Source: a bacterium (GTDB lineage Bacteria > Babelota > Babeliae > Babelales > JAUWHS01). From it: a stretch of 53,782 nucleotides of DNA. The position numbers and the translations under genes are program-made. The stretch is from the NCBI GenBank assembly GCA_043818275.1, contig JBDRFY010000078.1, positions 1 through 53,782 of the forward strand. Reading direction: 5' to 3'. Below, piece after piece: positions 1 through 53,782 of this stretch (position 1 is its first letter; every line of letters begins with the position of its first letter). The notes beneath the pieces were generated by a model, which saw nothing but the letters and a program-made list of their open reading frames with translations, was not told the DNA's origin and searched no databases.

Positions 1-24
1 AAGCTCCCTTGGAGCGAAGGTTGG
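1..24 (+). repeat. partial CGAAG-module palindromic repeat abutting the tmRNA 3' end
   Basis: AAG-CTCC-CTT-GGAG-CGAAG-GTTGG resembles the modules at 30789 and 31459; truncated by the window edge. Confidence 0.5.
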
Positions 25-408
25 TGGAGGTGATGGGAATTGAACCCATGTCCGTAACGCTACAAATCTTAAGCGCTACATGCTTGTTCCTTCTTTATAC
101 TTTTACCCCTCCGGAAGGACACGAAAAAAGATAAAAGTTTGTTTAGTAATACGTACTTTCGCTACAAAACAAAAAATCTGGCTCAGTACGTTCTATCTTT
201 TTTATACGAGTTAGAAGGATGGATAGACACGCCAACTAACAAGAGCGTTGTTACTGCCTAAATTAGGCGACTGCAACAAAGCCAGTAGACCCAAGGCCTA
301 CATTCATTTGATCTGCACTTATTGTGCTTGCATGTTTTTTACGAGTTCACATACAAAACTCGGCATGCTCTCAAAACGTGAAACACCACGTCGAAGCCTG
401 GCACCCCC
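22..408 (-). ncRNA. ssrA: tmRNA (one-piece), 387 nt
   Basis: Minus strand begins GGGGGTGCCAGGCTTCGAC and ends GACATGGGTTCAATTCCCATCACCTCCACCA: alanyl acceptor stem with G3.U, T-arm and encoded CCA. Internal tag ORF at 316..263. smpB is in the window. Confidence 0.96.
263..316 (-). other. tmRNA proteolysis-tag reading frame (A)ADQMNVGLGSTGFVAVA*
   Basis: AATAAGT|GCA resume context, 17 codons ending in hydrophobic AVA then TAA, which lies in a short hairpin. Confidence 0.85.
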
Positions 409-571
409 GAAAATTTCAAAGAATTTTTTTAGCGTAAAAAGCTACAATTCAATTGTATTTATTTTGTTTCAACCTGTCAATCGCATAAAACAAGCAAAGC
501 GTTGTTTTTCCCTAAAAAAAACCTTTTTTAAATCATTTTTATAAAAAACAACATATTTTTAAATATTTGAT

Positions 572-1411
572 ATGCTTAAAAACATGATAAAAAAACAAAG
601 AAAATACCAATCTAAAAAAGATCCTTCTTACAAAATAGGCCCCAAAAAGCCGGCTAAAAAAAAACAACTTGGCCAACATTTTCTTAGAAAACAATCTGTT
701 GTTGATCACATGATTGATAAGGTCAAAATTACACAGCAAACAACCGTGATGGAAATCGGTTGCGGTGATGGTTTTTTGACCAAATCAATTTTAATGCAAA
801 CAAAATGTAAAAAACTTATCGTTTTTGAAATTGATCCGCAATGGGCAGAATTTGTTCAAAACGAAATCAAAGATCCCAGATTAGAAATAAATGTTGAAAA
901 TATTTTGGATGTTGATTTCAAATTAGTTGAAAAGGACGCCCCTTTTGTTTTACTTGCAAATATTCCGTACCAAATTACTTTTCCAATTATGTTTTTGTTG
1001 CAAAAAAACAAACAACTCTTCTCAGAAGGTGTTGTAATGGTGCAAGATGAAGTCGCTCAAAAAATAGCCGCCAAAAAAGGGAAAAAATATAGTGCTACAT
1101 CTTTGTTTTTGCAATATCATTTCGATTTTGAATTAATGGAAAAAATTGGGCCGGAATCCTTTACCCCTGCGCCAAAAGTTAATTCAAGATTATTGTATTT
1201 CAAACCTAAATTAACTCCACCAAAAATAAAAGACGAAGATGAGTTTTGGAAATTCTTAAAACTGTGCTTTAAGTTTCCACGCAGAACATTACAAAACAAT
1301 TTAAAAATGGCTCATTACGATTTAGAAAAAATTACACCCGAAATTCTAAAACTCCGGGCACAACAAATTTCCTTTGATCAATTTTTAGATATCTGGAATA
1401 AATTAAATTAA
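572..1411 (+). CDS. rsmA: 16S rRNA m6(2)A1518/1519 dimethyltransferase KsgA
   Basis: KKQLGQHFL, EIGCGDG SAM motif, ANIPYQIT, VMVQDEVA, FTPAPKVNS. Confidence 0.95.
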   Translation: MLKNMIKKQRKYQSKKDPSYKIGPKKPAKKKQLGQHFLRKQSVVDHMIDKVKITQQTTVMEIGCGDGFLTKSILMQTKCKKLIVFEIDPQWAEFVQNEIKDPRLEINVENILDVDFKLVEKDAPFVLLANIPYQITFPIMFLLQKNKQLFSEGVVMVQDEVAQKIAAKKGKKYSATSLFLQYHFDFELMEKIGPESFTPAPKVNSRLLYFKPKLTPPKIKDEDEFWKFLKLCFKFPRRTLQNNLKMAHYDLEKITPEILKLRAQQISFDQFLDIWNKLN

Positions 1412-1413
1412 TT

Positions 1414-2055
1414 TCACACTAACCTTGTTTTATTTAAATAATCGTAAACAATCTGGCTCCATGATTCCATTTTAGAATAATAAGATTGAGCCTGTTTAAG
1501 ATCTAAAAGATTACCCTCCTGTAATTCAGATTTAATTTTTATTTCTCTATCTTCCCCCCGAAGCAAAAAAACTAAACCGATATGAACTCTTCCAACATCA
1601 TTGCTGTCATCATTTAAAAGTCCAAGCGGTTCAATTTTTAATTCTCCATCATAAAAAACTTCTTCTTCAAATTCCCTTTTTGCCCAATCAAAAATATGTG
1701 TACCTTCAATATCTTCCTGTCGAATGTGTCCACCAATGCCCAAAGAATATTTATTTTTAAGCCTTCTTTCGCTTGAAGTTTTTTTTCTGCGCATCAAAAA
1801 AATTTTATCGTGATAATTAAAAACTAAATATGGAATAACTTGTTTATAATTAGGATTTAATTCCATGTGTGAACGCCACAAAAATTGTTTATTTTTATCA
1901 ATTATTTTTTCGTAAAAATCAAAATCAACCGGTTTAATACCATGAAATCCACCATCAGGTAATATTTTCTCCCGTTCGATGACTAAAACTTTCTCATCAC
2001 TTTTTTTTACAAAAACGTTTTCGTTAGCATTCAACTTGTTCTTAATTATTTGCAC
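1414..2055 (-). CDS. Nudix-superfamily phosphoesterase (YmaB-like)
   Basis: YKQVIPY, SLGIGGHI, REFEEEV, VGRVHIG. GTG start at 2055 with AAAGGAG RBS is preferred over the ORF-track start, which runs through a terminator. Confidence 0.8.
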   Translation of the reverse strand: MQIIKNKLNANENVFVKKSDEKVLVIEREKILPDGGFHGIKPVDFDFYEKIIDKNKQFLWRSHMELNPNYKQVIPYLVFNYHDKIFLMRRKKTSSERRLKNKYSLGIGGHIRQEDIEGTHIFDWAKREFEEEVFYDGELKIEPLGLLNDDSNDVGRVHIGLVFLLRGEDREIKIKSELQEGNLLDLKQAQSYYSKMESWSQIVYDYLNKTRLV

Positions 2056-2085
2056 AATAAAACTCCTTTGTTTTTTTAAAATAAA

Positions 2086-2104
2086 GGGCAGGTAATTCCT
2101 GCCC
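2086..2104 (-). terminator. intrinsic terminator after clostripain 1
   Basis: GGGCAGG-AATTA-CCTGCCC followed by TTTATTTT on the minus strand. Confidence 0.7.
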
Positions 2105-2112
2105 CACACAAA

Positions 2113-3726
2113 TTAAACAAATTTTGATAAAAAACTAACCCATTTTCCATCAATGGCAAAATTTGTCAAATAATAAGAACTATGAATATCATATTTTGGA
2201 AAATAAATAGAAATCCCTTTTGCATTTTTCATTTGTGAACCGGTCGCATTTGCTATGACAGCCTGTTCAATTAACAACATTTCTTCGCTTAATAAATCTT
2301 TCAACACCTGCAAATTATTTGTCAGATTTTCAATTGCCAGATTTGTTAAATCAAGCTCAACAAAATTTAAATCTTTAAACAAATCAAAACTTCTTGCTGA
2401 AATAACTGGCCGTAAAGGACGATTATTATTTAATTGCAAAGAAAAACCTGGGCGCGGCTGAATTGAACCTGGTGTATTTGATGGCCTTACAATAACTTGG
2501 GGTATTGGTGAAATATTATTTTGTGGTCTTAAAGGACGAGGAACGCTCGAAGGCCTTGCCTCGAGGCCCGGAGGAGGTAAGTTGCTTGGCCTTATAAAAA
2601 CGTTTGGCGTTGGTCCGAAATTTGGTCTATTTGAAAAATTAAATAAAAAATTTGGTCTTTGAAAAATTAAACTGGGTCTTGGGCTGGAAGGTTGTTGTTC
2701 AATTTCTGATTCTTCCTGCTCAACAACTTCAGGTTCCGGTTGAGGTTCTGGTTCTTGTTCAGGTTCCGGTTCCGGCAATTCAATTGTTTCAAGTTCATCC
2801 AAAACTGTTTTACAGAAAAAATGTAAATCAATAAAATCATCATCCTCAAATTCTAAACTTTTGTTTCTAACCTGATCTATTACATTTTTAAATTCAATCC
2901 CTAAAACTTCTTCGCACTGATTCCATTTATCAACAATTAAATTCAATTTTTGTTCAACCAAATCAATTTTAGTTAAATCAACAACTGACTGAGTATAATC
3001 TGCAGTCTGCTTTTCATCATAAAAAACTTTATATGAATTAACTATTGCTGTCGCAAATTGAGCAGGTGTTAGATAAGCTGTTGAAGCTGAAGTTAAAAAC
3101 CCACAATAATCCCAACCAAAAGCTGGTTCAGTTTGCTGTGAAGCAACAAAATAATTTACACAATCTTTGATCTGATAACCAACCTCCAAATCTGCCATCA
3201 AACAAGCATCCATCCCTAAAACATCAATCTTTTTCCCACCCAACACCTCGTTTTTTATCTGAATCAAAGCTGACAACATATCCTGATTATTAAGATAAGT
3301 ATCATTTGTATCATCATATAAAATTCCACGGGTTATTTTTCTAATCGGATCAATAATACCACTTCCATGTCCCCACAAAGAAATCGCATAATGGTTGGCA
3401 GGAAAATTTTGCGCTGCCCAACGCATACCGGAAACTAAATCTTGCTCAGGATTTTGCCCCATTTCTGAAGCCAAAACTTCAAGGGTGACAACTTCATTGT
3501 TTTCAATTTTATACCGATACGTTCCCAAATGATTTGGCAAATCACACTGCGCTACAACATTTATTCTTTCAGATAAGGTTGCCTTTGCCATCTCATCAAC
3601 CAAATCCATGCTCGCATAAGTACTCAAATTATTATCCGCTGCCATGTGTACATACAAAGTCCAATCCGCAGTTGCAAAAACAGATGTTGTTAAAAGAAAA
3701 AATAAAGAAAAACATAATCGTTTCAT
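2113..3726 (-). CDS. secreted clostripain-family (C11) cysteine peptidase with Pro-rich insertion
   Basis: Signal peptide, WTLYVHMAADNNL, LWGHGSG (His), GMDACLM (Cys), VASQQTEP, GISIYFP. Confidence 0.9.
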   Translation of the reverse strand: MKRLCFSLFFLLTTSVFATADWTLYVHMAADNNLSTYASMDLVDEMAKATLSERINVVAQCDLPNHLGTYRYKIENNEVVTLEVLASEMGQNPEQDLVSGMRWAAQNFPANHYAISLWGHGSGIIDPIRKITRGILYDDTNDTYLNNQDMLSALIQIKNEVLGGKKIDVLGMDACLMADLEVGYQIKDCVNYFVASQQTEPAFGWDYCGFLTSASTAYLTPAQFATAIVNSYKVFYDEKQTADYTQSVVDLTKIDLVEQKLNLIVDKWNQCEEVLGIEFKNVIDQVRNKSLEFEDDDFIDLHFFCKTVLDELETIELPEPEPEQEPEPQPEPEVVEQEESEIEQQPSSPRPSLIFQRPNFLFNFSNRPNFGPTPNVFIRPSNLPPPGLEARPSSVPRPLRPQNNISPIPQVIVRPSNTPGSIQPRPGFSLQLNNNRPLRPVISARSFDLFKDLNFVELDLTNLAIENLTNNLQVLKDLLSEEMLLIEQAVIANATGSQMKNAKGISIYFPKYDIHSSYYLTNFAIDGKWVSFLSKFV

Positions 3727-3818
3727 TGCTTCCTCCCTGAATAATTGAATTTATAAAAAACAATAATTAACTAAACAATTATTAAGGAATCGAATCAACA
3801 GTTTTGATAAAAAAAGAA

Positions 3819-3844
3819 AAGCGGGCCAATTTCTCAGCCCGCTT
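3819..3844 (-). terminator. intrinsic terminator after secreted Nudix gene
   Basis: AAGCGGGC-N10-GCCCGCTT followed by a long T run on the minus strand. Confidence 0.75.
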
Positions 3845-3867
3845 ATAAAAATTATTATTTTACTTAT

Positions 3868-4617
3868 TTAACTTCCCCAAGGCCACCAACCAGCAGATTT
3901 TTGTTTTTGACTGTTTTCTTGAACAATTTGATCGATGACCAAATAAGGCCATTTTAGATTAGAACTTTTTATTTTACCAACCATTAATGTTCTTACAAAC
4001 CAATTAAAAAGATGAACCTTTTTACCAGAAATAGATTTTCTGGTGCCATCAATTCTTTCTTCACCATCTTCTACTTTAACAGATATCTTACAAACATCTC
4101 TCCAGTTATCTTTTGTTACACCTTTAATGTTATTAAATTCTTTTAATAATTCTTCAGCATCAACCCAGGCAAAAGCGCTAATTTCTTGATACTTGCGATC
4201 ACTAAACAAACTTGATTCCTGAACGTTTAAAAAAATCTCCGGTGATACATAAGGCACTTTTAAAAGATAACAATAATAATGATTTTTGCCATTTTTATCC
4301 CAAATAAAAATATGATTATCTGAAACATTTTGTAAATTTTTTTCTAATCTTTCTTTTACACCAAATAATTTTAAAGTTTCTTCGGACCCTTCTCTTGCAG
4401 CAGTATTAATGTAACTTTCTTGTCCTTCTACCCTTCCTCCAAAATCACCAAAAACTTCAGGGCCACCTCGCCTATGCTGGCTTCTGCCAAGAAGCAAAAA
4501 AACTTTTCCGTCTTTAACCGCATAAGGCAAAATACCAGCCGAACAATATAGCGAACTAACCTGATTGAAATTTAAGATAATCAAAAAAATTATTATTTGT
4601 TTAAAAATTTTCATCAT
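3868..4617 (-). CDS. secreted Nudix hydrolase
   Basis: Signal peptide, SAGILPYA..FLLLG, and Nudix box GX5EX7REUXEE (GRVEGQESYINTAAREGSEET). Confidence 0.8.
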   Translation of the reverse strand: MMKIFKQIIIFLIILNFNQVSSLYCSAGILPYAVKDGKVFLLLGRSQHRRGGPEVFGDFGGRVEGQESYINTAAREGSEETLKLFGVKERLEKNLQNVSDNHIFIWDKNGKNHYYCYLLKVPYVSPEIFLNVQESSLFSDRKYQEISAFAWVDAEELLKEFNNIKGVTKDNWRDVCKISVKVEDGEERIDGTRKSISGKKVHLFNWFVRTLMVGKIKSSNLKWPYLVIDQIVQENSQKQKSAGWWPWGS

Positions 4618-4624
4618 ATTGTTT

Positions 4625-6121
4625 TCACCCCCTAAGCTCTTTTAAAAAATTCAACCATAAACTTTCTTTTGCAAAATCTGTCCCCTGATAAGAAGCATCG
4701 ATATTGCCTGTCGGATAATAAATTGATAATCCACCAGCATTTTTCATAGCGGTTCCAACTGAATTGGCAATAACAAGTTCATTCATTAATTCTATCGCAA
4801 CCTGCGAACTTGCTTTTAATAAAATTAAAGATTTTTTAAGAGATGAAGAAAGACTATTTGAGTCACTTTTTAATTTTGCTGTTTCAATATCAGTATTTTT
4901 TATAAGTTCTGAAACAAAGGAATATAAATCTATGTAAGATGATGTACTAAAATGCAAACAGGCACTTCTGGATTTATTAATTATGCTTTTAACCGTGTGC
5001 AAATTATATTTTCTGCATTCATTCAAGCTTCCAACAACTAAATCCAACGCTTCTTTTAAATCAGAAATTTTATTCAGATCAATAGCGGATTGCGTGTAAA
5101 ATGAAATACGCCCGTTATATAATTTTTCATAATTTTCAACGATACTTTTAGCTAACTGATAAGATGAAAATCCTCCCGATGTTAAAGGTCTTAAAATAGA
5201 AGAATAAGACCATCCACTTGCAAGCTCAACTTCTTCTGAAGCAACAAAATAATCCGCATAGTCCTTTATTTGATAACCAACCTCTATCATTCCCATTAAA
5301 CAAGCATCCATACCAATAACATCTATCTTCTTTTTCAACACAGTATTTTTAATTTCATTTAAAGAATTTTTCAATTCCTGATTCGTCATGTAGGTTCTGC
5401 TTGCCTCATTAAATAAAATTCCACGCTGCTCCTCACCAAAACTTTCAAGTAAAGACTGAAAATCAAAGTTTTTAATAGTTAAATCTGCAATCTGAATTCT
5501 TGGGTTTTGTTCTAACAATGCTTTATCAACAGAAAAATGAGTATTGCCCCAGATTGGATCTAAAATTCCAACTCCATGGTTCCATAAAATTAAAAAGTAC
5601 TTTTGCGCCGGATATTTTTCCACAGCCCATTTAACAGCTTCAACCAAATCCAACGATTTATTTCCATCGATATTTACACTTTTATTTTCCTGTAATACCA
5701 TTTGTCCCTTATCAATTCTGTAACGCCAAATACCTCTATGATTTGCATCGTACCACTGAACCACAATTTTTAATTTGTCACTTGAACCAACCATAGACAT
5801 ATCTTCAAAATTTTTAATCGCATATTTTGCTAAATTATTATTTGCCTGAACATAAACAATCATCGTCCACTCTGGAAGTCTTTGGTCTTCCTTTGATTGT
5901 ATTTTTTCGGAAGAATTTAAATTTTTGGGTTCCTGTAAATTAATAAGTTTTGGTCTTTTTAAAATGTTCTGCTTTGCTTTTTCACCCAGATGAATAGGAA
6001 TAACAGAATTATTTGGCCTACGATCGCCTAAAAGCCAATTTTGAGCAAAAACAACATCGGAGAAAAAACACAAAAAAAGAATAAAAAACGATTTAAAGCG
6101 AAAACGCTTAAAAGTCTTCAT
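4625..6121 (-). CDS. secreted clostripain-family (C11) cysteine peptidase
   Basis: Signal peptide, WTMIVYVQANNNL, LWNHGVG, GMDACLM, GLSIYYP; clear paralog of 2113..3726. Confidence 0.9.
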   Translation of the reverse strand: MKTFKRFRFKSFFILFLCFFSDVVFAQNWLLGDRRPNNSVIPIHLGEKAKQNILKRPKLINLQEPKNLNSSEKIQSKEDQRLPEWTMIVYVQANNNLAKYAIKNFEDMSMVGSSDKLKIVVQWYDANHRGIWRYRIDKGQMVLQENKSVNIDGNKSLDLVEAVKWAVEKYPAQKYFLILWNHGVGILDPIWGNTHFSVDKALLEQNPRIQIADLTIKNFDFQSLLESFGEEQRGILFNEASRTYMTNQELKNSLNEIKNTVLKKKIDVIGMDACLMGMIEVGYQIKDYADYFVASEEVELASGWSYSSILRPLTSGGFSSYQLAKSIVENYEKLYNGRISFYTQSAIDLNKISDLKEALDLVVGSLNECRKYNLHTVKSIINKSRSACLHFSTSSYIDLYSFVSELIKNTDIETAKLKSDSNSLSSSLKKSLILLKASSQVAIELMNELVIANSVGTAMKNAGGLSIYYPTGNIDASYQGTDFAKESLWLNFLKELRG

Positions 6122-6427
6122 GTCCCTTCCCCCCTAAATTTTTCTCAAAACTCAAGTTCAACTTGAGGTTGTAAATTTAAAAACCTTCGTGATTCGCCCC
6201 CTTCTCATCTTCAGGCTAAGAAAATGCCCTATTTAAAGTCAAACATTTCAAATATGAATAAAATAACCCCCTAGACTAAGCATGTTTATTTTCAAATAGA
6301 ATAATAAAGGGTGAAATTAGCCTCTTTCAGGATTTCTGTTAAAATTTGAAACATTAATGCTGTTAGATGGCTTTATTAATCAATTAAAAGTTAATTTTTT
6401 TGAAAAAAATGAATAAGAGGGAACAAA

Positions 6428-8923
6428 ATGAGCTACAATTTTAAAAACATAGAAAAAAAATGGCAGGATTCCTGGCAAAAAAATCCTTATTTCAAAACAA
6501 AAAATGATAAATCTTTAAAAAAATTCTACTGTCTTGATATGTTCCCTTATCCTTCAGGCTCAGGTCTTCATGTTGGTCACTGGAAAGGTTATGTGCTTTC
6601 TGATGTTTACGCACGAATTAAACTTTTGGAAGGCTACAATGTTTTACACCCAATGGGCTGGGATGCCTTTGGTCTTCCAGCTGAAAATGACGCGATTAAA
6701 AAAGGAAAACATCCCAAATCAAATACCGCAAACAATATCAAAGTTTTTAAAGAACAATTGCGCGCAATTGGCGCAATTTATGATTGGACAAAAGAAATAG
6801 ACACAACTGATCCAAATTACTACAAATGGACTCAATGGATTTTCGTAAAAATGTTTAAAGCCGGACTTGCGTATGAAAGTAATGCCCCAATTAACTGGTG
6901 TCCAAAATGTTTAACCGGACTTGCAAATGAAGAAGTTATTGGTGGAGTTTGCGAACGTTGTAACACGATGGTCGAAAAGAAAAATATTCGTCAATGGATT
7001 TTAAAAATCACGCAATACGCTGACAAACTTTTAAACGATCTTGATCAACTTGAATGGGCAGAAAAAGTTAAATTAATGCAAACAAATTGGATCGGTAAAA
7101 GTACAGGCGCAAGAATTACTTATAAAACCGATTCTCCTTCGATACATTCTGCTCCGCTAAAAGCTTCGCAGAACACTCAGGATGAACGGGTTGAATTAAC
7201 AGTGTTTACCACAAGACCAGATACTTTATTTGGTGAAACTTTCATGGTTGTGGCACCTGATCATGAACTTGTTGAAAAAATAATCAAACCTAAATACAAA
7301 AAACCGGTTGAAGAATACCAAAACGAAGTTTCTAAGATGTCTGAAATCGAAAGAACAGCTGAAGATAAAGAAAAAACAGGTGTATTTACCGGAAGTCATG
7401 CCATTTGTCCTGTAACTGGCAGGAAATTACCTATTTATCTTTCAAGTTATGTTTTAAAAGATTATGGAACAGGAATTATCATGGCTGTTCCAGGACATGA
7501 TGAGAGAGATTTTGAATTTGCAAAAAAATTTGAAATTGAAATCATTCAGGTAATAAAACCTTACAATCCTGAAAATGAAAAAGATCTTTACGATAAAGAT
7601 GGAAAATTATTAAGAGCGTTTGTTGGTGATGGAACTTTAATTAATTCAGGACAATTTGATGGATTTGATGCAAAAAAAGAAGGCGTTGAAAAAATAATAA
7701 AATACCTGGAAGATAAAAAACTTGGATCCTCAGAAACCTGTTATAAATTACGCGACTGGATTTTTTCACGTCAACGTTACTGGGGCGAACCAATTCCTCT
7801 TGTTCATTGTCGAAAATGTGGCGTTGTTGCAGTACCTGAAGATCAACTGCCTGTAACATTGCCCGAAGTTGAAAAATATCATCCAACAGGCACAGGAGAA
7901 TCTCCTTTGTCAAATATCAAAGAATGGGTAAATACAACCTGTCCGGAATGTAATGGACCAGCAAAACGCGAAACAAATACTATGCCTCAATGGGCCGGAT
8001 CATGCTGGTATTTCTTACGGTATCCAAATCCAGATTTAAAAGATAAACCATTTGATGAAGCCGATATTAAATATTGGCTTCCAGTTGATCTTTATGTTGG
8101 TGGAATTGAACATGCAGTGCTGCATCTTTTGTACTCACGTTTTTACATTAAATTTTTGCATGATCAAGGTTATCTTCCATTCAACGAACCGTTTAAAAAG
8201 CTTTTCAACCAGGGAATGGTTTGTATGAAATCGCCATTAACCGGAAAAGTTGAAAAAATGTCCAAATCAAAAGGCAACGTTGTAAATCCTGATGAAATCG
8301 TAAAACAATATGGAAGTGACACGTTGCGTATGTACATGATGTTTATGGGACCACCTGAACTTGATACAGAATGGCAAATGGATTCGATTAAGGGTGTTCA
8401 CGCGTTTTTAAATAGATTGTGGAATTTTTTAACAACCAAAGAAAATATTAAAGAAAAAGTGGATGAAAAATCATTAAAACGTTTCCATCTCTTCTTAAAA
8501 GATTTTCAAACAAGAGTTGATAATTTTAAAGTTAATACTGCAGTTTCAGCGATCATGGAATACTTAAATGATTTAAGTTCTAATAAATTTGAAATCAACA
8601 AAAATCTAACTGAACAATTATTAACTGCTATTTCAATCATGGTTCCTCATTTTTCTAGTGAATTAATGGTTCAAGTTGTAGGCAAAGAGCTTGAAAATTG
8701 CACCTGGCCAGAATATGATTCCGAACTAGCACAAGTTGATGAAATAGAAATTGCAATTCAGGTTAATGGAAAACTACGCGGAACAATCAAAACAACAAAA
8801 GGTATTTCACAAGAAACAATTAAATCGCAGGCAAAAGAAATTATTGCGAAATGGCTTGAAGGTAAAAAATTAGTTAAAACAATTTTTGTTCCAGATAGAT
8901 TAATTAGTTTTGTTGTTAAGTAA
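6428..8923 (+). CDS. leuS: leucine--tRNA ligase
   Basis: MFPYPSG-LHVGH, FTTRPDT, GTG-MAVPGHD editing domain, [16 protein letters not shown]. Confidence 0.98.
7135..7189 (+). repeat. palindromic repeat with nested CGAAG module, in frame within leuS
   Basis: TCCTTCGA...CTCAGGATGAACGG ends match the other copies; internal TTCTGC-TCCGCTAAAAGCTTC-GCAGAA (7147..7173); encodes [18 protein letters not shown]. Confidence 0.85.
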
Positions 8924-8929
8924 AAAAAG

Positions 8930-8955
8930 AGATCCTGAATCAAGTTCAGGATAAC
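8930..8955. repeat. REP-like palindrome, likely bidirectional terminator
   Basis: ATCCTGAA-TCAAG-TTCAGGAT between convergent leuS and the LRR gene; half copy AGATCCTGAAAC at 27466. Confidence 0.6.
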
Positions 8956-8982
8956 AAAATTTAAATATTTCCTTTTTAAGGA

Positions 8983-9474
8983 TTATTCAAAGAAACATTT
9001 TTCTCTCACTGCATCAGATAAAAGAATAAATTGAACTCGTGTTCCAGTAATTAAAATTTTTTCCAATGATTCCATCTTACCCAAACAATCTGGCAATTTT
9101 TCCAATTTAGGATTATTACGAAGATCTAAAACATTCAAAGTTTGTAAATTTAAAATATTTTCAGGAATTAAAGTTAGATCATTATTTTTAAGTGATAATG
9201 TTGTTATATGTGTTTGATTATTAGCCTCTAAAATTAAATTCATGAATTCATTTAATTCATCATCATTAATACCATCTTGCAACTTAGATGAATCTAAATT
9301 CAAACAACCCGTTTCCGTTGCTTCAGTTATTTTTTCCAAAAATGTAAGAGCAAACGCCATACATTCTTGACGTGAAGTAGTTCTTCTATGTTCTCCATTG
9401 GACATTTCTCTCCAAGGGAACATCCCATTCAAACTCAAAACTAAAAATCCTAAAAATAAAAACTTTATTTTCAT
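8983..9474 (-). CDS. small secreted leucine-rich-repeat protein
   Basis: Signal-like N-terminus; LxxLxLxxNxL repeats (ITTLSLKNNDLTLIP, LNVLDLRNNPKLEKLP). Confidence 0.8.
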   Translation of the reverse strand: MKIKFLFLGFLVLSLNGMFPWREMSNGEHRRTTSRQECMAFALTFLEKITEATETGCLNLDSSKLQDGINDDELNEFMNLILEANNQTHITTLSLKNNDLTLIPENILNLQTLNVLDLRNNPKLEKLPDCLGKMESLEKILITGTRVQFILLSDAVREKCFFE

Positions 9475-9630
9475 AAAAATCTCCTCATTGTTAAAAAATT
9501 AAAAAACAATTTGCTCCGTAATTTACCATATTTTTTAATTTTATAAGAATTTAATTGAATTTAAATTTATTTCCATTTATTTTATTCCTAATTCGTCAAA
9601 AAATTTCTAACAAAGTTGAGGGGGAAATAA

Positions 9631-10290
9631 ATGAAAATTTTTCTAGACACTGCTGATCGTGATATTATTAAAAAATGGGTAGAAACAGGAATTGTTGATG
9701 GAGTTACAACTAATCCAAGCTTATTAAGCAAACAAGGAGACAATCCCAAACAAGTGTTACTTGATATCTGTAAAATGGTTCCGGGTGATGTAAGTATTGA
9801 GGTTGTAGAAAAAGAGCCCCAAAAAGTTTATGAACAGGCAAAAGAAATATCAAAAATTGCTCCAAACGTTGTTGTAAAAATTCCGTTTGCACATGAATAT
9901 TTACCGGTAATTGCAAAACTTACCAAGGAAAAGGTCGCAATAAATGCGACTTTAATTTTTTCTGTAATTCAAGCTCTTCTGGTTGCTAAATTAAATGTAA
10001 AATATATTTCACCATTTATTGGCCGCTGGGATGATATTGATGTTGATGGAATGAAATTATTGCAAGATTTAATGCGTTTAAAAAAAAATTATGCTTTTAA
10101 ATCTGAAGTTTTGGCTGCATCAATTAGAAATGTTATGCACTGGCATTACGCAACTTTAGTTGGAACCGATGTCATAACGTTGCCACCAAAAATTTTAGAC
10201 GCGGTAATGAATCATCCATTAACAACTCAAGGTATTGAAAAATTTGATAAAGATTGGCAATCTTTGGGAAAAGAAAACCTACTAAGTTAA
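9631..10290 (+). CDS. tal: transaldolase (Tal/FSA family)
   Basis: FLDTA, GVTTNPSL, VVKIP Schiff-base Lys; SIEV Glu and SPF Phe favour transaldolase over FSA. Confidence 0.9.
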   Translation: MKIFLDTADRDIIKKWVETGIVDGVTTNPSLLSKQGDNPKQVLLDICKMVPGDVSIEVVEKEPQKVYEQAKEISKIAPNVVVKIPFAHEYLPVIAKLTKEKVAINATLIFSVIQALLVAKLNVKYISPFIGRWDDIDVDGMKLLQDLMRLKKNYAFKSEVLAASIRNVMHWHYATLVGTDVITLPPKILDAVMNHPLTTQGIEKFDKDWQSLGKENLLS

Positions 10291-10297
10291 AAAAATT

Positions 10298-10316
10298 GGC
10301 GGCTTTTTAAGCCGCC
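10298..10316. terminator. bidirectional terminator
   Basis: GGCGGCTT-TTT-AAGCCGCC with A and T tails between convergent genes. Confidence 0.75.
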
Positions 10317-10349
10317 TTATTTATTTTTTAATTTAAATTTTTTTAATGA

Positions 10350-10961
10350 TTATTTTGTTATTTCTAATTCATAGCCGGCATAAATATCAGGATTCAAACC
10401 AACGTGTTCGTAATTAGTTTGCATAAATCCCATTTTTTTATAAAGTTTTATAGCTGGCTCATTTTTTGTTCTAGTAACCAAAGCAATCTTATTAATATTA
10501 TCAACTTTTGAAATAATAGATAAGACCAATTGTTTACCAATTCCGTTTCCCCAACTGTCAGATGATACAGCCTGGTGCTCTATATAATAGACTTCATCCT
10601 CTTCTTTTTCATCTTTTGTAAACATTGCAAAACCGACAATTTTTTCTTCATCCTTTGCGACAACAAAATGAAAATTAGAATCACCAAGTTTTCTAGCAAA
10701 AGTAGTAAAATCTTCTTCAGCTACTTTATTTAAAAATTCATCAACTTTCATTTTTCCGTTTGTAACTTCTATCATTCCATCCGTATAAATTTGACCATAA
10801 GATTTATTAAATGATTCAAGAAATACATCCTTGGCTGCGATTAAATCATTTGAATCAAACGCATTTAACCATTTAAGTTTAATTTCTGCGTTTGTAGACA
10901 AAAAACAAATAAAAGATAAAGCGAAAACTTTAAAAACGTAAGAACTCTGTTTAACTTTCAC
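10350..10961 (-). CDS. GNAT N-acetyltransferase with signal peptide
   Basis: WGNGIGKQL acetyl-CoA motif, NEPAIKLYKKMGF, hydrophobic N-terminal leader; GTG start. Confidence 0.85.
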   Translation of the reverse strand: MKVKQSSYVFKVFALSFICFLSTNAEIKLKWLNAFDSNDLIAAKDVFLESFNKSYGQIYTDGMIEVTNGKMKVDEFLNKVAEEDFTTFARKLGDSNFHFVVAKDEEKIVGFAMFTKDEKEEDEVYYIEHQAVSSDSWGNGIGKQLVLSIISKVDNINKIALVTRTKNEPAIKLYKKMGFMQTNYEHVGLNPDIYAGYELEITK

Positions 10962-11050
10962 AAATATCCCTTTCTTTTTTTCATTACCAACATCTCTAAA
11001 AACATCGAAAGGAATATAAAATGAACAAGTAAAATAAGCAAATATTTTTT

Positions 11051-11695
11051 TTAAATTAAATCTTTAAAATCAACATCTAGTAAAGCGTAATTTTGCCATT
11101 CCGAATCATTAAAATGCCACCATTCATTTTTATATGGTAAAAAACCATTTTCTTTCATAACTTTTTGTAATAAATTACGGTTTTGTTTTTGTTTAACCGT
11201 CAATCCTTTATTGTAAGTTACAGCTGCACGTTCAGTTAAATCATCAAATTTCGTTGGCATCGGTAATTCTTTTCCTGTTTTTAAATCAAATAATGTTACA
11301 TCAACTGAAGCTCCACGATTGTGTTTTGAACCCTTTTTGGGATCAGCCACAAAATTTGTATCTGGAAAAATTTCCCACATTTTTTTCTGTGCAGATAAAG
11401 GTCTGTATGCATCCAAAATTTTCAAACAAAGATCTTTTTTTTCTAGTTCTTTTTGAATTTTATCTAATTTTTCTGCTACATTTTTGCGTAAATAACATTT
11501 TGGGCTTAGATATAAAACCTGTTTTGTAAAGTTATTTTTAGTTGCATAACGCATATCAATTTTGATGTTTGGATTAACTTTGCTCACATCAACCAAATCG
11601 CTAACATCTTTTGAAAATTGAGCATTTCCCTTTAAATAATTTGCAATCAATGTTAAAGCCAAAATCGCCATCAAAATATATTTTGAAACATTCAT
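11051..11695 (-). CDS. ddpX: D-alanyl-D-alanine dipeptidase (M15D, VanX/DdpX)
   Basis: DAYRP, SKHNRGASVD, EWWHF zinc motifs; signal peptide. Confidence 0.92.
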   Translation of the reverse strand: MNVSKYILMAILALTLIANYLKGNAQFSKDVSDLVDVSKVNPNIKIDMRYATKNNFTKQVLYLSPKCYLRKNVAEKLDKIQKELEKKDLCLKILDAYRPLSAQKKMWEIFPDTNFVADPKKGSKHNRGASVDVTLFDLKTGKELPMPTKFDDLTERAAVTYNKGLTVKQKQNRNLLQKVMKENGFLPYKNEWWHFNDSEWQNYALLDVDFKDLI

Positions 11696-12903
11696 TTCTT
11701 CTCCCCTCCAATATTATTTTTCTCTTTTTTATTAATTTCTTCATTAATTTTTTCTTTTCTTAAATCAGAATCATCAAGTCCAACTTTAAACAAAGTTCGC
11801 ATTTCCAAGACCTTTTTTAAATCATTTAAAAAAGAACCAAAATAGACAACCTGTCCTTTCAATTTTTCTCCCGCTTTAATATTATTTAATTCCTTGCCAA
11901 GCAAATCTAAAACAGATATTTTTCTGGTTTTGAAGGGATCAAATCCTGTTACTTCTATAACAAATTTTTTCCCTTTTTCGCCTTTACCTAAATACATTAA
12001 AACATGAGACATTCTGCCCTTTATTTTTTCACTTTCAAAAAAAATCAGATCTCCTGGTTGTAGATATTTTCCAGAAACAATTTTTTCCGAAAATTCAAAT
12101 TGATCGTGCGCATTTCTTGGAACTTCAAAACCATTTGCACGATAAGTCAAGTTTACAAGCGCTGAACAATCCACCCCTGTTTGTTGTTTTTTGTTATTGA
12201 CATCAAAAGAACTTCGACCTCCCCATGAATATGGGGAATCAAGAAAAGATTCTGCTGACAAACAAATATTTTTTCTTGTTACCAAATCCAAACCATAAAT
12301 ATGTTCATCCAAAATAATATTTAAATCTTGTCTTTTTATATAACAAAGCCCAAAAATTGGATAATCAACACATAGCCATTCATTGCTAACAACATGTTTA
12401 CATCTAAATTTTGTACCAATAGATACTGAAAATTCAACACTTTGATCATCAAATGGTAGAGAATAAACAGGAACTAAATGTTTTTTTGTAACCAAATTAT
12501 TGCTTAAAAATTTATCAACTATGCATACATCTTTAAATTGAACATAACCGGTTAAATTACTCCATAGCTTATCTTTAAACTCTTTTTGTTCAGTAACCTC
12601 AACCTTAATCCAGTCGTTATCACAAATGTTATTCCATGTGTTTTTTTCATTCACAAAATCAATAAAAAAAAGCTTATCATTCAAAAGCAATTGTGTGTCC
12701 TGTAATTTATCACCTACATCCCAAACATAGGGACAAAGTAATGGATAATTTACATTTATTCCATTTTTTTTGTATTCCGGAAATTCTGGTTCTGACCTTA
12801 AATCTGCAACCGGAACTTTTACAACCATTTTTATTCGGTTACAATTTAAAAAAGATATAAAAACAGAAAAAAATAAGAATAAAATAGATTTTTTAATCTT
12901 CAT
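11692..12903 (-). CDS. NlpC/P60 (C40) peptidoglycan peptide hydrolase, YkfC-like
   Basis: PYSWGG, GVDCSALV, PRNAHDQ, PGDLIFF, SHV; start at 12903 after a G-rich RBS; overlaps ddpX by 4 nt. Confidence 0.85.
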   Translation of the reverse strand: MKIKKSILFLFFSVFISFLNCNRIKMVVKVPVADLRSEPEFPEYKKNGINVNYPLLCPYVWDVGDKLQDTQLLLNDKLFFIDFVNEKNTWNNICDNDWIKVEVTEQKEFKDKLWSNLTGYVQFKDVCIVDKFLSNNLVTKKHLVPVYSLPFDDQSVEFSVSIGTKFRCKHVVSNEWLCVDYPIFGLCYIKRQDLNIILDEHIYGLDLVTRKNICLSAESFLDSPYSWGGRSSFDVNNKKQQTGVDCSALVNLTYRANGFEVPRNAHDQFEFSEKIVSGKYLQPGDLIFFESEKIKGRMSHVLMYLGKGEKGKKFVIEVTGFDPFKTRKISVLDLLGKELNNIKAGEKLKGQVVYFGSFLNDLKKVLEMRTLFKVGLDDSDLRKEKINEEINKKEKNNIGGEKK

Positions 12904-13028
12904 TATCTTGCCCCCCAGCAATATTAAAAAATTCATCCCTATTTGAAATAATAGTGTAAATTACATTTATATCTCAAGAAAATTGTGATTTAGTTTTTAT
13001 TTTCAAAAATCTATAAAAAGGAAAACAT

Positions 13029-13553
13029 ATGAAAAAAATATTAAAAATATTTTTATTAGTTGCTTTGATTTCCACACAAATAAATTTAAATGCAATGTTT
13101 CAAAATCCAAAAGATATGATATTTTCAGAAGAATCCGAACGCATCCGAACTGATATAATAAACTTCTTTAAACAAATCCTTAATCCAAAAAACTATAACC
13201 CAAATAAATTAACTCCCATATTAAAAAAAGCTTCCCCATGGTTAGTATTTGCAGCACTTTTAGCAGTTGCTTATTCATATGGTCAAGAAGAAGCCGATGA
13301 AGCATTTTGTTGGGATATTTCTGAAATGATTACAAATTACTGTTCAGACACAAAAGGTTTTAATGATATATACAATTGTGTATATGGGCTTTTACTTGAT
13401 GAATTAAAAGAAAAGAAAATTAAATGCACCTATGTCAGATGTATGCAGATGTTACAAAGAGAAGAATTATGGTTATTGTCAAGAGAATTTCGACAAGCAA
13501 TAAAACAATGTATTTTAGATTATTTATTTCGAGAAAAATACAGATACAATTAA
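13029..13553 (+). CDS. hypothetical exported/membrane protein
   Basis: RBS AAGG, signal peptide, one internal hydrophobic helix; no recognised motif. Confidence 0.7.
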   Translation: MKKILKIFLLVALISTQINLNAMFQNPKDMIFSEESERIRTDIINFFKQILNPKNYNPNKLTPILKKASPWLVFAALLAVAYSYGQEEADEAFCWDISEMITNYCSDTKGFNDIYNCVYGLLLDELKEKKIKCTYVRCMQMLQREELWLLSREFRQAIKQCILDYLFREKYRYN

Positions 13554-13560
13554 TTTTTTG

Positions 13561-14310
13561 TTATTTAATCTGCTCAACCAAGTAAAAAGGTATAATTATT
13601 TCTTCATTTCCCTGTTGCAAAACTAATTCACCTGAAGGTAAGACATCATGAAAAAGACCTGAAATTAGAGAACCATCTTTTTGATGAATTTGTATAATTT
13701 TATTTTTATAAAATTGTTTTTCACGCCAAAGATTAAAAATTTGATCAAATTCGCAACTTTTCCATTTTTTATAAAAATCATCAATTGATTTTAAAATTTT
13801 TTCCTGCAATTCATTAATGTCAAAATTTTTGTTTAACGATTGTTTTAAACTGGTCGCTATTTCATAAAGCTCGTCTGTATGTTCAAAAATATTATTAACA
13901 TTTATTGAAAAGCCAACAACTATTCCATGTAATTCACTTCCAGACCAGACAAGTTCAACAATCATACCGCCAACCTTTTTATGTTCTATCATAAAATCAT
14001 TTGGCCATTTTAATTTGACACTATATTTTTCAAGAGCAGATAAAATACCTAATGTAATTGCCATATTTAATTGTGTTAAACGTATTGGCATATCCTGCTT
14101 TGAAATTTGTTTTAAGTCTGGTTTTAATAAAAGAGTAACGACAATTTGGCCACCGTAAAGTTTCCAGCTCCTGCCCTGCCTGCCGTGAGCAGACGTTAAA
14201 TTTTTTACCAGAAAAACGGAACCATCTGGCGATTCATTAATATTTTGTTTTGCCAACGCAACTGAATTTTCTGATTCATCAAATGTATAAATCTTTGATG
14301 GAATACTCAT
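13561..14310 (-). CDS. birA: biotin--[acetyl-CoA carboxylase] ligase, no HTH
   Basis: GRQGRSW, LKWPND, KKVGGMI motifs. Confidence 0.9.
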   Translation of the reverse strand: MSIPSKIYTFDESENSVALAKQNINESPDGSVFLVKNLTSAHGRQGRSWKLYGGQIVVTLLLKPDLKQISKQDMPIRLTQLNMAITLGILSALEKYSVKLKWPNDFMIEHKKVGGMIVELVWSGSELHGIVVGFSINVNNIFEHTDELYEIATSLKQSLNKNFDINELQEKILKSIDDFYKKWKSCEFDQIFNLWREKQFYKNKIIQIHQKDGSLISGLFHDVLPSGELVLQQGNEEIIIPFYLVEQIK

Positions 14311-14762
14311 GCTAACCTTTGCTTTATTTCTCTTTCTGTTTGCCGTTTAATATCACGTTCTTTTAGTTCCCGTTTTTTACCTATCGCTTTTTTGTGTTTT
14401 GCTGTTGCAATTTCGACTTTAATCAAACTTTTTTCAGTTATATAAATTTTTAAAGGAACAATTGTTACACCTTTTTTAGAGACATCACCTATTAATTTAC
14501 TAATTTCACGTTTGTGTAATAAAAGTTTTCGACTACGTCTGGTATTTTTTTCTGCTTTTGAATATGCCTTGGAATAAGGCGCAATATAAAAATTTATAAG
14601 AAAAATTTCACTACCATGAACAGTCGCAAAAGATTCTGATAAAGAAATATGACCGGCCCGAACTGATTTTACTTCATCACCGGTAAGCACGATTCCGGCC
14701 TCATATTTATCTAAAATTTCATAATCATGAAAAGCTTTTTTATTCGTTGCGACAATCTTCAT
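14307..14762 (-). CDS. smpB: SsrA-binding protein
   Basis: NKKAFHDY, EAGIVLTGDEVKS, RKLLLHKREI. Confidence 0.97.
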   Translation of the reverse strand: MKIVATNKKAFHDYEILDKYEAGIVLTGDEVKSVRAGHISLSESFATVHGSEIFLINFYIAPYSKAYSKAEKNTRRSRKLLLHKREISKLIGDVSKKGVTIVPLKIYITEKSLIKVEIATAKHKKAIGKKRELKERDIKRQTEREIKQRLA

Positions 14763-15210
14763 AATTATCTCTATTTTTATTAGCCAGTTTATTAAAAATA
14801 AATCTCATAATTGGGTAACATGATACGGCAAAAAATAAACCTAAAAGATTTCCACCGATTAAAAAAGACCACAAACAAACTTTACCTAAACCCAAAATTT
14901 TGGGGAGTGAAATTATCCAGGTGGGATTCCAACCTAATAAATTATGAACAAACCATAAACCAAAAAAATAATCAAAAGAATAAAATGGAACTATCGTCCA
15001 TGGATTATTTATTGATGTGGCAAAAAATAAAATCGGTAAATTTAAACCAAACCACCATTTTGCAAAAAGCATCATAACAGAATGGACACCCGGAAAAGGA
15101 GAAAAGGCTATAAAAAGACCAATACAAAAAGATTGAGTTAATTTTTCAGGTGTATTTCCGGATTTTAAGGCATTTGTAAAAATTTTTAATATTTTTTCTT
15201 TGTTTATCAT
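14740..15210 (-). CDS. DUF2062-family membrane protein
   Basis: TPEKL..IGLFIAFSPFPG, NNPWTIVPFY pattern. Confidence 0.75.
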   Translation of the reverse strand: MINKEKILKIFTNALKSGNTPEKLTQSFCIGLFIAFSPFPGVHSVMMLFAKWWFGLNLPILFFATSINNPWTIVPFYSFDYFFGLWFVHNLLGWNPTWIISLPKILGLGKVCLWSFLIGGNLLGLFFAVSCYPIMRFIFNKLANKNRDNYEDCRNE

Positions 15211-15310
15211 ACAATCCCAATTATAGTAAAAAGATATTGGCCGGAAAGATTTTTTATTATAACATTAAACATTAATTAAATTTAGCGATAATATTGATGA
15301 AAGGCTAATT

Positions 15311-16132
15311 ATGATTAAAACAATAACAAAATCCATGTTTTTACTAATTTTACCAATATCGATAAATGCTTTAACGGTGCAAGCGGATGGGCCTCAACCA
15401 ATTGATCTGAAAGAACTTCTTGAAAAACACAAAGCGCAACAGGCTCAAAAAAATATCCCAACACCTGAAATTAAAATAAATCCTCCACAAACACCACCTA
15501 AAAACATTGAAATTGAAGTTCCAACATCACCAGAAAAAACAATTTTGCAGGGATTAATTCAGGTATCATCAAAAATAAATAAATTGCCGGAAATCAAACT
15601 TTTATATTCCGGAAACCAGACATTTGTTAATCAGCAAGGTTTTTATTCTTTTCCAATTGAAGATGAAGATTTAAACAAGGTTTATATTTTAATTTGCAAT
15701 CAGATCAATACAAGCTTTGACGGCATAAACACAATTGAAAATTTAAATATCGATCCAAATAAAAAATATCGTTTTTTTTCGTTAAAAAAAATTGAGCTAC
15801 AAGAAAATAAATACCGATGGGAATGGAAAGAAAAAACATTACAAAAAAAAGATTTTGTTATCCCACAAAACTGCATAATTGTTTTAATTAATCCAAAATA
15901 TTTTGAACAACTGGATGAATGGAAAATTCATTTACTGGATAAATTTATAGGGTTGCCTAAAATTGTTTTAAATGAAAACATCACACAAGACAAATTATCA
16001 CGAACAGGAGTAAAATCTCATTTATATACTCTGGATAATCAATATTTTCATGAAACAATAAAACAGGAAAGCAAAGAATTTGAAAACCAGCCTAATGTTA
16101 AAGTTGTTTTGGCAAGGGAAGCGAATTCATGA
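15311..16132 (+). CDS. hypothetical secreted protein
   Basis: Signal peptide and Pro-rich linker; 4-nt overlap with the next gene. Confidence 0.7.
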   Translation: MIKTITKSMFLLILPISINALTVQADGPQPIDLKELLEKHKAQQAQKNIPTPEIKINPPQTPPKNIEIEVPTSPEKTILQGLIQVSSKINKLPEIKLLYSGNQTFVNQQGFYSFPIEDEDLNKVYILICNQINTSFDGINTIENLNIDPNKKYRFFSLKKIELQENKYRWEWKEKTLQKKDFVIPQNCIIVLINPKYFEQLDEWKIHLLDKFIGLPKIVLNENITQDKLSRTGVKSHLYTLDNQYFHETIKQESKEFENQPNVKVVLAREANS

Positions 16133-16671
16133 AAACATATGCCATTCTTGCTCACGATAAAAAGGATTCCTTAAATCATTATCTTTTTACACAAATCACA
16201 AAACATCTTGAATCAAAAAATGTAACAGTTGATAAATTAAATTTATACGATTACGAAAAACAGATCCCTTTTTATTCCCACGACAGAAGTAAGCTTGAAA
16301 AAAATGATTTTTATCAGGAGAACAAACAACGTTTTATGAAATCAGATTCCTTACTTATTGTTTATCCTGTTTATTGGAACACTGTTCCAGGAATCTTAAA
16401 ATGCTGGATAGATTTGATCACCAACTTTGCATGGAAATATGAAGGGGGAGAAAGTGCCAAAGCTTTGCATAAAATAAAAAATGCTTTAGTTGTCAGCACA
16501 ACTTCTGCCCAATTTCCAGAAAATGATCCTATGCTCAATAATTCCGTGCTAAAAAATATGTTTAAATTCATCAGCATTCCAAATTTTCAATTTTATGGCA
16601 TTGGACAAGTTGATTCAATTACAAAAGAAGAAATTCAGGATCATTTAGAAAAAATAAATGACAAAATTTAA
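16129..16671 (+). CDS. flavodoxin-like NAD(P)H oxidoreductase (KefF/MdaB type)
   Basis: AH..SLN and YPVYWNTVPGILKCWID motifs. Confidence 0.85.
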   Translation: MKTYAILAHDKKDSLNHYLFTQITKHLESKNVTVDKLNLYDYEKQIPFYSHDRSKLEKNDFYQENKQRFMKSDSLLIVYPVYWNTVPGILKCWIDLITNFAWKYEGGESAKALHKIKNALVVSTTSAQFPENDPMLNNSVLKNMFKFISIPNFQFYGIGQVDSITKEEIQDHLEKINDKI

Positions 16672-17176
16672 ATTTATTTTTTTTATTATTTTATTTTGCT
16701 TAATTAATTCATCAATGCTAAAAATCAATTGCTGTACAGTTTTGCCTAAAATTAAAAAAATTGAACAAAAAATAATTGTTATTTCAAATAAACTTAATCG
16801 TTTAAATAAAAAAATAAGCATATCCAGTAAATCTGTAGATCCGGAAGAAATTGAACTAATTCAAACTTGCTTAAACATGCGAATTGATCTCATAAAGTTA
16901 TTGAAAGACATAGAAATAAAACACAAGCAATTTCTCATAAAAAAAATTCGCGCAAAGGATATTCACCCCTTTTTATCTGATGTTGACAACTGGCTAGATC
17001 GTTTAAATAAACTAATAGAAAAAATAGAAACAAATTACGATAGATTAATGTATATAAATATAGAAGAAGAAAATTATTTGTCTTTAACCTCAAGAGTTAT
17101 CTTGTTCATAATGCAAGTAATAGAAAGCTTTACATGCTTTTTAAGGGCTAAAGAATTATCTGAAAACATCCAATGA
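16658..17176 (+). CDS. hypothetical helical exported protein
   Basis: Overlaps the upstream gene, hydrophobic leader, coiled-coil character. Confidence 0.55.
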   Translation: MTKFKFIFFIILFCLINSSMLKINCCTVLPKIKKIEQKIIVISNKLNRLNKKISISSKSVDPEEIELIQTCLNMRIDLIKLLKDIEIKHKQFLIKKIRAKDIHPFLSDVDNWLDRLNKLIEKIETNYDRLMYINIEEENYLSLTSRVILFIMQVIESFTCFLRAKELSENIQ

Positions 17177-18205
17177 TAAATCTGAAAACTGATTTTTTTC
17201 TGCTTTATATCCACCAACAAAAGCAACCATTGCAGCATTATCACCACAAAATTTGCATGCGGGGGAAACAAACCATTTTTTGTTTTGTTCACACAAATAT
17301 TTAAGTTCATTTTTTAAATATTTATTGCAGGCAACACCACCAACAAAAGTAAATCCTTTTACTTCAGGATATTTTTTAAATGCATTTTCTAAAACATCAC
17401 AAAAAATATCTTTGATGCAAACCAACAAAGAGCTGGAAACTTTCTGTTGTAGATCAGAATTTATGTTTTCTTCAATTGGACCAGTTTGTAAATCGTATGC
17501 GCCCTTCTTAACCAAATCATAAAGGACTGCCGTTTTAAGGCCTGAAAAACTAAATTTTAAATCTTTAGCTAACTTTTTAGATCTTGGATAATCAAAAAAA
17601 TCCTGAAAATCAACCTGTGTGGCTAATTGTTCTATTTTAGCACCTCCGGGATAACCAAGCCCGATAATTTTTGCAATCTTATCAAAAGCTTCCCCGGCAG
17701 CATCATCTAAAGTTTGTCCCACAAGTTTATATTTCCCAAAATCTTCAACTAAATAAATTGCTGTATGCCCACCGGAAACAGATAAACATAAATGTGGAAA
17801 ACTAATATTTTTGTTAATTGAAAAATCATCATTTAAAAAAGAAGAAAAAATGTGCGCTTCAAGATGATCAACCGCTACCAATTTTTTATTTTTCGACCAT
17901 GCAATTGCTTTTGCAAAACAAAGACCAACTAAAAGAGACCCAACCAACCCTGGTTTATTTGTAACAGCAACAACATCAATTTCATCTAATGTTTTATCAG
18001 CTTGCTTTAACGCTTGTTCAACGATTATATCTATTTTTTCTAAATGAGAACGAGATGCAATCTCTGGAACCACACCTCCATAAATTTCATGCAATTTAAC
18101 TTGAGAAAATAATTGATTTGATAAAAGTTGTTTTTTAGCCTCATCGTAAACAGCTGCTGCTGTTTCGTCACAAGATGTTTCTATCGCTAATATTATTGAC
18201 GACAT
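17156..18205 (-). CDS. tsaD: tRNA t6A synthase TsaD
   Basis: IETSCDET, GGVVPEIASRSH, HLEAH, SGGHT, DDAAGEAFDK, DNAAM. Confidence 0.97.
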   Translation of the reverse strand: MSSIILAIETSCDETAAAVYDEAKKQLLSNQLFSQVKLHEIYGGVVPEIASRSHLEKIDIIVEQALKQADKTLDEIDVVAVTNKPGLVGSLLVGLCFAKAIAWSKNKKLVAVDHLEAHIFSSFLNDDFSINKNISFPHLCLSVSGGHTAIYLVEDFGKYKLVGQTLDDAAGEAFDKIAKIIGLGYPGGAKIEQLATQVDFQDFFDYPRSKKLAKDLKFSFSGLKTAVLYDLVKKGAYDLQTGPIEENINSDLQQKVSSSLLVCIKDIFCDVLENAFKKYPEVKGFTFVGGVACNKYLKNELKYLCEQNKKWFVSPACKFCGDNAAMVAFVGGYKAEKNQFSDLSLDVFR

Positions 18206-18220
18206 AATTTTAACCCTTCT

Positions 18221-18248
18221 ACCCTTCGACTACGCTCAGGGTGAGCGG
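18221..18248 (+). repeat. palindromic repeat, intergenic rho-tsaD
   Basis: ACCCTTCGACTACGCTCAGGGTGAGCGG, closely matching the copies at 26441 and 52417. Confidence 0.9.
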
Positions 18249-18257
18249 GTGTTTGGA

Positions 18258-19745
18258 TTATTTTTTCTTATTCATTAATTCCCAAAACTCTTCATTTGTT
18301 TTCGTTTGGCGCATTTTATCTATCAGAAATTCCATACCTTCAATTGTATTCATTGTTGTAAGGAATTTTTGCAATACCCACATATTTTTTACTGCCTCTG
18401 GATCAAGAAGCAATTCTTCTCTACGTGTACCAGATTGTTCTAAATCAAATGCAGGATAAATTCTTCGGTTTGCAAGTTTTCTTGAAAGATGTATTTCCAT
18501 GTTACCGGTTCCTTTAAACTCTTCAAAAATAACATCATCCATTTTAGAACCAGTTTCTACTAATGCTGTCGCAATAATAGTCAATGAACCACCCTCTTCA
18601 ACATTTCTAGCAGCTCCAAAAAATCTTTTTGGTCTTTGCAATGCACTTGCGTCAATACCACCACTAAGAACTTTTCCTGTTGCAGGAGCTAAGGTATTGT
18701 ATGCCCGGGCAAGTCGGGTTAGAGAATCAAGCAAAATTACAACATCTTTTCCACATTCAACCAAACGTTTTGCTTTTTCTAAAACAATCTCTGCTACCTG
18801 AACATGACGTATTGCATACTCGTCAAAAGTAGAACTTATAACTTCCGCGTTAACAGATCTTTGCATATCAGTTACTTCTTCTGGACGTTCGTCGATAAGC
18901 AAAATTATCATTATAATTTCTGGATTATTATTAATAATTGTGTTTGCTATTTCTTTTAAAAGAGTTGTTTTTCCGGTTTTTGGCTGAGCAACAATCATAC
19001 CACGTTGCCCTTTTCCAACTGGTGTAAGCATATCCATTATTCTTGTCGAAATAACAGAAGGATCTCCCTGTAAATTAAATTTTTCATTCGGAAAAATAGG
19101 TGTTAAATTTTCAAAAACGGTTTTTTTATAAGCCATTGATGGTGTTTGATAATTAACAAACTCAACTCTTTGCAAAGCAAAATATTTTTCACCCTCTTTT
19201 GGTTTTCTTAACGTTCCCTTAACAAGATCTCCTGTACGAAGTCCAAAACGTTTTATATGAATAGGAGAAACATAAATATCATCCGGACCTGGAACATAAT
19301 TAAATTTTGCAGATCTTAAAAAACCAAAACCATCAGGAAGACGCTCTAAAACTCCTTCACCAAAAATTTCAACTTTTTTCTCTGATTGTAATTCCAGAAT
19401 TTTAAAAATTATTTCTTGTTTTTTTAATGAACTAACATCATGAATGCCCAAATTTTGCGCATATTTAATTAGATCGGTAATGTTCATATCCTTTAATTCT
19501 TTAACATCAATAGAAACCTTAGGAGTATCATTACCCGCATTTGTATTGCCGTTTGACACATCGCCCCCATTTACATTATTTTTTTCAATAAATTTTCTAT
19601 CGTAATTTCTTTTAACTTCTTTTCTGTCAATTGATTCTTTTTTTATATGCTTAGAAGCATTAGTTTTTTTAGACAAAGAAGAATCTGTTTTTTTTTCTTC
19701 ATTTGTTTTTATTATTTCTTCTACAATATCTTTATTTTTAACCAT
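18258..19745 (-). CDS. rho: transcription termination factor Rho with N-terminal extension
   Basis: [41 protein letters not shown]. Confidence 0.98.
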
Positions 19746-19917
19746 AATCTAAATACTTACGCTAATAAATAAAAGTTAATAAAATACCCCTAAACAAATT
19801 CTTCAGAATAATTAAAAATGAAAAAATTATAATTCTGATTGCTTACTTATTAATAAGTTAATAAGAACAGGTTATTAAATTTTTCACAAAGATTAGTACT
19901 AACTAATTATTAATAAA

Positions 19918-20814
19918 TTAATTGCCTGCTTTTTCTTTTACCCCACCCAACAACATCATTACAGGACTCGCAATATAAATTGATGAATATGTTCCAAAAA
20001 TTATACCTAAAAGCATAACCAAGGAAAAACTATGCAAAGTTTCTCCACCTAAAATAAAAATAGAACCCACAGCTAACAACGTTGAAAAACTTGTTAATAA
20101 AGTTCTTTTTAATGTCTGATTAAGACTTGTGTTAACAACCTTTTGCAAAGAAACACCATGCATTTTTGTCAAATTTTCTCTTATGCGGCTGTAAATAACA
20201 ATTGTATCATTCAACGAATAACCAAGAATAGCCAGAATTGCCGCCAAAACATTTAAGGAAATTGGCTCTCCTAAAAACAAAATCATAACCAAAACAACTA
20301 AAATATCATGCATCAGAGCAACAACAGCTCCCATTGCAAAATTATATTTATATCTTATCGCAATATATAAAAGAAGAATTAATAAAGAAAGAAGTACAGC
20401 CTTAATAGCGGCCCATTGCATCCCTTTTCCAACTTCAGCCCCAACCCATTCAATATTTTCAACTTTCATTTTGTTGTCCGGAATTTCCAGTTTAATATCA
20501 GAGCTAAATTTATTTTCCAGATCCCCAACATCCTTTAATTGCGTGATTCCAACTTTTACAATGTATTCTTTATCTGAATTTGCAATATTTTGAATAACAG
20601 AATCTTCCCAACCTTGCTTACTCAAAGCAGCCCGAAATTTATCAATAGCTACAGGATTCTGAAAAACCACCCTAATTTCAGCGCCACCGGAAAAATCGAT
20701 ATTATATTTAAAACCGCCCTTTGCAAAATAACCAAAAACACCTGCTACTAACAATATAACTGATGCTGTCAACGCAAAATAACGATATTTTAAGAAATCA
20801 ATAGAAAATTGCAT
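19918..20814 (-). CDS. secF: protein translocase subunit SecF
   Basis: IDFSGG, GYSLNDTIVIYSRIREN, GTYSSIYIA; ATG at 20814 after GGAG. Confidence 0.95.
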   Translation of the reverse strand: MQFSIDFLKYRYFALTASVILLVAGVFGYFAKGGFKYNIDFSGGAEIRVVFQNPVAIDKFRAALSKQGWEDSVIQNIANSDKEYIVKVGITQLKDVGDLENKFSSDIKLEIPDNKMKVENIEWVGAEVGKGMQWAAIKAVLLSLLILLLYIAIRYKYNFAMGAVVALMHDILVVLVMILFLGEPISLNVLAAILAILGYSLNDTIVIYSRIRENLTKMHGVSLQKVVNTSLNQTLKRTLLTSFSTLLAVGSIFILGGETLHSFSLVMLLGIIFGTYSSIYIASPVMMLLGGVKEKAGN

Positions 20815-20841
20815 TACCACTCCATTAAGAATTTAAATTTA

Positions 20842-21102
20842 TTATTGATTTGTTGAGATAACAGAAACATAAGTTCTTTTTTTTAAACCTTTATGAAATT
20901 TTACAAAGCCATTCAACAAAGAGAATAAAGTATCATCTCCGCCCCTCTTAACTCCAGACCCTGGATGAATCTTAGTTCCTCTCTGACGAATTAATATCTC
21001 ACCTTTTTTAACAAACTGTCCACCGAAACGTTTACAACCTAGTCGTTTACTTTGACTATCGCGGCCATTTCCCGTAGAACCACCACTTTTACTCGTTGCC
21101 AT
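20842..21102 (-). CDS. rpmA: 50S ribosomal protein L27
   Basis: [29 protein letters not shown]. Confidence 0.97.
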
Positions 21103-21224
21103 GGTTAACCCTTACGACTTACAATCTTAAAACATTTAAAGAAACCATTTACAGATTACCTTGAACTCTCCTTTATTAGATTAACAGGGATTATTTTGCC
21201 CTGATTTTTAGTAAAAGTCAAAAA

Positions 21225-24100
21225 TTATTTACTAACCTTTTCCCAATTTTTTCCGGTTCGCATGCTTATTTTTAACGGAACATCCCATTTGATGACATCT
21301 TCTAAACAATTTTTTACAATTTTTTTGACGATTTCTTCTTTTTTGGAATCGTATTCTATGAGTAATTCATCGTGAATCTGTAATAATATCTTAGCATCTA
21401 TTTTTTTTGTTTCAAATGCCCTATAAAGATCTATCATCGCTATTTTGATAATTTCAGCTGAAGTTCCCTGAATTGGACTATTAATTGCCATTCTTTTTCC
21501 AGCCTCATATAAAAGCCTGTTTTTTTCTTTTAATTCTGGTATATAACGCCTTCTGCCCATTAAAGTTTCAACATAACCATTTTTTTGCGCTTCTTTTTCC
21601 GTTTTTTCTATCCATTTCAAGACACCTGGATACTGTTCAAAATATTTTTCAATATATTCCTTTGCTTCTCCCGGCTTTATATTCAAATCTTTAGCTAAAC
21701 CAAAAGGAGTTAAACCATAAATTATGCTAAAATTAATTCTTTTTCCAATCTGGCGTTGCTCATTTGTAACATTTTCCAATGCAACATTAAATAATTGTGC
21801 TGCGGTTTGGGCATGAATATCAATATCATCAATAAATGCTTTTTTTAAATTTTTGTCTTTTGTTATATGAGCTAAAACTCTAAGTTCCATTTGAGAATAA
21901 TCAGCAGACAAAAATTCACGCCCACGGGGGGCTACAAAAGCTGATCGTATTTGCATGCCATAACCTTTTGTTGCAGGAATATTTTGCAAATTTGGCTCTG
22001 AACTTGAAAGCCGCCCGGTTGCAACCATTGTTTGGCTAAATGATGTATGAACCCTACCGGTTTTTGGATTTATCATTTTTTGTAATGGATCAATGTATGT
22101 ATTTAATAATTTAAACAATTCCCGATAATGCAAAATCAACACTGGAATAGGATGATGTTCACTTAATTTTTCCAAAACTTCCTGATCAGTTGACCTATGC
22201 CCTTTACTGCTTTTCTTAATAACTGGAAGCTTTAAATCATCAAATAAAAGCTTTTCAACCTGTTGAGGTGAATTAACATTAAAATCTTCTTTATAATCTT
22301 TTGAACCATACTTTATTGCTTCAGTAATTTTTTCATGAATTGTTTTTAATTTTCGTTCAACTTTTTTGGATAATTCTTTTAAAACTTCCACGTCAACTTT
22401 AATACCTGTTTTTTCCATATCAAACAAAACAAACATTAAAGGTAGTTCAATTTTTTCAAAAATATCTTTTAGCTTTTTGTCTTTATCCAAATCTTTAGAC
22501 AAAATAGATTCTAATTTAAAAGTTTGCAAAGCATCATGCGCTGCGTATTCAGCAGCCTCTTTTAATGGAACAGCGTCAAATGTTTTATATTTTTTACCCA
22601 ACAACTCTTTGTATGTAGTCATTCTTTCGTTTAAATATCGGACAGACAAACTTTTCAGACTTATTTTTTGCCATTCTTCTTCCCACCTTAATAAATTCGC
22701 AGCCAACAACGTATCAAAAACAACCCCATCAACTTCAATACTTTCAGTTGATAAAGCAAGAAGATCAAATTTGGCATGATGTAAAATTTTTTTGATATTT
22801 GAATTTTTAAAAATTGATTTTAATTTTTCCAGCGTTTTTTCTTTATCAAGAATTACAACCTCTTCTTTAACTTCAAAAATTTCAGCATTTTTTTCTTTTG
22901 CGCCATTCGTATAAGTAAAAGGAATGTAATAAGCTTCTTTTTTTTTTCAAATGCAATGGAAAGGGCTACCAGTTCATCTTGCATAGCTCTTAATCCTGTG
23001 GTTTCTGTATCAAAAGCAAAAATCTTTTTTTCTTTTATTTTGTCGATTAATTTTTCCAGGTCTTCATTCTTTGATACGACTCTGCAAGTCCAGTCATCTT
23101 TCTTGTTTTTTGTTTCATTATCAAACGCTATCGTCGCCTGAACTTCTTTTGCTTTTTTTTCTGTTATCTCAATCTCATGCTCACTTTTTCTGGAAATTAA
23201 ATCTTTACCTTCAGATAAAATTTTTTGAACATCCGTTGAGTAAACCTTTCTCAAGTCTGCAAGCATACTTTTAAATTCCAGCTTCTGAAAAATAGGCGCC
23301 GCGTTAACCCAATGACTTTCATTGAAATCCAAATCTTTTTTTCCGACAGATAATTTATAAAGTTTTAACCCAAAAAGTTCATAACTTAAAAAGGCATTCT
23401 TCTTATTTTCAATTAAGGCTTTTTGAACGCCTTCTTTTTTTATCTTTTCCATATTTTGATAAAGCTCTTCAAGAGAATCAAATTTTTGTACAAGTTCCAG
23501 AGCAGTTTTTTTTCCAATACCCTTTACCCCTGGAATATTATCTGATGCATCTCCCAAAAGAGAATGATAAAATCTTAATTTTTCGGGACCAAAACCTTTT
23601 TCTTTTCTAAAATCTGTTTCATCAATTAATTTTTCTTTAAACGAATCATAAATCATAACATCTTTATCTTTAATCAGCTGAAACAGATCTTTATCCGGTC
23701 CAACAATAATGGTCTGACCTTTTTTATTTTTTTCAGCCAACGTAGCAATCAGATCATCTGCTTCATAACCTGTTTTTGCAATCTGATAAAGACCAATTGA
23801 ATTTGCAAATTCCTGAATTTGTTCTTTTTGGATAAATAAATCACTTGGTGGAGCTTGCCTTGTTGCTTTGTACTCTTCATACATTTCACTTCGAAAAGTT
23901 TTGCCTTTACTATCCCAAACAAGCGCCATTTTTGTTGGATCAAATATATCGATTATTCTTTTAATTGTTCTGCAAAAACCATACGTTGCCTGAGTTGGAA
24001 TACCGCTTGAAGTATACAAAGGCCGCAACCCATAATAAGAACGATATAAAATATAAGAACCGTCAATTAAAAAAAGGGCATTTTCTTTAATACGATGCAT
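21225..24100 (-). CDS. polA: DNA polymerase I, interrupted by one frameshift at an A10 tract (22938..22947)
   Basis: 5' frame: LIDGS, EADD, GDASDNIPGV, ExoI FDTETTG. The -1 frame continues EAYYIP..HHAKFD..FDTLLAA without stops into TGRLSS, ADYSQME, INFSIIYG, QIHDE. Confidence 0.95.
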
Positions 24101-24217
24101 TTGTAAGCCCTTTCAATTATTTAAAAATATAGAAAAACCCTAACTAATTTTTAAACAATACAATATTTATTTAAAAAGACAAAATACAAAGATATTTTCA
24201 AATAATTTACAGTTTAT

Positions 24218-25084
24218 TTAAATACAATAATTCTCATCATGAAGCGCTTGCCAAATAATTTTTTTAATTTCATCATTATCAAATTTACAAGCATAATCAT
24301 ATGGAGATTTACCTAAACAAGAAATAGATACTTTCGCGCCATAATCGATAAGTCTTTGAACTAAATAAGGCTCCTGGGATTTAATGGCATAAAAAATTGG
24401 AGAATAAAGAGCATCTGTTTTTTCATTTACAAGTTTATTTTTTTCGTCCGAAGGAAGATGATTAATATGATTCAAAACAACATTTACAACAGCAAGATAA
24501 TCGTCATTATCACAAAGTTTGCACAATGCATAAGTCAATGGAGTACCGTAAAATTCATCATAAATATTCAACACTCCTCCACATTCAATTAACATACCTA
24601 CAACTTCTGGACGATTTTTTTTAATCGCCAAATATAACAATGGACAACCATCTACATCTTTCCGATTTGGATCAGCGTCAAATTCAATCAAAATTTCACA
24701 CACTTTAGCCCATTTTGTTTTAACTGTTTTTTTAACCACAAAAAGCAAAACTTCATCTTTTACTTTTTTGCTTGTTTCTTCTAAAAATTTTTCTAAAAAT
24801 TTACACCTCCAACATGTATGCAAAACATTAGATTGAGAATGTTTATGGAGCATAACTGCAGCCAAAACAGCCTTATCACAAGGAGAAAAAGAATTTAATA
24901 ATTCAGTTAATTCTCTGTCAGTTTTAGGAGAAAAATTTCTACCTTTTTTCTTAAGAAGCTTTAAATACGTATGCAAAGATAAATACCTTGAATCACTGGA
25001 ATTAGTACTAGAACCTCCTCGGGTCACAACTGCATCTGAATCAAAAAAAACAAAAATTAATAACACCAGCAATAATTTTTTCAT
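24218..25084 (-). CDS. secreted ankyrin-repeat protein
   Basis: Signal peptide; GCPLLYLA, GTPLTYA, SPIFYA, GKSPYDYA repeats. Confidence 0.88.
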   Translation of the reverse strand: MKKLLLVLLIFVFFDSDAVVTRGGSSTNSSDSRYLSLHTYLKLLKKKGRNFSPKTDRELTELLNSFSPCDKAVLAAVMLHKHSQSNVLHTCWRCKFLEKFLEETSKKVKDEVLLFVVKKTVKTKWAKVCEILIEFDADPNRKDVDGCPLLYLAIKKNRPEVVGMLIECGGVLNIYDEFYGTPLTYALCKLCDNDDYLAVVNVVLNHINHLPSDEKNKLVNEKTDALYSPIFYAIKSQEPYLVQRLIDYGAKVSISCLGKSPYDYACKFDNDEIKKIIWQALHDENYCI

Positions 25085-25185
25085 ATTTATCCCTTCTTAA
25101 AAGATAAAATTTGTAATCAACTTAATATTTTATAGAATGAAATCAGATAATAATAAAATTTAATTAAAAAAGAAAACAAATAATT

Positions 25186-25617
25186 ATGAAAATCTTATCG
25201 CTTGACCTTGGAGACAAATGGGTGGGCTCAGCAATTTCAGACGAACTTTGCCTTACCTGCAGACCGTTTCAAACCGTTGAATTAAAAAATACTGCCGATT
25301 TCTTAAAAAAAACAATTCAGGAACAAAACATTCAAAAAATAATTATTGGTTATCCAAAAACCAGTAAGGGAACAAAAAGTGAACAAACCCTAAAAATAGA
25401 AAAACAAAAAAACGAACTCGAAGAAAAATTTAAAAAAATGGAATTTGACAACTTGGAATGGATCTTGTGGGACGAACGATTAAGCAGTAAACGCGCTGAA
25501 AATATTAATACAAAAAAAATAAAAACGTCCGAGGATAAGAAAAAAAGCCATTCCATTGCCGCGGCATTCATTCTGCAAAGCTATATTGACTATCTTGCCT
25601 TTTCAAAAAGCCTTTAA
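25186..25617 (+). CDS. ruvX: pre-16S rRNA nuclease YqgF/RuvX
   Basis: LSLDLGDKWVGSAISD, IGYP, WDERLSS, AAAFILQSY. Confidence 0.93.
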   Translation: MKILSLDLGDKWVGSAISDELCLTCRPFQTVELKNTADFLKKTIQEQNIQKIIIGYPKTSKGTKSEQTLKIEKQKNELEEKFKKMEFDNLEWILWDERLSSKRAENINTKKIKTSEDKKKSHSIAAAFILQSYIDYLAFSKSL

Positions 25618-25769
25618 AATCAGGCCTAATAAAATTTTTTTTACAACTTTTCAAAACAGTTTACACTTATTATTGAACATCCCGAAAATCAAAAGGAGTT
25701 AAGGGGTCAGAATAATAATTAAATTGCTTGCTTAATTATAAGGAGCAATCAGGTCCAAGAAAGGAACGC

Positions 25770-25952
25770 ATGAAGTGCCCAAAATGCGGTGGCTTGATGA
25801 TAATCCAATCCTTCTTTGACCACTTCATAAATTTTGAAGGCTGGAAGTGCCTAAATTGCGGAAAAATTATTGAAAAAAGAGAAAGCACAATAAAAGATGA
25901 TGCTTTCAGTATTTTTTATCAACGGCAAAAAATAAAAAAACATAACGAGTAA
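25770..25952 (+). CDS. small C4 zinc-ribbon protein (60 aa)
   Basis: AAAGGA RBS then MKCPKCGGLM...WKCLNCG. Confidence 0.8.
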   Translation: MKCPKCGGLMIIQSFFDHFINFEGWKCLNCGKIIEKRESTIKDDAFSIFYQRQKIKKHNE

Positions 25953-25963
25953 AAAAACAATTT

Positions 25964-26695
25964 ATGAGTACAACATTTCTTGCAATTGAAGGTAGCTACA
26001 CAAATTTACAAATAGCTCTTTTCAAAGATAAAACATGTATACAAAAAATTAGTGGCGATAATTTAAAAGCCAGTTCAACTCTAATTTTAAAAATCGATGA
26101 AATTCTTAAACAAAATAAAATCAAACTTTCTGATCTTGATTTTATCTCCGTCAACCAAGGTCCGGGGGCATTTACTTCCCTTCGGGTTATAATCGCAACA
26201 GTAAATGGAATATCTTTTGCGACAAAAATTCCATTGATAGGCATTGACGGTCTTGATGCGCTAAGCGAACAAACATTAAATTTATTTTCCGAAAAAGAAA
26301 ATCCAACAAAATTAATAAGTTTATTAAATGCGTACAGCAACGAAGTTTATTTTTCTGTAAATAAAATAAACGAAAATAAATTAGAAAAAATAAAACCAAA
26401 CGGCTACGAAAAAATTGAATATTTTTTAGATGAAATTGCAACCCTTCGACAAGCTCAGGGCGAACGGGAAGTTAATAAAAAAATATTGTTCACCGGCAAT
26501 GGAACAACTTTACATAAAAACCTTATTCAAAAAAAATTAGGCTCAAACGCAATTTTTTCAGAAAATATTTTACAAACCACAGATGTAGATCAAATTGCAA
26601 AAATGGCCTTGCAAAAATGGAACCAAAAAAATGACCCTGTTTATAAACTCAAACCTCTTTATCTAAAAACACAAACATTTGCTGTTAAAAAATAA
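25964..26695 (+). CDS. tsaB: tRNA t6A biosynthesis protein TsaB
   Basis: GPGAFTSLRV, GIDGLDAL, FTGNG, PLYLK. Confidence 0.93.
   Translation: MSTTFLAIEGSYTNLQIALFKDKTCIQKISGDNLKASSTLILKIDEILKQNKIKLSDLDFISVNQGPGAFTSLRVIIATVNGISFATKIPLIGIDGLDALSEQTLNLFSEKENPTKLISLLNAYSNEVYFSVNKINENKLEKIKPNGYEKIEYFLDEIATLRQAQGEREVNKKILFTGNGTTLHKNLIQKKLGSNAIFSENILQTTDVDQIAKMALQKWNQKNDPVYKLKPLYLKTQTFAVKK
26441..26467 (+). repeat. 27-bp palindromic repeat in frame within tsaB
   Basis: ACCCTTCGACAAGCTCAGGGCGAACGG = TLRQAQGER, exactly 9 codons on codon boundaries. Confidence 0.92.
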
Positions 26696-26696
26696 A

Positions 26697-27440
26697 TCAT
26701 ATACTTCGAACAGAACCTAATCCAACAGCAACAGCCTCTACAGAACGCAAAATAGTTTGAGTCAATTTATAAAATTCTATTTCGGCTTGTTTGAATAAAT
26801 TTAATTCATAAGAAGTAAAATCACCTTCAGGGCCAAAAAACAGATAAATTTTTTCATGTTTTTTTTGATTTAAATCTGAAAGTAATTCAAACAGACTTTC
26901 TCCATCAATATGAAAACAAACTTTTTTAGAAATTCCGAACGGCTCTTTTTCGATAAATGTTTTTAGTTCAACCGGATTTTGCAGTTCAGGTAAAATAAAA
27001 TTTTTAGATTGCTCACAAGCTGATATTAAAATTTTTTGCAAACGTTCAATTGTTTTTTCCTCAAACCAGTTTTTATGAACCTGTGACGTAAGCAGTGGAC
27101 AAATTTTGCCCACTGCCATAACTGAAGCTAAATACAAGACATCTTCAAAATGTTTTTTCTTTAACAATCCACAACAAAGAATTATTTCAGGTTTTATCTT
27201 TTTATTTTCAGAAATTGAAATAATTTTTAAATGAAGTTTCTTTTTTTCTTTTTTTAAAACAATAAATTCTATATTTTGTTTTTCATCAAATAATAAAAAT
27301 GTTTCTTCTGTATGCAATCTCAAAACATCTGCTAATCGTTTTATTAATTCCCGATCTATTATTTCTATTTCAACGCCTTGTTTTTTACCTGAGATTTTTT
27401 TGGATAGATCAGCAAAATAAATTGAGAATATATGTGACAT
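26697..27440 (-). CDS. rsmE: 16S rRNA m3U1498 methyltransferase
   Basis: VLRL, ACEQS, GPEGDF, ILRSVEA SPOUT motifs. Confidence 0.9.
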   Translation of the reverse strand: MSHIFSIYFADLSKKISGKKQGVEIEIIDRELIKRLADVLRLHTEETFLLFDEKQNIEFIVLKKEKKKLHLKIISISENKKIKPEIILCCGLLKKKHFEDVLYLASVMAVGKICPLLTSQVHKNWFEEKTIERLQKILISACEQSKNFILPELQNPVELKTFIEKEPFGISKKVCFHIDGESLFELLSDLNQKKHEKIYLFFGPEGDFTSYELNLFKQAEIEFYKLTQTILRSVEAVAVGLGSVRSI

Positions 27441-27524
27441 TTTTTGTGGTTTCTAATAAAAAAACAGATCCTGAAACTTCTCGTCAGACTTGAAAATCAG
27501 AACCTGTTTTTAATTATAAAAATT

Positions 27525-27881
27525 TTAGCTTAAACATTTTTTACAAAGCAAAACAATAGCAACAACAGAAACTAAAACTCCAGCTGTAACACCACTATAA
27601 ATATATTTATCCTGATGTTTTTCCCAGTGTTCCAAAGATCTAACTTTTATGTACTTATAAAAAATATTCAATCTATCTTGCCAAGAAGCCTTTTCGTCAA
27701 TCAAAATATCTATATCTTCATCCAAAATTTCTACATCTGTCTTAAATTCCAAATTCTTCAAAGCCATCTCCACCGCTGATTCGGCAGGATCCATATTTTT
27801 TGCGATATTTCTTTCAACAGCACAATTTAAAGCCAGAAAAAAAGAACAACAAAAGACCAAAACTATAAATTTCTTTAACAT
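27525..27881 (-). CDS. hypothetical protein with signal peptide and C-terminal TM anchor
   Basis: AAGGAG RBS; hydrophobic N- and C-termini. Confidence 0.7.
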   Translation of the reverse strand: MLKKFIVLVFCCSFFLALNCAVERNIAKNMDPAESAVEMALKNLEFKTDVEILDEDIDILIDEKASWQDRLNIFYKYIKVRSLEHWEKHQDKYIYSGVTAGVLVSVVAIVLLCKKCLS

Positions 27882-27980
27882 TTCTATCTCCTTGAATTAT
27901 TTTAAACAAACCAGACAACTAATTGGTTATACTAGCAAAAAATATTGATTTATAAATTAAAAAAATAAAAAAGGAAAAAA

Positions 27981-29594
27981 GTGCAGTTAAAAAAAGAAAA
28001 AGTAAATCCAACAATGCTTGTAATTTTGGATGGATTTGGAATATCCAAACAAAAAAAAGGCAATGCTGTTTATGCGGCAAAAATGCCAACCTGGCAAAAA
28101 ATATTAAATGAATATCCCCACACACAATTAAAAGCTTCGGGAAATGCTGTTGGTCTGCTTTCAGGGTATATTGGAAATTCTGAGGTTGGACACACAACTT
28201 TGGGCGCAGGAAAAATTGTAAAAACAGTGTTAAAAAAATTTCACGAATCGATTGATGATAAATCATTTTTTAAAAACGAAACATTACTGCAAAATTTAAA
28301 AAAAATAAAAAAACAAAACGCATTACATTTAATGGGACTTTTATCAAATGGTGGAGTTCATAGTCATGAAAAACATCTTAATGCATTAATTCATCTTGCG
28401 GCAAAACTAAAAATTAAAAACGTTTATATTCATCCATTTTTAGATGGGCGCGATGTTGCAGAAAAATCGGCTTCCACGTTTTTAAAAAAATTGGACAAAA
28501 TTTGCAACATTGAAAAATGTGGAAAAATTGCAACGCTTCATGGACGATTTTACGCAATGGACAGAGATAATAATTGGGATAGAACAAAAATCAGTTATGA
28601 TGTTTTATGTGATCCTAAATTAAACCATTCGATAAAACCCTTCAACGATCTCAGGGCGAACGGTATCTCTAAAATTCCAGAATTTCATTCATGGCAAGAG
28701 GTATTAAAATGGTCGTATGTTCATAACATTACAGATGAATTTTTCTATCCAACAAGATTACTTGAAGATGGAATAATTAAAAAGGACGATGGCATAATTT
28801 TTTTTAATTTCAGACCGGACAGAGCAAGACAACTAACAGAATGTTTTTTAGATCCAAAATTTAATCATTTCAAAATCCAGGATTTAAATCCAGCAGATGG
28901 AACATTAAAATTTTTCGTATCAACAACCCAATACAAAAAAGATTTCAAAAATCTGATTTTATTTGAAAAAGAGATAATTAATAACACCCTTCTTGATGAA
29001 ATAGAAAAAAATAAAAATAATAATTCTGTTTTTATAATCGCTGAAACCGAAAAATACGCGCATGTCACATATTTTTTTAAAGGACGCAAGGAAGAAGAAT
29101 ACAGCAATGAAACCAGGATCTTAGTTCCCTCAATAAAAACAAAAAACTATATTCAGCATCCGGAAATGTCGGCTGAAAAAATTACAGAACACATCATCAA
29201 ATCGTTAAAAACAAACCCGGCTTTTTTTTATTTAATTAATTACGCCAATCCGGATATGGTAGGACATTCTGGAAATTTTGATTCAACGGTTAAAGCTTGC
29301 GAATTCGTGGACAAACAAATTAAAAAACTTTATGAACTTGCAGTTGAAAAAATGAACGGGACAATATTTATTCTTTCTGATCACGGAAACGCTGAAGAGA
29401 TGCTGACAAAAACAAATAAACCAAAAACGTCTCACACAAAAAATCCGGTTCCTTTTGTTTTTGTTAACAAAAAATGGAAAAACAAAAAATTAAAAATGAA
29501 TAACAATCTCGGCCTTGCAAATGTTGCACCTACAATTCTTAAATTTTTAAATTTGAAAATACCAAAACAAATGGAACAAAAAACAATTTTTTAA
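27981..29594 (+). CDS. gpmI: 2,3-bisphosphoglycerate-independent phosphoglycerate mutase
   Basis: ILDGFG, GNSEVGH, DGRD, GRFYAMDRD, AETEKYAHVT, NPDMVGH, SDHGN. Confidence 0.97.
   Translation: MQLKKEKVNPTMLVILDGFGISKQKKGNAVYAAKMPTWQKILNEYPHTQLKASGNAVGLLSGYIGNSEVGHTTLGAGKIVKTVLKKFHESIDDKSFFKNETLLQNLKKIKKQNALHLMGLLSNGGVHSHEKHLNALIHLAAKLKIKNVYIHPFLDGRDVAEKSASTFLKKLDKICNIEKCGKIATLHGRFYAMDRDNNWDRTKISYDVLCDPKLNHSIKPFNDLRANGISKIPEFHSWQEVLKWSYVHNITDEFFYPTRLLEDGIIKKDDGIIFFNFRPDRARQLTECFLDPKFNHFKIQDLNPADGTLKFFVSTTQYKKDFKNLILFEKEIINNTLLDEIEKNKNNNSVFIIAETEKYAHVTYFFKGRKEEEYSNETRILVPSIKTKNYIQHPEMSAEKITEHIIKSLKTNPAFFYLINYANPDMVGHSGNFDSTVKACEFVDKQIKKLYELAVEKMNGTIFILSDHGNAEEMLTKTNKPKTSHTKNPVPFVFVNKKWKNKKLKMNNNLGLANVAPTILKFLNLKIPKQMEQKTIF
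28624..28663 (+). repeat. degenerate palindromic repeat in frame within gpmI
   Basis: Core ACCCTTCAACGATCTCAGGGCGAACGG (28637..28663) preceded by the partial ACCATTCGATA; encodes HSIKPFNDLRANG. Confidence 0.85.
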
Positions 29595-30686
29595 TCATCC
29601 AAACCAAAAACTTATAAATTTTCGTTCCCCATCAAACAAGGTTGTTCTTAACTGCACATCCATTTCTTTTCGATCTAAATAATATATAGGTTTGCAACCG
29701 TTCTTGTCCGTTATTCGAGGATTACCCTTTTTTGCAATTAACATTTTTGCAATAGCCTCTGCATTCGTTCTGTATTCAGGAAATTTTAAATAATTGTGTG
29801 CCAAAATATGAAATGGTGTTTGATTTCCTTTATCCTGCGCATTAATTTGCAAATTTTTTTCATCTAAAAGAATTGCTATTACAGAAATATCTCCTCTCCA
29901 CACAGCAAAATGTAACGGCGAATGCCATGTTACATTTCTTTTATCATTTAAAATATCAAAGAAAATCTCCTCGCCTTCTTCTTTATCTTTTTTAAATTTA
30001 TCCAAAATTAATTTAACTATTTTTGGATTTTTATGAAAAATTGCCATATGCAAAAGAGAATAACCAAATTTATTTCGAACATAAATGCTTGCACCTTGCT
30101 CAATTAAAGTTTTTGTTTTTCCAAAATCATTTAAAAGAACAGCATAAAATAACGGAGTTAAATTTTTATGCGCAGGATACGTTAAATTTTGCTGAGGGCA
30201 TGCATCAATGTTATTAAAGTCAAATTCTCCTTTATTTTTTTCCAAAAATTTAACGCTTGGTTCTAAATTATTTACACATTTTAATTCAACCAAAATATGC
30301 AAAATTGTTGTCCGCAAGCCTTTTGCTATTTCATGAATTTTAGAAATAAATTGCCTTAAAGCACTTTCACTTTCAAATATAAAACTTAACCTGGCGCCAT
30401 TTCCAGAATCTAAAGAATTTTCAGATCTTTTAAGTTCAAACAAAGAATTGAATGCATCCAAAGCATCCTGATCATAATCATATAGGTCAAGTAGAACTTG
30501 ATTACCTGCAGCAATTTCCCAACATTGCTCAACTCCAAGATGCTTTAAAGTTTTCTCATTTGGTAAATGATACTCACTTAAATCACGCATCCGTTTTTTT
30601 GTTACAAAAAGCTTCATCGCATTTACAGAAAAACCGGTTAAAAAAATTGAACACAAATAAAATAGAAAAATATATTTTTTGACCAT
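29595..30686 (-). CDS. secreted ankyrin-repeat protein
   Basis: Signal peptide; LTPLFYA, GYSLLHMA, HSPLHFA, QTPFHIL. Confidence 0.9.
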   Translation of the reverse strand: MVKKYIFLFYLCSIFLTGFSVNAMKLFVTKKRMRDLSEYHLPNEKTLKHLGVEQCWEIAAGNQVLLDLYDYDQDALDAFNSLFELKRSENSLDSGNGARLSFIFESESALRQFISKIHEIAKGLRTTILHILVELKCVNNLEPSVKFLEKNKGEFDFNNIDACPQQNLTYPAHKNLTPLFYAVLLNDFGKTKTLIEQGASIYVRNKFGYSLLHMAIFHKNPKIVKLILDKFKKDKEEGEEIFFDILNDKRNVTWHSPLHFAVWRGDISVIAILLDEKNLQINAQDKGNQTPFHILAHNYLKFPEYRTNAEAIAKMLIAKKGNPRITDKNGCKPIYYLDRKEMDVQLRTTLFDGERKFISFWFG

Positions 30687-30711
30687 CTCCTTCCCCCAAA
30701 GGTTTTAAAAT

Positions 30712-30918
30712 AATGAAGCGCTCATCGACTTTTAAGTCGATGAATTGCGCGAAATTCTTCTGCATCCTTCGCATAAAGCTTCGGAGCACCCTGCGAAGTT
30801 TTACACGAAGAAGGGGAAGCCAACCCTACTTCGTACCGCCATCCGGCGGCACTTCGAAGTGTTCTACTCCGCCATTCATCCCTAAGCTAAAATACTTGGT
30901 AATTTTGGCGAAGTAGAA
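30712..30918. repeat. intergenic array of stacked modular hairpin repeats
   Basis: GC-rich island with at least five hairpins (30712-30760, 30765-30789, 30789-30815, 30826-30859, 30862-30918); two modules recur inside rnpB. Confidence 0.85.
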
Positions 30919-30981
30919 TAAACTACCTTTGTAGTTTAAAGAAAAAACTGTTTTAAATTCTAGCCTTTTTAAATTTGACCT

Positions 30982-31422
30982 ATGTTTTTAGCCTTTTTAT
31001 TTTTTTTAATCGATTTCATTTTTTTTGCTTTTTTTAACAAATTCATAATAAATACCCTAATAATTTATCTAATTTTTATGATTTTTGATCAGCAAAAATT
31101 AAATGTAAAAAGCCTAATTTTGCCAATTTTTTTGTTAATTTTACAGGATGAGATGATAAATGGACGCTTTGGGCTAAATCTAATTTACCTGATTCCCTTA
31201 ATTTTGATTTTTAATTTTTTGCGCAAAATCATGAATTTTCCTATAATTTTGAAATCATTTTTTTTGTTTTCTGCCTTTTTTGCCAATTTTTTATTGAAAA
31301 AATTTATTTTAATGCAAAATATATCGATGCATTCGACAATTAAGATATTTTCAATTAATTTATTATTACTTTATTTGACAATTTTAGGCATATGGGGCAA
31401 TCGCTCTATTTTAAAAAAATGA
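30982..31422 (+). CDS. multi-pass membrane protein, possibly MreD-like; 3' end overlaps rnpB
   Basis: About 5 hydrophobic segments and an L-QD...GRFGL pattern reminiscent of MreD; family not firmly recognised. Confidence 0.5.
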   Translation: MFLAFLFFLIDFIFFAFFNKFIINTLIIYLIFMIFDQQKLNVKSLILPIFLLILQDEMINGRFGLNLIYLIPLILIFNFLRKIMNFPIILKSFFLFSAFFANFLLKKFILMQNISMHSTIKIFSINLLLLYLTILGIWGNRSILKK

Positions 31423-31816
31423 AGCGCTCAACGGCTTAAAGCTGTTGTATTGCGCGGAATTCTTCGAAGTACCGCAAATAGCGGTACGAAGTAGAATAGG
31501 GAGGAAAGTCCGGACTCATAGCAGGTCAGATGCCTTACAAGAATAATTTATTCAAGTAAGGGGGATGAAAATCCACGGAAAGTGCCACAGAAAATATACC
31601 GCCTAAGTTTTTATTAATTTAGGTAAGGGTGAAAACGTGTGGTAAGAGCACACGGGCAAATATAGTAATATATTTGTAGGCAAACCCCATTTGGAGCAAG
31701 ACAAAATAAGCAGATTTTAGTTGCCTGTTCTTTTTATATCTGCGGGTATGTCGCAAAGATAGATGATTGCCACTCAAATTTATTTTGAGTACAGAATCCG
31801 GCTTACAAGTATGCCC
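31386..31816 (+). ncRNA. rnpB: RNase P RNA, type A
   Basis: GAGGAAAGTCC, AGTGCCACAGAAA, AGGGTGAAA, GGCAAACCCC..GAGCAAG, ACAGAATCCGGCTTA; P1 GGCATAT/GTATGCC and P2 GGCAATC/GATTGCC. Confidence 0.97.
31418..31497 (+). repeat. two repeat modules inserted in RNase P helix P3
   Basis: 31418..31465 matches 30712..30760; 31462..31494 matches the reverse complement of 30826..30859. Confidence 0.88.
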
Positions 31817-31860
31817 TTTTAAATTTATTACTATTTAAAATTCTAATTTTTTTATAAAAT

Positions 31861-31890
31861 AAAAAGCGCTTACTTTTGGTAAGCGCTTTT
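31861..31890 (+). terminator. terminator downstream of rnpB
   Basis: AAAAGCGCTTAC-TTTTG-GTAAGCGCTTTT. Confidence 0.8.
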
Positions 31891-31905
31891 CAATTTTCCT
31901 AAAAC

Positions 31906-32631
31906 ATGGATTATATTAAAATGTTTTCAAATAAATCTGGCATTATTTTAATCATATTACCATTTTTTAGTTTCATCCTCGGCTATCTGGCATTGCACCT
32001 ATTTTTTCAAAAGCAAGAAATAATGGTCCCAAATGTTATTGGAAAAGATTTGCAGGAATGTATTAAAATAATTTCAGATAAAAGTTTAAGTTTAAAATTA
32101 TTGCGCACACAACAAGACAATGACCTTCCTGAAGGAATAGTTTTACAACAAATTCCTGGAGCTAATCAAAAAATAAGACCAAATCAAAATGTTTTCATAA
32201 CAATATCTAAAAAACCGAAACCTGCAATCGCACCAAATTTTATTGGGCTGAATCAAAAAGAAATAATCAAAAATTCAAAAAAAGCTGCCATTTTAAATAA
32301 ATCTTTCTGGTTTAAATCAATTTATCCGGTTAACACATGCATCAGTCAATACCCAGAAGAAGGACAACCATTAAAAAATCAAAAATTAATTACTTATTTT
32401 TCTGCCGGAAGCAATAATTTATTCATTGTTCCAAATTTAAAAGACGCAACATTAAATGACGTAAAAGAAAATTTAAATAATGAAAATATTTCACTGGAAA
32501 TTTCTCACATTAAACAAAATGGTGATAAATTTGATGACAAAAATTGCATCATTATTGATCAAAAACCAATGGCCGGTTCAATTGTTGATATGAATAAACC
32601 TTTGCGAATTCAGTTACAGGTAACTCCTTAA
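31906..32631 (+). CDS. membrane-anchored PASTA-domain protein (three PASTA, no kinase)
   Basis: N-terminal TM; VPNVIGK..QQIP, APNFIG..SQYP, VPNL..DQKP. Confidence 0.88.
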   Translation: MDYIKMFSNKSGIILIILPFFSFILGYLALHLFFQKQEIMVPNVIGKDLQECIKIISDKSLSLKLLRTQQDNDLPEGIVLQQIPGANQKIRPNQNVFITISKKPKPAIAPNFIGLNQKEIIKNSKKAAILNKSFWFKSIYPVNTCISQYPEEGQPLKNQKLITYFSAGSNNLFIVPNLKDATLNDVKENLNNENISLEISHIKQNGDKFDDKNCIIIDQKPMAGSIVDMNKPLRIQLQVTP

Positions 32632-33149
32632 TTTGAAAGAATTTCGGGTCGAATTTTTTCTTCTAATATTATTTCTTCTAATACTTTCGCAACTTTTAAA
32701 AATTTTTTCTGAATCGATTCTGCCAGTAAATGAATACGAAATTCCCAACCTTTTTTAAAAATAGCTTTTAATGCGGTCTGTCCATTTCCTGCATTGCAAA
32801 TTAAAACAAATTTTATTTCCTCAACAGAATTTAACTGATTTAAAAAAAAGGAAATAAAATAATAATTTCCTGTATTTATAACTTTGTGGATCAAAGGTAA
32901 ACCTGGTTCATAATCTTCAATGTAATAAACAATCTTAAATTCGTTTTGAATTAAAGAAAGTAATTCTCCCACAAGAGAAATATCTTGGTTATTTATAGCA
33001 TTTTTCAAATCATTAAAAATTTGAGTATTAATTTGTAGTCTTTGAACATTCCATCCATTAAAAACAAGGTGACTTTCTTTTTTTAAAAAATTACCAAACA
33101 AGTAAGAATTTAAAACAATAAGAAATAAAATTAAGGCTAAACTTTTCAT
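32628..33149 (-). CDS. secreted hypothetical protein with degenerate ankyrin repeats
   Basis: Signal peptide; GLPLIHKVINTGN and GQTAL. Confidence 0.6.
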   Translation of the reverse strand: MKSLALILFLIVLNSYLFGNFLKKESHLVFNGWNVQRLQINTQIFNDLKNAINNQDISLVGELLSLIQNEFKIVYYIEDYEPGLPLIHKVINTGNYYFISFFLNQLNSVEEIKFVLICNAGNGQTALKAIFKKGWEFRIHLLAESIQKKFLKVAKVLEEIILEEKIRPEILSN

Positions 33150-33261
33150 AATCCCCTCCCCCTTTTAGAAGGAAAAAATACACAAACCCATATGCCTTAG
33201 CACGATGAATTTAAATTAGGCTAAGAAAATTATGAATAAAAAGTAAAGACTTTAAAGGTTC

Positions 33262-34518
33262 CTAATTTTTCTTGTATCTAAAAAGAGCAATTAAAATTCC
33301 GCCCAAAAAAATAGATAAATAAGAAAATGAAATTCCAAAAAGATAAAGTTTTTTGAGACAAAGCCACAAAACATAACTACTACTCAAAATTGCCAAAATT
33401 GGAATAATTCTAAAAACAGCTTTCTTTTTTGAATAAGCAAATAAAGCGGCGGTAGAACTAAATAAATAACAGCTGACAACTCCAAAAACAGCCATGCTTT
33501 GCAAAGGTATTTGTTGTTTGGTGATAATTAAAAGAATAATCGCTATTAAACCTTCAAAAAGTAACCCTGCCCATGCTGAACCGTTATCATTAACCTTTAT
33601 AAAAAAGTTTTTAAAAGGAATAAAATTATCTTCTGCAAATTTATAAACATTCCAGCTATTTGTGGTCAAAGAACTAAAAGCGCCTCCTAAAATTGATCCC
33701 ATAACCAAAGCGCTAATTATTCTTGCAACCAAAGGATAATCAGAAAAAATTTTTAATCCAAAATCTTTTAGCGGCTCAACTGAATATGCCAGACTTGGCC
33801 CAACAACTGAATACATTATTAATTGAAATGAAATAGCAAACAAAACGGCTAAACCAAAAGAAATCAATATCGCTTTTTTTATATTTTTTTGCGGATTTTC
33901 AATCATGTGTCCAATTGAACAAATAACCTCAAAACTGGTTAATGCAAATATTGCGATAGGAATAGAAGAAGAAATTAATGTAAATATATTTTCAGTTGGC
34001 GTTTCTGGTAATGCCACAAAAAAAATTCCTGAAAAAATAACAACTAAAATTGGAATAAATTTTGATGCCGCAAACAGATATTGAATTCTGCCGCCAATTT
34101 TTGCGCCCAAAATATTAAGCCCGATCAATGAAAATATCATTAAAAAATCTAAAAAGAGTAATGAAAAATTTTGTAAAAATAAAATTCTTCTTTGTAAAAA
34201 CATCACAACAACATTGCAAAGCAATGCGGCAGCGGTCGCTTTTCCTACGAAATATCCCCATCCACTTATAAAACCAGTCATAGGACTTATATATTTTCTC
34301 GAATAAACATAAAGCCCTCCTGAAGTTGGATAAAGTTGTGCGAGTTCCGCAACACTCAATACTATTGGCATAAGAATTAACATTGAAAAAAAATAACTTA
34401 AAAAACCGAATGATTGCGCGATATTTGTGAGCGGTCCTGGATTAATAAAGATTCCAGCGCCTAAAATTGTATTTAAATTTATTAAAATTGCCGCAAATAA
34501 AGTAATCTTATTTTTCAT
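33262..34518 (-). CDS. APC-family amino acid permease
   Basis: ILGAGIF, AELA..YPTSGGLYVY, FE..IENPQKN; about 12 TM segments. Confidence 0.92.
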   Translation of the reverse strand: MKNKITLFAAILINLNTILGAGIFINPGPLTNIAQSFGFLSYFFSMLILMPIVLSVAELAQLYPTSGGLYVYSRKYISPMTGFISGWGYFVGKATAAALLCNVVVMFLQRRILFLQNFSLLFLDFLMIFSLIGLNILGAKIGGRIQYLFAASKFIPILVVIFSGIFFVALPETPTENIFTLISSSIPIAIFALTSFEVICSIGHMIENPQKNIKKAILISFGLAVLFAISFQLIMYSVVGPSLAYSVEPLKDFGLKIFSDYPLVARIISALVMGSILGGAFSSLTTNSWNVYKFAEDNFIPFKNFFIKVNDNGSAWAGLLFEGLIAIILLIITKQQIPLQSMAVFGVVSCYLFSSTAALFAYSKKKAVFRIIPILAILSSSYVLWLCLKKLYLFGISFSYLSIFLGGILIALFRYKKN

Positions 34519-34600
34519 TTTTAAAACCTTTTTGTATAATACCCGTAATTTTCAAGTTTAACGGTAATTTTATTTTTCTCAAAAATAAACGGTTTTAATT

Positions 34601-35335
34601 ATGAATAAAAAGATTTTTATCTGCTTTTTACTGATTTTTCTTACAATAATAAATATTAATTGTTTTAAAATTGAAGAAGAGTCTGATCCTGAAAAAACAA
34701 TCGAAGTATTTGAAATAACACTTAAAAACGATAGTTTAGATAACCTAGCGATTTTGTTTGATCTTTTAAATAAAAAACATATTAAAGATCTTTTACAACA
34801 CAAATTATCTTTTGTCCAAGAAGCTCAATGGACCTGCCTACACTATACAATTATTCACAATTTAACTTCCTTGGCTAAATTTATCATTCAAAAAATGAAA
34901 TTTTTTAATTTAGATCTTAACGTTCGGGATAGCAACAATAACACAGCACTTCATTTTGCCGCAATGCGCGGAAATATAGAAATTGCCAAACTTTTAATCA
35001 GAAATGGCGCAAAGGTTGAAATACAAAATCTGCAAGATGAAACCGCGCTAGATAAAGCAACGCAATGCAAACAAACAGATATGATTAAATTTTTATCGGA
35101 TAAAAAAGATTCCGATGAGATTGATTTTTTTAATATTAGTGATTCAAAATCAGAAAGCTCTTCTGACGAATCTATTTGTATTTCTGATTTAAGTGATAGT
35201 GAGGAAAGCGAAGAAGAAAAAGATTATGTAGATGAAGAGGAGAGGGAGAAATCTGTAAAAGGACTTCTTGGCCTGAAAAAATCTAGGGGTTTAACCCCCA
35301 AAGAATTTGCAAAATTTGCCAAAAAATTTAAATAA
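34601..35335 (+). CDS. secreted ankyrin protein with acidic Ser-rich tail
   Basis: WTCLHY, NTALHFAA, ETALDKA; SDSEESEEE tract and Lys-rich end. Confidence 0.88.
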   Translation: MNKKIFICFLLIFLTIININCFKIEEESDPEKTIEVFEITLKNDSLDNLAILFDLLNKKHIKDLLQHKLSFVQEAQWTCLHYTIIHNLTSLAKFIIQKMKFFNLDLNVRDSNNNTALHFAAMRGNIEIAKLLIRNGAKVEIQNLQDETALDKATQCKQTDMIKFLSDKKDSDEIDFFNISDSKSESSSDESICISDLSDSEESEEEKDYVDEEEREKSVKGLLGLKKSRGLTPKEFAKFAKKFK

Positions 35336-35341
35336 AAATTT

Positions 35342-37195
35342 TTAAGTTATTTTTTCCACAGATTTTGACTGAAAAATTAAAATAGAAATAGCGGCGGGCG
35401 TAATTCCGGGAATTAACTGGGCCTGCGCAATATTTTCCGGTTTGTAAAATTTCAATTTTTCCTGCATCTCACGTGTAAGCCCTGGCATTTTATCAAATTT
35501 AATTTCAGATGATATTTTTAAATCCTTGTACCTAAGCAATTTTTCTGCTTCCCGTTCTTCTTTTTGCAAATATCCGGCATACCGAATTTGCGCGTGAATT
35601 GAAAGCAACGTTCTACCTGAAAAAATATTTAAATCCAAATTTTGGCCTTTTAATTCTTCAAATAAAACTTCCTGTGCTTCTTTTTTTACTTCTTCTGTAA
35701 ATTCAACAGCATTAAATAATTTATAAATTTTATCTGATGTTTCCTGTTTTTTTACAAAATCAACGCTTTTTTCAATTATTTTTTTTTCAGCTAAAAATTT
35801 CTCATAAATTTCATCCGAAATTGTCCCAAATTTTTTTCCATAAAACATTAAGCGTAAAAAAGCATTATCCTGACGCAACAGCAATCTGCGTTCTGCCCGG
35901 GAAGTAAACATGCGATAAGGTTCGTCAACACCCAAAGTAATTAAATCGTCAATCATAACCCCAATGTATGCTTCGCTACGTTGCAAAATAAATGGATCTT
36001 TTTTATTAATTTTTAAGTGCGCGTTAATTCCAGCCATCAAACCTAAAGCCGCAGCTTCTTCATAACCGGTTGTTCCATGAATTTGTCCCGCAAAAAATAA
36101 CCCGTCTACATTTTTTGTTTCTAAATTGTGTTTTAAATGTTTTGGTTGAATAAAATCGTATTCGATCGCATAACCCGGTTTTACAATTTTTGCATTTTCA
36201 AGGCCCGGAATTGTATGAACATATTTTTCCTGAATATCTAATGGTAATGAAGTAGAAATTCCTGCAGGATAAATTTCATCACTATCCAAACCCTCAGGTT
36301 CAATAAAAACATGATGCGCTTTTCTGTCCGGAAATTTTTTGATTTTATCTTCTATTGAAGGGCAATAACGGGGGCCAATTCCGCTAATCATTCCACCGTA
36401 AAGAGCAGACTTTTTTAAATTATCTGAAATGATCTGACATGTCTGATCATTGGTCTGAGTTACAAAACATGGAACAGTTTCTTTTGTTTTTACTGGTTCA
36501 AATTCATATAAAAAATCAAGCTGTGTCGCTTCCTGTTTTTCAAATTTTGAATAATCAACACTGCTTTTTAACAACCGTGGAGGAGTTCCAGTCTTTAACC
36601 GCTGCATTTTAACTTCAAGCAAATTTTCGAGACTTTGAGTCAAACCCTCAACAGCTTGCTCTCCAGCCCTTCCTGCTTTAAAATTTTTATCTCCGATATG
36701 AATTACACCGTTTAAAAAAGTTCCGGAAGTTATAATTACAGCTTCAGATAAAAAGATTTCTCCATTTTGCGTTTTAACTCCAGTTACAAATTTTTTGCCA
36801 TTTTGTTGATCAGATAAAACTTCAACAACGCAATCTTGTTTTAATGTTAAATTTTTTGTTTCCAGAATCATTTTTCTGGCTAATTTACTGTACGCAAACT
36901 TATCGATTTGAACTCTTAATCCTTGAACTGCAGGACCTTTACTCGTGTTTAACATTCGGGCCTGAAGATAAGTTTTTGTTACTAATTTGGGCATAAGACC
37001 ACCCAAGGCACTTACTTCAAAAACCAGATGCCCTTTTCCCAATCCGCCAATTGACGGATTACATGGCATAACAGCAATTTTATTTTCGTCTGTTGTCAGA
37101 AGAAGAACCTTGGAACCCATTTTTGCAGCAATATGCGCTGCCTCAATCCCGGCATGCCCCCCACCAACAACAATCACATCGAATTGTTTGTTCAT
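35342..37195 (-). CDS. mnmG: tRNA cmnm5U34 enzyme MnmG
   Basis: GGGHAGIEAA, CNPSIGG, KTGTPPRL, GPRYCPSIEDK, GTTGYEEA. Confidence 0.98.
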   Translation of the reverse strand: MNKQFDVIVVGGGHAGIEAAHIAAKMGSKVLLLTTDENKIAVMPCNPSIGGLGKGHLVFEVSALGGLMPKLVTKTYLQARMLNTSKGPAVQGLRVQIDKFAYSKLARKMILETKNLTLKQDCVVEVLSDQQNGKKFVTGVKTQNGEIFLSEAVIITSGTFLNGVIHIGDKNFKAGRAGEQAVEGLTQSLENLLEVKMQRLKTGTPPRLLKSSVDYSKFEKQEATQLDFLYEFEPVKTKETVPCFVTQTNDQTCQIISDNLKKSALYGGMISGIGPRYCPSIEDKIKKFPDRKAHHVFIEPEGLDSDEIYPAGISTSLPLDIQEKYVHTIPGLENAKIVKPGYAIEYDFIQPKHLKHNLETKNVDGLFFAGQIHGTTGYEEAAALGLMAGINAHLKINKKDPFILQRSEAYIGVMIDDLITLGVDEPYRMFTSRAERRLLLRQDNAFLRLMFYGKKFGTISDEIYEKFLAEKKIIEKSVDFVKKQETSDKIYKLFNAVEFTEEVKKEAQEVLFEELKGQNLDLNIFSGRTLLSIHAQIRYAGYLQKEEREAEKLLRYKDLKISSEIKFDKMPGLTREMQEKLKFYKPENIAQAQLIPGITPAAISILIFQSKSVEKIT

Positions 37196-37324
37196 TTATT
37201 AATCTATATTTAAATTAAAACCTGAGTTATTCGCAAAAGAATAATATTAATATATCTTACTTGTTTATACAAACGCTTTTTCAAGTATTTTTTCAAGAAG
37301 TAAATTTTTTGCAGGAGTTTTTGA

Positions 37325-38389
37325 ATGATTTTTCATTTAACACAATTTTTACAAGACTACTTATCCATTTTTAATCTTTTTAAATATGTTAGCGTCAGAG
37401 TTATAGCAGCATTGCTCTCCTCCCTTTTTCTTTCATTTTTATTTGGTGACTGGTTTATTAAAACATCAAGAAAAAATTTCAGATCCAAAATCAGAGAATT
37501 TGTCCCGGGAACACACCTTAAAAAAAATAACACCCCAACCATGGGCGGGCTTTTAATCATAATGATTTTTTTAATAAATATGCTTTTATGGTGTAATTTA
37601 AAAAAGGCAAATGTCTGGATTTTTGCTTTATGCCTGATAAGTTTTGGTTTAATCGGATTTTTGGATGACTACAAAAAAATTAAATTTCATAAAGGTATTA
37701 GTGCCAGACTAAAATTCAATTTACAAATTTTTTCTTCCTTAATAATTGTAAGTCTATGGTATTTTTTATCCAACCCTCCAACAAATTTATGTATACCTTT
37801 TTTAAAAAATTTCAGCCCACATTTAGGCTGGCTCTTAATTCCATGGGGCGCATTTGTGATAATTGCGACAAGTAACGCTGTAAATTTAACTGATGGACTT
37901 GATGGCCTTGCAACAGGACCTTTAATTTTTAATTACTCAACATTTTCTGTAATCGCATATCTTGCCGGGCATAAATATTTTGCAGGATATTTATTTATAC
38001 CATTTACAAACACAGCAGAATTAACAATTTTAGGCGCAACATTGGTCGGTTCTTTACTTGGTTTTTTATGGTATAACGCCTATCCAGCCCAAATTTTTAT
38101 GGGCGACGTTGGAGCTCTTGCTCTTGGCGCAGGACTTGCTTTAATGTCTTTAATGGTACGTCAGGAATTACTTTTAATTATTGCCGGTGGAATTTTTGTT
38201 ATTGAAACTTTATCAGTAATTGTTCAGGTTTTTTCATTTAAAATGTTCGGCAAACGGGTATTTAAAATGGCCCCGATTCACCATCATTTTGAACTTTTAG
38301 GATGGAATGAAGTCAAAATTACTGTGAGATTTTGGATCATATCTATTGTTTTAGCTTTAATTACTCTTTTGACATTAAAAATTAGATAG
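37325..38389 (+). CDS. mraY: phospho-N-acetylmuramoyl-pentapeptide transferase
   Basis: TPTMGG, GFLDD, NAVNLTDGLDGL, FMGDVG, MAPIHHHFE. Confidence 0.97.
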   Translation: MIFHLTQFLQDYLSIFNLFKYVSVRVIAALLSSLFLSFLFGDWFIKTSRKNFRSKIREFVPGTHLKKNNTPTMGGLLIIMIFLINMLLWCNLKKANVWIFALCLISFGLIGFLDDYKKIKFHKGISARLKFNLQIFSSLIIVSLWYFLSNPPTNLCIPFLKNFSPHLGWLLIPWGAFVIIATSNAVNLTDGLDGLATGPLIFNYSTFSVIAYLAGHKYFAGYLFIPFTNTAELTILGATLVGSLLGFLWYNAYPAQIFMGDVGALALGAGLALMSLMVRQELLLIIAGGIFVIETLSVIVQVFSFKMFGKRVFKMAPIHHHFELLGWNEVKITVRFWIISIVLALITLLTLKIR

Positions 38390-38398
38390 AAATAATAA

Positions 38399-40762
38399 TC
38401 ATTTATTTATAAAACATTTATATAACATCAATTCATCATCATTTAATTCGTTATATGCTATCCATTTATCTGATTTTTTTTCATATGATATATAAAAACT
38501 ATTTTTATAATCTACATCTTTATCTGTACTAAAAAAACCCTCACATTTATTATCTGGACCGCGATTAATCACAACATTATATAAAACCGTTGGTAGCTCT
38601 ATTTTTTTATCAGTATCATTTTCTTTAACCTGAATAAAAAAATTACCCTTGGTTTTAAACTCTTTAATTAAAAAAGTATTTTCCAATGTACTATCACAAA
38701 AAAGATCTGACCTCGTAAGTTTTTTTATTATTAAAGTAAAATCGTTTTCCTTGTTTTTTTTAAAAGACTCCACATAAATTTGCTCAAAAATATTTTCCAG
38801 CTTGTTTGAAATAATTAATGGTATTTTATTTCTAATTCTAATCGCCTTATCTATCGAAGAAGAATCAACTTCCAGCAATCGCTTATCCCTTACATCAATA
38901 AATTCTTTATTATTTGGAGATCTTAAAATCATATCATCATCAATAAGCATTGCTTCATTATTAATTGGAAGAAGTTTAAATGATGAATAACCAGGCAATT
39001 TAATGTGTGGAAAATTTGAGATATTTGGATTAAAAGTAACAATAAACGGATACACTTTATTTGCCAAATATTTATAGTAATCACTGTTTTGGGAAAAACG
39101 AGAATCTGCTTCAGATAACATATTAAAAAATGCATTCCAATTATTAATTCTTACACCACTCCGACTAGATGTAGAAATTTCTGTTGTTGCAGATGAAACA
39201 ATTATCATATCAGATATATCTTCGGTTATCTCAAAATTTCTCCCACCAAAATAACACGAACTTATATAAACAAGCCGTGTATCTTTATTTTCAAAAATTG
39301 TTAAAAGATTGTTAGCATCCTGATTAAATAAATCACCGACTGAAGGATTATTTTTAACCCAACCATGCCCACCCCAATATACAAATCTTTTTGCGGGTAA
39401 AAATAAAGACTCGATTATTCCAGGAATAAAAAAGCTAAAATCTTCTCTCCGTAGCTCTTTATCTTTATCTTTTTTATTTAAAACATATGTTTCATCGACG
39501 TAATTGCACATAATTTTTGAAACTGAAAAATTTAAAGCCGTAAAAATTGTCTCTATTGAATCATTCGAATTAAAGTTTTCAGCAACTATATGTTTAGGAA
39601 CAATAATATAGCCATCTACACCATCTCTTGAAAACTCTATAATATGCCAATCATTTAATGAGCAAGATAATCTTAATGCATTTTTTAATAAATGTTTTCC
39701 AAAAATAATTATTGGACACGTTTTTTGCTTAATCAAATTATATAAATCACTTGAGAATACTGTATTAACAGATTCAAGTGGATGTTTATCATTTTTAATT
39801 TTTTCCACACTCCAATCAACAAATAAAACAATATTATTTAAGGAGTTCGTTTTAATATTTTTGACGAAATTAACATTATTTTTACCTGCATTTTTCAAAA
39901 GTAAATTCATAATATTTTTGTGTCCAAATTGGATAGCCAAATCCAACGGAGTTGAACAACTCTTACAAAAATCAAGTTTTTTTGAACTTTCTGGATTAAT
40001 CAAACATTTTTTTTGGATTAAATAATTTACTAAATCATAATTTCCATAAAGAACGGCATAATGTAATGGAGTTAAATCAAAACAATCATTTGCATTTATA
40101 TCAAATTTACAATTTTCAACAAAATATCTAAATAATTCATTATGACTATAAATAGCTGCATAATGCAAAGGCAAATGACCATTTATATACCAATTAATAC
40201 AATCTGGATTTTTCTTAATACACAAATCAATAATTTTTTTATTTTCCATTTTAAGAGCGGCGTAAAGAATACCTCTAGTTGCTGCTCTATCTAAAAAGGG
40301 ATCTTTTTTACAACAATCCAAAAGAATTTCAAAAGCATTGATGTCATTACAATACAACGCCTCCTTTAAATCATAATTCGATGGATCATTGTTTTGTAAT
40401 ATTTTTTTTAAAATATCCTTCTTTCTATATGCAGCAGCCAAAAGAATTGAACTTACATAAATATCATTTTGTAATTTAGAATCAGCTCCATATTCAACAA
40501 GCAAAGAAATAAGATCATCTTTTGATTTTTTAATAGCCAAATGTAAAACAGTATCACCATTTAAATTTTTTTCATTAACATCATAACCAGATTTCAGCAA
40601 ATCTATGACGGCTACCTTATCTCCTTTTTTAACAGCTTCATGTAATGGAAATTCATTTTCATTATTTTGGAAACATGTATTTGTATCATAAGATAAATGA
40701 TTTAAGGAATATGCGTTCATATTCAAAATTAATAACAACATAAGAAAAAATAGTTTTTTCAT
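38399..40762 (-). CDS. secreted ankyrin-repeat protein with candidate C-terminal cysteine-protease domain
   Basis: Signal peptide from MKKLFF, several ankyrin repeats, then VYWGGHG and VYISSC motifs. Confidence 0.85.
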   Translation of the reverse strand: MKKLFFLMLLLILNMNAYSLNHLSYDTNTCFQNNENEFPLHEAVKKGDKVAVIDLLKSGYDVNEKNLNGDTVLHLAIKKSKDDLISLLVEYGADSKLQNDIYVSSILLAAAYRKKDILKKILQNNDPSNYDLKEALYCNDINAFEILLDCCKKDPFLDRAATRGILYAALKMENKKIIDLCIKKNPDCINWYINGHLPLHYAAIYSHNELFRYFVENCKFDINANDCFDLTPLHYAVLYGNYDLVNYLIQKKCLINPESSKKLDFCKSCSTPLDLAIQFGHKNIMNLLLKNAGKNNVNFVKNIKTNSLNNIVLFVDWSVEKIKNDKHPLESVNTVFSSDLYNLIKQKTCPIIIFGKHLLKNALRLSCSLNDWHIIEFSRDGVDGYIIVPKHIVAENFNSNDSIETIFTALNFSVSKIMCNYVDETYVLNKKDKDKELRREDFSFFIPGIIESLFLPAKRFVYWGGHGWVKNNPSVGDLFNQDANNLLTIFENKDTRLVYISSCYFGGRNFEITEDISDMIIVSSATTEISTSSRSGVRINNWNAFFNMLSEADSRFSQNSDYYKYLANKVYPFIVTFNPNISNFPHIKLPGYSSFKLLPINNEAMLIDDDMILRSPNNKEFIDVRDKRLLEVDSSSIDKAIRIRNKIPLIISNKLENIFEQIYVESFKKNKENDFTLIIKKLTRSDLFCDSTLENTFLIKEFKTKGNFFIQVKENDTDKKIELPTVLYNVVINRGPDNKCEGFFSTDKDVDYKNSFYISYEKKSDKWIAYNELNDDELMLYKCFINK

Positions 40763-40869
40763 AAAAAAATCTTTCGTAAAAGAAATTGCAATCAAACAAT
40801 ATGATCATAAAAAGCATTATTTAAAATTACCCCTCACAAAAAGTCAATATATCAAAACGTATAAATAAA

Positions 40870-40895
40870 AAAAGCCCAGTTAAAACTGGGCTTTT
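40870..40895 (-). terminator. terminator after HtrA-like gene
   Basis: AAAAGCCCAGT-TAAA-ACTGGGCTTTT with a T tail on the minus strand. Confidence 0.8.
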
Positions 40896-40915
40896 CAAAT
40901 TAGAGAAAAACTAAT

Positions 40916-42448
40916 TTACTCAAAAATTGGTGATGAAAAATTAACACCTAAATTTGATAAATCATTATAACTTTCAACAACTTTTTCTACGGGAATGGCA
41001 ATAATTCCACCAACATGATTTTCCAAAATTAAATATTCATCATTATCTTCGATACTCTTTTTTACAACTGTCCTTAAATCTTCAAGATTATCAACCCTTT
41101 GTCCATTTACTTTGCTCAATATTCTACTTTGCTCTAAAAATGACGATTCGGTTGCTTCTGAATCAGGCAAAGCATGAGTCATTATTAAAAAAGGTCTGTA
41201 ATCTTTCCAAATGAATTCTGTAAAAGAAGTGCCAACTAAATAAAAAATATCACCAGCTACTTCTATGTGATTTCCACTTAAAGGAATAATAACTATTCCA
41301 TCAATAATTTCATAATCAATTTTTTCGTCTAAAGAAGGAAGAATCTTTTTTAAATTATTATATTCATTTCCAGATTCTTTAACACAGTTTAAAGTTAATT
41401 CCTGATCATTTCTCAAGACTGTAAACGTAATTGAATCCCCAAATTTTTTCTTGTTCACGTAAGTAAGGATAGAAGTTTTTTCTCCATTAACTAAAATCTC
41501 TCCGTGTATATCAACTTCTAAGTTATCTAATTCAAATAAAATATCTCCATTTTTCAATCCATACTTTTCAGCTAACGAATTTTTAATAATACTTTGAAGA
41601 TAAACTCCATGATCAAGTTTACCGTTTGATAAATATTTTATTGTTGCTTCATTCATTTTCTCTGGATAAACAATGCCCCAAAATGGGTATCTAATGATTT
41701 GTCCTTCAAATAAATGCTCCAAAACGTTCTTAACCTCATTTATCGGAATTAAGTATCCCATCCCTTCAGCAAATTCAATTTTTGAAACACAAATTCCAAT
41801 AACTTCCCCTTTTGAATTTATTGTCGGTCCACCAGAATTTCCATGATTAATTGGAGCTGTTGTGTGTAATGTTTCAAATCCAAATAAATCTTTTTCTTTT
41901 CCTGAAAAAATACCTTCTGATAATTGAATTGAATCTGAAGCCAAAGGATAACCTAAAACCATTAAATCTTCAGAATCTTTCAATTTTTCAGAATCACCCA
42001 AATTCAAAAATGGTATGTTAACCATTTTTTCCTTAAGTTCATTCAGGGATTTTTCTTTTAATTTTAGCAACGCAACATCTCTTTCAGGATAAGCACCAAC
42101 GACTTCACAATTAAATTGCTTTTTGCCCTGAGATGGAATATTTATATAAACCTTTGTTGCCCCTTCGATAACATGATGATTTGTCAATATATATCCATCA
42201 CCACTTATAAAAAAACCAGAACCAGCAATTTTTGCATTTTCAGGCATTTTATAAGGCTCAATCCAATTGTGAATATTTATGTTGCTATAGATTTTGACCA
42301 CAGCATTTTTATTCTTTTCAAGTGAAGAACCTTGTTCGATTTGCAATTTTTGTTCAAATTCATCTGATAAATCATCTGATTTTGCTAATCCATTAAAAAA
42401 AACTAATAAAGAAAAAACAACAATAAAAGAAAATCCCAATTTTTTCAC
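40916..42448 (-). CDS. HtrA/Deg serine protease with PDZ domains
   Basis: GSGF, LTNHHV, DVALL, GNSGGP triad; C-terminal PDZ-like regions; signal peptide. Confidence 0.92.
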   Translation of the reverse strand: MKKLGFSFIVVFSLLVFFNGLAKSDDLSDEFEQKLQIEQGSSLEKNKNAVVKIYSNINIHNWIEPYKMPENAKIAGSGFFISGDGYILTNHHVIEGATKVYINIPSQGKKQFNCEVVGAYPERDVALLKLKEKSLNELKEKMVNIPFLNLGDSEKLKDSEDLMVLGYPLASDSIQLSEGIFSGKEKDLFGFETLHTTAPINHGNSGGPTINSKGEVIGICVSKIEFAEGMGYLIPINEVKNVLEHLFEGQIIRYPFWGIVYPEKMNEATIKYLSNGKLDHGVYLQSIIKNSLAEKYGLKNGDILFELDNLEVDIHGEILVNGEKTSILTYVNKKKFGDSITFTVLRNDQELTLNCVKESGNEYNNLKKILPSLDEKIDYEIIDGIVIIPLSGNHIEVAGDIFYLVGTSFTEFIWKDYRPFLIMTHALPDSEATESSFLEQSRILSKVNGQRVDNLEDLRTVVKKSIEDNDEYLILENHVGGIIAIPVEKVVESYNDLSNLGVNFSSPIFE

Positions 42449-42570
42449 AAAAGCTCCTTAAAAATTTTGATTTTTAGATAAGTAACTATCCCCAAAAGCA
42501 ATAATAAATAAAATTATATAGATTAAATCGCTTAAAGCAAAAGCTCAAAGCCTTTTTCAACCAGAAAAAA

Positions 42571-44175
42571 TTATTTTTCTTTTATCTCAAATCCTTCAAA
42601 AACTGCAAAATCACAATTCTGTTTCCACCCATCTTTGGATAATCCAGCTTTTTGACTTAAATGTTCAAGGGTTGTTGGCAAATCCCAACCAAAAGAAGCT
42701 TGAACCTGAGGTAAAAATACGGCAGAAGCCCAATCTTTTTTCAAAATTATTCCATGCTTGCCAAGAATAATTTCTTTGTAACTTCCTACTTTTTCTGGTT
42801 GCGTTAAAACTGTTATATCGATAACAATATTTTTTAATTCATCCTTTTTTAACGGTTTAAAACGTGAGTCTTCAAAAGCAGCGGCCAACGTCATATCGGC
42901 AACAGTTTTATATAAAGGTTCAGGGGTTGTTATTCTTCCAATACATCCCCTTAAGTCACCCGATTTTGTATTTAAAGTTACAAACGCGCCGGATTCCTGA
43001 CTAACCGCAAAACTTTTAATTGGGTAAAGCAATTTTTGACCTACTTTGTTTATTTCAAAAGAATTTTTTAAAACATCACGGGACTCCGTAAGCAAACTTT
43101 CTTTTTCAAACCCTGTTAAAAGATTTTCTCTTTCCAGTTTAGTTAAATCCTGATTATTAAAAATTAGGCTTGCGTAACTTACGCTATGCTGCATTTCAGA
43201 ATCAGAAATATTTTGTAATAATTTTTCCACGTCAATCATCGTCCGGTTATTTTTTGTAGCCTCTTCAAGTTGGGGGGATGTGTAATAGCAGCTAAGTTGG
43301 GCCTCATTAATATTTTCAAAAGAATTTAATTCAATTAATTTAAGTAAAATTTTAATAGAAGCCTGACCGCAAATCGTTGGTTTCTGTTCCTCCACCACTT
43401 TACTAAAATCATTCAAGGACAAATTACTTATAGCCTCAATAGCATCAGAATCAATATTTCTTATGTTATAAAAAATATTTTTTTCAAATGGTGCGTAATC
43501 AAAACTTTTTCCATAATGAATAAAATCTGAACTTACAACCACCAAAGTATCCTTTGTGACTATTTCTTTTAATTGTTTCGCTATAATTTCATATTCATTA
43601 GTTGCAAGTTGGCCAACAATTAAAGGAATCATTTTAAATTTTTGAATTACTTGTTGTAAAAAAGGAAGCTGGATTTCTATTGCATGTTCTTGCCCATGCG
43701 CCTGTTCATCAATTTTAAAAATATCATTTTTAAGTTTTTTAATTGATTCCTGATCAACTCGAATATCACCCATCACTGTTTGATAAGTTGTATAATCCGG
43801 CAAAGCAATGCCACGTAAATAACTAACATGTGAAGGGCAAAGAATAATTACTTTTTTTATATTTCCGTTTTTTTGGTTGTGTTCATTTATCAAACTTTGA
43901 TATCCACAGGCAGCGCAAAGACCAGAAAAATAATGTCCTGCGTGTGGAACAATTAAAGCCTTAACACTTTTTGAATCACAAGAAACAGGAAAATTTTGTT
44001 TGGCAATGTTTAAATATGAAGAAAGATTTTGAATTAAAACAGATTTGTCATTTGGATACCACCCTTGAGTAAGATGCGCTTTGTGTATTTTTGAAATTTT
44101 CTCTTCTTCTGGCTGAATGCAACCAGGAAATAAAATAAATATTAAAATCAGTAATTTCTGTAAGGTTTTCATCAT
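42571..44175 (-). CDS. fused MEMO1 + AMMECR1 (AmmeMemoRadiSam B/A) probable lipoprotein
   Basis: PHAG, PSH, EHAIEIQLPFLQ, SSDFIHYG, TICG; GAFVTL, LRGCIG, AAFEDSRF, FLPQV; lipobox-like FPGC. Confidence 0.92.
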   Translation of the reverse strand: MMKTLQKLLILIFILFPGCIQPEEEKISKIHKAHLTQGWYPNDKSVLIQNLSSYLNIAKQNFPVSCDSKSVKALIVPHAGHYFSGLCAACGYQSLINEHNQKNGNIKKVIILCPSHVSYLRGIALPDYTTYQTVMGDIRVDQESIKKLKNDIFKIDEQAHGQEHAIEIQLPFLQQVIQKFKMIPLIVGQLATNEYEIIAKQLKEIVTKDTLVVVSSDFIHYGKSFDYAPFEKNIFYNIRNIDSDAIEAISNLSLNDFSKVVEEQKPTICGQASIKILLKLIELNSFENINEAQLSCYYTSPQLEEATKNNRTMIDVEKLLQNISDSEMQHSVSYASLIFNNQDLTKLERENLLTGFEKESLLTESRDVLKNSFEINKVGQKLLYPIKSFAVSQESGAFVTLNTKSGDLRGCIGRITTPEPLYKTVADMTLAAAFEDSRFKPLKKDELKNIVIDITVLTQPEKVGSYKEIILGKHGIILKKDWASAVFLPQVQASFGWDLPTTLEHLSQKAGLSKDGWKQNCDFAVFEGFEIKEK

Positions 44176-44372
44176 TTCTCTCCTTTGGATTATTTAAAAA
44201 ACACTTCAAACAATGTGGCATCAGAACTAAAAATTTGCAAGGTAATGCTGGCCTAAAGAACCAATTTAAGCTTTTGTTGATAAATAAAGGTTTAATTTAG
44301 TATTTTAAATTAGGGACAAATTTAATATTCGTCTTTAGCAATTAAAGCTAAAGGCGGTTTTTCGGGGGGACA

Positions 44373-46505
44373 GTGATGAAGAAATTCAAAATTCTGTTAT
44401 TTACTATTTTTATGCCAATTTTTTTTAATACAAATTTATTAAATGCAGAAAATAATGAAATTCAACAATTAAAAATGCTTTTATTCGACTGCTCTGGATC
44501 AGAAAAATATAAATACAACCCGTTTTTGGAAATCGCCAAATCAATAGGAATAAATTTTGAATACCAGCCAATTGAATCAGTTCTGGATAACGCTGATAAT
44601 TTTGATCCTAAAAATTATAACGGGGCATTTTTTATTATCGGCATTAGCTTATTAAAAAATTTGGGTAAAAATTTAATTTCAAACAAAATTTTAAATCTTG
44701 TTAATAAATTTTACAGCACTCCAGAATCAACAATTGGACTAATTTTACCTACTATTGGGGGGCAAAATAATAATAAAGTTCCTGTTTTATTTCCATTATT
44801 CGCGCAAATGAATCTAATTCAGCCGGTTAAAGTTTTTAATGGCCCAACAAATCAAAACAATATATTCAGTGTAAAATTACAATTAGATCCAAATACCAAT
44901 CTGTTTTTAAACGCAATAAACAGTTTTTTGAACGTACCACTGGAAGCAAGACCACTTCCATATGATACAGCATTAAAACCACCCGCAAATTTTACATTTA
45001 ATGTTGAACCTGCATTTTCTGCCTTTAAATTTCCAGTTTTAGTGCTTCCTCAAAACAAAAATTTTTCTGAAGCGATTAAAACAACATGGCCTTATGGTAT
45101 TTATTGGTTTGATCAGGAAAGAAAAAATAATGTTTTTGTAACTTCAACAACACTGACTTCCTTTTCAGGAATCTCTGAAAACTTTCAAGTTTGCCCTGAA
45201 AACTTTCAACTGCGATCTCAAATACACAAAGCATTGCAACAAACATTGCTCGAATTTAAAAGCATACTCCAAGAGAAAGAAAAAAACGCTGAATTAGCTG
45301 AAAAAATAAAAAATACGAATTCTCCAAAACTATCCGATTCTGTTTCAACGCTTGGCTTTACAAATTGGGATACAAATAAACAAAGCCTAAAAAAAGTAGG
45401 TTGGATGGAACTCAATATATTTGAAATACCAAAAAAGAAAGAGAATGAAAGTGAACAAAAATATAAAACAGAACTTGAGATCCGAAAAAAACAACAACCA
45501 GAATTAATTGACAGTATTTTTAAATCCGGTCTTGATGCTCTCTGGTTAACTTTTAATCCACAAATGTATTACAGTCCAATAGCAATAAGAAAACATGAAG
45601 AAGATATGTTTTTAAATTCGGTTGGGCTTTTTACAAAATCAATAAAAGAAAAAGCGGAAGAATTAAAGGTTTCAGCTCCTAAAATTCTGGTCGGTTATGA
45701 AATAGCAAATAATATTTACGCACCAAATTTGCCTAAAAATTATTCTGTTGATTTATACGGAAACGAATATCCAGACCTTCCAGGCAGTCTTGATGAAAAT
45801 TTTTGGTCCAACGAAATCAAAAATCCACTTACAACTTTTTTAAATATTTGGCAAAAAGAAGAAATTGGAAATGGTTTAAAAATATCAGGCGTTGTTTTGG
45901 ATTTGGAAATGTACATGCGAAAACAATCGGGAGCTTTTTTAAATACAATGGGTTTTGAACAAAGTTTACTTTCCAAATTCAAACAAGAATCAAAACAAAA
46001 TTCTGATAATCAGGATGATGCAAATTATTTGTTAAACAACAAAAAATTCACATCGTATTTTCAATTTTTACAAAAAGAAGCTGAAAAAATAGGGGCTGAC
46101 TTAAGAGCCTCACTTGAAAAAAATATTCCTGATTGTTTTATTGCCTGCTACGCGCCAAATATTTCTGTTGACTGGTTTTACCGAAATTTTTATAAAGGAC
46201 TTTGTAACAAAAATAAAAATATTCAACTAATGACTTTTAATGTTGATTATGGATCTCATCAAAAATGGCTAGAACAAAATGGAATAAATGCTACGCATTC
46301 ATCCGTTCTCATGCTTTCAAAATTACATGGCCCACAAAGTTTTAGATGGGTTAATCATATTTTAAAACATAATACTGGCTTGTGGTTAAACCGTTTTTCC
46401 AGATTTCCACAAACGTTTGACAAAAACGCCTGGTATTCAATTGAACAAACCCCAATGAATGAAGCAAATAAAGAAAAGTTTTTTAATTATTTAAAAAGCA
46501 GATAA
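44373..46505 (+). CDS. large secreted hypothetical protein, possible C-terminal TIM-barrel glycoside-hydrolase-like domain
   Basis: 710-aa ORF with signal peptide; GVVLDLEMY strand with acidic residues; function unassigned. Confidence 0.6.
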   Translation: MMKKFKILLFTIFMPIFFNTNLLNAENNEIQQLKMLLFDCSGSEKYKYNPFLEIAKSIGINFEYQPIESVLDNADNFDPKNYNGAFFIIGISLLKNLGKNLISNKILNLVNKFYSTPESTIGLILPTIGGQNNNKVPVLFPLFAQMNLIQPVKVFNGPTNQNNIFSVKLQLDPNTNLFLNAINSFLNVPLEARPLPYDTALKPPANFTFNVEPAFSAFKFPVLVLPQNKNFSEAIKTTWPYGIYWFDQERKNNVFVTSTTLTSFSGISENFQVCPENFQLRSQIHKALQQTLLEFKSILQEKEKNAELAEKIKNTNSPKLSDSVSTLGFTNWDTNKQSLKKVGWMELNIFEIPKKKENESEQKYKTELEIRKKQQPELIDSIFKSGLDALWLTFNPQMYYSPIAIRKHEEDMFLNSVGLFTKSIKEKAEELKVSAPKILVGYEIANNIYAPNLPKNYSVDLYGNEYPDLPGSLDENFWSNEIKNPLTTFLNIWQKEEIGNGLKISGVVLDLEMYMRKQSGAFLNTMGFEQSLLSKFKQESKQNSDNQDDANYLLNNKKFTSYFQFLQKEAEKIGADLRASLEKNIPDCFIACYAPNISVDWFYRNFYKGLCNKNKNIQLMTFNVDYGSHQKWLEQNGINATHSSVLMLSKLHGPQSFRWVNHILKHNTGLWLNRFSRFPQTFDKNAWYSIEQTPMNEANKEKFFNYLKSR

Positions 46506-46508
46506 TAA

Positions 46509-46533
46509 TAGCCCCCAATAAATTCGGGGGCTA
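46509..46533. terminator. hairpin between convergent genes
   Basis: TAGCCCCC-AATAAATTC-GGGGGCTA. Confidence 0.7.
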
Positions 46534-46551
46534 AAATTAATTTTTTTTAAA

Positions 46552-47493
46552 TTATGATTTTTCTTTTCTTGATAATAGTGAAATAGTTTCCGGAGTCATA
46601 TTATATTTTTTTGCAAAATTTATTGCCTGTTCTCGTTTAAGGTTTAATTTCAGGAATTGTTTTAATTGTTCCGGATGTGCTCCTTGTTTTATTAATTCAA
46701 TAATTCCAGATTCTTCAAAATCATATTGCCTTAAACTGTCAAGATGAGATGAAACAATATTATTTAAAACAGTATTATAAACTTGATTTAGATTTTCTTT
46801 ATTTATTTGATATTGATTTATTTTTGTAATGCTAACCGAAGATCTGGCATACTCAACAAGCTCATCAAAATCATCTACTAATTTAATATAAAATCTTGCC
46901 CGGTTTGCAGGAATATTTTCTTCAAATAAGTTATAAACATTTATTAATGAAAGCTGTGTATCTTTACAAGCTAAAATTAAAGAAAAAATTTGATATAAAT
47001 TTTCTACAATTGGTAAAAATTTTATTAATCTGACAAAATTTTTATCTTTTACATCGATAATACTACCATCTTTATTTTTAAAATTTTTCTTATAATTAGA
47101 TAATATTTTAACTATTTTATCTAAATTATTTTTAATTTCTTCAACAAGGCCATCTTCAAAATCATATAATGAAAAATCTTTATCTCTAGCCATTTTTTTT
47201 ATTGTATTGTCATATTGTTTAAGCTTTTCTATTGTTCCATCCACAAAACCTACAAATTTTTCATCTTTTATAGCCACAATAAAATTTTCTTTTTCTGATT
47301 TTTTTTCAGCGTTATCCCAACCTCTTACTTTTATATGTTTTTTAAATATTTTGGAATGATTAGATTCTATGGAAATCTGGTCCCCTTGCCACCATTCCAT
47401 AAATTGATTGTAGTGATTATTTATACCCAAAAGAGTAAAACTGTTTTTACTTACAAATAAAAGTGCAAACAATAGAAAAATTTTTTTATTCAT
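46552..47493 (-). CDS. secreted helical hypothetical protein
   Basis: AAAGGAG RBS, signal peptide, charged helical composition. Confidence 0.7.
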   Translation of the reverse strand: MNKKIFLLFALLFVSKNSFTLLGINNHYNQFMEWWQGDQISIESNHSKIFKKHIKVRGWDNAEKKSEKENFIVAIKDEKFVGFVDGTIEKLKQYDNTIKKMARDKDFSLYDFEDGLVEEIKNNLDKIVKILSNYKKNFKNKDGSIIDVKDKNFVRLIKFLPIVENLYQIFSLILACKDTQLSLINVYNLFEENIPANRARFYIKLVDDFDELVEYARSSVSITKINQYQINKENLNQVYNTVLNNIVSSHLDSLRQYDFEESGIIELIKQGAHPEQLKQFLKLNLKREQAINFAKKYNMTPETISLLSRKEKS

Positions 47494-47735
47494 GCAAATC
47501 TCCTTTCAATAAAAAATACCCTGAAAAACTACTAAACCCACAAATCTCCTTTCGGTTAATTATAAATAAAAAACAATTTAAACGCCTGGAATTTTATCGC
47601 AACAATTTTAATTTATAAACGCCAAAAAAATTATTTTTTCATTATAACAATTATTGATTTTTTTATTTGACCCTGTTAGATTTGGGGCTTGTCAAAAAAT
47701 CCAACAACCAACTTAAATAAACCAGGAGTAATAAA

Positions 47736-48056
47736 ATGGCTGTTAAATTAAATTCATCAAACTTCGAAGCCGAAGTTGAAAAATCAGCTAAGCCGGTTGT
47801 AATTGATGTTTTTGCTGAATGGTGCGGTCCATGCCAGATGATGGGCCCAATTTTTGAAGAAGTTGAAAAAGAATTAATTGAAAAATATAAATTCGCAAAA
47901 TTTAATATCGATGAAGAAAGAGACTTGGCAATAAAATTTGGAGTATCTTCAATCCCAACATTTCTTTTCTTTAAAAATGCGAAAATTGTCGGTAAAGAGG
48001 TTGGTTACATGAGCAAAGATATTTTGCAATCAAAAGTAGAAAGTTTACTTGGATAA
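47736..48056 (+). CDS. trxA: thioredoxin
   Basis: WCGPC, SIPT; AGGAG RBS. Confidence 0.95.
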   Translation: MAVKLNSSNFEAEVEKSAKPVVIDVFAEWCGPCQMMGPIFEEVEKELIEKYKFAKFNIDEERDLAIKFGVSSIPTFLFFKNAKIVGKEVGYMSKDILQSKVESLLG

Positions 48057-48063
48057 TTAAAAA

Positions 48064-48084
48064 CCCCCGACGAAAAATCGGGGG
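48064..48084. terminator. bidirectional terminator trxA/cysS
   Basis: CCCCCGA-N7-TCGGGGG with A and T tails. Confidence 0.75.
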
Positions 48085-48089
48085 ATTTT

Positions 48090-49424
48090 TTAATCTATTT
48101 TTTTATCTTTAACCTCAAAGCCCAACAATTTTAATTTATCCCGAATCTGATCCGCAAGTTCAAAATCTTTGTTAATTCTTGCTTCTTCCCGTTGTTTTAT
48201 TAATTCTTCTATCTCTGGTGTAATCTTTATTTCTTTTTCTTTTAAAGATTTTAAGGTTAAGCCAAAAATATTAGTTAATAAATATTTGATGACCTGCCCG
48301 GATTGCTCATCTTTTTTTATTGAATCTAAATTTTCAAAAACAAATCCCAAAGCTTTTGGCGTATTTAAATCATCACACAAAGCCTGCAAAACTTGCGTTG
48401 TAAAATCATTTCTTAATTCAATTTTTTCAACATTAACCGAAATATCATCAACATCTTTAAATGCGTTTACCAATTTTTTATACGCAGTCTGAGCAGCCTT
48501 TAAATTTTCAAAACTAAATTCTAACGGTGTTGTGTATTGATGTTGTAAAAAATAAAAACGAAGGACCATCGGATCAAATTTTTTAAAAATTTCCTGTAAT
48601 GACAAAATATTACCCAAAGATTTCGACATTTTTTCTTTATCGATATTTACAAAAGCATTGTGAACCCAATATTTTGCAAACGGTTTGGAATAAATACTTT
48701 CGGATTGAGCAATTTCATTTTCATGATGAGGAAAAATTAAATCCTGTCCACCACCATGTATATCAATATTTTCTCCCAAAAAATCTTTTGCCATCACAGA
48801 ACATTCAATGTGCCATCCCGGCCTGCCATACCCCCATGGTGAACGCCAAAATAATTCCTGGTCATTTCCCTTCCATAAAGCAAAATCTGCCGGATTTTGT
48901 TTTATTTCGTTTACATCAACCCTTGCTCCAGCCTGAAGCTCATCTAAATTTCTCCCTGACAGTTTTCCATAATCCTTAAATTTTTTAACATCAAAATAAA
49001 TATCTCCATTTGCAATATAAGCAAAACCTTTATCAATTAGTTCTTTTACAAATTTAATAATTGAACCAATATTTTCTGTAACTTTGGGTTCTTTTGTTGG
49101 ATGCAAACAATTTAAGGCAAACATATCTTCATGAAACTGTTTAATAAACTCTTCTGATATTTGCTTATAATCTTTTCCTTCTCTATCCGCTTTCGCTAAA
49201 ATTTTATCATCAATATCTGTAAAATTTCGAACATAATTAACTTTGTAGCCTAAGAATTTAAGCAATCTAAATAAAACATCAAAACTTACATAACACCGAC
49301 CATGACCAATATGTGAAAAATCATAAGGAGTAATTCCGCAGACATACATTAAAACCTTATCATTTGAAATTGGTTTGAAAATTTCCTGTTCACGACTCAA
49401 AGTATTTGTTAATTTTAATTTCAT
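48090..49424 (-). CDS. cysS: cysteine--tRNA ligase
   Basis: YVCGITPY, HIGH, GRPGWHIECS, FPHHENE, KMSKS. Confidence 0.98.
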   Translation of the reverse strand: MKLKLTNTLSREQEIFKPISNDKVLMYVCGITPYDFSHIGHGRCYVSFDVLFRLLKFLGYKVNYVRNFTDIDDKILAKADREGKDYKQISEEFIKQFHEDMFALNCLHPTKEPKVTENIGSIIKFVKELIDKGFAYIANGDIYFDVKKFKDYGKLSGRNLDELQAGARVDVNEIKQNPADFALWKGNDQELFWRSPWGYGRPGWHIECSVMAKDFLGENIDIHGGGQDLIFPHHENEIAQSESIYSKPFAKYWVHNAFVNIDKEKMSKSLGNILSLQEIFKKFDPMVLRFYFLQHQYTTPLEFSFENLKAAQTAYKKLVNAFKDVDDISVNVEKIELRNDFTTQVLQALCDDLNTPKALGFVFENLDSIKKDEQSGQVIKYLLTNIFGLTLKSLKEKEIKITPEIEELIKQREEARINKDFELADQIRDKLKLLGFEVKDKKID

Positions 49425-49445
49425 TTTTATATCCCGTTTTGAATT

Positions 49446-50687
49446 TTAAATTGTCTCAATACCATTTAATTCGTCATGAAGCTCTAAAGCCCGTTTGATC
49501 ATTTCATCTTTATTTAATTTTAAATCTTTTTTCTCATTCAGGTATTTTTCAAGCATAGTTTTTAAATTCATATCAACTTTTAATTCTACTCTTTTTTCTC
49601 TCGTTTCCATTTTTCTGACAGGAGTGATCGAGACAACCAGCAATGATTTTGAACAAGCTCTATGAATTTCATAAAGATCAATCTTATCAGATTTATCCTG
49701 AAGTAAATGATAAACAATTTTTACAATCGCATCAGTTAAATCAGTTTCTTTTATTTTTTCCAATATTTGCTCTGTCTGATCTCCTACTTTTTCTAATTCA
49801 ACTTCAATCTGAATCATTGGACGAGTTTTTAATTTAATAAACTCATAAACAACCTGATATTTTTTCGAAGGGTTAATTTTTACAAAACAAAAACCTTTTT
49901 CTTCTTTTCTCTCACCAAAATCAATTCGTTCTGGTGAACCAGAATAAACAACAGGAATTTGTCCGCTTGGATTTAAATTTTGATGTCTATGTAAATGACC
50001 GAGGGCAACATAATCAAAAGGCTCAACAGCTAATTGCGAAGGTAAAAAAAGTGGATCATTTCCAAAAATAGCGCATTTTTCTGATCCTGAAAAAACTCCT
50101 GTGCTAACAGTCAGGTGACCAGCCAAAATAGCAGGGATTTCTGGATTTAATTTTTGCGCAAAATTTTGAATAATACTTCCAACAGAATTTGATAAATAAT
50201 CTGTAATTTCTTTTGCATTTTTTAATTTGTGTTCTTCTGATGTAATTAAATTGTTTCTGGTTGGCCATGGAATGCCAACAATTTGAACACTCCCGTTTTT
50301 TGTATCTAATTCCAAAATATCCGGTTTAGAAAAAACATGAAAACCATTTAGCGGCAACGAATTAAAAACATCCAAAGAATTAGCTTTACCAAAACTTAAT
50401 GGATTATCATGATTACCAACAATTATAACAACCGGAATTTTTGCGTTATATAAACGCATCAGACATTGCAAAAATAATTTTTGTTGCGTAGGAGTTGGGT
50501 AAGCAGTTTTATACGCGTCACCACAAAAAAGGAAAAAATCAACTTTTTTATCAATTGCAAAATCAATAATCAAATCAAAACTATTTTTAAAATCGGTTAA
50601 ACGAGAGTGTAACCCTGTTTTACTATCAACTTTTCCGTAATTTTCAACACCAAAATGCGTATCTGCTGTATGAACAAATGATATCAT
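49446..50687 (-). CDS. sbcD: SbcD/Mre11 nuclease
   Basis: HTADTH, GDAY, GNHD, GHL, ALGHLH, YSGSPERIDFGE. Confidence 0.92.
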   Translation of the reverse strand: MISFVHTADTHFGVENYGKVDSKTGLHSRLTDFKNSFDLIIDFAIDKKVDFFLFCGDAYKTAYPTPTQQKLFLQCLMRLYNAKIPVVIIVGNHDNPLSFGKANSLDVFNSLPLNGFHVFSKPDILELDTKNGSVQIVGIPWPTRNNLITSEEHKLKNAKEITDYLSNSVGSIIQNFAQKLNPEIPAILAGHLTVSTGVFSGSEKCAIFGNDPLFLPSQLAVEPFDYVALGHLHRHQNLNPSGQIPVVYSGSPERIDFGERKEEKGFCFVKINPSKKYQVVYEFIKLKTRPMIQIEVELEKVGDQTEQILEKIKETDLTDAIVKIVYHLLQDKSDKIDLYEIHRACSKSLLVVSITPVRKMETREKRVELKVDMNLKTMLEKYLNEKKDLKLNKDEMIKRALELHDELNGIETI

Positions 50688-52162
50688 TATAAAGAGGATT
50701 CCCGTTCGTTTTTAGTTTTAATCGCACCAACAAAATTAAAAGATTCTTTTTTTATTTCTGTTTTTATATCATCAACCTCAGTCTCTTTTTTTTTTATGCC
50801 CCTTAATCTTTTAGCATAACCTTCTTTATTTACTTGTCTGCTGCGACCAATAGCTAAAGAATCTTTTGGAACATCCTGAGTCAAAGTTGATCCTGCCGCA
50901 GTGTAAGCCCCCTTTTCTATTTTTAATGGCGCAACAATTGTGTTATTACTGCCAACATAAACATCATCTTCTATTATTGTTGGGTTTTTACTTATACCAT
51001 CATGATTGCAGGTAATTGTTCCTGCTCCAATATTAACATTATTTCCAATGGTGCTGTCACCCAAATAAGCCAAATGCTTGGCTTTGGAATTTTTTCCAAT
51101 TTTTGTATTTTTAAGTTCCACAAAATTTCCAATAATTACATTATCCTGCAAAATTACATTATCTCTTAATCTTGCAAAAGGACCAATATCAGCATTTTTA
51201 CCAATAATACTATCCTTAATCACAGTATGAGAATTTACTTTTGAATCATCTCCAAGTTGTGAATTTTCAATTATTGAAAAGGCGCCAATAAAACAGTTTT
51301 CCCCTATCTTTGTTCCTTTCAGTAAATGAGTTCCTGTCGCAATAAAAGAACCTGATCCAATTTCTACATCAATATCGAGATGAATACTTTGCGCCAATTC
51401 AAAACGGACACCATTTTGCATAAATTTTTTAATTAACTCTGATCTTTTAATTTGTTCTGCCGCCCATAATTCTTCTAAAGTATTAACGCCCCGGACCAAA
51501 TCATAAGGAACCGGAATATCCAATAAAATATTTCCCTGTTCACTGGCAAAACCAACTAAATCTGTTAAATAAATTTCTCCGGTTAAACTATCTTGTTGTA
51601 ACTTATCTATATTTTCTTTTAAAAAACCGCTTGATGCTATATAAATACCGGTATTAACTTTATTTATTTCTCTTTCCTCTTCCGTGCAATTTTTTTCCTC
51701 AACAACCCTGACATTGCCATTTTTCTTAATAACTCTGCCGTAGCCCTTTGGATTAATCATGAAAGTTGTTAAAAAAGTCAAATCAGCGTTTGCTTTCAAA
51801 TGCTTCTCAAGAACGCTTTCTACCAACTCAGTTGTCAAAAGAGGAGAATCTCCATTAAGAATTATAATATTTTGAGAATCCCATTTATTTTTTGTACAAG
51901 CAACAGCGTTACCAGTTCCCAGCTGTTCTTTTTGTATAACAAAATCAATATTTTTAATTTCACTGGATAAAATAGCTGATTTAACCTCTTCAGCCTGATT
52001 ACCTAAAACAAAAATCATAGGAATTTTTAAAGATTCAAAAATTTTTGCAGGATAAACAACCATTGGTTGTCCACAAATTGTATGTAATAATTTATTTTTC
52101 TTTGTTTTAAATCTTTTAGATCTTCCCGCTGCAAGAACTATTGATTTTACATCTGTATACAT
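50687..52162 (-). CDS. glmU: bifunctional GlmU
   Basis: LAAG..RF, QLGTG, GYGRV, hexapeptide repeats, HLAYLGD, GAGTITCN; start at 52162 after AGGAG. Confidence 0.96.
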   Translation of the reverse strand: MYTDVKSIVLAAGRSKRFKTKKNKLLHTICGQPMVVYPAKIFESLKIPMIFVLGNQAEEVKSAILSSEIKNIDFVIQKEQLGTGNAVACTKNKWDSQNIIILNGDSPLLTTELVESVLEKHLKANADLTFLTTFMINPKGYGRVIKKNGNVRVVEEKNCTEEEREINKVNTGIYIASSGFLKENIDKLQQDSLTGEIYLTDLVGFASEQGNILLDIPVPYDLVRGVNTLEELWAAEQIKRSELIKKFMQNGVRFELAQSIHLDIDVEIGSGSFIATGTHLLKGTKIGENCFIGAFSIIENSQLGDDSKVNSHTVIKDSIIGKNADIGPFARLRDNVILQDNVIIGNFVELKNTKIGKNSKAKHLAYLGDSTIGNNVNIGAGTITCNHDGISKNPTIIEDDVYVGSNNTIVAPLKIEKGAYTAAGSTLTQDVPKDSLAIGRSRQVNKEGYAKRLRGIKKKETEVDDIKTEIKKESFNFVGAIKTKNERESSL

Positions 52163-52416
52163 GCTTTCTTCTCCTAGTATATTTAAATTTTTATTCATCT
52201 TTTTCATTAAACGAACCGAATAATTAATTATTTAAGTAAATTAATCATTTGATTAAGTCAATTTACATATTTCAAAACCAAGCTAAAATTAAATTCCAAG
52301 ACTAAAAATATGTTATATTATTAAAATAAATCAAATAGTTAATAAAAAAATAAGATTATCCTTTTTAAACAAGTTATTCTTAAGTTTCGCTCTTTTGAAA
52401 ACAGGGCTTGCCCTAC

Positions 52417-52510
52417 GCCCTTCGACTTCGCTCAGGATGAACAGAGTTGAAAAAGGGGCTTGCCCGGCGAAGTAATACCAACGTTAAAACTTCGATAGTT
52501 CGTAGTCGGG
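52417..52510 (+). repeat. two palindromic repeat modules in the tRNA-Ser leader
   Basis: GCCCTTCGACTTCGCTCAGGATGAACAG (52417..52444) and CCCGG-CGAAG...CGTAG-TCGGG (52463..52510). Confidence 0.8.
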
Positions 52511-52600
52511 AGAGATGGCTGAGTGGTTGAAGGCGGCCGCCTCGAAAGCGGTTATTCCGGGAAACCGGAATCGGGGGTTCGAATCCCTCTCTCTCCGCCA
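52509..52600 (+). tRNA. tRNA-Ser(CGA)
   Basis: GGAGAGA/TCTCTCC acceptor stem, anticodon loop CT-CGA-AA, long variable arm, GTTCGAATC, G73, encoded CCA. Confidence 0.97.
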
Positions 52601-52616
52601 CAATAAAGGATTTTCC

Positions 52617-52934
52617 ATGCCAACACTAAAAAAATTTCCCAATTTACAAGACATTCAAAAATATGTTTCTGAATTAGAAAAGGAACGTGGCTTTACCAGT
52701 GAAACAATAATTCAAAAATGCTTACTTCTTGGCGAAGAAATTGGTGAACTTTTTAAAGCGATTCGTAAATTAGAAAAAATTAAAACAGATAATAATTCAA
52801 AAATCAATTCTGTTGAAAATGAATTGGCAGATATATTAATTTACCTTTGTACGATTGCAAACAAGTTAAACATAGACTTGGAAAACGCCTTGAGAAACAA
52901 AGAAGAAATAAATAAAAAAAGAATCTGGTTATAA
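52617..52934 (+). CDS. MazG-like nucleotide pyrophosphohydrolase
   Basis: EEIGELFKAIR, ELADILIY; AAAGGA RBS; true start lies downstream of the tRNA. Confidence 0.88.
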   Translation: MPTLKKFPNLQDIQKYVSELEKERGFTSETIIQKCLLLGEEIGELFKAIRKLEKIKTDNNSKINSVENELADILIYLCTIANKLNIDLENALRNKEEINKKRIWL

Positions 52935-52950
52935 TTTATGGAGAGTCGTT

Positions 52951-53553
52951 ATGAAACATATTCTACTGTCAGTTTTACGAAATAAAAATACCAACATTGC
53001 TCAATATCGAAATACATCAGAAAAATTAGGATTAATTCTGGCGCAAGAAACATCACAGTTTTTAGAAAAAAAAGAAAAAGTTGTCGAAACTCCGATGGCA
53101 CAAACAACTGGGATTGAATTGAAAAATAATACTGTTTTAATTCCGATTTTACGTTCTGGATTAGTTCTTCTTAATCCCTTTTTAAAATATTACGAAACAG
53201 CAAAGGTTGGATTTGTTGGGATGAAAAGAGATGAAAAAACCGCAATCCCACATTTATATTATAAAAATTTACCCAAAATCTTTCCCGCAGATGACATAAT
53301 TATTTTAGATCCTATGATTGCGACAGGCGGCAGCGGTTCAGCTGCGTTAGAAATTTTGAAAGAAGAAGGAATAAAGGAAGAAAAAATAATTTTCGTTTCA
53401 GTGATCGCTTCAGAAGAAGGAATAAGCAATATAAAAAATAAATTCCCAAAAATTAGATTAACAACAGTTGAAACAGACAAAGAATTAAACGCACAAAAAT
53501 TTATTGTTCCAGGACTCGGTGATTTTGGAGATCGCTATTTCGACACAATTTAA
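52951..53553 (+). CDS. upp: uracil phosphoribosyltransferase
   Basis: PILRSG, RDEKT, DPMIATGGS, PGLGDFGDR. Confidence 0.96.
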   Translation: MKHILLSVLRNKNTNIAQYRNTSEKLGLILAQETSQFLEKKEKVVETPMAQTTGIELKNNTVLIPILRSGLVLLNPFLKYYETAKVGFVGMKRDEKTAIPHLYYKNLPKIFPADDIIILDPMIATGGSGSAALEILKEEGIKEEKIIFVSVIASEEGISNIKNKFPKIRLTTVETDKELNAQKFIVPGLGDFGDRYFDTI

Positions 53554-53678
53554 TAAATTAAATCTTTATTCCATAAATTGATAATCGATTCTGAAATTAT
53601 TTGCCAACTATCCTCATGATATCCACCGGACAAAAGCATTAAAATAACGCGAATTCGATAATTAATTTTCTTTGACAT
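53550..53678 (-). pseudogene. C-terminal remnant of a histone deacetylase-family gene
   Basis: Translates MSKKINYRIRVILMLLSGGYHEDSWQIISESIINLWNKDLIY*; LLSGGY..S..I..SI.NL fits class IV (HDAC11-like) C-termini. Confidence 0.6.
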
Positions 53679-53760
53679 TATAGACACAATGCTCCAATCC
53701 GTTAACCTTAAATAATTATTTAATCAATATCAAAAAAGGAAACCGGAAAGGAGCAATTTT

Positions 53761-53782
53761 ATGATTACTGAAATATTTTATC
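53761..53782 (+). CDS. 5' end of a gene running off the window
   Basis: AAAGGAG RBS, 7-nt spacer, then ATG ATT ACT GAA. Confidence 0.5.

Follow-up and report, generated by a model that had tools for sequence, protein, structure and literature searches.

Our main finding is that helix P3 of the RNase P RNA in this bacterial genome contains a single 77-base copy of a dispersed repeat that has IS200-type ends and no gene; this copy was likely inserted by single-strand transposition with the transposase TnpA acting in trans. Within the window, that is, the whole stretch of 53,782 nucleotides that was analyzed, the element is bounded; it has copies elsewhere, carries recognizable end motifs and is absent from the P3 of relatives, and its terminal TGA serves as the stop codon of a gene that overlaps the RNase P RNA gene. 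The insertion of repeats into peripheral helices of RNase P RNA is already known; what is added here is a readable mechanism, together with a stop-codon swap in the overlapping gene. The usual repeat in a helix of this RNA has no known mover, whereas here the genome itself reveals the ends, the target and a candidate transposase, which makes this route of ribozyme-helix growth testable. Knowledge of RNase P catalysis is unchanged by the finding.

Results

The rnpB gene and its P3 helix

The window is contig C78 of assembly G000 (1.33 Mb, 31% G+C, 92 contigs, 94% complete). Its plus strand carries rnpB, the gene for a class A RNase P RNA of about 435 nt (31383..31821), which was identified by a match to Rfam RF00010 of 192.6 bits, the cut-off being 100 bits, and whose 5' end was placed by P1/P2 pairing. 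Membership of class A draws on the covariance-model match, P1, P2, P4, the conserved core and the protein partner rnpA; whole-genome searches of G000 returned a single match for rnpB and likewise one for rnpA. The pairing of P1 (31387-31393 with 31809-31815) and of P2 (31396-31402 with 31765-31771), as well as the start of the P4 5' strand at 31501, were read from the sequence. The Rfam alignment begins at 31442, within the insert described below, and so places the 5' end of the gene 55-60 nt too far downstream. Helix P3 (31405..31500, plus strand), delimited by sequence pairing and by comparison with relatives, is 96 nt long and closed by an AU-rich basal stem. On the 3' side of the gene lies a terminator-like hairpin (31862..31890, plus strand; a consensus match only), and no match to a sigma-70 promoter was found upstream on the plus strand.

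Elsewhere in the window, a tmRNA gene occupies positions 22-408. A copy of the tmRNA 3' end, followed by hairpin modules, is present at G000:C34, about 7050-7140, which suggests that an element has integrated, its second end being next to the tmRNA gene of the window. Two frames of housekeeping type (25964-26695 and 27981-29594) contain short in-frame peptides that we take to resemble translated hairpin repeats.

P3 in related genomes

P3 is a peripheral and variable helix of RNase P RNA, and the 12-48 nt (median 20) that it measures in relatives, over 57 parsed of 59 loci, are consistent with this. The comparisons proposed in the initial annotation, with the Rfam class A model and with the P3 of relatives, were both run: the gene scores as given above, and a long P3 is not common to the relatives. 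A pattern for P3s of 41-101 nt, blind to longer P3s and to variant P2 motifs, matched in 16 of 261 genomes of the phylum; 11 of these matches were true long P3s (this genome included), 4 were spurious and 1 was unparsed. The right end of the element was absent from the 10 other long P3s. G001, which belongs to the same genus, has a P3 of 48 nt with the same basal stem and without the element, the DNA of the two genomes being only about 70% identical. The metagenome collection gave 0 matches to an rnpB of the same species or genus. Relatives that share a long P3 while lacking dispersed copies had been named at the outset as the pattern that would speak against a repeat origin; with the short helices just described, and with 48 nt and no element in G001, that pattern was not seen.

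Expansions of other kinds were observed in rnpB genes of the comparison set. The P3 of G001 (L031, G001:C4, about 850-900) is an independent expansion, by tandem triplication of its own hairpin. In the rnpB gene of G140 (L194, G140:C3:294600-295100), P3 and P12 each contain modules of the form CTACTTCG-hairpin-CTTCGAAG, of which the genome has 13 copies, and a further repeat-like insert follows P5/P7. In G018 (L056) and G035 (L058), a different dispersed-type hairpin repeat, which we take to be a hairpin-repeat family, lengthens P12. Finally, the P3 of G188 (L192) measures 90 nt as against 57-59 nt in three congeners, and the overlapping gene there reads through to a later stop; this insert was not counted as a repeat insertion because no dispersed copies were found in its own genome at E 0.01.

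A single bounded element within P3

The initial annotation described two modules between the strands of P3, each with a counterpart upstream, and all the sequences that it quoted were found at their places. Module A recurs 706 nt upstream with 83% identity over 58 nt (E 7e-10), and positions 30826-30859, read as the reverse complement, match module B with 85% identity over 34 nt. The sequences are as described, but the modules are not two separate units: A and B are parts of one bounded element of 77 nt (31419..31495, minus strand), a gene-less, IS200-type copy of which the right end is intact and the left end is a stub. Its two outer boundaries match the ends of the element family to the base.

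The right end corresponds to module A (31419..31455, minus strand), as assigned from end motifs and stem comparison. It comprises the terminal TCAT (31422-31419), hairpin arms at 31429-31436 and 31440-31447 and, at the position of the right guide (31451-31448), AATA where GATA is usual. The stem carries a single change, at 31443: in the RNA the pair becomes G-U, on the transposon strand A-C. Module B (31462..31494, unstranded), which belongs to a second dispersed hairpin family, consists of a hairpin (31469-31487) between CTTCGAAG and CGAAGTAG, and occupies the place taken in other copies by the left-end hairpin; what remains of the element itself is the right hairpin and a left stub, with no left hairpin and no left guide. 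The target site, CCTAT (31496..31500, minus strand; family consensus TTTAT), doubles as the 3' strand of the P3 base; it is one letter off the TTAT core and is found in 1 of 54 copies, the P3 copy alone. Since the right guide is changed and the left hairpin absent, the P3 copy is probably immobile.

The second copy in the window, the upstream one (30713..30917, minus strand), is complete, with 205 nt, both end hairpins and nested hairpin modules.

A dispersed family

G000 was pooled with loci from relatives (10), GTDB (8) and metagenomes (40), which gave 57 distinct copies, 12 of them in G000; copies with an identical 5' flank were merged into one for this count, and the searches were near-exact, so that diverged copies are under-counted. 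The 40 metagenome loci include 2 chance matches, and some are cut at contig ends. Both ends are present in 54 of the 57 copies, whose length ranges from 67 to 277 nt, and transposase gene and terminal inverted repeats are absent. Subterminal hairpins at both ends are typical of the family, the P3 copy excepted, and other small hairpins nested in the element loops, module B among them, account for the variation in length. The left flank reads TTTAT in 38 of 54 copies and has the TTAT core in 45 of them, the last two letters being part of the search anchor; the right end is TCAT in 52 of 57.

No repeat longer than one T flanks the copies, the empty sites available for this comparison coming from G001 only. 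Such sites were seen at the rnpB gene of G001 and at the G001 orthologue of the gene preceding copy C90. None was found in G001 for copy C72, nor in G000 for three G001 copies, where the spacers are too diverged.

Both modules occur beyond chance: 13 pattern matches to module A in the genome reduce to 12 distinct copies, and module-B-like hairpins number 29 as against 0 in each of 5 shuffled genomes. Dispersed copies were found in 6 of 60 relatives besides G000, and 3 of the 8 GTDB records with the element are titled Candidatus Babeliales or Dependentiae; viral contigs yielded none (0 loci). The proposal that P3 was expanded by a dispersed repeat is borne out by these copies, in this genome and in relatives, taken with the 12-48 nt of the relatives' P3.

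Some further observations concern individual copies. The one at G000:C22:13524 interrupts a frame that resembles hicB by eye. The L097 and L126 copies have a common 5' flank and different 3' flanks, which suggests either recombination between copies or a chimeric contig. In addition, short GIY-YIG genes lie directly 3' of tRNA genes, with hairpin modules between, at G000:C50:67836, C18:26387, C21:10479 and C6:11653.

Similarity of the ends to IS200 elements

In IS200/IS605 elements, guides and cleavage motifs pair position by position, and this rule was applied to the ends of the family. The right hairpin is preceded by a guide GATA or GAAA in 42 of 56 copies, and the left-guide position reads AAAA or AATA in 29 of 52. 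Subterminal hairpins with guide tetranucleotides that pair with cleavage motifs are what the consulted parts of two sources describe for IS200/IS605 ends (PMC6006769; bioRxiv 10.1101/2023.03.14.532601).

A search for TnpA gave matches in 52 of 251 genomes of the phylum, and the ends were compared at the 30 best tnpA loci. TTTAT followed by an AAWA guide was seen in 22 of 27 of them, and in 20 of 24 the right guide is paired with the right end as the rule requires. The pairs in agreement with it covary (GAAG/TCAC, AAAG/TTAC and GATA/TCAT, the last being a single such pair). G000 itself encodes an intact IS200 TnpA of 129 aa (PF01797, E 1.6e-41), with a TTTAT target and an AAAA guide; the ends of this in-genome IS200 are similar to those of the element, not identical.

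PATEs are gene-less derivatives of IS200/IS605 elements (PMC3119063; bioRxiv 10.1101/2023.03.14.532601, both as excerpted). The ends, the TTTAT target and the guide motifs of the present element match those of IS200 elements of the same phylum, which makes a PATE mobilized in trans by TnpA its most likely identity. Among the 8 GTDB, 0 viral and 40 metagenome loci, none was a transposase-bearing element with exactly these ends, and mobilization in trans is therefore presumed. The TnpB domain (PF07282) was not found in G000, which is 94% complete.

REP/REPIN sequences with a RAYT were also considered and rejected: four longer Y1 genes are flanked by other hairpins and not by module A, and the guides of the element are GATA and AAWA, not the GTAG/GTGG of REP/REPIN.

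Stem covariation

Covariation was scored over 57 copies and 8 stem pairs, which makes 456 cells. The consensus pair occupies 433 of these; 8 are compensatory, 5 are G-T on each strand and 5 are mismatched. The covariation of the stem reported initially is real, but it belongs to the transposon hairpin and not to the RNase P RNA. Indeed, the upstream copy, which lies outside the RNase P RNA, has 2 compensatory pair changes and the P3 copy has 0, being nearer to the family consensus. With no compensatory cell in P3, the idea that structure rather than sequence is conserved in this part of the RNase P RNA is not supported.

DNA and RNA records and predicted fold

The insert is not misassembled. 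A groundwater metatranscriptome contig of 220 nt matches 31383-31602 with 0 differences at a depth of 54, a second contig of the same RNA library matches 31576-31711, and the bins 31056-31340 and 31911-32300 are without depth in that library. A DNA record from another study covers 31297-31518 with 2 differences at a depth of 2; the difference at 31424 would break an outer stem pair, and at this depth it may be an error. No joint that skips the insert was found in the DNA and RNA records examined, runs X3, X5 and X6 having too little sequence to be used. The RNA check suggested initially thus gave a contig that spans the insert and none that skips it, which fits retention of the insert in the RNA; this evidence is one contig from one library, to which DNA carry-over may contribute, and contigs give no strand and cannot prove a start at 31383.

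In every completed fold both hairpins of the insert form, and 1-2 of its bases pair outside P3. The predicted fold of the P3 region has a z of -4.0. For the base of P3, the predicted pairing probability is 0.79 when P3 is folded alone; in a P2-closed context it is 0.44 with the insert versus 0.99 without, and in partly constrained whole-molecule folds, computed without tertiary contacts, 0.00-0.07 with the insert versus 0.2-0.97 without. The insertion in rnpB is likely to be tolerated in our model, although the base of P3 is predicted to be weakened by the insert, which counts against tolerance.

An overlapping gene and its stop codon

A conserved membrane-protein gene of 146 aa (30982..31422, plus strand) overlaps the 5' end of rnpB. 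Its product is very probably MreD-like, as judged from Atlas features alone; it matched no Pfam or NCBIfam family. The frame passes through P1 and P2 into P3, the last conserved residues, G-N-R, being encoded by the P2 strand, and its stop codon, the TGA at 31420-31422, is the terminus of the element. Neither this overlapping gene nor the IS200-type ends figured in the initial annotation. Of 58 loci examined, 30 keep such an overlapping frame open, and in 20 it ends within P3; 17 of the proteins align as a single membrane family with 19-55% identity. In many Dependentiae (loci L003-L055), rnpB is overlapped at its 5' end by an MreD-like gene of this kind, which often stops inside P3.

In silico removal of 31419-31495 leaves the C-terminus of the protein unchanged, with TAG as the stop codon; in G001, the overlapping gene has a TAG stop at nearly the same place. 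The target reads A-TAA on the other strand and the right end A-TGA, so that an element inserted antisense at a stop codon would spare the protein and provide the gene with a new 3' hairpin. The swap shows how an element without genes can take up residence at the ends of genes while the protein bears no cost.

Across the family, the TGA of the element closes a frame of at least 80 codons in 14 of 55 evaluable copies, as against 2 and 0 for the other frames and a baseline of 6.7% of non-genic AATAAA sites in G000 (p = 1e-5), figures that come from rough gene calls, a baseline of one genome and related genomes that are not independent. Copy C90 offers an example on one side only: in G001, the orthologue of the preceding gene stops with TAA in an ATAAA target, and here the element follows and the stop is TGA. 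Docking at stop codons as a general habit of IS200 elements was rejected, with 2 of 28 full-length elements versus the 6.7% baseline (p = 0.57). Since full-length IS200 elements show no enrichment at stop codons, retention is likelier than targeting as its cause. It is conceivable, and we put this forward tentatively, as a reading with the odds against it, that the element is a stop-codon-swapping PATE whose copies at stop sites are selectively kept, and that the P3 copy passed both protein-stop and ribozyme-fold constraints and is now becoming RNA structure.

Discussion

Origin of the insert

In the scenario that we favor, a full element would first have entered in antisense, 3' of CCTAT, on the tip side of a short P3. 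The old TAG stop would then have been displaced downstream and an in-frame TGA would have replaced it, since target and right end both end in AT, and the upstream protein would have remained unchanged. The left-end hairpin would later have been lost in favor of module B, probably in an exchange made possible by the CTACTTCG...CTTCGAAG flanks common to both, and decay of the right-end guide and stem would have immobilized the copy; this step, itself unobserved, is needed because the P3 copy has neither left hairpin nor left guide. Finally, the insert would have been kept in the RNA, where its two hairpins, each self-contained, sit on a peripheral helix and are tolerated rather than useful.

It is improbable, in our view, that the same element came by another route, such as recombination, gene conversion, template switching or the GIY-YIG nucleases of module-B hairpins, instead of by TnpA. 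This would accord with a P3 copy that is devoid of left hairpin and guide and sits at a non-consensus target. It would also accord with C11, a module-B copy with the same short flanks and no right end, for which a recombinational route is possible. Furthermore, CTACTTCG-hairpin-CTTCGAAG modules exist free-standing, they flank short GIY-YIG genes in G000, and modules of this kind entered P3 and P12 of the rnpB of G140, another Dependentiae genome, without an IS end. Sequence-specific single-strand GIY-YIG nucleases linked to repeats have been described (PMC11893778, in part); in a comparison with this Ssn/SRM type, the adjacency of related module-B hairpins to short GIY-YIG genes in G000 is a candidate association only. 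However, the exact coincidence of the outer boundaries with the family ends is explained by a single insertion and not by random conversion, and P3 has no flanking homology with the other copies.

Less probable still than such a route, given a single insertion by TnpA as the preferred reading, is that the insert has been co-opted, its hairpins serving the RNase P RNA (folding, stability or a tertiary contact) or ending the upstream transcript or its translation, under selection at the RNA level. By folding, the change at 31443, which keeps a G-U pair in the RNA, costs the RNA hairpin less (-15.1 instead of -19.6 kcal/mol) than the DNA hairpin of the transposon strand (-5.8 instead of -13.8 kcal/mol). 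One substitution cannot show selection, however, and the G-T changes across the family have no strand bias (5 and 5). IS605 stem loops are kept at the RNA level at gene 3' ends (PMC2775950, as excerpted), and the enrichment at stop codons of gene-less copies, not shared by full-length IS200 elements, points to selective retention. Against co-option stand the confinement of the insert to this species among those searched and the 31424 difference in the second-strain record, which would break an outer stem pair if it is not an error at depth 2.

That a single duplication of rnpB sequence decayed into the upstream copy, or that the junction is an assembly error through a repeat, is hardly credible: several copies do lie at contig ends in this 92-contig assembly, but 57 distinct copies occupy unrelated places, independent DNA and RNA records span both junctions, and the P3 of relatives is without element sequence.

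Comparison with known systems

Searches of the main texts of the open-access literature turned up neither an IS200-type element within rnpB nor an overlap of rnpB in Babeliales, and no stop-codon swap in an overlapping gene like the one described here. STRR repeats reportedly occur in the rnpB of heterocyst-forming cyanobacteria, as Vioque is said to have described in 1997. There too, a repeat found throughout the genome reportedly enlarges a helix at the periphery of RNase P RNA; it does so as a tandem array of heptamers, whereas here P3 has received a single bounded transposon derivative with readable ends.

Rickettsia palindromic elements occur in tmRNA and RNase P RNA genes. They are palindromic repeats found in genes (PMC1779305; PMC10969869) and resemble the present case in that a host-dependent bacterium bears gene insertions without obvious loss of function; the portions of these sources considered name no mobilizing enzyme, whereas here the ends point to an IS200 TnpA.

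In the consulted part of a study of Borrelia lipoprotein genes, IS605 stem loops (PMC2775950) are likewise end hairpins of IS200/IS605 type, free of transposase, that lie over gene ends and have G-U variants; those are single ends by protein genes, whereas here a two-ended element replaces a stop codon inside an RNA gene. IStrons (PMC4227781, as excerpted) share the IS200/IS605 type, the TTTAT target and harmlessness in genes, but they splice out, whereas the present element lacks an intron and is still present in the RNA contig.

The closest likeness is to PATEs as they are portrayed in the excerpts considered, which also lack terminal inverted repeats, have a palindrome close to each end with other small repeats lodged inside, show fused IS ends and covariation of guide and end, and use a TTTAT target as in ISGst2. 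The PATE descriptions examined, themselves partial, contain no counterpart of the stop-codon enrichment seen here. The family reported here differs from them also in being another sequence family, in its Dependentiae-type records and in having one copy in an essential ribozyme gene.
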